Of a DNA stretch of 64,000 nt, positions 1 through 64,000 are shown in pieces (position 1 is the stretch's first letter; each line of letters opens with the position of its first letter). The DNA is taken from contig KZ537998.1 in NCBI GenBank assembly GCA_000934665.2, positions 1-64,000 of the forward strand, given 5' to 3'. This DNA comes from Catajapyx aquilonaris (taxonomy: Eukaryota). The notes under the pieces were generated by a model. It searched no databases. It was given only the letters and a program-made list of their open reading frames with translations, and was not told the DNA's origin. The translations under genes were made by a program, and so were the position numbers.

Positions 1-44
1 TTTCAGCTGGATCGGAGATAGGTGGTGAGATGCGTGAAGTTGGC

Positions 45-413
45 TCACCACTTTTTGAAACTAAATATCTCTGAAACTAAGAGGGTCCAATGAACGGAGC
101 AAAAATGCCCAAAGAGGCCATTGAGAGAACTACATAGTCCACTGATTTCAATTCGATCCGAGATAGTTGGTGAGCCAACTTCACACACGTCGTCCAGCAG
201 CCTTCCCACCATCCTCTCCATGCTCCCAATCCTCCTCTCCATGCCCCCAATCCTCCTCTCCATATCTTCCCTCCTCCTCTCTTCATTCTCCATGTACCTC
301 AACGTAGCCTCTAGGTACCTCCTGTTTCCAAGCATCACATCAACCATAGTTTTCATCCACACGTTCATTTCGCGTCCTCCTTGGTCACGATCGACGTCAC
401 GATTTGCTTCCAT
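45..413 (-). CDS. Possible exon/ORF encoding a heptad-repeat coiled coil (MERRIGG MERRIGS MERMVGR); product unknown
   Basis: 122-aa ORF; AG acceptor immediately before the ATG; 21-nt tandem repeats ~209-280 preserve frame; 3' part looks rearranged. Confidence 0.35.
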   Translation of the reverse strand: MEANRDVDRDQGGREMNVWMKTMVDVMLGNRRYLEATLRYMENEERRREDMERRIGGMERRIGSMERMVGRLLDDVCEVGSPTISDRIEISGLCSSLNGLFGHFCSVHWTLLVSEIFSFKKW

Positions 414-929
414 CTAACAGCGGATCAAGTAACACTAAATAGCGACTGCAGTGCAATACACAGGGTTTGGTGAAGGTGTGCACACGCTGACACTCAAAGG
501 GAGAAAATAGGCGACACGAGGACGAAGTCTACAGAAGGAAAAGGGCCATCTTGGATGCGGAGGGACCTTCCTGACGCTCACCACAGATGGCGTGATGATC
601 ATTTATGCACGAGAAGGGCCGCGACTTATCCATATTACGGGGCGTGTCTACCTTTTTGGCTACTTTTCCCCGGCGATTTGAAAAGAGGCTCTGTGTTGGT
701 AAATATGCATACAGGAATAAGACGAGTCTTATTACTTCCCGTATTAAATGGCCAAGTGCACCTATCGGTCGAGAATAAGGCATGTTGCTATTCAAAATTG
801 ACTTGTAGCCTATCTTCATCATAATAATATCTCATAATAATTTCATAATAATTTCCGGCCCCAGAGGCCCAGACGCGATGAAGGATTAGACACTTTTGTG
901 CAATGTGCAGAGACAGTGACTATAGGGCC

Positions 930-1463
930 CAGGGATATTCAACTGGCGGACCGCGGTCCGGATCCGGACCGCGACGCAATTTTGTCCGGACCGCGATAAT
1001 ATACATAACAGGACAGTTTGAAATAGCATGTTACTAATTCATGATTTTTTTGGAAAAAGTGCTACCAATATCATCAAATTCACACAGATTCAAATCTCCC
1101 CATCTCATCTAAGCTCCTCACCTCACCCTCCAAAAATTTCGCCTGCGGCGGGCTCGTTCCCCGCCCTTTACGGCTTGTTCACCTTTTGCTTACGAAATGG
1201 CCCCCCTTCCGAAATTCTTCTGCCTACGCGCCTGTACAGGACATCATAAAGGCCGAAATATATTGTCTTAATATGCCCTGTCTTGATAGGCCCTCCTACC
1301 CTTGCTGCACATGTTTATATTTTCGAATATGAACCCTGTGGTACCATATAAAATCTATATATTTTTATTCGGGGGGGGGGGGGGCCCCGGACCTNGTCCG
1401 GACCTTCAATGGCCCAGGAAAGGTAAATACTGGACCTTGTCAGAAACTAGTTGAATACCCCTG
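930..1463. mobile_element. hAT-like MITE with a nested second hAT-like end at ~1100-1234
   Basis: TIRs CAGGGATATTCAACT / AGTTGAATACCCCTG; subterminal GGACCGCGGTCCGGATCCGGACC palindromes; TATAGGGC close to both flanks (921-928, 1466-1473). Confidence 0.75.
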
Positions 1464-1790
1464 CGTATAGGGCATTTTTTGCGATAGAGAAGACATGAAG
1501 CGACGAATACCGCGTTATGTCCGGTTATGTACATCAATCGGATGATCAACATCTATACTAAGCAATGCCAACTTTGCCTTTGGTATGTGGGACACGCACG
1601 GTTTTTGGGCCGGGCCGCCCTATGCCTATGAGCATTGACATTGTCATTCATTAATCTGTCACTTCTCACGTGTGTGTGGGATGCAACTGAACTACCTGAC
1701 CAGCTCACGACAGCGACTCAAGATTCTGTGTAAGTTCAGTCAGCTCAGTGGTCTTGCCCACATGCAGGATGCATGCAGTGCAGTGTACCA

Positions 1791-1828
1791 CCGTCTTTAG
1801 CTAAGTTGGTAGAGAGGTGGATTGTAGG
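1791..1828 (+). pseudogene. tRNA-Tyr(GTA)-like 5' half fragment
   Basis: CCGTCTTTAGCTAAGTTGGTAGAGAGGTGGATTGTAGG resembles the eukaryotic tRNA-Tyr 5' exon (about 32/38 against the recalled sequence); no T-arm/B box follows. Confidence 0.45.
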
Positions 1829-4112
1829 TGGATCAAAAGTGTACCGTCTTTCCTGGTTAAGCATGTATTTCTTCAAGAGTATGTCGGAGCTATGCTTAGA
1901 TATCAGAGTTTCTCATCCATATAGGAAAAGCAGTGGATCATACAAGTATAGTCGTCCTACGTGAATGTAGATCCGGTGTAAGGTGGACGACAGCTGTGCT
2001 GCCCTGACGTTGTCTATAGACCACATAAAGGTCCCTAATAAGAGGCAACCTGTTAATTTTTGGAAATCTGAACAAGTCTTACCTAGGGGTGCCCAACCTA
2101 TGGCTCACGAAAGGGAAGTTTTAAAAAATTAAATTCGTACATAAAACAATCAAAATAAAATTCAAAATAAAACAAGAGTGGATGACAGCAAAAGGCAAGC
2201 CAGAACCAAGAGTTAGATATCCGAGGTAGTTTACTGACTTTCCCTTCCTCACAGACATTTTAAAACCATTAAACGAATTTCGAATTTGAAACTTTGATCA
2301 AAAGATCAATTACCGGTACTGTAGTTCATGTCCTGTTCAATCAAAGCAAAGGATTTCGCGTGAAATTATAAACTCTTGAAGTGCCCATTTAAAAACAAAT
2401 ATAAAATCTCATTTTCAAATTTTGTTGAAACTTCAGCCTACTACTGTATATAATTATATACAGTGTACGGTACTCTCCTTACATGTGGCTGCGATAATTA
2501 TCTCACATTCAGGCAGAGTTTCAAATGAGATTTCAAGATTTCCGCGCTCAAAAGAGCATCCTGAATGTGATAGATAATGGGGAAGTAGCCTTGGTCTGGG
2601 ATTTGGGATTTTTGTTCATAACTAGCTAGCCCATGCCTGTAAACATACATTCCATCACTTTGTTGCATCAAAATGACATTACTGGATAAATTACGGCACA
2701 TTTAAAAGTGCCTTCAAAATTGCCGGGAAAAATGCCCCGGCCGGGTGGTGCCAATCGAAAGGGTACACTGAAATGCCTGGTTGACTGCGAGATATGAGGA
2801 ATTTGACTTTGAATTAACCGCGGACACGACGGAAAGCATTCGCAAGGCGGCTGTAGGCCATCAAGGTGGAGAAGGGGGGCCTTCATGTGCCGAATTCGGG
2901 TGACAGATAATTCCGACCTGGTGGCATCACTGCCATGTACAAAGCGGCTTGAGCGACCTGGAATAAATACGCGCCCCGGCCGCTATCTTGCTCACGGAAT
3001 GGGACGGTTGCTAACAACAGCGAAGCATTTTACAACAATGACGGGGCGCGTTCTATAACACCCTTTTTGCATTCATTTCACTTCGCGTGACGTCAACATT
3101 TTCTAGGGAAACAGTGACGTCACCATTTCCCTACATAAAAACCCCAATTACTCCGGAACTGAAACTGATGTCTTAAAACGGAATATGCCAAAAAAATCCA
3201 AAAATATGGGCGAATTTATTATGTAGTTTCCAAAATGAAGGCTACTTCCCCATTATAACCCCTTCTCTGGGAATGTGATTGAGACTCAGAGGACGCTGAG
3301 GACCTCCAAATGGAAATCATTGACCTTCAATGCATTCGTCATTGCTATAAAACCAGCAATCAATCGATCAAAGCTCCGCAAAAGAAAGAAAAGGGGGGAA
3401 AATGGAACTCTGACCTGACATATTTTCATGAAATGCCTCTCCAACATTTTTACCAAAAAATAATTACTTATCATTTATAATTATAATTATAATTATAGAG
3501 TAGAAGAGGGAAACTTGAACTTAATGTATCCGGCAAGATAAGCATCTTGAGTTCTTTGGAGAAGCACTGATAAAAAATTATGCGTCCATTTTCATGTAGG
3601 GCCTACGTGAATGCCATCGGTATGTTTCAAGTGTCCGGGTCCTTTCAGTTATCACACATTTCGCACGAAGTTGTTATTTTTGTGTAGCTATGTTTGCGCC
3701 CCGATTGAGGTGCCCAATTATTCCCAGGTGTGGTGTGGTGTGGGCACCTCTATCAGGGCGAAAAAGCTACACCAAAATAACGTCTTCGGATTAAAGCAAT
3801 AACTAAAAGGACCCGAATAATTGCACACAGTTTGTTCTATTTCTATTTTTCGCAAGTGTAAGAAATTGGCTTGAATATTTTTGAAAGCTTTTTGTCAATG
3901 ATATTATGGTTCTAATATATTGTCAACAGTAACATATTAAAGAATGTACATGATTGTGCTATTTTGGATCTTCCATTTAGGGCCGGTTGTATCAATGCAA
4001 ATTGAGGAAGAAATCTCCGGTTGTGTCTAATTATGCGTTAATATACTCGTAATAATTGGTTACCCCGTGATAGGCCTGTTTGCTTGCTTTATTGCTATCC
4101 ACGCAAATTCTT

Positions 4113-4197
4113 GAGAAATTCCTCTGACTGACCAAGGGATCGAACTCGGGATCTCAGGTGGTGAATGGCAGTGATGATAACCACTACACACCACCCC
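4113..4197 (-). mobile_element. tRNA-derived SINE head fragment
   Basis: Minus strand A-box-like TGTGTAGTGG, B box GAGTTCGATCC, followed by GGAATTTCTC shared with the copy at ~32103-32193. Confidence 0.55.
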
Positions 4198-4259
4198 TAC
4201 GCATTGTGTATTGTGTGAATACCTGTGATTTTCCCTAATTTGCTTTAATATAACCGGCC

Positions 4260-5609
4260 CACAGTGGGCGCGGAGCCCAGTTTAGGACGACATAAGTAGG
4301 TTTTGCGAATTTTATCAAAACATCCTTTAAGGAACAGTAAATGAAGGACAAGGCTTCCACAATGACACTTGTGATTGGAAATTGGAAAACACTGCCCCTT
4401 TTTTTCTATTTGGAGGCCGACACTTTGCCCCTCTTCCGTTTTGGATTTCGCGATGCGTTTCATGCAGTTATTACAATATTCCCTGGTTGTCATATGCGTG
4501 GGTGAAAATGGCTGAAATTATTTTTCCTACGTGATTTGACGACGCACTTGATATTTAAGCACAAATATCCTCTGGTGAGAATTTAGCTTATGTTATTTTT
4601 GAATAAACACTTGACCCCTCCTTATACGTAAGAAACGTTGCACAAAAAGTAAGATTAAACAACTTGCACCTCTTTGCACCACTCGCTGACAGTATGCAAT
4701 AAATGGTTTAAAGCCTAACGGATGCATGTATAAAAAATTAGCCTCCGATAGCCCCCGCTTGTCGGGTAGTATGTTGAATTAGTGTGACCCTGCGCTAGAC
4801 CAAGGAGGCTCCACCTCCAGGGTAGAGCACTACCACGTGCGCCCACTACTTCGCACCTCGCCTGGCTACCTACCCCCTTGATTGACAGGAACCTTCCACT
4901 GGCTCCTTTCACTAATCCCAGCAAGTCATTTAAATATTCACTTATCTTCATTTTTAACGACAATTTTGAATTCTGCAGTGTCAATTACCTATCATTGCAT
5001 GTAAAAGTTTCTCATCCAGAGCTATTATATTTAAGCGAAATATTACGCAAAAGTAAGAGGGTACAAGTGTTGATAATTATGATTTATTAAATATTGGGAC
5101 AAATTTTGCATGCTCAGTTGGGTTATCGACGACAAGGAATTCAATTTTGCAGTGAAAAGTGCAAAATTAAAAGTTTTGAAAATAGTTAATGAGATTACAG
5201 AGAAGGGTCAGTGCAGAGGCTTATCAGCAATTAGGAAGAATACCCTATCATCGGCTGTATGATTTTATAAAGCTGTTTATTTTGTTGTGTACTATCTCGT
5301 ATTTAATAATTTACATGTACCTGTAAGTCAGTTACAAGGAGAATGTATTGCTTTTTTCTGGATAATATATAATTATGTGCCTTCATGAACGAACATTACA
5401 GTCTTATTCCTGTAATTTTTATCCCGGTCAATTAAAATCGAAACCAAATTACTTCTTACACCAACATTGACCACAATGATTATCCAATGAACATGAAGGT
5501 CACATGGCATGCATAACCTATCCTTTACAATCCTCAAAATTGGAAAATGTGTCCGATTTGATAGCATTTTCATTTATGTCGTCCTAAACTGGGCTCCGCG
5601 CCCACTGTG
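4260..5609. mobile_element. Non-autonomous Transib-superfamily DNA transposon (1350 bp)
   Basis: Perfect 36-bp TIRs CACAGTGGGCGCGGAGCCCAGTTTAGGACGACATAA; exact 5-bp TSD CGGCC (4255-4259, 5610-5614); no transposase ORF inside. Confidence 0.85.
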
Positions 5610-6834
5610 CGGCCATTCGAATTACAAAGTTTACGTAATTGTCTTGTATCATCCAGAAACTATAAGTTATACAGAATTCACTACAACCCAATGTACATTT
5701 GCCGAATATAAGATGTTTCGTAACATATTGTAACGGAATACACGAACATTCAGTGTTCATCTGAGGGTTACATCCTACTTAGATTACATTTGTGCACCAA
5801 CTACATTATTTTGTATTTTCCATTACGGTACCGACGTGGCAAGTTAGTAGAATATTTGAAAGGTATTGAATCAGTGTAAATATTGAAATGTTACCATGGT
5901 CGTAAAGAGTGCTGATGCCTCAAATATGATATCAAAGTGTTGCTTTTACTATGCAAATAAAATCCTTGCAGTTAAGCAATTAAACTCTCAGTTATTGCAG
6001 TGTATGAAGGAGGTAACTAATTTTATGGCACTGAACCAAACATTCACTTGAATTGCATTCAATCGCCCCTGCCATATACAGTATGTTAATTGTTAACTAT
6101 ACACTGTAAAAGTTTACTTCTCAGAAACGAGTGTCAGGGGCCACCAATAACGTTTTGTAATTAGTCCTGAATCAGTCCTGTTTTACTTCGGGCGATTCTA
6201 CGAATTTTGATGCATAATATGCATAAGAATGTGAATGAAAAAGGTGAAAGCCTTAAGATTACAAAAGAGTGACAAACACCGGGGGGGAGGGGGGGGGGGG
6301 AGGTATCGAAACACAACTTTTTGTGCGAAGTTGCAGTTTCTGAACTTTAAAGGGCTACATGAATACATAGGAACCTTCTCAATTTTTTATTCTACTTTTT
6401 AGAGATATGGTGAATGTCACTCAATTATTTTTGAGTCCATATTGTTCACTAAGACTGACATTGATGTGACTTTTCATTATATTGCCCTATTTGCAGCGTT
6501 ATCACACTGTGAAAAAAGTGTTGCGCAATAATTGATTTCTTTGAATAAGTTTTTTGTGAACAATATGTGGCAAATAAATTGGGTGACATGACACCCACCA
6601 CTTTATAAATAAAAATTAAGATGTTCCTCTAGCTTTCCGTGGCCCCCAGAATTAATAGAAAATCACGTAGAAAATTCACATTAGTAAAATCGCTATTCTG
6701 AGATTTTTCTTCCATAATACCGTATAATGCATCCTGTGCACATTACCAAAACTCTTACTGTCCCAAAATATAGGAGTCCGAAGATTCCCACCATTGCACA
6801 GTGTGTCCAAACGCGGAAATGCTTGGACAAAAAT

Positions 6835-7209
6835 GGCTTCCATTCCGCGCGGATTTGTCACGAAGGTCACGATATTCCTCTGATTTTCAAGATGAAAAGT
6901 AGTGAATTTCACAAGAGTTTCCCTTTGAATGACACATCAAACGAATGACTAGACTCCCCTGTTATAGATTCACTCAGTTTTAAGTGCACACAATTGCATC
7001 TTTTGTCGGGGTAGGCGGGTAGCATGACAAATATTGCCTCCTTTTTGGAAAAAATGTGGGATTATGTGGGATTGAAACGAAGTGAGTCGTATAACTCGGG
7101 AGTCTAGTCTTTCGTTTAATGTGCGATTCGAAGTGAAATATTGTGAAATCCGTTACTTTTCGTGTTTGAAATCAAATCATTGACGTGACAAATACGGGTG
7201 ATGGAGGCC
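6835..7209. mobile_element. Foldback MITE, PIF/Harbinger-like ends
   Basis: Imperfect inverted arms of ~140 bp (GGCTTCCAT..ATTTGTCACG..GACTAGACTCCC vs GGGAGTCTAGTC..CGTGACAAAT..ATGGAGGCC). Confidence 0.65.
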
Positions 7210-7514
7210 TCAAGAAAGGACCGCCTGGCACCCAGGGCGGTTTAAGGATCCGCGGGGCCCGTAGCTAGCGGGGCCTCCTTGGCTCCATGTACAGTACTAG
7301 TACATAATTGCATTTTGCAACTCCCTTGGGCAGACAGGAAAAATGACGACTGACTGACAGTAACCTTGGGTATATGCGAATGAAGAAATGGCAATATTGC
7401 ATATTTGCATTTAATATATATTTTTTAAATAATTGTGGGTAATGCTTTCACCCCCAACCGGGGGTATATCGCATGAACCTTTATTTATTTTTGTTCAAGT
7501 TTCTCAACTCAACT

Positions 7515-7704
7515 TCGGTGCAAGGAATCAAGGAAATTGGGTAAGGATAGTAATTTTCGGGGAGGGAACATGGGTGCAAGTGCAATGTCTGAAAATGGGT
7601 CATGTGCTGTTCCCCAGGAGGCTAGGCTGCCAGACACCTCCTTGGTGCAGGTCAGAGACCCTCCTGACGCAGGTGAAAGGAAAGTTCCCCAGGCGGGGAT
7701 CGAA
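7515..7704 (-). mobile_element. 5'-truncated copy of the SINE family also present at 52913-53140
   Basis: Reverse complement is highly similar to 52963-53140, starting at the B box TTCGATCC; A-rich tail ~7480-7495. Confidence 0.8.
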
Positions 7705-8912
7705 TTGGTTGCAAAGTTTCTTCAACACAAAATACCTCTGAGTATCTTCTGTGGTCAAGAACAAGAGTATCAATGCTTGCCATGCTCCGCGGTGCTTGTA
7801 GAGCAGGTCAAATTTAGAAAAATGTCAAGTGATATGATTCATGAGCATCACTGATTGCGTGGATCCTACCAAAATCCACTTCTGATCTCCATATTTGGCT
7901 GAAATCTCAATCAAACATTTCCCGTATTATTTGAAGTGCCATTAAAAATGAACAGTACGGGTCGATAAATGAGTAATAAAAATATCAATATTTTGGGAAC
8001 CATGTTGAATTTAAATTTTGGATTTTCTTATGGATATGAATGACCATCTCATATAAAATGAAAATACCTTTCAAATGCACTCATCAAATTTAAGATTTAA
8101 CCTGATCTTGTGGCCCTCCGAAGTAACAGCATATATGGGGCAAAAATGCTAGAAAATTTGCACATTTGACACCCTGTAGTTTCGAAACCATGCCTCATAC
8201 ATATAAACAAACTCGGTTGTATAAACCCATTTATGGGAGCTACAATATATCCAAATGTGGTCAAAAATCGGAGAAGGTTATGGCAAAAGGTGGCTCCTTT
8301 GATGTCGTGGAATCCCCCGTTGCGCAGGGCAATTTCTGGAAAAAAAATGTCACGTGACAGGACCCATGTGCAGTGTGCACTGATCGCATAGGACCAAACA
8401 AAACTCCATGCAAAGTTTGGTGCTTTTGTCCAACCTGTCTCCTTCATCTTGCTAAGAGCCCCCCACTATGTCAAGACCTTCACCAATATTGATTTAAGCT
8501 GTACCATAGGTCTTACATCAAGCAATTCCAAAATTAATTCTTATAAAGTATCCTTTCTGAAGAGAGTTCAATGAGCCACTCACTCCATGTAAGTGTATTT
8601 CTGACATTAGGAACTTCATTATTAAGTATACCGGAATTGAATTTCTATAGTAGCCTAGTAATGGTATCTATACTATATGATTGGCCACCTGCACGCCATC
8701 ATGTTTGCTGGGTCCCAAGTGTGCCCCATGCCACACAACGAGCCTCAAGCCCATCAAAGCTCCCTGGTTTTGCCAACTGTTGCCCACCACACGTAGTCAC
8801 CTCCCCATCTAGCAAGCATGGAGCCCAAAGGGTAGTGAAGCCACCATGACTATTGCTTTGGAAGTGAGGTCATGGTTAGACTAGATTCAAACTAATAAAT
8901 GCATGAAGTTCA

Positions 8913-8918
8913 TTTATT
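8913..8918 (-). promoter_or_regulatory. Candidate polyadenylation signal (AATAAA) of Miga, implying a ~1.6 kb 3' UTR
   Basis: First minus-strand AATAAA I found downstream of the stop; lies inside the CpG-depleted domain. Confidence 0.35.
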
Positions 8919-10531
8919 TCTAATCATCCTGATTGTAATGAGAAAGTGGTGTGGAAATTCTGTTAAGCATATCAGTTACTCCTGGAATTAAATGCCAGTA
9001 ACAATTATCAGGTCATAAAACTAGAATAACATTTCAGATATAAATAAGCCATTGTGTTAGCTACAATAAAAGTTCACAAAGTCAAATGCAAAAAGGTGTA
9101 AATTAGACTTTATAATTCTACAGCATCTTGCTTTCCAGCCCAACATCATTAACTATGAATCGTCAGGAAAGCATATTGCCATTCCTGATTCCATCACTAG
9201 AGCGCCACAGACACAATCAAAAGGAAGCACTGCATTTGAACCCAAGTGTGTGAATTATAGTCAAGTGTGGAGTTATAAGGTTCCAGGAACACACCCCGCG
9301 GGGTGAGAATTACAAGGTTGTAACTGCAATGAAAATCCTAAGCGTAGTTACAACCTTGTAATTCTCACCCCACAACTGGTTATGCTTTTCTATCAAATTT
9401 TCTACCAGTTTTTCTACCAGATCACAATTTTTGTCCTTGGATGTGTTGCCACAAGTTTTGCAACAAGTTAGAATAGATCTCATATGACCAGCTCCAAGAC
9501 ATAAAGTTGACCCACTTTGACAGCACAGTATTGTTTGTAAATGTACCACCTGAGATGTGAGGGCTTGAAAGGCAATAGGATAATAATATAGTGTCACAAA
9601 ATCTCATGATTTCATTCATGAAGAACTGTGTTTCAGAGACAATGCACACTATGAAGTTCAAAACCATATTTCCTGTTCATTCAAACAACATACAGAATCA
9701 TCATTTCATATCTGAACTATGCATGACATACAATGTTAACCATCCAATGGTGCATTATGAAACCCACAGTATATATGAAGACATTTTCTCTACTCCCAAC
9801 TACACAAGTCACCTAAAAATCCATAAATTGCCCTTTGTTAGGGCCTTCACATGGTATCACGGACCTATTTAAATCTATTACATTCACTAAATTGTCTGGA
9901 CCACTACAGTGGAATATTCGTATCATATGTAGCCTACTGTAGGGACACCCATGTGCATAAATACAAAAGAAGTCCTTGGCATCATTTAGCTAACTAATCC
10001 TCTGTACAGGCACTCATGTGCTAGATACAACAGTAGTTGACAACTGCTTAATTTGCAGGTGGAAAATTCTTCTGGTAAAATTAAGTATAATATTACATGG
10101 GCAAGATAGGAAATTTGTCATGTAAATATTGTCCTACTGTATTTTGAGTTGAAACAGTTAATGGTTAGAATAGACCTTGCTGACATGTTTTGCACTCTTA
10201 ATGGGAACACAAAATGCAGCCGTAATGATGTCCAATGATTCTGATGCACTGTGTAACATGGATGACACTAACTGGGAGATGTCAAATGCATAATCAACCA
10301 CTACATTTCAATCAACAGCTTCTGGATGTACCAGCTAACAGTAGTTAATCACACTTCAAGATTCAATCATGGTAATGTTATCAAACTTATTCTCACAATT
10401 TGTCAAGCAAATAAAATCTACATCGCGACTTCCCGAGCTGAATAAAAGCAATGGAGCCATGCGATTGGGCATCCGTCGCTTCTCTCAATATCAAGAACTA
10501 ACAGGTGCCAAATATTCTACCCTTAGGAATA

Positions 10532-10708
10532 CTACTGCATGGGCAGGAAATCTTGACTACCCAAGATGCTCAGAAGGTCAAGCCTCTCTTCAACTGCCTT
10601 GTATCTCTGCTGTGCTGACTGAAAAATGTCTCTTGACAGTTCATCTACTGTTGTGTAGTGAACTTTTTGAAAACTGAAAATGTCTTCCAGGAAGCCTGTA
10701 ACTTGATC
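10532..10708 (-). CDS. Miga: Mitoguardin terminal coding exon (DQVTGFLEDIFSFQKVHYTTVDELSRDIF...DFLPMQ*)
   Basis: Acceptor tctctttggtAG; 177 nt to TAG at 10532-10534; matches the MIGA C-terminal GFL.DIF.F..V.YT pattern. Confidence 0.93.
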   Translation of the reverse strand, partial: DQVTGFLEDIFSFQKVHYTTVDELSRDIFQSAQQRYKAVEERLDLLSILGSQDFLPMQ

Positions 10709-10820
10709 CTACCAAAGAGAAACCATTAAATTAATATCATGCCATAAATGACAGTCACGAAAAAGAAGAAAAAATTATTATTGCTGACCTATACTCATGC
10801 CACATGGGACAAAGGGGTTA

Positions 10821-11937
10821 AGGGCCGTACACATATTATATCATAACATTTTTTTTACATTAACCCCTCCCCCCTGCCCCCGGGTTTTTGGTTGGTTTAT
10901 TCATCCCAACTTGGACCCCCCTCCCCCTGTCATCATCTTTGGTCCTTGGCAGTCGGTCCGGATTTTTAGGCACGAAAAAACCCCAAAATAGGCACGAAAA
11001 AACCTCAAATATGCACAAAAATTTTACTTCTTCGGGAGTATGGCGGATAATGTTACAGAAAATAAAAAGCTACAATAATTTTATAGGCCTAAAGTATAAA
11101 TATAAGGTCACAAACCATAGCAAAAACCGAATAACAACATTAAACTGACAAAAAATCACGAAACTTGGGCAAAAGACACCAAGTGCAAGCAAATATCACT
11201 TGCTCTGGACTCGATTACTGTTGTTGTTGTTGTATGCGTTTATTTATTCCAGGCTCGGTCTGCGGCTCGTGCCGCTTGGCCGACCCTCTACATTTTTTAA
11301 ATTTTTTTTTGCAAAACATAATGCAAAAATATAATACACTACTACACTAGAATACAGTACAATACTACAACACTACATATCTTTCTGCCCCCTCACTTCA
11401 TCTCTTCCACCACACCTCCCCTGTCTTCCCTCTTCCCCTGGACTCGATTACTGCTTATGGCCAGTTTCCACTTGCACAATATGTTGCCAAAATCTTTTCT
11501 AAATTTTCCTCTGTTAGGAACATTCAGAGGAAGATTTAGAAAAATATTTGGCATACGCGTCACGAAAACATGATTCGTATTACTTCTGAACGATTTTGGA
11601 CCTTTCAGGAGCACAAAAAATATTCAGCAGAAAAACCAAACATGCCTCTGAAAAAATAGGTCCGGAATAGGCCCAAAAAAGGCCAAATAGGCATGAAAAG
11701 TCACTAAAAGCCAGAATAGGCAAAATAGTTCCCCAAACCACAAAATAGGCAATTTTAGGCACTATAAAACCTACATTTTCCCTATCCTGCACTTACGAGT
11801 ATGAAATGGATGGATCTCTTCACAAAACCATCCCAACAGTTAAGGAACTAAATAGGAATTTGCCTACAAATCCGGACTCTAGTCATCAGGTAGCAACACA
11901 CACACCCCCGATGATGACGTAATATGTGTATGGCCCC
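10821..11937. mobile_element. PIF/Harbinger-like MITE in the last Miga intron, host of a nested element
   Basis: TIRs AGGGCCGTACACATATTATATCAT / ATGACGTAATATGTGTATGGCCCC with TTA on both flanks. Confidence 0.7.
10937..11881. mobile_element. Nested hAT-like non-autonomous element
   Basis: Inverted termini GTCCGGATTTTTAGGCA / TGCCTACAAATCCGGACTCTA; repeated AATAGGCA subterminal motifs; flanking GTCATCA(T/G) near-duplication. Confidence 0.6.
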
Positions 11938-12304
11938 TTAGGTCTCTTTCTCTAACCCTACACACCTACACTCATCTAATATGACCAGATGACATATTAT
12001 TGAGCACATGCATAAATGGTATTTAAAATCATTTTTATCATATTTCACCAATATACGAGTACTACATTCCAAATGAAATATCTGTAGTGGGTAGTGACTT
12101 TGTGGCACTAAGCTGCTTATTTCAAGCAATTTTAATAGAATTTATCAAAAGTATTACCTGCTACTATTAGGTTGCTCAAAGGTGTGACCAGAAAAACTAA
12201 TTATTTCTATCACTGATTTTCGGTGACAATAGTTCCAATGGGGCATTCCTAATCAGAAACTCATAATTCAAAGCTTGGATAAATGATTCAATGCAGCCTA
12301 ACTC

Positions 12305-12572
12305 GGGCGGCATGGTGGTCTTGCGGTTACGCCGCTGGCCAGCCAAGCCGGGGTTCAAATCCCGTCCCCGTCACCTCTGCTTGGCCAGGTCTTTTTCCGC
12401 TTTTCTCCCGACATGCTGGGACAGAATTGCACTCCTTTCTCTGCTCGGGGCCAGGAGAATAGGCCTCGTGTTAAAGAATGTCAGACATGGCTATCACACG
12501 GAACGGCGCCCTCCCTTGGGAACTTCCCCTTCCCCCCTAAGAGGGCCACGAGCTATATCACGGGGTAAAAAA
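12305..12572 (+). mobile_element. tRNA-derived SINE in the last Miga intron
   Basis: A-box-like TGGTCTTGCGG, B box GGTTCAAATCC (12352-12362), A-rich end; CpG-rich within CpG-poor surroundings. Confidence 0.65.
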
Positions 12573-12578
12573 TATATA

Positions 12579-12650
12579 CAGCGGAGCATCGATTATCCGA
12601 ACCCCGATCAACCGAACCATCGTTTAACCGAACGTTTTCGGGTCGGCAAA
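12579..12650. mobile_element. pogo/Tigger-like terminus fragment
   Basis: TA|CAGCGGAGCATCGATTATCCGAAC followed by repeated CCGAAC motifs; no partner end found. Confidence 0.45.
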
Positions 12651-13899
12651 AAAAGAGGAAAAAAGTGTGATTTAGCCACCAAAAACACGAGCCTCAGCTC
12701 TCAAGCAAAAGAAATTGGCCTCTCTCCCCCCCTNCAAAAGAAATTGGCCCCCCACCCCTAAACTGTAGGACTGCTTCATGTAAGGACATGTAAGGTATAT
12801 ATAGGCCTACAGTATTTTTAAGACGTGCCTGTGACAGAAAATATACAGTTTTGTGGTTAATATCACTGTTTCTTAGTTTCATATTTACAACCACAATGGG
12901 ATTATACTCTTGGTTACTACACATGGTAACCATGTCTTATTGTCCAACAAATGTAACCTCAAGTAAAAACTCTTGGCAAAATTGAAGAAACATATCTTTT
13001 TTAAACATCACTTATCTCATTTTGCACCACCTTAATGAAATTTTTGCCTTCCTTGACTTTCCCTAACATTTTAAGGTGTTATGGCAGTATTTATTATTAA
13101 CTTAGGATTATCAAGAATAAAACAATGCTCCAGTTCAGGAACTGCTGCTTGTTACTAAAAAATTTGGGAGCTCAAGATTTAAAAACACTCAGGACTGATA
13201 TTCCCTATTGATAGCAGCATCTTTCTGCCGTCCAAAGGAGAAACCCCATAACTGCAAAACTAGTAAGGGTGAAAGTTGCATGCATGCCCTGCATTTATCC
13301 CCTGACTCAGAGGGTGCAGGGTGTGCATCCGACCTCACTCTGACTATAGTCCCCAGCAGGTTAACTTGGCAGTCCGTCTTCCCAACACTCCCAGCCAATG
13401 GCGTGCCTGGATTCGGATGGGGCAGGGGGGGGGGGTACAAATTGTCATTAAAGGTTTGCTTTAAGATGTGCGTCGCAACAATTCACGTTATCAATATTTC
13501 CAAGTTTAATTGTCATCACAGTAGGGCGTAAGAGGTTTGTGTGGCGGAGGGACGTGACGTAGAAGGCAGCGGGTGGTAGGGGGTAGAGGAGGTAGGGAGC
13601 GGTGGGGGGAGGGGGGGGGGCAAGAGGGGGCGTTGCCAGAAACCCCCACCCTGACACGTTATGGGGCAACCTACTATAGTTTTGCAGTCAGGATGTTTTC
13701 TCCTTGGGACAGCAGCTTTACTCATGAGATAAAGCTGCATTTTCATATCAGCTGACCACAACAACCATTATTATCTTAAGTGCAAATTGAGGACTCTCTA
13801 GGGGTCTAGGCCCTGTTTTAAATAACTTTCAATAGCTGCAACAGACTCACTAAACAGGCTGAATTAATAATTATACAACAAGCGTCATAAATTACTCAC

Positions 13900-14070
13900 T
13901 TTGAAAAATGCACACAGCTCCTTCAGGTGCTCATCAGGACCTAAAAACCCCCATGCTACGGGAGGGCTGATGTGTTCCATGATGTCATAGAAGTGGGAAC
14001 TGAATCCATGCTGATACTTTAGCAATCCCCTTTTAGCCTTCAGGATGGACCATAGTACAGTTGTCATTGC
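13900..14070 (-). CDS. Miga: Mitoguardin exon (AMTTVLWSILKAKRGLLKYQHGFSSHFYDIMEHISPPVAWGFLGPDEHLKELCAFFK)
   Basis: Acceptor tacttAG, donor GTgagt; 171 nt; WSILKAKR and AWGFLGP motifs. Confidence 0.96.
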
Positions 14071-14156
14071 CTAAGTATTATGAAAAAAACTGTCACCTTA
14101 AAGTAACTCCTTCTTAGAGGTTATGTGCATGCAAGGTTCGAGGCTAGAGGTCTCAC

Positions 14157-14390
14157 TGTTTCCTTGAATCCATTGGATAGCCATCTGTTCTGCATGACAG
14201 CAACAACAGTTGATGGGGGATTTTCCAAGTCCTCAAATGCATCCATGAAAATATAATCCATCACAATGTCAAAAAAGGTCAGTGCTCGTACACCACGGTC
14301 ACGAAGTTCAATTTCCATCTCAGTCCAGTGGTCTGACTTCATCACAAATTCAAGTGCTTTGTCATATGCCACTAAGAAGTCCTTTGGATC
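14157..14390 (-). CDS. Miga: Mitoguardin exon (DPKDFLVAYDKALEF...FFDIVMDYIFMDAFEDLENPPSTVVAVMQNRWLSNGFKET)
   Basis: Acceptor atttttAG, donor GTgaga; 234 nt; DAFEDLENPP and NRWLSNGFKET are hallmark MIGA C-terminal-domain motifs. Confidence 0.97.
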
Positions 14391-14684
14391 CTAAAAATGT
14401 GAGGACATTATTAGTAGGATTACAGTTGATTAATACTGCTAACTACTCAATATCATAACTTGAGCACTGAACTCAGTAGGCTCTATTTTAAAAATCACAG
14501 GGTTTCCGTTGTTATTAATTGTTGGTTAGTTTTTGTCAGCAATTAATCACACCCAGAAACCCATGGCTTTTGTCCTCGAGTTACTGCAGTTAGTTATCTC
14601 AACAGCAACAGGCTTGGAAAGCAGCAATATTTACTACCGAATTACTGGTCAATTGCTCTGGGAAGCAGGCCAGCAAGGATACTA

Positions 14685-14837
14685 CAGTTGAATCCAGATA
14701 CGTACACTATAACAGACTTCAAGGAACCGTGGAAACCAGTCTGTTATAACCAAGGTCTGTTATAGCTGAATATACAAACCATATATGGAAATTTGCTGGG
14801 ACCGGCCTTTTGAGTCTGTTATATCTGGATTCAACTG
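14685..14837. mobile_element. Tc1/mariner-pogo type MITE in a Miga intron
   Basis: TIRs CAGTTGAATCCAGATA / TATCTGGATTCAACTG, TA on both flanks, internal GTCTGTTATA repeats. Confidence 0.8.
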
Positions 14838-14929
14838 TATAACTAAAGCCCACTAAATTACCAGAGTTAACCTCTGATGAGGCTGTTGCCTTGGAACCAA
14901 ACAACAAATAATTTAATTCACATGCCTAC

Positions 14930-15098
14930 CTTTTCTGCCTTTAGAAGCAATCCAACTAGAACTTTGCGACCAGATTCTGCAAACCATAATTTAACAGTTT
15001 CTTCTCTAAAAAGATACTGGAATGCCAGGCGGACACAGTGCAACTTTGCCAAATATTCTGCATCAGAAGTGCAGTGCACCATTAAAGTCCGGAGGCTC
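14930..15098 (-). CDS. Miga: Mitoguardin exon (SLRTLMVHCTSDAEYLAKLHCVRLAFQYLF...LLLKAEK)
   Basis: Acceptor aattttcAG, donor GTaggc; 169 nt; conserved YLAKLHCVRLAF motif of MIGA proteins. Confidence 0.95.
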
Positions 15099-15243
15099 CT
15101 GAAAATTAAAAATAATCAATTGCATTATCGTGATATTTCATATGGCAGAGAATAGTCCTTAAATGTAATTTGACAGCAGTAAATCACTGCACTGGTTCAA
15201 AGACAATTTGCATGTCACTTGACAACTGCTCTAAATTGTACGG

Positions 15244-15316
15244 CAACATGGACATGGGTATAATTACTAGGTTCATCAACATGGACATGGGTATAATTAC
15301 TAGGTTCATCAACATG
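15244..15316. repeat. Exact 33-bp tandem duplication (2.2 copies), intronic
   Basis: CAACATGGACATGGGTATAATTACTAGGTTCAT x2 + CAACATG. Confidence 0.95.
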
Positions 15317-15738
15317 TTCCACAAACATGGGCACTTATTTAGCAGTGTTTACTGTAAATGGTGTCATGTACTTAGTAACTGTGCCCAACTCAATATAAAT
15401 CAATAGATCTTCACATAAAGAGAATCACATTCCAGGTTACACAAATAGTTATGATTAGTAGCCTATTAGTAGTTTATATAAAATCAGGGAGGCCCAGTTA
15501 ATGGTTACAGATTAGCACTCAAATAACAAGACCTTTTAACTTGGGGCTGTTGCTATTTAATATACCGGTAAAATGCATAGTACACTGTAAAAAAGTGGAA
15601 TTATGGCTCTACATTACAACACTCATATGCCTGATAAACTGGAAAATATACAATCATGATGGTGCAACACACATCAAGTTTTCTGTGCTTTGACGCCTGT
15701 GATGCCAGAAATCTTGCCAAGTCCCACTTTCAACTCAC

Positions 15739-15851
15739 CTATATGGAATTCCCTTTTCGTCCAGGTGTTGCAGGGCTGATTGGTACAGGGGATAGGCGTC
15801 AGCATCCAGAGGCAGGTCCGCGAAATCTTCAAAATCTCGTAGGTTTGCGAC
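15739..15851 (-). CDS. Miga: Mitoguardin exon (VANLRDFEDFADLPLDADAYPLYQSALQHLDEKGIPYR)
   Basis: Acceptor tgtgcAG, donor GTgagt; 113 nt; phase 2 joins the next exon. Confidence 0.92.
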
Positions 15852-16054
15852 CTGCACAGCAAAATATCACTAATTACCATCGACCCCATTACACGCAGTT
15901 ATCAAGAAGAGTATAAGTGTATCAACAGACCCAACCTTGCAATGTAAGCTAGAAAGACCATGTTTTGGCATGAGTTAAAAATGCTTCTAGCTATTATGCT
16001 CCTTCAAGGTTATATTGTGTGGAAGGAAAATAATCAAGAAATGTATTCCATCAC

Positions 16055-16162
16055 CTCATCCTGTGCTGACACGAACGACTCCGGCGACGAAATGCTGATA
16101 GTCCTCCTGTCTAGCTCATGCCCATCCATAGCTCTCTGAGCCGCCGGGAAAAGGACTGAATG
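16055..16162 (-). CDS. Miga: Mitoguardin exon with FFAT-like motif (HSVLFPAAQRAMDGHELDRRTISISSPESFVSAQDE)
   Basis: Acceptor ttcattttcAG, donor GTgatg; 108 nt in frame with flanking exons; ESFVSAQDE lies at the MIGA FFAT position. Confidence 0.9.
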
Positions 16163-16273
16163 CTGAAAATGAACCAGCACGTGAATGACCCATTCGACGC
16201 CTTGTAATCCAACTGATAAGCCATATTACTCGCCAAAACCACAACAACTGTCATCTTTTCAATGGTAATATAC

Positions 16274-16458
16274 CTCATGAAGAAATAAGTGTTCGCTCTC
16301 ATCCTGGAGGCCGTAAGAGAGCTCCAGAAGGTGGTCCAGCTGTCTGGCGAACTCAGCTTCTTCCATGGTTGTCAGGGTCTGTCTGCTGGTAGAGCTGGAT
16401 GTGTAGGCGGCCAGGGCGTCTTCCCAATAGCCCACGGCTGTTTCCAGGGCCTCCATAC
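16274..16458 (-). CDS. Miga: Mitoguardin, first recognisable coding exon in window ((G)MEALETAVGYWEDALAAY...EHLFLHE)
   Basis: Acceptor ...ttcctacctcAG| and donor |GTatat; 185 nt; GMEALETAVGYWEDALAAY matches the conserved Miga/FAM73 segment. Confidence 0.92.
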
Positions 16459-19400
16459 CTGAGGTAGGAAATTAATCAGCCGCATGAACTCATACATGAT
16501 GCAAGCTTGTACAACGCATTCGACACAGGCACCACTCTCGACAAATTCCTGATATATAGAATTCATATCTAGTGAGGCTCCCACCATGCAAATGCGGTCA
16601 CAAATAGCGCAGTACAGGCTACTGACCTTTTAACACCTTTTAACAAAAGAAGTCCAGTTTCAACCTTGCAGAAACCGCTCTTGCCAAACTTTTCACGTGT
16701 TCATTTGACGGTACATAATGAGATAACAAGTGCCTGATTATACCCGGTCATTCATAAATATTCATAACCGCTGCCCATTTGCTACCTAACAACATCAGCC
16801 ACTTAAATCATCAGTGAATATACACGCACATTATGGACTGGCAATAACAGTGCACACTTTGCGCGGAAAAGTGGCCCACTCTCCTTCATAAAGCCACTTG
16901 CTCCCCTATCTATTAGCTCCCTGATTGATCTATTGGCGACCATCAAAAGGGCCGCAGGAGGTCCCAGAGCAACGCCTCTATTTATTTGGCTCTCCCTCTT
17001 TTTTTATATATATATATTTTTTTGGTCAATGGAGCGTTGGCTTTTCATCGGGTTGAATGGGGTGAAAAGAGAGACGTGGAAAACAACTCCTGGGCCTTTG
17101 TCTGCCAGATAGATAAATCGCCTCCGGTCGATAAACAAAACTCCGAAGACACCCCATCCCCCACCTCAACTCTTGCCCCATCCTATGCTGCACTGCAAAA
17201 TGGGTAGCCATTTTGGTCCACATACTACTTTTGCCTATGCAGGCTCCCTCTTCTCGTACTCTCCTGACCGATATCAAGTAGCACATGATATAGAGAAAAT
17301 TTGGCTACACTTCTCCTCTTGGTTGGGAGGAGACCTCCGTGGAACTGACGGTTGTGACAATTGTTCACTACCAATAAGCTATATGACAGTTTGTGGCTCC
17401 TTCTTCATTCCCCCGACCAACTTATATAGTCCTTCAGAATTTGCGATACATTTATGATGCACGTTTCATGCGCCTACATTTGCAAAAGAACGGAGGGAGA
17501 GCAAAAAACAGTGAAAAATGTGAACATGACTGATACAATCGAATGAATGGCATCGTTAAAGGGAACAATTTATATCTGACTGGTCGTGAGTTATATTGCC
17601 AGTTTTTTCCTAGCCGCAGTGAAATTTTTTGGAGATGTTCCACGGGAAAATGCTCACTTTTCTCAGTCAAGAAAGGAGTGCAAAACATACCAAGCCATAT
17701 ATCTGGCCTAATGTATCTAAGTTACCAACAGATTGTAACTATATTTCAATGAAGAAAAAAAAAACATGAACATGGATGTTTGAGAAGCTTATTTTTAAGC
17801 AGATTTTCCATCACAAGAAGCTCTAGTATGCCTGCAGGACATGAAAGGAACTCGCTTTTATAAGTTACGCGTATTCCCCGAGTTATCCTATTAGGCAGAA
17901 GCGAAGTTTATGTGCAGTGTTATTCCGAACTTTCGAATTTACCCAACCATGTAAGTTCCCTAAAGTAGGCTCACTTTGTCTTTGCAAAATCATCCCGATA
18001 ACCATAAGTTATGGCACAAAGCATATAGCATATAAACCTAACAACGGCATAATTGCTGATGTGAGCAGAATATTATTTGACGGCCACTGCCCTTCTCTGC
18101 ACACGCATAAAGATCGAAAATCTTGATCCCAAAAAACTATTGTACTTGCCACGAACACATTCTTTTCAACTTGAGTATATCGGCTTCTAACAAGCGATCG
18201 TCACAAAAAAAACAAGGCGTTGGACTCACTAACAAGCGAAATAACACGGAGTGCAATCAGTTGCAGTAATGTGGGCAGAATCGTGCGCACAAAAGATTTG
18301 ACTGATGAATCATACAGAAGGAAAAAGTGAAAAGAGGGGCTTTGGCAAAAGGCTGCCAAAGCACCCCAAATTACTAGGCTATTCTCGGCACGGAAATAGA
18401 GGAAGTATCAGTTTATAGACTCTCAGTCTAATTGGCTCTTGTTTTCGCGTAGTCTGCGAAAAGCACCAGATGTTGAGGCAGCTTCCTTGATCAAATGATC
18501 CTATTTTCGTTCCCACTCAACATACCACGTGATGCATGTTATGGAAACAGGTCAATCAGAATGCTTACATGCTTCCTGGACAAAATGGATGGAGCTCGTG
18601 TTGCATCCGGTTGCGATGGAAACAGACATACTTCACGTTAGATATGGATGTTCCTATAATTAGTATACGGACTCTCCTGTATACGGTACCAAAGGTGTAA
18701 TCATTATTGCGGTCAGAGACGAGATCTTCCCTTTGAGAAACCCCGCTGGCTCTTACCTATATGCACGACCCTTCTCTGCTCATTGCTTGACTGTGCTGTA
18801 TTGCTACTATACCCCCCGTAATTATGTGCACCAACTGCTTATTGCTAAATCGACCCAGTCCTCTTCACCATCAGCCTCATCCTGTCCGCAATATTATAAT
18901 AATTTCTTGTCCGCTACCAACTTGGAATCCTCTACCTCCCTTCTCAATTTCTCTCAAGTCTCCTCCTCGGTTCCGAGTACGTATGATGATGTCACTGTAA
19001 CCTACGTAATCCATTAAAAACTATAACTATACAGTTCGACGTAATTGGCTTGTACAATCGACAGTAAAATAATATTTTTCGTATTCCATCTTGCATTTGA
19101 TTATTATCTGAAACGGCCAATTGTTTAGTAAAATAAAATTTAATTACTGAAGGACACTGACATTAATTAATGAAGTACAGTAGTTGTAATTAATGTCTGC
19201 TTGATTTCTGAGACAAGTAGTGTGGAGCCACCCCACTGGCTTGGCGTAGTTACCCGAAAAGTCTGGACAACTTCTCTTCCTTCCGGGCTGACAGCATGGA
19301 GCCCAAAAAGTTATTCTGATTTTCTATTCCAGCCCTATACAGCCATACAAGTTCTAATTTATTTACAAAACAAGTCAAAAGTGAATGTGGAACAGTGTTT

Positions 19401-22400
19401 ATAAATGATCCGCTCTCAGCGAAAGGCTCTTTTTAAAAAACATGCAATTTTTAGTCCATGGTTAAATAGCGAAAAAAATTAGGTAAAAAGTTTTTAAAAT
19501 TCATTATAAGATTTAGACGAAATGTGAGGCTATCCTTTCCTATTCCTGTAGATTGCGGCGTTTCGCGGGATAGTTTTCCTTCATACTGGTACAGTTTTGC
19601 TTTTAGGATATAGGAATTGGTGTACAGTGCAACTCAGCCATCCACAAATTGCTTTAGTTATTGTTTTGGAATGTAGTAGGAAGGAGGTTAAATTATGATT
19701 CTGCCTTTACAAGTGAGCTAACCTAGATTACCAATAATTGCGCAGGTTAATAAACTAATCAATAAAACTCCACAGAAATTAAAGAGCTGAGTGTGCTGTA
19801 ATGCTATAGATGATGTATGCTTTAACTCATAGATAACTTACTAATCATAAGTTATGAGATAGCGATTTTCAATTAATCCTTCTGGCAGTATGCACTGTAA
19901 GCATCGACCTGGCTACATGCTTCACCCACTCCTTGGCCACAGCACTATAGCGATACCTTATGTGCATTTTATTGGACATCTATTGCCGGTGTATTGGGCA
20001 TGCTTTCGTTATCAGTTACCACACAAAAAAAATGAGGCACGGGGTAATATTAGGAAGCCAATATATCTGGTAGCATATTATTTAGCAATTTGTATTCTAT
20101 AGAGTTTCACCAAAATAGTTAATATGGGTTATGGAAAGGCATGTAGGCCTTTGGTAACAGCTTCAAAATAAATAAAGAGCTGCAATGAAGAACGATAAAA
20201 AGTTATTCATTTGCCTGATTTCGAGGTACGAGGTGCTTGAATCAAGTTTGAAGATTGATGGCTCCTTAAGGGATAATTTTTTTTTCTTTTTAAACATTTC
20301 TGTAGGGGACTGAACTTCTCGAGCAGAAACCCGACTTGACCATGTGTCACGGATTCATTATGCAGTGTCTAACACAATTTCTACCAAAACGTGACTATGA
20401 TCGCTGTGAATTCAGGTCTTCAAATAATGTAACTGATTTTATTGTAGAATGTCTAGAATAACACTTGCTAAAATAATAATTAATACAACACTAACTTGTT
20501 GCTCTTGGGAGGCATTTCAAGGAATTCAGTAATGCAGTTATACCGTGAATTATTTAATACATTGTATTGATGACAAAACGGTTGTGACGTGAAACCACGA
20601 GTAGCAGAAATTGCTACTGTAACGTGAAGCCATGTAAGCTGCTATGTTAGCTCCGGACACGGTGAACAATTTCAGATTTTGTTACACAGGGTGTTTCATT
20701 ATTTTAATTATTGTTCGGTCAAACTTTTAGGGTGAACTCTGGGGTACCTGAGGATCACTTTGTGTAGAGGTGTCAACTTGTCTCGTTACCGACATAACGG
20801 GCTTCAAACACCAGTTTGAAAAAACGTATATCCAGGCAGATTATCGTCACTATACCAGCAAAATTAAAATACAAAATGGAGGTATTGCCGCAAATAAATT
20901 TACCATGCCATCTCATTCGATGTCGAGCCAATGGAAATGTACCAGACTGTCGCTGCGCAATAGGATTTGGTACACTGCACTCTTTGATTAAAGCTAATTA
21001 TCTGAGTTACGAGGCTGCAGAGACCAAATGAGACCTCTGTATAAAGTGATTCACTAGTTCCCACGAGTTCACCCGAGCAGTTTGTCTTAATCATTATGAA
21101 ACATATATACAGGCCATATACAGCGAAGCAGTTAGTTTGCCAGAAACCACTCCTCACAATCTGGCGTTTGTACGGGATACAACTGTGAAAATATGTGCGC
21201 AGTCGACATATTATCCACATCGTAATCCACACTTGATCACTGCCAACTATATTGTAGTTTCGCCTGACTGCCCATACGATCACAATGCTTCAATAAACTG
21301 ACTATACCGTGTGTTTGTCTTCCGGTGGTAAACAACAATATAAGTCCTGATTCCCTTCCCTCCCCTTCTCCTCCAATCCAAAGTATCGGTGTGACGGTGT
21401 CAGGATTGAATTAGATGGCCCTCCCTCCCCCAACTCCTCTAGTTGGCTACGTCTGAAAAGCTTTCCTGTGGATGGAGGCGCCGGTGTTTACTCGAGTCAC
21501 GATGCAAGGATAATGAGAAACCGGGGCAGCATAAAACACCAGGCATGGCCCGGGGCAAATTGAGCCCAGGCACGGAACTCGCCCCAAATCACCCAGCTCC
21601 TTCCTCCCCTACACAGTAAAAAGCCAGCCAGCTCGCCAGCAGGCTTTACTACCATGGCACCATACACTATCCTGCATGCGTATAAAACACTCAATCTGTG
21701 GCCTGCCACTCTCACCTTTTTACGATTTTACTCGCACCATCAGCATTGTTATACCTGTTGCAGATTTTATTCTTCTCCATATACACAACCACGGATTCTA
21801 CCATATAGTTATAATACCATTATATAGCTACTAATGCCAATTGCGATAATTCGTACCCAACAATTCACCCAAATTTTTGACTCTCTCTGGCACTTTCTGC
21901 AAATCCATCACATAGGACACGCACGTGGCAACGTGATTAATTACACGGCCATTTGCGGCAGTTACCAATTCCCAAGTGTTAAGTCAGACCGAGTGATATT
22001 AATGAGTCTCCCTTGCGCCTCTCCTGGTCCGGATCTGCATACCACATACGATACAAGCAGTGTCGATGTACTCGATCTGTGCCCAGCCAACTTGTCAAGC
22101 CAAGCGCAGTTTGGGGGGAGGGGGGGATGAGAGGGAATTGCCTCCAGCTCCCCCAAACCAATCCCCCAGAAACTAAGAGCTGGGCCCCAAAATGTCTCCT
22201 CCCCCACTTCCTGAGGCCACCAAGCCACTCTCCTGATTGCGTTTATTTTTGTCGTCCAAAAGCTGACGGATTCAATTATGCCACGGCAATTAGATTGACA
22301 GGAAAACGGAATGGGGGGAGGGGGGGGGGAAGGAGGGTTGGGTGGGCTGCATGGCGGTGTGGAGCCCAAATTTCCTGGATTTGCCTCAAAACGGTGCCGA

Positions 22401-25202
22401 CGAGGGCCATTTCACATCCGAGATTACCCCCATGGATGCACGACTTGTGATTGTCGCGTACAAAGGGGACATAATATGGTCTCGATAATGAGGATTTTAC
22501 ATCAGGCTGTCTCTCGGAATTGGTTAGTCAGCAAGACAGGTTACTAACACTATACCGGTGTGTATGTAAAAAGTGCAACCAACATATCTTTCCAACTGTT
22601 GCCGAAGTTATATACATGTGCTCTGTGCACAACCCCCCAAAAAAAGTTTCACGTTCAGTTAAACGCACCCCTACAACAATACGCACTCAGTGAAATGATT
22701 TGCAGGCTCCCATATCACGCTCCCTCTCACATAGTTACAAATTGAAACCCTACCTTTTATAGGGCGATTATTGCCGGAAGACCTAGCACAACATGTCATG
22801 CCAACGACGGTTAGCAACAATTTTTAAACCGAACTATCCATACCCACTTCACCCAATAAAATAAAAATTATTTACAATCTTGTTTATTTCAAATGTATCT
22901 GTGTTTTTCTCAAGTTTCCCTGTATACGGACATGCCCATAAATATTCATATGCAAATTAGTATCCGCGTCACATTCCTGGCCATCCATACCATACCAATA
23001 GATAGCAGCACCAGTCTATCTAGGCATGAAAGCGCTTGAAGCCCATGAGTTTGCACCCAACCCACACCCCAACCAGAGCCATTGTTACAGGCCATTCTCC
23101 ACATAACAGCGCAACAATGTTGAAAGTGAGTCATGTCCTGCACAACTTGTCCGTAGCTAGGCCAGCCATCCAAAAGCAGCGCCTAGAGACAGAATTAAAG
23201 AGCAGTTTATATTCGGGCCTCACCTGTCGTCGCGAGTCTTCCTTCCCCTAGGCCCAATCAAATACAGGCGAGACGGAACACTGTTCCATTGAAACGTGAG
23301 ACAACTAGAAACGAGACAAGGGAAGAAGAAGAGGAGGAGGAAGGAGGAGGAAGGAGAAAGAAAGAAAGAAAGGAAGAGCCGCCTGGCTGGGAATGAGATT
23401 TCATTTCCTGCACCTCGGGACTCGCCCATTTACGTCTCCCTTCTGTCGAAAATATTGAGCTCTCTAATAGAATGGGGAATTAGGAGTGTTACCTTTTTTT
23501 GTGGAGAAAGGAGTTATCGTAATTAGACTCGGATTCTACGGACCGCTTAATATTCCGCTGGCAAACTCTGAAGAGTTGTTGTGCTTGTTGATACCGCCCG
23601 ATGCGTTTACTCGCTGTTAATTCCACCTGCTGTCGCTTGCTAACTTTCCGCAGGTAGAGTGGGGAAGGAGGGGAAGGCGGGGGAGTGTGGCGCAGATTGG
23701 GAAAATGGGTTTGTCAGCTCAGCCTCGGGGTAGTTACGAAGCACGACAATTGAAACTATGAGCTCGAAAAGGGCTGACGTGCATAAGGACTCTCAGACGG
23801 AGACGGAATAAATTTGTTGCATGATGCTTACCGGCATTGTTGATGTCGATGTTCCTAATTGGCTCTGACGATGATTTCATTCTGACCAAGTGTGTCAACA
23901 TATTCAGTATTTTCCGGAAATATCCTGGCATGTTGGGGGTATCAGCATGGACTGTGTGTCATAGGTGACAAAGTACAGTGACGGAGTCGATTCGTTCCGC
24001 AAAAATTCCACGTACTGTAAACTTAAAACAATTTCTCAAAACATTTATTGGCAGTTGCCAAAGTGACCATGATCTGCTGGCCGCCATAACAATATCTGAT
24101 TTAAACACATTGCACAAACTTGTCACCTTCAAAAACAGCTGAAATCATACAAACAGCCATATTCGTCTACAGAGGGAAAGCGTCGAAAAGTTAAGTCAGG
24201 TGACCCACATTCGTGGCCTATTCAGGTGTAACCGAGGCGTATTCCGGACCTGATCCTTTCGCGTATATATGCTGGGTAAAAACTCAATTCCATCTTACAA
24301 TAATACCTGTAAGAGAAGTGAATGGGGTGGGGAAAATGAGGTTTCGATCATCCCCCCCCCCACGACGCCCGCATCTATACTGTACAGTATACAGTATATC
24401 TATAGCACTGCTTCCTGATTCCACATCTATTCTGGTAGCCAATGGGTGTGACGTATACCTTCACCATTAAATTAAAACTAAAAATACTGTAATTACACTC
24501 GAGGTTTGCTACAGCATGGCCAGAATGATAGCAGATGCAGGCAGTCAACACCACTGACGCCTGCGCTCTGTGCACTGCTGCAACACAAGAGAGGCTGTTG
24601 GGTTGCCTCCCGGGACAGGATGAATATAGGACCAATATATTCTTACTGCAACCTGGTGCAAGAAGGTGTCTACGAAAAAAAATGCTGTAATAAAAGCTCC
24701 TCCTCCTAAAGATGTTCTGATACCACTCACATGCTATACACGTGGTAGGGGTTTCATGAAAAATTAAAGTCATAGCCAAATCCTTTGACTTCACAAAAGT
24801 CTGTTGTATTTATCCGTAATACGTAGGAAAGTGCTGTGCATCAAGACCATTTACATTCTTTCATACATACAAATGATAATACAGTATTTGTAATGTATAA
24901 TAATATGTATATACATATAATTAATAATTATTAAAACGGATTTCATCGGACCGAGGATTCAAGGATTAAGCTACCGTATAGATTTGACTTAAACAAAAAA
25001 TTCGTGGGAAAAAATCATTGGGGGCTCACAAATCATTTCAGATAGTTCTAATAATAAAATATAGACCATTAAAGATGTTTCACTTTTATACACATGTTCA
25101 TTACAAGCTCACCTGAACGTGGACATACTTTCAATACGTCCAATAGGGGCTTTTACACAGTATAGCCTACTCAATTTCCCATCAGTATAATTACTCTTAC
25201 CA

Positions 25203-25237
25203 CTGACGTGTAATTTTACTATAAAATTACACGTCAG
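25203..25237. repeat. Perfect hairpin, 16-bp stem with 3-nt loop
   Basis: CTGACGTGTAATTTTA-CTA-TAAAATTACACGTCAG. Confidence 0.9.
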
Positions 25238-25497
25238 GCATTCTGCATGCAATATAAACTGATAAATGATTTACATGCTACACTGCAATTGTCATTTAAA
25301 ATAAATAATAATACGCAAACACTATAGTATGGTTTATTCAAACCTACTGTGATATATGACAACCCGTTATTGCCAACTTCATTTATTATTGTATATAGAC
25401 ACGCTTTTCTGTGTTATTACCCTGCAACATGATACAGGCAACAATAAACTCTCTCTGCACCAGCTACAAATAAATAGGCGAAATATTTGCGCATGTA

Positions 25498-25593
25498 CAG
25501 GGTGTCCTCCTCGCTACTTTACCCGTAATTTCTTTAATAACTTAAATAAATAACATTAAAGAAATGACGGGTAAAGTAGCGAATGGGACACTG
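25498..25593. mobile_element. 96-bp mariner-like hairpin MITE
   Basis: TA|CAGGGTGTCC..TCGCTACTTTACCCGT..ACGGGTAAAGTAGCGA..GGGACACTG|TA; arms ~40 bp. Confidence 0.75.
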
Positions 25594-26809
25594 TAGTACG
25601 AGGACAGAATGGGGGTGGGAGGGAGGAAAACAGTGGGGTCAATGGTTTCCATGTCTGAAAACATGACTTCGATCCCCGGGTCGGGAGCTAACAACGGGTT
25701 CTCTCCGTGCTAGTGCGAATTTGCTCAAATGTTTCTATTACTTACTTGTGACATCCACAATATTCAACATCACCAGTAAGCAAACTAATCAAGTCATAAA
25801 GCATTGCCGTTTCTTTGATTCTGGACAATAAGGCGACAGGTGGTCCCCAGGATGATAAATAAATCATGTGTCCAAATAACATTAGAGCACTAGGAATGTT
25901 TTTGACGCCTCATCCTTGTTTAATACAGCCTGAGCAGCCATGCACTTATTCAGCTTCAACCTTATCGCAGCCCTCGGAGTAAGAAACAGAAAAGTCTGGC
26001 GCAGGAGGAAATCCAGCCCATTTGTAAAGACTTGTGACATCAAATGTAGCAAATCATCTAGTAGGACGTGAAGCAAAAGTGAATCTGACATGGGGCGTAT
26101 ATGCCACAAAGGCCCGGGTCATTAAACCGGGGTCTCTCCAAAAAAAAAGACACTTCAACTCATCCATCACTTCCGCCCAACTAAGTGCGTTAATAATGCG
26201 CGCCAGATGCCGGAATGAAATTCAGAAAGGGAATCGATTATAAGATTCCCCTTGTGCATTGTGTAAAGCGCTTGACTGTTGACCCCAGCTAGCTTTGCCG
26301 ATTGATTATTACAATACAGGTAGGTATCTCCTAGCAACAATAGAAAATATACAGTAATTACAAAAATGCATTTAAAACAAAATACACATTAAAAATTGCA
26401 TAGTCAGCTGACAATATTTTAGATAGTTTTACTCGTGGAGAGAATGTCGACTGAATTGATTATAATGGCAAATGACTTGTGGCCAATGGTACGACAACAA
26501 TGGGTGAGTCAAGGACACGATGATGTGATGTCGCGCGACGTTTACCTGACCTCTGATTTCAGGTCGCAACGCCTCCGAGACGTCATTTTGCTAAGTAGTT
26601 CATTACGTGACATAACCGTCACTTAGTTGCACTGCTCTCCTCGGTTACGTGACAACGCGGCTCAAGATGGGCGGAACAACATGTCTTGGGGATTCAGGAC
26701 TTCATCCAATTAATGGGCTTAATTATTTCCACAATAGAGGTTCAATATTGCTTGCTTATACGCATATGCCATTAGAAAACTTTCGTGTTAGTACACGCTT
26801 CAATGACAC

Positions 26810-26873
<64 letters not shown>
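26810..26873. repeat. (AAT)n microsatellite
   Basis: About 21 perfect AAT units followed by a short (AAC)n. Confidence 0.97.
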
Positions 26874-26878
<5 letters not shown>

Positions 26879-29800
26879 ACAACAACAACAACACAATCAA
26901 ACCTTCAAACAAATTTTCTCCCCAAAGGATGCAATTTCCCTGGTATAGAACCGGATCTAGCTTTGCTACACTGTACATATAATATCTACTTGACAAATCT
27001 GAAGTAGCGTAATATGTATGGTGATTTTGATAAGACTTGGCAACAAAAAGCGTCCTTCTTGAACAATCGGAAAATAAGGCGAAAGCCCCTTCCTGACATA
27101 GAAGCGAGGCTGAATTCTTGGTGGTCGTTTTGAGCTCCGACAGTTGTGAAATTGGGTCTGAATAGGTCTTAATTACTCGCGGCAAGTACAGACCGTGCCT
27201 GTAGAGGATTACAATCAGAGGAGCCAAGGAACCACAAAGAGAGCTTACCAGGAACTTTTGGCAGAACCGCCCGGGTTCCTTCCGCAGGGAAAGAAACGTC
27301 ATTGACGCATTCTTCCGACGGAATTATTTTGCAGAGTTTTACAGGCTTCTCAAGTATAGCTAGGTCTACACATTGTATTTGTAAGCCTGTACATCAGGCA
27401 CTTTTGCATATTGTTTTACTGTATATTTTGTGGCTCTCTAGCCAGAATGTATCGCTAGCCCTCGGCAATCTATAAGGTTTTTAACTTTAAAAAACTGTGC
27501 TATATCTGGTGTGTCAATATCCACTCAAAATTGGCACAATGCAGCTTACACTATACAATTCTCTGATATTTTGTTTCTAGTTCAAATTGTGCTTGCCATT
27601 GTTTCTATACTTCATGCCAAGCTCCTTTGCAACGTTTACAGTGCATTCAATGACACGAAGACAGCCGTGCATTATTAACGACTATAGTGAGAGAATTACT
27701 CCACAAGCATCTGAATGAAATAACTTACATGTAACTGCATTAATGGGAAACGCTGAGATGAGAAAAACGCTCAATACTGCTTCATTCATAAAGGCGAAGA
27801 GAACTGGAATATTATAACCATGTTCTATCAAATGCGACGTGCAATTCGTATTTTTGTGAATTATTGACGGATAATAATTCACGTATATGGCATTGTGTTT
27901 TGCTTTACACAGTATGATGCCTCAGGATAAGCGCGAACAAAAGGTATGCTTCTGACAACAACAGGTTCTGTAGCAATACGAACACAAAAAATGTCGTGCT
28001 TGTGAGCCTTTCAAGATGCAAACCACATTATTTTGGAAGTACAGTACACCATGAACTACAGCATTGATTGGGTGCGGTTACAATGTGTCACAAACAATCA
28101 AGACAAAAGATGGTCTGAAGCAATGTTTCAGCTGCCATTTTGACCATATATTCACTGCCATGATTATATGTCTCTATATGGGGCAGGAATGGTAGTTGAA
28201 CCGGCAAATGAAGTCTTAAAATCGTGCTAGATCCAATTGGGTTTCCGAAACAAAGAGCAGCATCCTACTTGGTGGGTTATGCAGAAAACATGAGGCTGGG
28301 CGGTGGAATGAGCTGAGGCAGATGGACGCAAAGTGTAGCACGGGATAATTAGAAGGGACGGTAATTGTTCGTAAAGGCGGACCACTGGATGAGTAGGACA
28401 AGTTGCGCAGGCCCCGCATGATTTTATATGGGTGTTATTTTATTCATGCGTGTGCAAGGGGTTTTTCAAGTATGGTCCGCCCACGCCTTATGAGGCCCGG
28501 GAAGGCTGTAACAAACTAATTCGACATGCTGTAAAATCGGCAGAGAAAAACCTGAGCGGCGCCAAGGGAAATTCATAGGCCAATCCTTCTCAGATAACTC
28601 GCGGTTATTAGGCTGTTTCCATTTAGTATGAAAACGGACGCTGGACCAGATCGATCGTACTGGGGAAGACCGGCTGCTGCTAGTATTATTCATGAAGGCA
28701 GATGTCGCGATACATGGGGACACATGTTGGCCGTCACAACGCCACATTTGACCAGCGTACTGCACGGATGAATCAGGCTCTGCAGCTTGAATGTACCGCT
28801 ATTTCTATTAACCTTTTAGTCATTCCTTCACCTGGATTCCGTCACTGATATTATTGAGAGACATTTTTTTTTCTTATATCGTCTGACTTTTAGGGCCAGT
28901 TGTATGAACGAAAATTAAGCAGAGTCTATTTCAATTTATATTTTTGTTTTTCTATGGAAATTTACTAGTAGTTTGCACTTTCTCATCGGACCTTAGTTAT
29001 ACGTTAGGAAATTCCCCGCCCCATCCTGTTTATCAGCAGCCACCCCATATGCGCAAATATGTACGTACAAAAAATACACACGTTTGGACAAGGAAAAACA
29101 GGGGTGCCGCCAGGGATGCCCTCGACAGGGGGTCAACCCTTTGCCGCCTGCCGCCCTACACCAAAGCTAGCCCCTACCCGCTCCTATACCTACCAGGTGT
29201 CACCTGTAATAGGGTAAGGCCCTAACGATACGTCAACCTGATAACCAACATAAGGCATAATCTAATAATGTTAATGGCATTAAAGGTATGTCAGCTTTAT
29301 TAATTACTATTACAGCACGACGATATTTGGTGAAAAGTTGTCCGACCAAGCCACTGATAAAATTTCGTATAAGATGTGTAATGAAAAGTCAAAGCGTCGG
29401 TCACGAATCCAAGGGGTTTACAGACCCGGAACTCAATCAACAAGGTGCGGTGGTCCAGAAAAAGGGAGGAAATCAGGGTGTGCAAAGCAGGGCCCAGGGT
29501 GCACACAGGCAGCAGTCAGATAATTCTAATCGAGGCAGGGAGGCCCCAGTAATGCGAGTCAAACCGGATTTTGGAGTGGATCTGGCTTTTGTTGGAGGAA
29601 GTCGGGCAGGAATCTCCTTTGCTGACTTGCTCACTTGAGCGAGGCAGGAGAAGGCCATTAGACACGTCTTCCTCTTAGAAACCCCCCTACTTTTGGACCC
29701 GAATTACCGCTGCCGCCACCTGCGCTTGTCGAGAACTCTGCAGAAGACATGGATCCTGCCTATATAACCATCCCAGCCTCCACTTTGTTTTTACACTGCT

Positions 29801-32102
29801 TCAACACCAGATTAATGGTGATCTGCCATTCTTCACCAGTCGGAACAGACACTATTTCTCACCTGCCCGGTTGCAAATTGCACTGGTCGCCACTTTACTC
29901 TCCTTCAGCAGAATTAATTGCCCGGATAGAGAAGGGGCAGGAGGGTTGGGAGTGGAGGGGGTGGGGATCCGGAAACTCAGCGCTAGATAACGTTCACAGG
30001 AATTAGGTTTTTGGCGGGCAACAGGAACAGCACGGGTGGGACACAGTCTGCTACCGCATTCTTGGTTATTTGTCTTGTCCTGTAAGTTATGGGCGAATCT
30101 GTCATGAAATGTGATAGAGTATGGGCGTATATATATCCATGGGGCTGCAGGATCGACCAGCTTTGAAAAAAAATTAAGCATGCCCCACAGAGTAGCCTAG
30201 GTGCACCCTTGTTATGAATGTGTAAAAGAATCCAAGGGAGTACGCCAGGCCCTCTGACACCACTAATTTCTTGTATTTTTGGTGAATAAGTTAGGGACTG
30301 GAGGGGATTAGAGCCTCAAAAAAACTGCACCCCTGCTGGCAACGATGCAAGACAAACAGACCACAGCTTAAGCAAATATCTGTAAAACTTTAGGTTCATT
30401 CTGTACATGTACTATCGTTATCCAATCACGATTATAATTCAGCAAATTTGCTAATGAGGACTAGTTACCATTTTTCTACCATTAGCTGCTCATACATCAC
30501 AGCACTCAATTAATATGAATAACTGCCGCCTGTCCCATACATCAACTCACCAGGACTGGTAATATCAGTTTGCAGTCTAGATAGCAATATCGAAGCTTCA
30601 AAGGAACTGCACCGATCTTCCCAGGCCCGTTATTTTGGTCCCAGGCAGCACAATACACCTGCCCATTTGCCATGGAAACGCAAGCTCCCCAATGCGATCC
30701 TCTTACCCAGGTAGCAAACGAGCAAAAGTCCCGTGCCTTCACCCGTGGCTTTGCTCTTTTCAGAGTTCGGAGACACCGTTTTGGTCCCCGACTACGAGTT
30801 CCCAATACAAACGGGATGAGCTCTTTCCTCATTGTAACCGAACGGATCCTCTTCAGTGTCGGATCAAGCCTCTCTTGTATAACATCCGCTTGGAACGAAG
30901 GTCGACTCTTCTGCAATAGCTTCAACCATCCCTCTCTAAACCGTGCAAAAAAATAACAGCTGATTTTGTACTGTTGCAATATGCCATCTGATTACTGCGC
31001 CTAATTAAGCAGCCTCAATTACTACGCAGCACTGAGCACTGGTTACGCGGGTTTTTTTTTTTCCACGGTAGCATATAACCGTCATGTCCCAGGTGTCACA
31101 TTGTTGGGGTGAGGGAGGGGGATGTTCAGTTGTTCACATTGGTTCAAAATAGTTAGGCAAGCAAGAATAGATGAATGGCGTAATGCAACAGCGGGTGCAA
31201 GGTCGGAATTTGCATTTCAGATGTGCACTTTCATGCGCACGCGGTACAAACAAGGCCATCTTCGCCATAAGTAACGTAACACATTGCGAAAGAAGGTGTC
31301 ACGTACGTGGACAAGTTCAATATTCAAATCATGCTGTGTACTAAAAATGTCATGCAGTTGACTATATTCTGGCTGGAACGCCAGTGGAGAACATGGGTTT
31401 AACACGCAAAAAAAAATATATATCATCGTTTGATGTGGAGTTGACACCTTTTGCATAAAAGACGAGGTTGTGCATGCTGCAGAATTCACAGCAACTACAG
31501 TTTGGTGAACCGTGCTTTAAATATGGCAGAAAAACAAAGTGTCATAGAGCGTGACGAACTCGCTCCTTCTAAATATGGCCCTGACATTTGTGCAGTACGC
31601 CTCACAGGATATCGTACATATAGCCAAGTCCAAGGCTAGAGTTATTTTAGTACAGGCCTTTTTTGACGTCACTTAGCACAGGGTAGCCATGGCGTGAATG
31701 GAGATTATTACACCCGCCAAGTTGTTGCATGCACTGTGAAAAGGATGTCTTCCGTTGGCACAGCCATATACGATATGAATAGTCTGCTATAGTCAACATA
31801 AACAGCTAGAAAGCTGAGGTACTGTTCATAGTGTCCCCAACGGCACTTAAATTAACGTTAATTGCGCATAGCTTGCCTTTTTCATGCCGGGAGGTGATTA
31901 AATATGCGCGAGAGCAACTAAACGCTTAAAAACTCATTTGATGAGCCCGAACAAAAACTTGCAGAATAGTGAACGGATCGTTCACTTTTATGATTCAAAT
32001 GGGCCATGTCTTGCATTTTGAATTCTTAAAAGACACCCCCCAAAAATCACCACAGAATATACGTACATAGACACCCAGTACTTCTCGCTCTTACAAGACA
32101 GG

Positions 32103-32193
32103 CGATGACTCGGTGGCATAGTGATTTAGTCCATGCCATACCGTTCTGCTGAGGTCCCGAGTTCGTTTACCAGAGAGGGCAGGGGAATTTCTC
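32103..32193 (+). mobile_element. Degenerate tRNA-derived SINE head
   Basis: TGGCATAGTG A-box-like, GAGGTCCCGAGTTCG B-box-like, GGAATTTCTC as in 4113-4197. Confidence 0.45.
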
Positions 32194-35100
32194 GCGGGGG
32201 GAAAAAAAGTTGCAGGCCTACTTCGATGTTCTTCGTGTTAACGTGGTGAGGTCTCCTAAGAACTTACAGGCCTATTTCTTGATATCCCGTTGTTGTTGTT
32301 GTTATTGTCTCTCTACAGCTCCCAGATTCAATAAAATATTGCACATGCAACATGTTATTTCACCACCATGTACACACTATACAAATTTCCATAATTATGC
32401 GGTGGCGTAACATGTATGCGCTGCATTTTCAGCAAAGTAATCAATGTGTAAGTATATATAGGGTGATGCAGAACTACAGGTCAACCTCCTATAGAGTCCG
32501 TGTTGGCCCGGTGCAAGTCTAAAATGCAGAGGTGAGAAATGTTGAACACCTAATCGTTGACAACGGAGACGACGATGACCGAGACGCATGGCACGGAATA
32601 TGCTCGGGGCTTATTCGTGCATTAAAACTTGTCAGCACCACTAGAATTTCATGCCTCCAATAAAACGCCCTTCACTGAATAGACTATACTTCGCCAAACA
32701 CTGTGGTTCTACAGGATATGCCTCTCTTCCCGAAGCCTTCCCAATACTGAATCCCTTACACAACGGATTTGCATTGCTAATACATGTGTAGGCAAGTGTT
32801 TAGGGCTTTAATGACCTGCCGTTCTTTAAATAGATCAAGGAAGAAAGTCCATTGTTGCTCTAGTAAGTAATACCACATTTTGCACGAGGTATGTACCGGT
32901 AGAATGCAATATAGGTACTCGTTTTTCAACACTGTCCTCTTTGTAGTATAAGCATCTGACTGGTACACATACCATATTTACTTTTCTCCGCAAAACTAAT
33001 AGTAAATTTACGATTATACATACGCTGATTATAATAAGCCATTTCCCTTGTAATCAAAACTGAATGATTATAATTGTCGAGGCGAATAACAGTTATTTCC
33101 TTCATCATGATGCATCCGAGTAACTCGCAATTATAAACACAAAGCGATGAACTGTCACCCACATATGCAGGGTGGTCAAAAGTAAGTGACGACCCAGTAT
33201 ATTATTATGATAGCCTACTGCTAATAACAGTGTATGTTGAAAACTGCCATATACTGCACATCATATACAATCACGTGTGCAAAATGGAGCTCATGAAAGC
33301 AATTGTCACCGGCAAAACCAACTACAGTATACCGCAGCTCATGTTACAAAAGCAGGTTGTCATGGAATGAAAGTCATATTTCAGCAAAAAAAAAAAACTA
33401 TACACGCAAGCTTTAATAATAATTCCTTCCAAGCTGCATGCACGTAACACTGTCTACCCAAAATAATAGACGCTCTCCCCCATTCATCAAAGCAATGTTA
33501 TTAAAATTTAGCACGAGTGGGGTCATAATAGTCATGAATGGATCATAGTCAGATATATCCTAGAGTTCGCATTGTCCTTAGTCCCTGAAACAGAATTTGC
33601 CTACTTCCGCCTGCTGTACAGAATCATATTTTGACATGCATCGCAGTATATGTAGGCTATAGTAAAAGACATATAAGCATCATACCGTCATTATACTTCA
33701 CGGTATGCAAGAAAGACTTGGTTACAAGCCGCATGTTTCATTTCCCAGAAATTCTTCCCCATTCATCGAAAGCACAGTATTCGCAATATTGCATGAGTCC
33801 AGCAGCCATGAATGAATCAGCTCGGAGGGATCCTACTCCCAGTCAAATTAGTTCTGAAACTGCATTAACCCAGACAGTTGTACAAGTTCGCCAACGAGCA
33901 ATCAATTGCTCACCTACAAAGGCAAAACGGGCCACCTTTGATGCGGTGTTGGTCTATTTTTCAACAGACCCAAGCATGGCGTCCTCCCCGCTCCAAAAGT
34001 GGGGAGCAGGAGGGGGAAGGTGGTGGGCAGACAAGATGGCGGCGGGTTCAAGATGAATGAGGTCGGTGCCGCGGTTGTCGGGAAACTGCTTCCATTAGAC
34101 GCTTCCACAATGCAATAGAGCAAATCGAACTTCCTTCGACTGGTTTTTATTCCAAGGATGGGACCATATAGGGGAGGGTCATCGGGGGGCGGCCATTTTG
34201 AGCAGAGAGTCCCGGGGTCATTTATTCTCATTTGACACGGAGAGCTGGCCTCGATTGGAGCCCAATGAGAGACCTTGTGGGGGCCGGAGGAGAATCGCCT
34301 ACTTCCTGCTCCCATTTCTTTCTATTCCTCATGCAAGGACGTCCTGGTACAGCCAAGTGACCCTCACCCTAAAACAAAGACGATCAGAAATCCTAGACAA
34401 TTTAGGAATCAATAATTTATTACGATTTGTGTCGCCAGGGACCCACTTGTGCAACCAACCGATACCGACAACGGAGGACATTCGAGCAAAAAAATTCTGC
34501 GACATTCTGCTGACCACTTTGCCCCTAAATGCCCCAATATTGGCCCCCCAAAATCCGTTTCTTCAGTAAAAAAATCCGAAAAAAAAAATCATCACTGTTC
34601 AGTCAGGACTGCACAAGGTTCACCCGATCTGGAGTGACCCTCACCCTAAAGCGACCAAGACGATCAACAATGCGAACGATTTTCTGGATGGAGGATAGGA
34701 GGAAGAGGGAGGGGGGGGGGGTCGAATAAAATAATCTGGCGGCAACCGAGGAATGCAATTTCCCCCCAGTAGCTTGCATTGGCAGTGCTTCCATAAATTA
34801 GAACCGGTTGACCGCGTCTTACTCCGCCGGAAGATCAATGAGCCAACAGCCCAGCACGAACAGACCTACAAGCTAATAAATTGTGGTCTATCCCTACTTG
34901 CACTCCCCCGCCACCCCCTACCCCCCTACCCCCTTCCAATCCTTTCGATCCAGGCTGTCTTCCACCAACACGGTTGCGGAACTGAAAATCCGTGGGGGTC
35001 AGCCAGTTTGGGGGCTCAAACCCACCTTAGGTTTCCACTAGAACACGGCCCAAAAAGGGCTAGGGGTGACGTGGGAGTGGTGTTCCTTTGGTTGTCCTAA

Positions 35101-37615
35101 ATCCCTTGCCGCAGACGTTGATTTGCAGACGGACTTTGTTCACAGATTGGATGCCTAACTATATCGCATTCGAGCCCTACAGATACAGCGGGTATCAAGT
35201 CATAAGTTTGACTATCCAAGTATTCCAATAATCAGGTCTTAGGTTGTATAAGTTTCATATCAATGTGGCACATTTTCGTTGTAAAATTATTTTAACCGTG
35301 AGGATTTTTTCTATATAAAATTGTATATAACTTACTAAACGAATAATCAGCATGAGTATCACCAGTTTCAATATGGTCGATCAAGAGCACAATAATGTTT
35401 AAATGGTGAGATTCCTAGGCAGCGCCATGTGAAGCTGATCTGTTCCCTAGCGTCGCCAGTGACGGTCGGATGAAGCAGCGAGAACCCATCCCATAGTTAC
35501 CGTATAAGCGTATCCGGACTAAAGAGGCTTGCAGTGGATCGCATTATTATAGGCTATGACTGACACAAGTTGCGTTTGGTGGAGCATGGCGCCTATACAC
35601 TCAAGATATACTGTATTTGACAGAAAAAAGGGACAGATCCTTCGTCTCATGAAACTGGACAGACTGTCTATAGTGCATGTACTGTACAGTGTATACCCAA
35701 CTACCGCACATTTGGACAAGAGGCAAATCTGGACTCATCTGTATTACCCCGCAAGAACAAGATCTTCTAAGTTAGATGGCAAATTATAGTGTTTTCCCAC
35801 AAAGCAACGAATTGAGGCTTGTCATGCATTCTTGCCAAAATAGGCGGTGCAACTGCAGATCCGTATCATAATCATAGTCGCACGGCATAGCTCACAATAA
35901 TGTACGCATGGGAATGCTCATATCCGTGAAATTGAGTTTATTATGTCTGCGTATTAGTAGAAAAAAAACTTGACGTGGATGAAAAAAAGGGGGGGCTCGC
36001 AACCCTATATTGCACGAAACTAAAATCGTGACGAGTTATGACCGTATGGCCGAAAAGCCGCCTTTCCAAACCCTACAAATCAAATCGACTCGGAAAATTC
36101 AGCGCCCTGGAAATAGTACTAACATGCGAAATAAAGGAAGATGCGCATCTGACTGTGAAAAGTGAGCGATGAGCACTATGATCACTCTATAGTGCCGGTA
36201 TGTGTCCTTAGTCCTTACAAAAAAAAAAGAGGGATAAAAAAAGGGAGGGGGGGGGGTCCTGGCTGGATGTGGCCGTTGCTGGAGCAACAACCCCGACTGT
36301 TTTTGGCAAAACTTCAAAGAGAGTTTGGGAGAAAATTCTCGGCACTTGCAACAGTCTGAGCTCTTGTTACACCGCACGTCAGTAACTAAACTGGCAATAG
36401 CATTTACTGTACAAAATTCCAGCTAACGTTGAAGCGATTTTTTTTTCTTCCCCAGCTTGAAAGCCAGGAGTTCATGGAATATGAAATCCTTCATGCTCAC
36501 AAAACTATTCAACAGGCTCCTACAGTGTGTGAATAATATCCTTTTGGATATTAGATCAAATGGTGGAATTAACAACGCATGAGAATACAGACCCTGAACT
36601 GTAATAATCACACAGTCGTCCAATAATAAATGTATAAGTCATGTGAATAAGCGCAACTTGCAACACAGTACCATACATTTTTATAGTACGAGACTACGAG
36701 TCTAGACCCTTTAATAGCCGTCACGTTTAACCGATAATCTGATGAAAAGAGGAGAAAAAGGGAACTCGCTCATGAATCAAATGCTGGTTACTTATTCCGG
36801 AAGAAGATTTTTTTTTTTGTTTAATGGGTCTAGCATCAAGAGTGGGCCAATAAGGTGGTGAAGGAATTCCCAATTGGAAATTTGGGAGCTGACTGCACAA
36901 AACAAGGGACATGCAGCTTGGCGTTTAGGGTCACGGGAAATAGAAGGGGGGGGGGGGTTGGGTGGGGCCTGTGGGAACAAGCCTCTGCCAACAATTCTCT
37001 GCACGCGCCCTGGAATTTTCTCCATGATTCCATTACCAGCCGCCTGCAGGATTGCGTACAAATCCGCTCTTTTAAACTGCTCCTTTTTATATTTTTATTA
37101 TTCCGGAGGCCTCCTTTTTTTAAACTGCACGGAAGTGAAGGATTTTTGCTGACTTCCAACTCCGAATGAACGCTTCAAGGATCTTTGTGGGAAAGGAAAT
37201 GAAATAGTAGACTTCTCCGAGATTTCCCAGGGTAATTTATGGGGGGTCGTAATGCAAGCAGGTTTTTGCCGCATGGCCCCTACGCAACAATGCGACAGGC
37301 GTTATTGGAGCAAGGCAGAGATATGAGGCGAATTTTGCTTCGGGATTTGCAAATGCTACCATCCAAAGCATACTGCAGCTGAATTGAACAGACGTCGCTC
37401 TGGAGTGCATATATTTATTCCATTTCAATCATCATAGTGTGGTACAAACATATCTATCATTATGTATAGAACTTGATTATTAAAGCAGAGGCCCTGATCC
37501 ACTTCCAATAAAGGCTCAATAAAAAACCGCAACAATATTGGTATGGAATGGCCAAATGTTAAATATGTGAATATGAAAGGATTATAATCAACAAGTATCC
37601 CCTAGGTATGTACGA

Positions 37616-37616
<1 letters not shown>

Positions 37617-37678
<62 letters not shown>
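37617..37678. repeat. (AAT)n microsatellite
   Basis: About 20 perfect AAT units. Confidence 0.97.
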
Positions 37679-37679
<1 letters not shown>

Positions 37680-40600
37680 CTATTGTTGTTAGTCTACTAT
37701 TATAACTTAATATTATGTGCGACTGCTTATGTGTCATGTTTTACATTTACAGGAAAATGTCGTGGTTACGTATGTTGTCGTCGCCGTTGTAGTCGGTACT
37801 TGGCTGAATATTCTTCCTTCACTTCTCCAGATCTCGGACATGACAGTTCTGCTTTGTGATTGTCGTTAAAAAAGGTCGTGGACTATCGAAGAAGGTCCAG
37901 TTTGAAAGACATAACAAGAAAAGTTTGGTGTTGAGCGTCTCAGTCTGAGGACTGTAGAATCCAGACTTTCAGAGTGAACTGCTGTACTTCTTCGTAAGTG
38001 TTGACTCGCAGTGGGATAAGTCCGGGATACTTTTGACAGCTCCTCTTAGACGTGGACGACCACTTACCCGTAACTCTATGGTATACGACCTACCAAAAAA
38101 ATAACAAATCTGACCAAATGCGTGTCTAGGACACTTTCTCTAACTTATATACCCGTGTGATCAAGCCAATGTTTCTGAAAATCTCGGCACTTCAAGCTGA
38201 TCTTCAACAATGTGGAGAGCTCGAGGCCAAAACGACGATGACCGAAGTGCAAGGTATGGGTTATTCTTGGGGGCTTATCCGCCCATATGTGCCAGGATAA
38301 GGTAGATGGCGGGTGGCCACGTTTGTCTAAGCGGCAACCAAACGGTCATCATCGTCTACGTAGTTACGGTTTAGGTTTTCGACATTTGTCACCCCCACAT
38401 TATTAACTTGTATTGGGCCAACGAGTACCATAGAAGGAGACTGACGTGGAGTTCTTAATCACCCTGTATATACTGTATATGCAGTATTGCATAATAGGCC
38501 TGTGGCTAAGGTTAAGGTATACAAAGTAGGGTAGTGTTTGCATAACATTGATATTCGAGACAAATCGACGGAATGCCTATTATGAGAGTCTTAAATTACC
38601 AATTTAGTGCAGGTGTAATATCCTCCATAAACTGGAGGAAAATGGCGGTCCGCGAAATACTCCATCGTGATCCCAGAAATAATTGGCAGAAGACATAACT
38701 CAGCCTAATCCCGATATTATGATACCACATTATGGCAGCAAAATGCCGTAACCGCTCTGATTGTAGCACCGTGTGGCGTGCTCTAACACTCTAACAAGTA
38801 CTATGTATAATGCCACATAATTTGACAAATTTCGCATCAGGTAACGGGGGAAGAGCAGTTCAACTCCTAGCACTATGCATATCCTTACAGCCTAATCTAC
38901 ACCAAGTACAAGCAACCAAAATACAACTATGACATTCGCGCACCATACTCGCGCATGTGGCTGGGCATATCTGCGCGCGCAGCTAATGCAGCATGTTTGA
39001 TACGTATATACAGTATAAACGGAGTTATTTACAAAGCCCTATTTTATACCTCCAAAAGCCATTGACTCACAGGCACAATCCTTCTTGGTGAGCTCTGCAC
39101 AAGAGATACGTCTTTCCATCCAGTCTGCCAAGTCTCCAAGGGCGTTCGCCCCATTTCCGCGTCATTGTTGGCAGAAGACAGAGAACTACTGCCTCAAGTC
39201 TCATAGCTCAAAAATTTCAGACCACAAAAAACCCCTCAAATTCATTCTCATAAAAGAACACTCTCATCATTCTCATTATACCATTCCCCTTTCTTCCCCC
39301 TTCCAACCTTTTCTCCAACTCCCTCTGAATTGGCGCCAAGTGGTAAATCCCAGCATCCATCCGGCCTTCATTGGAGCTAATGTGAAAATAAAATCAGCAT
39401 GCTGCCTACATCTCCAACTCCCCCGTATATCAATTTCTAGGGTGAAAAAGGGGGAAGAAAGAAAAAAAAAGAAAAAAAGAATTCCAACTAGAAGGACGTC
39501 CCAGAGAATAGATATCGACCTCCCGCCAACTGGCAGCCAACTATGACATGGCAAAAATAATGCAGTCATTGATTTGCAAGTCAATGAAGGCAAACCCTCC
39601 TCACCATACACTCGATCTTTCCTTTCCACTTCAGAGTTTCTTTTTCTTGGGAGTACCTACATTTGGTGGCTTATAGTCCAAATTGGAATAACAGACCGTT
39701 TTGGAAAAAGCCGGAGTTGCTTTCAATACGAAATCCATCTAACGCAGGATAGAGCGTGCCAGGCAGATTCCTATTAGCAGTCATGCAAGTGAATAACGAG
39801 AGTATTGTTATTTTGTTGCGGATCTGGTGGCGAAGCAGGTAGAAGCAAATAGTGTGGCGGTACGCTTCCTAATTTCCTCTCCCAATCCTTTTCACCAATT
39901 ATCCACGTCAGCTCGCGTCAGCTCGTAATGTGTGCGTTGAATTTTCTCTCTCAAACTCCAAGGGGAACTGCAGAGGTACAGTACCAATCGCTTTAATGCG
40001 GAGTAATGAAGCCACAGCATCATGCGTCGGAGAACTGTTAACACCTCCTCATCGAGGATGTTGCAAATATTGTTGACAATGCGGTTAGTTCATACAAATC
40101 TGCAATAATGGAATATCTACTTATAAATTAATCAAAATATTAGTTGCTAATATTGGTTTCAAATGGAAACATAACATATGATCTCGACTTGGAAAAATTG
40201 ATTCAGTCATTGACCTCAGGTGCCATGGGTCATTCTCAATGTAGTAAGGTCGGCTATTCGTTGAGGAATAATATTTTACTCAACCAATATTTTTTATAAC
40301 CCCTATGAGTAACCGTTGGAAATTAGCTGATTAGTAGTAACAAACTCACATAGTCAAGATAGCTCGATTGCATCGTGAAAATTCGTGTTATTGAATAAAA
40401 ACAAACGTTAATAAAAAAATTATGCCATTGCCTTTAGGCTTTAGTGTTATACATTGCTTTAGTACTGCTTTTCCTATAGGCATAGGCTAGTTGTGTGTTT
40501 AAGCTGATAAAAAAATAACTTCTGCACTGGCGGATAAAATGTACATACTTTTTTTTGGCTCTCTCAACCGAAATGTTTTCCGACTTTTTTGTGTGAAAAT

Positions 40601-41321
40601 GAAAACAAAGCCGACTTCAATCCAGGCAGAAATACTCGTGCTTAAAAACTAGGTCAACTGTTCGGTTCATCACGTAAGCTTATGAATATTTACACAAATA
40701 GCGGTCCATTTTTGTATGCATTAATAGGTTCATGCGCCTAGCCAAGCTCCATTTGAACTGTGTTTCAATAACGTTACAAAGTGATGATTCAGGCACGCGG
40801 TCTACAAACAAACAAATAAATTAATCACCACCAACGGCCAATTGGTCATTGTCACTTTGTCCAAATTTGAACTGCGGTTCTCCCAGTTCATTCACTGTTA
40901 TCCTAGACTTAACACTGTTTGCAAATAGACACAATACGGTGCTGAATTCTATTCATAATATTAGTGCACGCGTAATATGAAAGTACTATTCAAGCAAGGG
41001 TAATATAATATTCATAGTGGATGGTAATTACTCTTCAGTTAATAATACCGTAATTATGTAAACACTATTAGCCATGACAATAATTACAGTATAACAATGA
41101 AAACATTTACACAGCATTGTTTACACACGTGCTTGGCAGCAATTTATTAATGCAGTTACAGTAGCAGTTCCCTGCAGCATATAACACTGATGTAAGAAAC
41201 TAATAATTGCGTTCTTTCACAGTAAGCTAATATGAGACACATTTCCACAATAAAAATTAACTACCACTAATGACATTAATATATTACTGTAACAATTACA
41301 GTAACAACTGATAAGGTCCAC

Positions 41322-41455
41322 GGGGTGGATTCATCAAATGCCGTAAGCCATTTGCGTCGTAACCATAGTTACTAATGATTAACTAACTACGGTTACGACT
41401 GGTTACGACTAAAATTTGACTTACGACTTACGACATTTGATGAATCCATCTGCCC
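41322..41455. mobile_element. PIF/Harbinger-like MITE
   Basis: Termini GGGGTGGATTCATCAAATGCCGTAAG / CTTACGACATTTGATGAATCCA; internal TTACGAC repeats. Confidence 0.7.
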
Positions 41456-43739
41456 TGCATATTTTCAACGACCCCTTTTCACTAATAGCCCAATCAATTA
41501 GCACGACAAAGAGTTCCAAAGAAAACAAATGCATGACTCAAATATGATAGTCACACATTACTTACTGTATACATGCATGTCTCATAGGCTAAATCACTCG
41601 TTCATTCACAACTCAAAATACAAACAACGAACTTTAATCTCTGGCACAATAACACAAGTTAATTTCTTTCCGTTATAGGCCTCATCCTAAATCCTATGCA
41701 ACCCACAATGCTTCTCTTCCTAGCATAGGCATTAGGCAAGCATGACTAGAGGCTTCCATTTTTTATTTTTTTGTGTGCTACCCCCATCCCAACCTCCAGC
41801 GTAAACATGGGGGAGATTATTACAAGTAGATGAAATTACATCATCATTACGATAAGGGAAATTAAGTCGAGGCCCGCACACACAGTATAAGGCCCTCGAG
41901 GGAATGAAGATGATTGCAGCCCAACATGAAAGCGGGGGACTCAAATCACGCGAGAAGTAATGCAGAGGAAACAGGATCAAAGTTGGCAGCTGAAAAGTGC
42001 TGCTGCTTCTATCTTCTTCTCTTTTTTTCACTCCACCCTTTCTCTCTATCCAGGCGGAGATTGTTCTGAGAAATTTGGGTCAAATGTCAGGCCTCAGATA
42101 GTGGGATCCAAAGGCCAACCAGGCAGGTTGTCACACCTCAGCTCAAATTATTGGAGGGTCGGTTTCAGTACTCGACTAGGTGGACTGACATGTCACAGTC
42201 AAAGGGTAATTAAAACACCGCATAAATATGCAAATGCCCTATAAATGTGAAGGTTCAGTGAAAATAAGTTAGTATAAGTTAACCCAGATATTCCTAATTA
42301 TTTTTTGTTTAATTTTTACATATTTTTATTTTTATGAACAACTACGCAATGACTTCGTACTGTACAATAAGTGTCCTATACTTAGGACGCCATGCATATT
42401 TAAAGCGCGAAACGACTTTGTGCGTCGCTGTCCGGTGTCGAACAACCACAAAACTTCATCTAAAATTCCCCCTGACCTTTTCCACCGCATTTTGTACTCA
42501 TTAAGTGGTTCCTCCTCCAGGAAGCCTGATACCAAACGTCTAATTTACATCCCTTAACAGAGTGGCTCCCACGCCGCCCCAGCCATCACCCCCTCAGTAG
42601 TTTCCCAACGTAATCTGGCCCAACACTCCCCCACAAAACAGCAGACCAGAAACCCTTGCAACAAAGTTTTCTTTCGCTTACTTTGCATACACGAATCTCT
42701 AAGGGAGCACCAACCCTTGGCTTTTCTTGCGCGACTTGTGGCAAAATCAGAGCAGGACCCCGCCATGTCCCACCTCAGCTCAGGAAAATATATTCGTCAG
42801 CTGGAGTTGACGCGAAGATCTGGAGAAGCTTGGGCTGCGGTATTCCTCTCCAGTCAGAAATCCCTCGTCCTCCAAAAGTTTGGAGCAGGTGTACGGTACG
42901 TGCACTAACGCAATCAAGAAGCTTCATCCCACTGACATTCGGATTTTTCCTCCTTCTTTCTATTTTCTCAGGTTCTCTCTCTCGGCAAATGCCAGCCTGG
43001 AGAAAAGTTAGCCCTGGCATTGACACGTGACTTTTAGAGCCAAAAGTCTTCCGGATGAAACATTCCGACCATTAGTCTACGTCAGAGATCTCTTTGTTTA
43101 GATCTGCTTTTTTTTGTTGGTTGTGTGTCGCTTTTGGTCCCGATGGGAGGAAAAAGCTCACAATAACAAAGGAGAAGGAAAACCGAAGCAATATCGATTT
43201 TTGAGCTATTTTTTGGAAAGAGGTGAAAGGGTGCATGTCAACTGTCGCCAGGTTAGTGCAAGAGCGATGTACAGGCATTTAAATCGTTTGTTGGTGATGC
43301 TTGCTGTCCTCATCGATCCTTGCGGTGCCAGTACTTTTGCTGCAGAGTTCAATGATACGGAATTTGAGAGTCAGTAAAACATGAGGATTTGCAGCCAACT
43401 TAAACGGTGTGATGCAGTCACAGAGAGACTGTTAATTGGTTAATTAGTACACCTCTGATCTCGCTTCGACTGGACACCTCCAAATTGTCAAAGTGAATAC
43501 GACCAACCTGTTCTGCAGGACATTTAAAATGACACGTCGGTATAGGCTCATCATCCATGATAGGCTTTTAGCCTCTTACAGGGGACGTTTTAATTGGCCG
43601 ACTTTATTATTTATCGCCTCATTTTTGATGGACATGCACAACATATTTAACGAGAGAGATATTAACACGGGGGGCTAAGACATGAGTGCGAAAAATCTGC
43701 TGCTTAGGCGTTTAGGTTTCCAAATTCTGAATTTACCCA

Positions 43740-43865
43740 GGTCAAATCCAAGATGACAATCATCCTGACTGGCTTTGGTGTGAGTTTTCCCGGCCACTTC
43801 CGAGGCAATCCCGGTATGGTTTTCTTTCAAGAATGGCCAAAGGAGCTTCCTTCCTTTCCTCTCCG
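43740..43865 (+). mobile_element. Diverged relic of the SINE family at 58121-58463
   Basis: GGTCAAATCC..GTTTTCCC..GAGGCAATCCCGGTATGGTTTCTT..GGCCA..GCTTCCTTCC mirrors the body of the 58 kb SINE. Confidence 0.5.
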
Positions 43866-44066
43866 GTTATCCCTTGAAATGTGTCGTGCATATAGAAGTG
43901 GGCAGCCAGCACTACGAATAAAGTTGGTTGGGCGATGAAAGGCCCTCCGGGTGCCATAACGCCTGATTCCCTGCTTACAAACAACAACAGTACAACACCG
44001 TGCCACCTGCAAATGCATGAAATAAGGTATCATCCTACAGGAGACCTGCAAGTATGGCGATTTAGC

Positions 44067-44300
44067 TTATTCAATATATTGTGGCGGTTGAGTGTCAGGA
44101 TTAGAAAATGAACGATATACTTCTTGGGTGCTGACACGACCTCGACAAGAACAAGAGTAACGATTGAACAGAAGCATGTTCCGTCCTGAACCCCGGTCCT
44201 CTGGGATTATGGGATGAAACGGATGAGAGGGTCGAGATGTCGCGCTTGTGATGAAGGACAGGTTGGTGGAGTCCATTCTTGGCCGAGTTCCTATCCACCC
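44067..44300 (-). pseudogene. Possible degenerate 3' end of a non-LTR retrotransposon ORF2 (CR1/L2/Rex-like)
   Basis: Translation ..RPSHPFHPIIPEDRGSGRN..Y......R.ST..YRSF resembles the HPLH.LLP...R..RT.RY..SF C-terminal pattern of LINE ORF2. Confidence 0.4.
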
Positions 44301-47300
44301 TGATTTTTGGCTAAGAACCTCAGTTGACAGATGTGCTCCATAATCCAGTGCAGATTGCCAGGATGCAAGAATAATTAATCGCTATTTTCATCTCCCCAGG
44401 GAATAATGAACGGTACTGTAAGATAATGCATTAGTGATCACGAAAATAACCGCAATCAAACATATCGGATTGGTATACTGCGTGTCACCTTCACCCGGTC
44501 AAAGCTATACAAGTAGGACCTGCGGCATATTGTAAATTGGTCTGTCCGGTCAAGTACGTCTGGCTGAAAGAGGTCAGGGACAGTGCAGTATACAGAGTGC
44601 AATTGAAAAGTCTCGCTATCGCGACTTCCCGAATGGGCCCCATCCAATTGCCTACTATTTGTTGCTGGAGGCAGAAGGATCCAGAGACAATGGAGCATGA
44701 AAATGCGTCGCATAAGTTGCAAGGCTATATAATCCGATAGTTTCACGCACATAGCTTGTTGGGGACAGTTTGCCACTCAGTAAGGAAACACGATGCAAGA
44801 ATATTATAGGTCGATACATGATGATGATAATAACAACACTGACAGGCTCACCGGCGGTAAAGTTTACAACTCGAAGCCTGCAGCATAATTATTAGCAGCA
44901 AAGACTTGCAACAGCTGATAACTTGGATATAAGTCTCGGAAAGTTGGGCTTGTAGAAGGTGGAATGACGTAGCTTGAAATGGGGCCGAAGGAAGCAGCAC
45001 TTTGCAGGAATTAAGTCGTGCGACCATGCAGTGCCAAACTAAATCTGGATCAACAACCCACAGCTACTGAGGATGAACCTGACTTTAGGCATGCATTTAC
45101 TCTAAGGCGGTACTGTGGTATGTAAGATTTTCGACTTTGATTACCGCTTCCTTCTTGTACTGCACAATCCAGCGCTGATTGCTAGGTCAATTTACGGAAA
45201 TTGTGATTCTGTAATATAATTTTTCACCATCATTAACTACTACGGACATTTCAATTGGAACATTGCAGACTTACCAAATGGACCAGCGTGGAGTAGCATA
45301 TAATTATACATAATCGATTAGAATAGCTTATTTTTCCAGAAAAAGTTTTGACGCAACCAGATGTGTACTTTTTTGACGAAACCGGCATGGGAAAATGTAA
45401 ACGACAGGAGAATACGAGTTGAAATTATGTGCTGCAGAAAACCACAAAAAAGTGCCTTATGACATGCATGTATGTATAATTCTTCCACACGTGTGTCACC
45501 TGACACGTTTTGGTGCGTCTCAGCACGTAATTAGGATTATGTAATGTGTCATCATATGTCATTTGACACAAAACGTGTTGACAAGATTGCCTGACACGTA
45601 GTGTGTCATATGATAGATAGGTCTGCGTCTGTAGTTGTCATAATGCATTGCTTTGGCGCTTTCTGTCATGCGTATTTGATACGCTGGTTACCCTGCTATT
45701 TTCTCAACGGCTCCCACTAAAATGTTTGGTAAACATTTACTTTAGATTATGTATGCGCAACCATAACCAACACGCAACCAACCTAACCAAAATTAAACGC
45801 GCTTCCCGGGTATAAAATTGCTGCCTTCCCGTACAGTGTCACACAGTGGCATGATTTCAACTGTTCCAACCCAGTAAAGTTTCGCATCCCACAACACAGC
45901 TCTGACAGCTCAACATGTTATTAATTTGATGTCTGTGGCTCTGGGGCATCCTTGAATGGGGCCCAGGCTGCCATCCTCCCAAGACACAGCCCAGAGAGTG
46001 ACAAGCCCAAGCATCGGGCTTGCATTGAATACGTCCCCGAGACAATCGGGTGTCAGTCGTTGGCATAAAACCGTCTGCGTCCTCATCCGAAGTGAGGACT
46101 GCTCTGGGGGGGGGGGGGGNGGGTTGACCGGTGTTGCCTATGCCCTTCTCCTCTTCTGTGGAAAATTGGAAGCTGAGTATAGCCTCCATTTTCCCTGCGG
46201 TTACATGTCAACAAAACAGTTTCCTGTGCGCCCATAAAAGTGTGGCAAAGGCAGATAAAAGCGGAACGGGAAGACGTCTTCGGAGGTGTTGGGAATGGGC
46301 CACGGGACCCCAACGACTGATGGTCTCTCTTTTAACCTCCACTGGGTGCACTTGAGTAGCTGGCTGCTCACTAAACAGTGGCGGAGCTCTCACTCCCAAC
46401 TTCTCCCACAGTATCCCCTGCTATTGATCCCTTCTCTTCTCCATTCCAACACCCCACCTACCCCCATCAGACCACCACCTCTGGTCCCCACACACACTCG
46501 CCACGTCGCGTCGTCTCCCTTTTCTCTGATACACCTGCTACCCAGTTGCAGTCCGCATCATAGGTGATGCCAACCAGAACTAAACGGAGCAGTACTGGGG
46601 TATATCAATATGATCGAACAAAAGCAGAGGCCAGCATGTATAATTATTTTAAAGTGTCATTCCACATACGTAGCTATGGTCAGGAAGTGTGGTGAGTCAT
46701 AACACATCAGCCTTGCATAGCAGCTGTCAGCAGTATAAATATGTGTGACACAGAGTCATTAACCATAAAGAAATATGAACCAAATGCAACGTTGCGTAAT
46801 GCACTGTCCCATTACGAAGCCTTCATTATAGTCAGCTACAGGACAACGAGGGCACGCAAACTTGCCATAAAATTTCGCTGATGCAGACTACTAGCCTTTA
46901 AAGTGCAAACGTGACATTTGTACCAGCATTACTCATACTCATCTCGGTATGAACAAGCTAAAATATAATATCGCACTCGGAGAATGAAAATGCAAGAGCA
47001 TTACCGATGCTCGTGCATTTTGTAATTGTATTTGTCTTATCGTTTGGGTTCACACACTGGCGCCCGTCCCCAACCAAACTGCTATAACTGCAGTATGAAC
47101 ACCTATCTAGTCCAGCCTAGAACTTATTGTGCAGAACTAGTACAGTATGCACATCGTATAAATGTAAAACTGCATACCCATACTCTGTACTACTATCATG
47201 ATCAAGTTAGCCAAAGAGCTTTTCACCCTCAGTGATTTTCATACTATTATGTGATAAAGACACCTGGCCATGTAAATTATCTACACACTACAACCAAGGG

Positions 47301-48135
47301 GACGTACTGTACATTAACTTCATTGTTAGAAGAAATTTCATTAGGGACTGTGCATGTCATGAACCGGATCATACTGACGGGGTCAAGCTACAATAATTAT
47401 AGCTGAATGCACTGTAACCATTGCGAGCATTCACTGGTTACGCTGACAATAATCTGCATCATTACATCATGGCCCCGCTATGAACTCCCCCATCGGGCGT
47501 ACAGTGCAGTAATTGTAGGGCTCAGAGCTCAATGTTAATAAGTCGCACTGGTGCTATTAAGGTGTAAGTTCAGAGCCAGTATTGTATCGGCCAATTGATA
47601 CACCTTACTTGCATAGCGTGACTTAGCAACATGATGGCAACTCTGAATCTCTGGAGTAAATTATCCCCTTTTCAAGAAATGAATTCGTAATTATATTAAC
47701 GTAGACTCTATGATGGACTGATGATTAACATAGATTAATTATACTGCCTAATCAAGTAATCATAAATTCCAAGAAACCCGAATAATTTTGCAGCCTGCTG
47801 TGGACCTGTGCAGGGTGGCGAATTGCCCCTCTATATCCTATATACACTTACAAGAGTGCGGAGAAGCAGGGAGTGGGAATAGGAAAACCCACAGAAATAG
47901 AAGGATGGACAATAAGATTAAAGGTGTCTTTGTGACTGCTCACCTTTGTGGAGGGTGAAATGAGCCGGTCACGGCGCTGTCTCCTTCCTATACTCCCCAA
48001 TTAAGGTCTGTTTCTTGGAAGAAAATAATATTGCAATATAATACCCCTTTTATCTGGCCGGTATTCGTCACTGTATTCATTATAGCAATGCTTTGTCACG
48101 CGGTGTATGGTTAAAATAACCTCTACCTTGAGGCA

Positions 48136-48413
48136 GGGAGACGGAGTGGCGCCGCGGTAACGCGTGCGCCCACGGAAGTTAAGGTCCCGGGTTCAATCCC
48201 CACCCGGGGTTCCCACCTTCTTTCGTGCAGAGTGAGACCGTCTCTGGCTTCGTTTCGGGTGGCGATCCTTTCACATATGCCACCCGGGGGAGTTCACAAA
48301 ACGGCACATCAACGACATTGCACACGCACTTTGCACATCCCCTCCTACCTACCCTTGGAANCCCCCCCCTAAAGGTAATGTAACTCCCAATGGGGTAATG
48401 CAAAAAAAATAAT
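48136..48413 (+). mobile_element. Full-length tRNA-derived SINE with 21-bp TSD
   Basis: A box TGGCGCCGCGG, B box GGTTCAATCCC (48190-48200), A-rich tail; exact TSD AATAACCTCTACCTTGAGGCA (48115-48135, 48414-48434). Confidence 0.9.
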
Positions 48414-50130
48414 AATAACCTCTACCTTGAGGCACAGTGTACAGCCGTGCGTCTCATATTATTCCTACATTGATAGTAGAGTGTTGCTAATGCACTGCTG
48501 AGAGAGGTACTGACATTTGCGAGTGTTAAGGTGATGGGAATGAAGAGCATTAATTACTTTCACACGTTAGTTATAATGCCTGTTTGGAACACACAAAACT
48601 GAGTCTTTACACATTCCGTTGGATGTATGTATACAGTATGTTGATTGAAATATGATCAAGCATTCATAGGTCCTGCAGAAATTACTCCCACATTAATTTG
48701 CGAATCAGAAAAGAGTCACAACGCTGTGCAAAATTGAAACTTCGCCTGCAGCAGTAAACGAAAACAGAGGTATTGAAAAAGGTTTCGCGCAAACAGCATT
48801 CCCCCAACTGATATCACACTGGTTAAATGTATAACTGTGCAAACACGTCTCCAGGTGCGATAACAGGCTACCAAAAATATCAAGAATGTATGAATCGCGT
48901 CGGATCGCGGACTACACATACATAAGTTATTTTGATAGGAAACGTCAGTTACAATGTTTAGGCTGAGCCCGAGAGACCCATGGATGCCAGCAGACTTCAT
49001 GATCGACATGCATTATGTGAGAGCCGCCTAAACAAGGCAGTCTGGAAAATCCCGATGTTATGCCTCCCCCACCACCAAGGTCCCCTCAGGGTGGGGTAGA
49101 AGGCAACGAAACAATTTTGCGGCAAGGAACGTAATGAAAGATCCAACAGCCCCCGACTCTGTTCAATGAAAATTCAGGGGTCTCTCCCAAGAAACAGCCG
49201 CGGAAAAGCTGACGAAAACATTACACGCCTCAATTTGCGCTTTTCCCGAGAGGTATTCAAGTACCTCCGAAGCAATCCGACGTGCCCCAAATTCCTACAA
49301 CTTCTTCCTTTCTCTCAAAAACTCTTCCTCCAGGTGCATCTCCCCCCACGTTAGGAATGTCTGGGAAGGAATGGACCCAGTTGCTAGTTAGTGTTGCCCT
49401 CATCTCGATCTTGTCCCCTCGGTTGTTAGACGGCAACGTCGAGGGTTGGTGAAAATTCGATATCTTTTGCGGGATGACTCTTCCCCCACCTTACTTTCTT
49501 ACCCCACCCTGAGCATGGGCCACGTGCCGCGTCGTTTCTGCCAGAACAAGAAGGTTAGGGGATGGAAGAGGAGGAGGAGGAGGGAAGAAGGGACCTGAAG
49601 GAAGAAATGAAATTGCCTTCATTTCACGTTGCCTTCTACCCGTGAGCAGCTGCAGTTTGGGGAACTCCCCGAGACAATAAAGCCAGCTTCCCAGAAAGCA
49701 ATAGACCAAGTTGGCAAGATAAGAAGGAGGAGGAGGCAGGGGGAGAGCTTGTAAAGGTTATGAGCTTTAACCTACTCAAACCTGCCCTCTCTTGTCCTTG
49801 TCTCTCTTCCTTACTCTCTATCATGTGCCTCGTTCGGCCAGACCCCCCCGAAGCTCGTCTCCTAACAAAAAAAGTTTGATTGGCTGAAAACGACTTGATC
49901 CGAAAGCCCCCTAGATTTGTGAGGGAGGGTAACGGCAGTGTGGAAAACAATGAGGCAATGTTGGTCGTTAAAGTAAGATGGCGCCTTATAACGGCCCATT
50001 TTTGGCGGAGGAAAGTTACGGGGTACGTGTTGACATGTCCGGTCTTTGGCGGTGTGGGAAGTTTGTATGGAAGCGTGTGCATTTACAGTCAGTATTCAAG
50101 TAGTACAGTATACATGCCTAGTACGTACAG

Positions 50131-50410
50131 TAGTGCTGGACATTAATTCTGCCATACTGCTAGCGACATTTCTGATGCGGCAGACATGCAAATCGAAGTG
50201 ATACAGTGCGAGCCGTGCGAGTAAGAAATGGTAGCCCTTGGGTGACGTCACTTGCTGGAGGACAAGCCTTTTCTTCATTGTCCCCCAGCCGGTGACGTCA
50301 CTAAAGGCCTACCTCTTACTCGCACGGCTCACACTCTATCACTTTGATTTGCACTTCTGCCGCATCAGACAATGTCGCAAGCAGTATGACGTGATTAATG
50401 TCCAACACTG
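50131..50410. mobile_element. 280-bp foldback MITE
   Basis: Almost the whole element is self-complementary (TAGTGCTGGACATTAAT.. / ..ATTAATGTCCAACACTG); TGACGTCA in each arm. Confidence 0.85.
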
Positions 50411-52584
50411 TATCATGTAAAAAAAACCCGTTTTGGTTTGACGTATCCTGGTGTGATGCAACCATCAGTACTTGACCGATTATATCGCCAGGATGATTAT
50501 GTCAAACCAAAACTATTTTTGACAGGTAAAACCTGCCACTGTAAATCCATAGACAGGATATTCAAAGCTGTCATTTGGCGCTAATCACCACACTTTCAAC
50601 GCATGGCCAGCATAATACGAACTCTTTGTCCTCCCGTTAGGAATGCCCGGATGTTTGCCAATGTCCTGATCACTACACGGTCACTTTTAAGCACTTTTCA
50701 CGGCTAATTGGAAACAGATAGTTCCATTTTCAGGTCTATTAAACCTAACCAAAGTGTGAACACAGCGGATGATGTTGCCATGTTTCAGGTGCCTATTGGC
50801 ATTCACCGCAACTGATTGGCCCTGTGGCCCTACCTAAGGTTTGGTTCCAAACGATACCAATTAACCTGTTTGCCATCAGTCACGTTCAGAAATCGCATGA
50901 AGCGCAAATCAACCCGTTTGCGTCTATCCCACGCACGTATCCTTATTAAGCCCCAGATTGAAGCGCAATGACTGAATTACCGCCGTAATCCTACCGCTGA
51001 ACCCAACGGAGGGTCCATTTTATCCATCGGTAGTTAGAAGCCAATTTGACATCAATTTCAGGCCCTGGAACCGAACTTTGGCACACCTGCCAGGACGGTT
51101 CTATAGATCCCCACGTACTCTGGAATTGGGATGAGTGGCAGGAGATTTGTGGCCCCGGTTCGGGCTTCCCATTCACGTTTTATCCGGGGGAACGTAACGG
51201 CCGATTTACTTCGGGCCCTTGCCCCAATCCCAACGATTGCCCCCGCCATGCAGGCACCCGGAAATACATGCCCCTACTGTACTGTAGCAGACGATGGAGC
51301 CAACTCTCGCAGGGATACTGGATCTCAATGGAATATTCCGGCCTGATCCTTCCAGGCACTGAAGTGCCTGATTACCAAGTTCGCACAATGTTGTCATGAA
51401 CTTTCATATCAAGTCTTTGGGTTATTCGTGGTTAAATTGGCCTTATAGTAAGAATAGTCATCATTTTAACATGAGGCCCGTTTGCTGCTAGCAAAACAGC
51501 AGTTTCGTGTTATTTCACCACTCCTATTGAAAACTGAACGCAGGAGTGTTTTGGAGCACATGGCAGGCGTTGAAGTTAAGCTTTCGTGACACAAACAGCA
51601 GACAAAAAATTTCTGGTGTATGTAACTCGGGCAGGCTTCCTGGGCTAAACATCGTTATCATTATCATGTATCCTCGGGGCCAGTGCACAGGAGCCAAAAG
51701 GCCAGCCCTAGCTGCCTTTATGGCCAGGGCTGGGGCTCCTATTACACACAGCGTGCTAATGAATATGATCCCGCCACTAGCTTGGGGAACGCGCCAAAAT
51801 TAGTCCGTAACATTGCTTCACCAGCTGTTAAGGTTATCCATACCGTAGTCCGCTCGAGGTACAAGAGGTCACAGTGTCCACTGCCATCAACACCGGACTA
51901 TGACTGTGACCTCTGTGCTAGTCAGATCCAGCCTCATCATTTCCTTGTTTCGAAGACAAAATCCTGCGATAATTACCCTCTGCTTCATATCCACGCTTAC
52001 GAACATAAGGTATAATAATTATTGTACTATACAATTTATTCACTCTAGTACAGTACCGGTATATCAAGAAAATTGCAGTTATTACTGAAAGTTAGATAAT
52101 ACCTGGTAATTACACGATTCAAAGTATTTATTACCCAGAGATATTGCCCTATAAAGTACTTATGTGGTACTAGCAGCTTATAGTTTGCAGCAGTGATGCA
52201 AAAAAGAACATGTCACACATTTTTGGTAGCTTTGCCATTTTATACACATTTTATATCAGGCCGGTTAGTAGGCTACTTCGATGCATATGCATTACTTACG
52301 ATCATATCCTGCGTTTATATAATTGCAGATCCAATAACGACAATAGTTCGAACTGGGAAGTAGATTAGTCCTAGACTAAAGGATATCATTCATTAACCTA
52401 GTCTGCAATGGGCAGATATTGATTTAGCATATAGTCGCGTTAGTATATAGGGCTTTGTATCTAGCACCCAAATCCCAAAGCTGTAGTATAGGGTATAGGC
52501 TATAACATACTTATAAGTCTTCCAGTGAAACGGGTCACCTTTTCCTTCACCATCGCCGATTTCCATAAAATTACTTATATGTCA

Positions 52585-52625
52585 GCTCCTGGTAGCTCAG
52601 TGGTTAGAGCACCCGATTCGCAATG
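52585..52625 (+). pseudogene. tRNA-like 5' fragment (A box/D arm only)
   Basis: GGTAGCTCAGTGGTTAGAGCACC; no B box or 3' half follows. Confidence 0.45.
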
Positions 52626-52912
52626 CCAATTGTAGGTACGGTATATCTGTGTATCTCTTAAACAAAGAGTTTCCCTAACTAACAATTGGTTCTCTACATA
52701 CAGGGGCCGATAATGTCATTTTTTTGTGTGCAAGACATGTTTTGGAGTCTGAAAATGCACCGTAAATACTATTGGAAGGATGAGAGTGATACATGATTTT
52801 ACAAAAGATCCCCCCCCCCCCTTTCTTGTGAATACACCTGTTTTTTCTCATTCTAAAAAAATGACCTCAAAATTAATTTTCAAATACACAATATTTGGTT
52901 TTTTCGCGGAGG

Positions 52913-53140
52913 TGTAGATGGCCGAGATGGTAACGTCTCGGCTTGCTGAGTGAAAGGCCCCAGGTTCGATCCCTGGGGAACTTTCCTTTCACCTGCGTCA
53001 GGAGGGTCTCTGACCTGCACCTTGGAGGTGTCTGGCAACCTAACCTCCTGGGGAACAGCACATGACCCCTTTTACAGACCTTGCACTTGCACCTATGTTC
53101 CCTCCCCAAAAATCCCTACATCCTTGACTCCTTGCACCGG
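52913..53140 (+). mobile_element. tRNA-derived SINE, fuller copy of the 7515-7704 family
   Basis: A box TGGCCGAGATGG, B box GGTTCGATCCC, body shared with the inverted copy at 7.5-7.7 kb. Confidence 0.82.
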
Positions 53141-56100
53141 TGAATGAAGAAAAGTATAATATACGAAAAAAAAACGGATGGTGGTGTGCCACCCGCCTAA
53201 AAAGGCTCCGCCTTATCACGGGGTAACGTAAAAATAAAATAAAAATTCGATTTTTTTTCATATTTTAACACTTTAAATATGCTTTTAAATTGGCGTTAGC
53301 AGCTCAAATATTACAAAAATGTGGCAGGTAATTACAAAAATTAGAGCCAAAATATAAATACTAAGCCGGGCCACTTTTTCGCATGGGGATACCTAGTAGA
53401 GGTTCTTAAGATGTTTTTTAGAGCCAGTTTAAAAGCATAAAATTTGTACTAATTTGAAAAATTCTAAATTTTGAGTTTGAAAATGAATTTTTGAAAGTTG
53501 GATTTGTCAGAGCCAGAAGGAAAAACAGAATTGTTCCATAAAAATAAACCGTAAGGCCACGCATCATTTCTGGCTCCAAACCATGTCCCGAATAAAAAAA
53601 ATATGGGCCCCATCACGTTTGGTTTGACCAGGAGATGCATCGTCAGGTCGAGTCTTACACCCTACATATGCATAATTTCATGAAAATCGGTGAGGATAAA
53701 TGGAAAAGGTGTCCCGTTTCACCCATAAGTTCTGAAATAGAAGAGACAACTTCGTATTTGCAAATACAGCATGCGTTTAAAGATGCAAGCTCCCTTGAAT
53801 TTAAAATCATGAAAGCAACATGCAGCAGAACCGCTCGCAGAGATTCACGTGGCGATAATTTATAATTCACGAATGCCATGTACAAGTCGCTTTAAAGTTC
53901 ATCAGGCACTAGGTTACAACGCCACCGTGTATTTATACACAGAGTAGTACAAAAACGCAACTGCCTTCTCCGGTCAAGTTTATGGCAAAAGCTATTATTT
54001 GGCCAATTCCGCGGCTCGCAAACACCACAATATTTCAGTTACGTTACACTTAAGTCTAGACTAGTTACACCCTGTGAGTTAGACCTCTGGCATGTCTGGC
54101 CTCCGCATGTTTGTAGAGAAGTGGCCCACCCTGCACTGCGACACACTATTTTGTTGAGCCGTCACGTGGAGAGTGTGGGATGCTGAGTTATGAATAATTA
54201 CCCGCCTCAATTTACCGCCTGATAAATAATTCAACGAAAGTGCAAGGGACGTTTGTAAGAACGTAATGCGTCGTTAAGCCGACGCAGTAGTCGTTAAGGA
54301 AGTGCATAACGCTTCTAACAAGATTTCTTCCGCCCCATGTTCCAAGGGCCTATCAGTATTCATGCACACTCAGCAACTAGAATGAATCGCTTCTGATGCA
54401 CCTCCATCGAAGAGGTTACGATGCGAATCCGACAAAAAATGGAGGGACATTCCCCCTTCATTTTCATACAGATTATTATGAGTCCTGGACAATCGGATCC
54501 GGTTCTTGCAGCAAAAATGGTAAATCACATTAAAAGTATCATTGCCTTGCGAGGTCTTTTGCATAAAATACAACAACTGTCAGCAGAAATGACATTTACC
54601 AAAATACGGGATGTTTTTACACACACAAAAAAAAAAGCAGGGGACCAACCCCAGAGTCCATTGGCCTTTGAGTGAATCAATCCCTCCGGCCAACTACTTT
54701 CCTCCGGACTTTTTTACGAGGACCTCCGGAAGTAGAAGGAACGCCGCCAAATGGCAGGGCTTATAGGTGGATGTCGACTGTCCAGACCTATGTGTATATT
54801 ATAGAAAAGAAAAGGGAGCTGATGGTAAAAAACGCGCTATTGTCATCTCTTTATCGCGATCAGCCGGACAGGCTTCTTCTTAATGGGATGAACTGAAGGC
54901 TGATCTTGCTGGAAAAGGGCCCGGAACATGTCCGCCATCTTGACATGGCCAGAGTGGCCCACTTTTGTTAACAGCCTTGCTTCGTCATGACTAACGACTT
55001 AGATGTTGGTTTGTTATCTGGAGTACTGTGCTAGGATACTGCTTGAAGCCTGTACAGTAGCCATTTTGACTTGGCCCAGGATATAGCCTACATGCATTTC
55101 AGTGTAGGGAACTGTTATGGCGGAAGGGCAAACCCTGGCACTAGACCCAACATCTTGTTATCATCCAGTCGTGTAAAAATTGGGCACCCACTTTAAAACA
55201 CGCTGAAAAAAACTTGCTGGAGTCAGCAACTCATGATATTGGCTAAAACTTTACATTTCAAAGTGAAGTTAAGAACATCGTCACTTTCTCCTTTAAACTT
55301 ATGTTAATAGACAAATTGATTTAAACGATTTACTGGGAGAGGTTATACTGTGTACATGAACATTTTGCGACACTGCAAGCTACAACATGGTAATGCCATT
55401 TTACACTTCACACCCATCATGAGTACAGCCAAGAGTGTCTGTAGTCTACAGTAGGCTATAGCCTCACTGTTCAACATGACGACCTACTCTGAATATCAGA
55501 TGTATTCAGATCCAACTTACACATTAACGTTACAGCATCGATGGGAGTTACGTTAGATCAATATTCTATGAGCCAGATAAGGTTAGTTTTCTTTTTGCGT
55601 AATGGACAAACGTATGTTTTCCATATTTGAACCCCGAGTTTTCGCACTACTTGCTTCACTTCCTCCTCTGAATTAAACTGCTACTTATATAGGGTCCGTT
55701 GCACCTGATGCCCAATATTCAAGTTCGGTATGAGTTTGTCCTTGTTATTAATTGACTTATTAATTAGTAACTAGTTGGCACAACTGGCAACCAACAATAC
55801 AATCCAATTACCTATATCTGTCCAGACTTTTGGGTCACCCTGTAGTAGTAAAAATATTTTTTCTTTCACCCCTACCATTGTTGTCAGGCTTCTGGATAGG
55901 TCCTATTGGTGCACTCAATAATAGCCTACATACTGACAGATTATGTATCAAAATTGCACGCAGTTTCGCAACAACATTTTCTAATCAAATCTTCAGGGGT
56001 AATCAAAACTCCCAACACATTTTCATTAAATCGACAACAAATGGATTGAATTATTTAACACCTCTTCACTAAAAGTGACGCCATGAAGGTGAAATTACTG

Positions 56101-58112
56101 TATGAAACAGAGCACGCCTCTGGACCTTATGATTACCTCTCGTACACTGTACATTCCCGAATTAATTACTCCCACATGTGAGCAGTTTAGCTTTGGGCTA
56201 TCCAGTAAGTTTATGTATAATTCACATAATCTCTTAATGAATTGCCGTGAAATCAAACAATAACAAGTGCCTTGCTACAGTATACTTGTCGTTTTACCCG
56301 TATCGTACCACTGCTATCACCCTCACTACAACAACTAGTCAACTACATATATTTTTTTAAACTCAAGACTATAACACGCGGCCAAAATTCGAGCCAAAAG
56401 TATTTTAAAACTGTAATTTCAGCGCTTCTGATTTTCAGTGGAACGCAGGCAGAAAACCCCTCCTATTTTTAAAGCATCTAGTGAAAAAAAAATCCGCATT
56501 CCTAAAGTCTCGTCGACTGTTTTACAAAAAGCCCGAGTAGTTGCGAAATAAAAGCGAACACCTTTCAACACGAATATTCTCAGCGGTCGGGCAAAGTTGA
56601 CATTCTGCGACCGAAATTACCTTCTTGTTGACTGCTGTAATGTGCTCAGACTACATTATCGTCACAGACTACTTTCTGCGGTTAGAAATGCAAATTGTGC
56701 TCACATTGCCCTTTCACTGCACTACTTTTACACCACTTGCGGTATCCTGTATCCCACTGCACCACCTTATGACCTTAGAAATATCTGGAAATTTTGGTCC
56801 AATCATTAACTTTGACTCTCAGTTCCTGTAATGCCGACAGCTCATGCATAAGTTCAAAAGCGTCTAACACTCCCCGAAAATATATGGTGCTCCAATCATC
56901 TAACCACCAGAGCTCAATTTGTCGCCCCCAACACGTACGGCAATTCACGGTTTCCTTATGCGCAAAAACTATAGACCCTCACTGATGCTAACGACCATCG
57001 GCGCGCAGTCCAGGCCACTTGGGGGTACCGTACATCACGTCTAAAGCCTCACCGTCCGATAACACGACGTTAACAATGCCGCTGCTTCTGGAACATTACA
57101 TTCGTAGGATTTGGCCCGTCCGCAGACTCTTCTTATGAACTACTATCATTTTGCAGCATTTGGCTCTATCTATAGTCGTGGGCTGGGAAAAAGAAAACAG
57201 GGCTGATGACATGGCGACGATGTGCGAATATGTCAACGGCAAATGTGTCCCTGGGAGAAAGAAAAAAAAGCCAACTCTAGCAGCATGTGTCCTCTGCCAC
57301 GTCTGTTGATTTCCCAGCTCAAAATTCGCCACAATTCTCATGCATTTTTAACCACTTAATGCATTCCTACCCTCCCCCATCCCCACATTAACTGGAATCG
57401 ATATGGGACTTCTTTTTTTTTCCTCCCCACTTTTCCTATCTCCATCTTCCCTCCCCACCTCAACCTGCACGTCTGTCAAGGATGTCCAAGGTGATGTGAA
57501 ATGATGGGATGGAATAAATTGAGTAGAAGTGATATGCATTGTTCATAGTTTGCAGAAGGTGCAGGCTCAAAAATGACAGGGTGGAACATACACCCCATGA
57601 TTTACTCATAAGGTTTAATTTATTCACCCTTCTGTTGGAGTTGATATTCACAGATCTGGGTCCATTTAAGTGAATGGACTGGATCAATCCCTACCCAGCA
57701 ATGAGTATTTAAGACCCGGTTATTTTTAAGAGCGTAGGGGAGAGGGGAGTTGGATATCAGATGGTTCATGTACCGGGTGTTTCAAAATTTGTTGAATGGC
57801 GTGGTGGATTCCATGCAGGAGAGCCAACTGGATGTGTCAAGAGGTATCACAGATGCGGATATCTGACCTGGGTATCGGGGCGCTCGTTATAAAACAGTAT
57901 GCTGTTACTATTAACACTTATTGTTAGCTTCATTGTTATATGCGAGTCAACAAAACTTATCCTTGCAGTATTGGCGGTTCAGAGTTTACAATATGCATCA
58001 AAATGGAATGAGAAAACACTATATTATAATTTACAGGAAGAGCTAAATTAATCACCAGAGTTATGGGTTTAAATTAGGGAGTGCTTACAAACATAATAAT
58101 CCTGAATTAATG

Positions 58113-58120
<8 letters not shown>

Positions 58121-58183
<63 letters not shown>

Positions 58184-58463
58184 TCATACCCCGTTATCAG
58201 CCGGCGGCTCTTTAGGGGGGAGTTTTTGTTTTGACTGGAACTCTTTCTTTGCATTTTTACTTCGCTTTTTGGGGATAGGATAGGGACGGAAGGAAGCGGC
58301 TGTGGCCTATTATTTTAGGAAACAACCCCGGCATTTTACCTGGAGGGACCGTGGGAAACCACAGAAAACCACGGTTAGGGTTGCCGGCCCCGGGGATCGA
58401 ACCCAGGACCTCCCGATTAGCAGTCGGATACCATATCCCCTCCGCCACCACTGCTTCGGTAAG
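58121..58463 (-). mobile_element. tRNA-derived SINE with (ATT)n tail and 13-bp TSD
   Basis: Minus strand A box TGGCGGAGGGG, B box GGTTCGATCCC, body GGTTTCCCACGGTCCCTCCAGGTAAAATGCCGGG..TAGGCCACAGCCGCTTCCTTCC; TSD TAATGCCTGAATA (58108-58120, 58464-58476). Confidence 0.88.
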
Positions 58464-58697
58464 TAATGCCTGAATATATTTATGAAATGTTGAATATATT
58501 AAGCATTTTGTTTTAAAAAAATATATAAGCTTACCTTGCAGTGCACATACTGACCATTTCTTCCCGCCTTCCAATCGTGTACATGTAGTACGTCTTTGTA
58601 TACATTTTGACTGGCTGGTGGAGAAAATGAGTGGTACCGGCACTTATATTGTTAAGGTAGGCTTATTACCATCCTTCTTGTATGAGGTTTTTGTGCA

Positions 58698-58812
58698 GTG
58701 GGAGGAAACTGGAGAACCCCGATAAAGCCCACGCAAACACGGAGAGAACCTTACGAAACTCTTTCCACATGAGAATCCTCTGTCCGACCCTGAGATCGAA
58801 CGACCTCAGAGG
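58698..58812 (-). mobile_element. V-SINE fragment (B box plus V-domain)
   Basis: Minus strand GTTCGATC..GAGTTT..GTTCTCTCCGTGTTTGCGTGGGCTTTATCGGGGTTCTCCAGTTTCCTCCCAC matches the recalled V-domain core. Confidence 0.75.
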
Positions 58813-59785
58813 TGGATTGCTGTAGCGATAACCCCTATATGTCTGGTCCGTATACGATGTCGGTTACGTCCATACTGAATGAACTTCTAAACGTCAAAAA
58901 GGTCAAACCTGAATCATGGCTTACTAAAAGTTTGAAAGTGACACATATTGCTTCCCACATTATACGTATTCACAAATCCACCAATCGCAGTCAACTCCCA
59001 CTCATATCATACGATAATTTTAAATTGCCAATTAAATCCAAGTGCATGGCTCTCGCAAGGTCTGATCCGGCAATTAAAGTGATCTAGAGTCTAGACGATC
59101 GTATAATTCAAACACCCCCATGTAGCTCAACGCCATTCGTCATCAGCTCTTCCTTCATACATGACACACCTGGATCTCCCACCAGTGACCTTTGGCCGCC
59201 CCTCGGAAAAAAAAAACCCCAAAAGCAAAATGGCTGAACATGAACTACCCAAGGTGGGGAAGGACCCCCAAAATGCATTTGGGGAATGGGGAGGAAACCC
59301 CCTCCCTGGAACTCCTCCACCCCCTCCTTCGCCGTAAAGGAGCGGCTAAGAGGCACTAAAGTTTGATAACGCGGATCAAATGTCAGGCGAGCGAGGAGAA
59401 GAAGAGACGATGCATCCCTGGGAATCAACTCCTCCCTCCCACCTCTCTTTTCCTGCCCACCTCAAGCCACATACTCAGGAACCTACCCTCTTCTTACAAG
59501 TATGTACCTAAATATAGATGCTCTTATAGATTCAGACTCAGGTGGGGAAGGATGCTGTACGTTAACTGGAATAGGACCCTGCACACAACAATCATCCCTA
59601 TCCCTATACTGTACAGCTGTTCAAATCGACCACTCAACTAGATTCTACACTAACAGTGAACAGTCTTATAATGTTGTGCAGTAGTTTCAAGAACAACTGA
59701 CCCAGCACATCAGTTACTCCACCAATTGCCATATATGATTGGCTGACACAGACAGTTTGTCATCATTGCCTAAGAGGTCTTATTA

Positions 59786-59935
59786 AACCTTGGGCTAATG
59801 CGGGTTAATTATGTCACGGAACTCCCTCACCTCTAAATTCATTCATTAGTTGGTCCGCAGCTCTCGCAAGCCAATGAGTTTGTATAATGATAAGAGGTTT
59901 CGTGACGTAATTTAAACGCCATTAGCTCAAGGTCT
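59786..59935. mobile_element. Short MITE, Harbinger-like
   Basis: Inverted termini ACCTTGGGCTAATGCGGGTTAATTATGTCACGGAAC / GTTTCGTGACGTAATTTAAACGCCATTAGCTCAAGGT. Confidence 0.7.
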
Positions 59936-61036
59936 TCAAGGGCAGGGATCATTCAGTGAATATGCATGAGGGCGCCAGTTCCTTACGTCAGGGACATTAT
60001 ACCAAATACACTAGAATAGACTAGATACAACGTATGTTTTGTACAATATCGTAGCAATAGGAAATCTGAGAAAAATGTACTAAAAAAATTCACTTCTAGA
60101 GGCAAAGTATAAAAGTGTCAGAAAGCATACAAGGTGGCATGAAAATGTGCGTACTTGTCTCGGATGTTGGTTCCTCGAGGGTCTAATGCGAAATTGTTCT
60201 AGATGATTCAGCCGATTTCAGCTCTATGGCGCACTTAAAATCCCGCATATCGTTTGAGTTGTATACAAGTAGATGGAGAGATTGATTTAGCTGAAATCAC
60301 ACTTTCCACAATATCTCAGTTTCATGATAAGAGCAAGCGTGCCCTTTTGTCCAGATCCTCCACATTTTGCCTGCACCAGCATGATAAGTTGCTCTTTTCA
60401 GCATAGCACATCTTGAAGTAACGCCGCAATGAACAAACGGGCAGCGGTGATAATGACCCATATTGGTGGCCATAATACGCTTTACAACCGGAGCTGGAAT
60501 GACCTCTGAGGAAAATCAAGTGTCACAAGCAGCTCGGACAGGGAACTGAATGTGAAAAGCCTATGGACATTGTTCCGCACCCCCCCTGTTGTCCCTAATT
60601 ACCCGAAGCCTTTCCATACAAGTGCAGAAGTGCAGTTGGCTGTAATTACCGGCTTCCCATTACAGGGCGCCGTGTGTGAAAGGGAGAGAGAGCTGCACAG
60701 AATAGCAAGTTATGACTTCCCATCTCGCTCTCGATGGTCTCATAAATATGTCACTTTATATGTTTCGAACACTTGACGCTCCTTGATCATAAATTATGTG
60801 GGAGAAGGCGGGGGGGTGGGGGGGGGGGGAAGTACCGGAGCCTGAACCATTCAAAGGTAGGATCTTATCTACGGCTATTGTTTAGGATTCCAGGAATGGG
60901 AGGAGTATCCCCTCGTCAACAGGTACTCTGGTATAGTACTTACTGTGTGCTAGACCACTATTATATGATTTTGTGGCACTGAATGCTCCCTCATGCTCCC
61001 TCGTGCTCTCTCGATCTCTCTCTCTCTTCCCATATA

Positions 61037-61470
61037 CAGAGTGTTCATGAAAAACACCGACAAACCTATATAACCCCGACCTAGGGACCAGACGATCACA
61101 TTATGTAGATGAGTGATTATTCCTGGGCCGCCTCATTACCGCGCAAATTGCCTTCAAACAGGTAGTATAAAATATCCTGGAAGTTAGGCCACCCAACGAA
61201 CCCTTCCCCAGTCAGAAGGGTCTGGAAGGTCTGGGGGCCGGACTTTGTTGGTTTGTTGCCCACAGGTGGTAAGGCCTCTATGGCTAGTTACACCTGTAAA
61301 TTCTATTTAAAAGTCAGAAGAAGCAATTAGGCAAAAATCGCTAATCAGCAACGAGTCAATTATCTCAGTAATGAGGCGGTGTAGACATAATGACTCCTCT
61401 ACATAAAATGACCCTCACGTTACCATTGGCCACTGGTATCAGTTTGTCGGTGATTTTCATGAACACCCTG
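61037..61470. mobile_element. Tc1/mariner-type MITE (434 bp)
   Basis: TA|CAGAGTGTTCATGAAAAACACCGACAAAC ... GTTTGTCGGTGATTTTCATGAACACCCTG|TA; imperfect arms extend ~110 bp. Confidence 0.85.
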
Positions 61471-63167
61471 TAGACCACAAGTCCACAACCAAGATAACTG
61501 CAGGATTGTCACATCAGGAGGCCGCTAGAATGGTAATAATGGCCGGCCTTCACTTTCCTCTCCTCAACGGGCAGGCCCGATGTGATGAAGCGCATTTTTA
61601 CCAGATTCTCGTGTAGGTCGCACTGTACTGTACCCTGTACGTATACAGAAAGTAAAACAGTGGGGGACAAGTCAAGTTGAAAAGTATTTAGAGCTGCCTC
61701 AGTTTTGTTGGGTAGGAGGTGATTAAGTTACTTCAATCAGCTTTCGCCCACCAATCGTCCATCAGTAAACAAGGGTCAATTAATTAATATCATTAGTGAG
61801 ATAATAGGTTTGCGCACTAATTCGAAGGTCAGGATTTGATAGGTTATATTAGATTAGCCCTTTTTGATTGGCAGTGTAACGAAACCAGTTACTAAAAGCA
61901 CTTCTTGCAGTGGACTAGCTGCTACTGCCTTCTTGCTGCCAGCTCATCGATCGCTCCAATAGCTCCAACGCAGCTTCCTTTCACTTCGACAAATAAAGGG
62001 GACTCGTTTCTAAACCTTCCCATAAAAATGTTAGATTGACTCTACGTTGGAATTCAGTACCATTGCTATAAATAGTTGCTATAGGGACAAAAAGTGGCCC
62101 GCTTCGTTAAAAGGCGTTTCAATTACGAGGACACGTAATGAAATTCACTACATTTCTACGAGTCAGACCGACATGCATGGAATAAGACAATTTTGCATCG
62201 AAAATGTTACTGAAAAATCATCATACATGTATATGATACAGGCATATACAGAAGCCCACAATAAAAAGTTTGAAAACAAACCGGCCTTTTGCTTTGCCGA
62301 CACTTTGGACAAATATGGAGTGGCGCAAAGTTCCTCAATTGTATTCGAATTGTAGTTCCGAAACATAAATTTGGACTCATTGCGCAGCACTAACACGACA
62401 TTAATCAAGCTTAGACCGCAACCATAGACATGAAAAACAACCCTTCAACACTGCCAAGCTTCGGAAAAAGATTCCCTCCTTTCAACCATGTTTGGATGGT
62501 TCCATGACAAGCCCCATTAATCACCAGAGTCAAGCTTCCGGCAAATGTCCGTACCAGAAAGAAATGAAAATATGAAAAAAAAGAAAGATGAGAAAAGGTA
62601 TTGATCAGAATGCCTCATCGGTGAAGCCCCAAAAGATCGCTGAGTCTTCATCTCTCTTCGACATGCCCTTTCATAGTTATTTCCAAGGAAAGCTATTAAC
62701 ACAAGGTGGTCCACTGCCATATCCTGAATGATCCAACTCCCCGCTGGATGCAGCTCAAAACTATAAAATGTAACATGGGCAGGAAACTATACTATAGAAT
62801 CTGACAGGAGAGAGATCACACCCATGAAAATCAGTATCGCAGGGTTCATGACACAAGGCCGTGTTTAATGACCTTCTGATAAAGATTTTGTGACAGCGCC
62901 GCTTTTTTTGAATTACAATGAAGCGATCAATTTGATGGCATACTCGACGCTCCCTTTAATTAATGAGACCGTTTTTTATAAAAAAAAGTGGCCGGGAGTT
63001 TTCCCCAAACACGCTTATCTCTCGAGTCATAAAGTCAAAAAATTATGGGGCGCGGAAGGGCCTATCACACCAGAGAGAATTCTGTCATATCTATACTAAA
63101 TGGAGAGTTGAATTAACCTGCCCGGACATCCATTAATAAAGCTTTGAACATGTAAAAGGCTGGGGAA

Positions 63168-63173
<6 letters not shown>

Positions 63174-63227
<54 letters not shown>
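63174..63227. repeat. (GA)n microsatellite
   Basis: About 27 GA units. Confidence 0.97.
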
Positions 63228-63229
<2 letters not shown>

Positions 63230-64000
63230 TCATCTTCTTTAGTGCTATAAAATTTAGAGAAAACCTAGTTAGTTCTCACGCTCTAAATAACAGGTTCTAA
63301 CATATCCATGCTGATCTACCTGACATAGATCACATCTCAGTTACGTATACGTTTAATTAAACCCCAAGCAATGCCGTAATAAATCAAAAAAATCTTTAAA
63401 TACAGCCATGTATTTTTATATCCATGTAAAAAAAAATCCGGTTTGACGCATGCTCAAATCTTTCTCCTCTAATCCACAGCAAGGTCACGAACAAGAAAAC
63501 TATTTAAACCATGCATAAATGTTAATTAATAAAGTAGGTTACAATATTGTGGCCTTATGTGTGCATGTACTGTATCCTATTAATGCATTTTCGAAAGGAA
63601 ATTATTATATTTTTGTGACGTCAAAGTAACCTTTGACCTCAAAAGGGAAAGTGTAAAACATTAAAATGTACTTTTGGAAGGTATATTTATTCTAAATCAA
63701 AATTAAAATTATCAGGGAGATAAAATATTTCTTCCCTGTTTTTTTGTATGGAGGATTATTGCTATACAGTAGGCCTATATAAAGATTAAAATTATTTCAA
63801 AAATATTATTATATTAAAATTATTATTCTCACGATGTAACTTATTATTGTTGACCTCAGGCCAGAACTAAATAATATCAGGGACACATTGAAGCAGTTCT
63901 GTGGGATAAACCAAATTCATGAAATTTTTAAAATGTACTGTTACACACCTTGACTGATCTGTATTGAAACCCCCCTCCCCCTCGCCCCGTTTTTTCCCCT

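Follow-up and report, generated by a model that had tools for sequence, protein, structure and literature searches.

A short mobile element in the 64,000-nucleotide stretch of Catajapyx aquilonaris DNA analysed here (contig KZ537998.1, positions 1 to 64,000; hereafter the window) ends on both sides in sequences that read like the 23-spaced recombination signal sequence (RSS23) of V(D)J recombination, raising the question of what kind of transposon it is, how recently it moved, and by which enzyme. Very likely it belongs to a non-autonomous Transib family that arose from an autonomous Transib through internal deletion, and is itself a young insertion that is still polymorphic; its RSS23 look would then reflect the ancestral design of Transib ends.

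The element, its surroundings and its family

The element occupies positions 4260–5609 (1350 bp, 38.7% GC). Its terminal inverted repeat (TIR) arms, at 4260–4295 and 5574–5609, are 36 nt long and 100% complementary, and CGGCC at 4255–4259 and 5610–5614 forms an exact 5-bp target-site duplication (TSD) with one mismatch to the family target CGNCG, reproducing the limits given in the original prediction. Its description of the ends is likewise borne out, as ACATAA(G/A)T lies 23 nt behind CACAGTG on both sides. The left end (plus strand) consists of the heptamer at 4260–4266, a spacer at 4267–4289, and a nonamer-like block at 4290–4298 (ACATAAGTA) that matches the RSS nonamer ACAAAAACC at 5/9 positions. 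The right end (minus strand; TIR 5572–5609, in the symmetric state) has its heptamer at 5603–5609, spacer at 5580–5602, and block at 5571–5579 (ACATAAATG, 6/9). The window contains two occurrences of the first 21 TIR bases, where shuffled sequence would lead one to expect 0.00. Taken alone, the nonamer match is weak, such scores being reached at 6.5% (5/9) and 1.5% (6/9) of window positions, and the left and right matches do not count as independent. Across the family the TIR measures 38 bp (4260–4297 on the left); identity in the window copy ends at 36 bp because G replaces A at left-end position 37 (window 4296), a variant otherwise present only in copy C16695 (1 of 17 other left ends counted).

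Between the TIRs, on the plus strand, lie a non-coding 5′ interior common to sister copies (4298–5241), a deletion junction (5242–5253) with about four residual codons of a transposase C-terminus followed by a secondary deletion of ~120 bp, and 3′ untranslated DNA of a Transib transposase gene (5258–5321). As predicted, the element has no transposase reading frame; a Transib profile HMM found no match, and hence no detectable transposase remnant, in six frames of the whole window, and an Rfam search of 3000–8500 returned nothing inside the element and a single weak chance match outside it. Window positions 4881–5210 are 68–70% similar to another repeat family (L044:4132–4613, L045, L046, L047) with weakly palindromic copies that are 85–93% alike. 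Four loci with 68–70% similarity to element positions 610–953 (C952, C1601, C14887, C597) were considered as autonomous copies and rejected as members of another repeat family. Long frames flanking L030 and L045 resemble variant ionotropic-receptor genes, which points to an arthropod host.

The insertion sits within the right arm of a small inverted-repeat element that predates it (3977–4259, TTA-GGGCCGGTT ends, inverted repeat 78%), an element that by its signature we take to be PIF/Harbinger-like and that has a loose end in run X5. A Mitoguardin gene (Miga, PF10265) of four exons occupies 10535–15115 on the minus strand, and the element is about 5 kb past its last Pfam-matching exon (87 of 88 listed frames in 1–16000 scanned). 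Two further repeats lie nearby. At positions 6797–7232 another non-autonomous Transib family (~760 bp) is represented by a truncated copy, 94% identical to a copy on C619 and ending in CACAGTG-23-ACAAAAATG, with no second end of that family in the window. Positions 7475–7808 hold an extremely high-copy repeat (summed depth >100,000 in runs X1–X3) that is probably SINE-like.

A DNA search of the 285.6-Mb assembly for the family gave 73 matches, a lower bound (40 of 43 candidates scored), many of them 90–97-bp ends located at contig breaks. From these, 20 left and 13 right ends were collected, anchored on subterminal DNA. A second full-length copy (C3804, 1849 bp) is flanked by an exact TSD of CGACG, so that both full-length copies have exact 5-bp duplications, and 15 other copies diverge from the window copy by 1.6–6.4% at aligned bases. 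The targets are strongly patterned: among the 28 of 33 ends that start CACA and have a full flank (leaving out L005, L008, L009, L018, and L146), CGNCG precedes 23, and G at −4 and C at −2 precede all 28, some of these ends belonging to the same insertion; in the window CGNCG occurs at 0.1% of sites. The family thus combines the GC-rich target, 5-bp TSD, ~38-bp TIR starting with CAC, and heptamer, ~23-nt spacer and A-rich block of a Transib.

Conservation of the inner block

The RSS23-like layout is itself the published default of Transib ends and not a peculiarity of this element. PMC1131882, from 2005, describes a 38-bp Transib TIR composed of a heptamer, a variable 23-bp spacer and an A-rich nonamer, with the majority of families RSS23-like at both ends and flanked by 5-bp GC-rich TSDs, and symmetric Transib ends with 20–22 spacing are reviewed in PMC8355894. 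The ends resemble antibody-gene recombination signals, then, because Transib ends normally look so; the layout singled out in the original prediction is real, but as a standard design it has long been in print. A close parallel is TransibN1_SP of the purple sea urchin (Kapitonov and Jurka 2005, PMC1131882 Fig S4g), also non-autonomous and displayed with symmetric 36-bp termini, whose first ten bases (CACAGTGGGC) are those of the present family and whose duplications (CGGCG/CGCCG/CGACG) likewise fit CGNCG, while its spacer, inner block, host and length (about 0.9 kb, compared with 1.35 kb here) differ. The element shares with V(D)J RSS23 the heptamer, the 23-nt spacing, and AA at nonamer positions 5–6, but its nonamer matches reach just 5/9–6/9, both ends have spacers of 23 so that there is no 12/23 pairing, and it has neither antigen-receptor segments nor a linked RAG partner.

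A more specific question is whether the inner block is anything other than ordinary AT-rich subterminal DNA, as it would be if function resided solely in the heptamer and the ~16 outermost bases of the TIR. The commonness of 5/9 and 6/9 matches fits this explanation, but the spacing does not. CACAGTG-N22-GACAWA, a pattern designed from these ends, occurs 197 times in the genome compared with 31 for a reversed control, and a free-gap version 210 times compared with 43; among the first 100 listed matches the spacer is 23 in 51 and 22 in 21, a sharp peak, and 12 in only one, like background lengths. A comparison between families that was not conditioned on the nonamer, using the window copy and the six transposase-enclosing elements among 13 TIR pairs (for C5404, one of two alternative pairs), gave identities of 0.96 for the heptamer, 0.36 for positions 8–30, 0.44 for 31–39, and 0.33 for 40–55. 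The best 9-nt stretch begins at position 28, with an identity of 0.458 that none of 1000 shuffles reached, although the seven families are related and are not seven independent tests. Nonamer positions 7–9 (37–39) stand at background level between families, as the chance explanation would have it, and a spacer-internal TTTAG(G/C) stretch is also retained among the closest families.

Variation within the family points both ways. Positions 31–39 (left 2/162, right 2/99) vary less than positions 8–28 (left 13/378, right 28/231), the comparison with the spacer originally proposed, but no less than adjacent subterminal anchor DNA (1–2%). In addition, G37 is shared by two differently flanked insertions and was therefore tolerated. 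Published work on HzTransib is similarly divided, since PMC4840297 reports TIRs with little or no nonamer similarity but also sensitivity to the presence and position of a nonamer; on 23/23 RSS donors HzTransib has poor activity. On balance we regard the purely fortuitous block as unlikely. The between- and within-family comparisons together indicate a second, modestly conserved block at a fixed distance from the heptamer, best represented as GGACAWAA at about positions 28–36 and overlapping just the first six nonamer positions. Relative to the Transib superfamily consensus in PMC1131882 (CACAATG ... AAAAAAATC), the present family reads CACAGTG ... ACATAAAT, and its conserved block opens with the GG that closes the spacer.

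Age of the insertion and symmetry of its ends

An empty-site allele, looked for as the original prediction had advised, is present in assembled contigs of runs X1–X3, all from one sample (S1). The joint skips 1355 bases, corresponding to the element and one TSD, so that exactly five bases are missing besides the element itself, and its depth (29.3, 47.7, and 46.2) equals or nearly equals that of the flanking contig (30.1, 47.7, and 46.2); run X5 has no coverage at the joint. At the joint, with coordinates 4260 to 5616, the base following the single CGGCC is C, where the window has A. Since the arm symmetry of the host element predicts C, the joint may be read as the pre-insertion allele. Summed depth across the element is roughly 7–16 times that of the flank, a sum that is no copy number. 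Moreover, C16695 and C4559 carry differently flanked ends that match the window copy at 100% (97 and 95 bp, respectively). The empty allele and the identical ends elsewhere therefore show, on the evidence of one sample, that the insertion is polymorphic and, as had been proposed, recent. The opposite reading, in which the perfect TIRs and TSD belong to an old inert copy or are a product of assembly consensus, could appeal to the 1.6–6.4% divergence of the 15 other copies, to homogenisation as a source of TIR perfection, and to the many family ends at contig breaks, which indicate that the family is imperfectly assembled. Against the empty site in S1 and the identical, differently flanked ends, it is highly improbable.

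The symmetry of the TIRs is a less direct sign of youth. Four right ends (C4110, C5428, C11338, and C13498) show many spacer differences from the left TIR, and three of the four carry ACAAAAATG, a 7/9 nonamer match. The ~200 bp adjoining these divergent ends contain few base differences where present (C5428 retains only about 70 bp), and the right end of C13498 is a mosaic. In C3804 an identical private base occupies position 21 of both TIRs. Asymmetric C4110 and the symmetric window copy share the secondary deletion, which symmetric C3804 and C11375 lack; the deletion thus crosses the two classes, and TIR state does not track descent. These patterns suggest that one end, probably the left, was repeatedly copied onto the other, or that copies recombined, and the perfect symmetry of the window copy probably arose by such left-end copying. 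TIR homogenisation occurs in other DNA transposons. Flawless TIRs, taken at the outset as evidence of recent movement, are hence consistent with a young element but probably owe something to end homogenisation as well.

The linked transposase and candidate enzymes

The family is connected to a transposase through a frameshifted C-terminal fragment (G000:C1435) whose sole PDB match at E ≤ 0.001 is HzTransib (6pqn, E 3.1e-35). The last codons and 3′ DNA of this fragment run on into C11375, C3804, C3631, and C11746 (87–95%), its 3′ DNA also extends into window positions 5258–5321 (97% over 64 bp), and sister copies still carry some 30 codons from the end of a Transib transposase. The alignment displays the primary deletion junction; the window copy, C14774, and C4110 additionally lack the ~120 bp of the secondary deletion. 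This continuity between gene DNA and family copies identifies the family as a deletion derivative of Transib and confirms the proposed superfamily. It also disposes of the Chapaev/CACTA (CMC) partner that the original prediction had named as contrary evidence, a group with 2–4-bp TSDs according to bioRxiv 10.64898/2026.08.26.747230, given the 5-bp TSD and the linked Transib transposase. The same preprint describes a similar situation in Drosophila melanogaster, where Hopper/Kodama and Nozomi are likewise ~1.4-kb central-deletion, non-autonomous Transibs with a 37-bp TIR and 5-bp TSD, mobilised in trans; their target is CARTG, compared with CGNCG here, and their autonomous parent is known, whereas here there is just a broken fragment.

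A partnership with a RAG1-like transposon (RAG1L/RAG2L, ProtoRAG-type) reading true RSS23 ends, which the original prediction had also entertained, is largely refuted and barely credible: the canonical CACAGTG with 23-nt spacing, the 7/9 nonamers of the three older right ends, and a RAG1 family genome search not sensitive enough to rule out a RAG1L gene leave it some room, but the family-linked transposase DNA matches HzTransib alone in the PDB, a profile built from 53 relatives gives E 1e-193 against HzTransib and just 5e-14 and 1e-11 against amphioxus RAG1L and RAG1, respectively, and all six transposase-bearing elements with TSDs identified here also start with CACAGT. The RAG1 search (Pfam PF12940) gave 0 matches from one candidate with blank controls, its model missing C2893 (see below) despite an above-cut-off score. 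Nor is there a RAG1L gene between the TIRs as in RAGL/ProtoRAG, the linked transposase being Transib-type and the window copy devoid of a coding remnant.

Returning to a Transib source, the cognate fragment has 62 genome matches (71 candidates scored), and the expectation of an intact enzyme elsewhere is upheld as regards open Transib frames, whereas no intact copy of the family's own transposase was found. Among nine DNA matches the transposase core is present only in C1435, frameshifted; no additional family ends or transposase lie around C4110, C5428, C6885, C933, and C1435; and none of the inspected transposase loci is an intact parent with the same TIRs, in an assembly fragmented into 20,583 contigs. 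In a public search among longer proteins the best relative of the cognate fragment was 63% identical, and no intact family copy was returned. C2439, an N-terminal transposase fragment with 54% identity to C2893, has no DNA in common with the element, so that it cannot be taken for the cognate 5′ half.

Two open frames stand out. The first, on C3133 (L093:2320–5553), belongs to an apparently intact 3234-bp Transib with a 730-aa frame, a TSD of CAACG, and ends reading CACAGTG-22-ACAAAAAAA and ACAAATACA; its TIR is identical to that of the window family at 14/38 positions. The second, C2893 (L092:261–2983), has a 600-aa frame (HzTransib E 7e-126, Pfam RAG1 29.9 bits) with its 5′ end truncated by the contig start, 60–67% identity to the cognate fragment, a CGNCG flank, and a TIR identical at 27/38 positions, making it the best candidate in the assembly for acting in trans. 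Together with C5357 (L094) and C298 (L184) it represents a sister family with related TIRs, CGNCG flanks, and 50 matches, in which C5357 holds a separate 5′ coding piece, probably a first exon. Two other elements were seen in the course of this survey. A 1340-bp element on C3631 (L189:2320–3659) belongs to a third related family, with asymmetric ends (26/38 and 29/38 relative to the family TIR) and a near-perfect 5-bp duplication, and C5404 (L099:1783–5581) is a Transib with two alternative left ends (5058 and 5581), CGGCG following each of them, possibly a nested or duplicated end.

The N-terminal basic region of the relatives aligns, at only 1.8 bits, with a RAG1 segment that we take to be the nonamer-binding domain (NBD), and a region of this kind may read GGACAWAA ~22–23 bp into the element. 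Mobilisation would otherwise follow the HzTransib model. According to PMC4840297 the CAC heptamer is essential, excision proceeds by nick-hairpin chemistry, and 5-bp GC-enriched TSDs are produced; by analogy, a transposase supplied in trans would cut the present element at its CAC heptamer by the same chemistry and insert it with a 5-bp stagger. The source of the enzyme may be a cognate copy that is missing from the assembly or has since been lost, or else the sister family C2893/C5357. The family resembles HzTransib (Helicoverpa zea) in its 5-bp GC-rich TSD and CAC start, and the Transibs of this genome differ from it in their 22–23-spaced inner block and, relative to the solved construct, in a longer N-terminus. 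A literature search combining HzTransib with CGNCG found no paper.

A bolder proposal, which we put forward tentatively and consider rather doubtful, is that repeated copying of the left TIR switched the family from asymmetric to symmetric ends that are still moved in trans by a C2893-type enzyme, its NBD-like region reading GGACAWAA exactly 23 bp behind the heptamer. If true, the family would offer a naturally occurring 23/23 Transib system, an arrangement that HzTransib handles poorly, and a direct test of whether the reading of a nonamer two helical turns away is older than RAG. Whatever the fate of this proposal, the element represents one more young polymorphic Transib family in a genome rich in them, and its matched symmetric and asymmetric ends, together with an open sister transposase, provide material for testing which inner TIR bases are needed, requirements relevant to how the RSS nonamer and the spacer rule originated.
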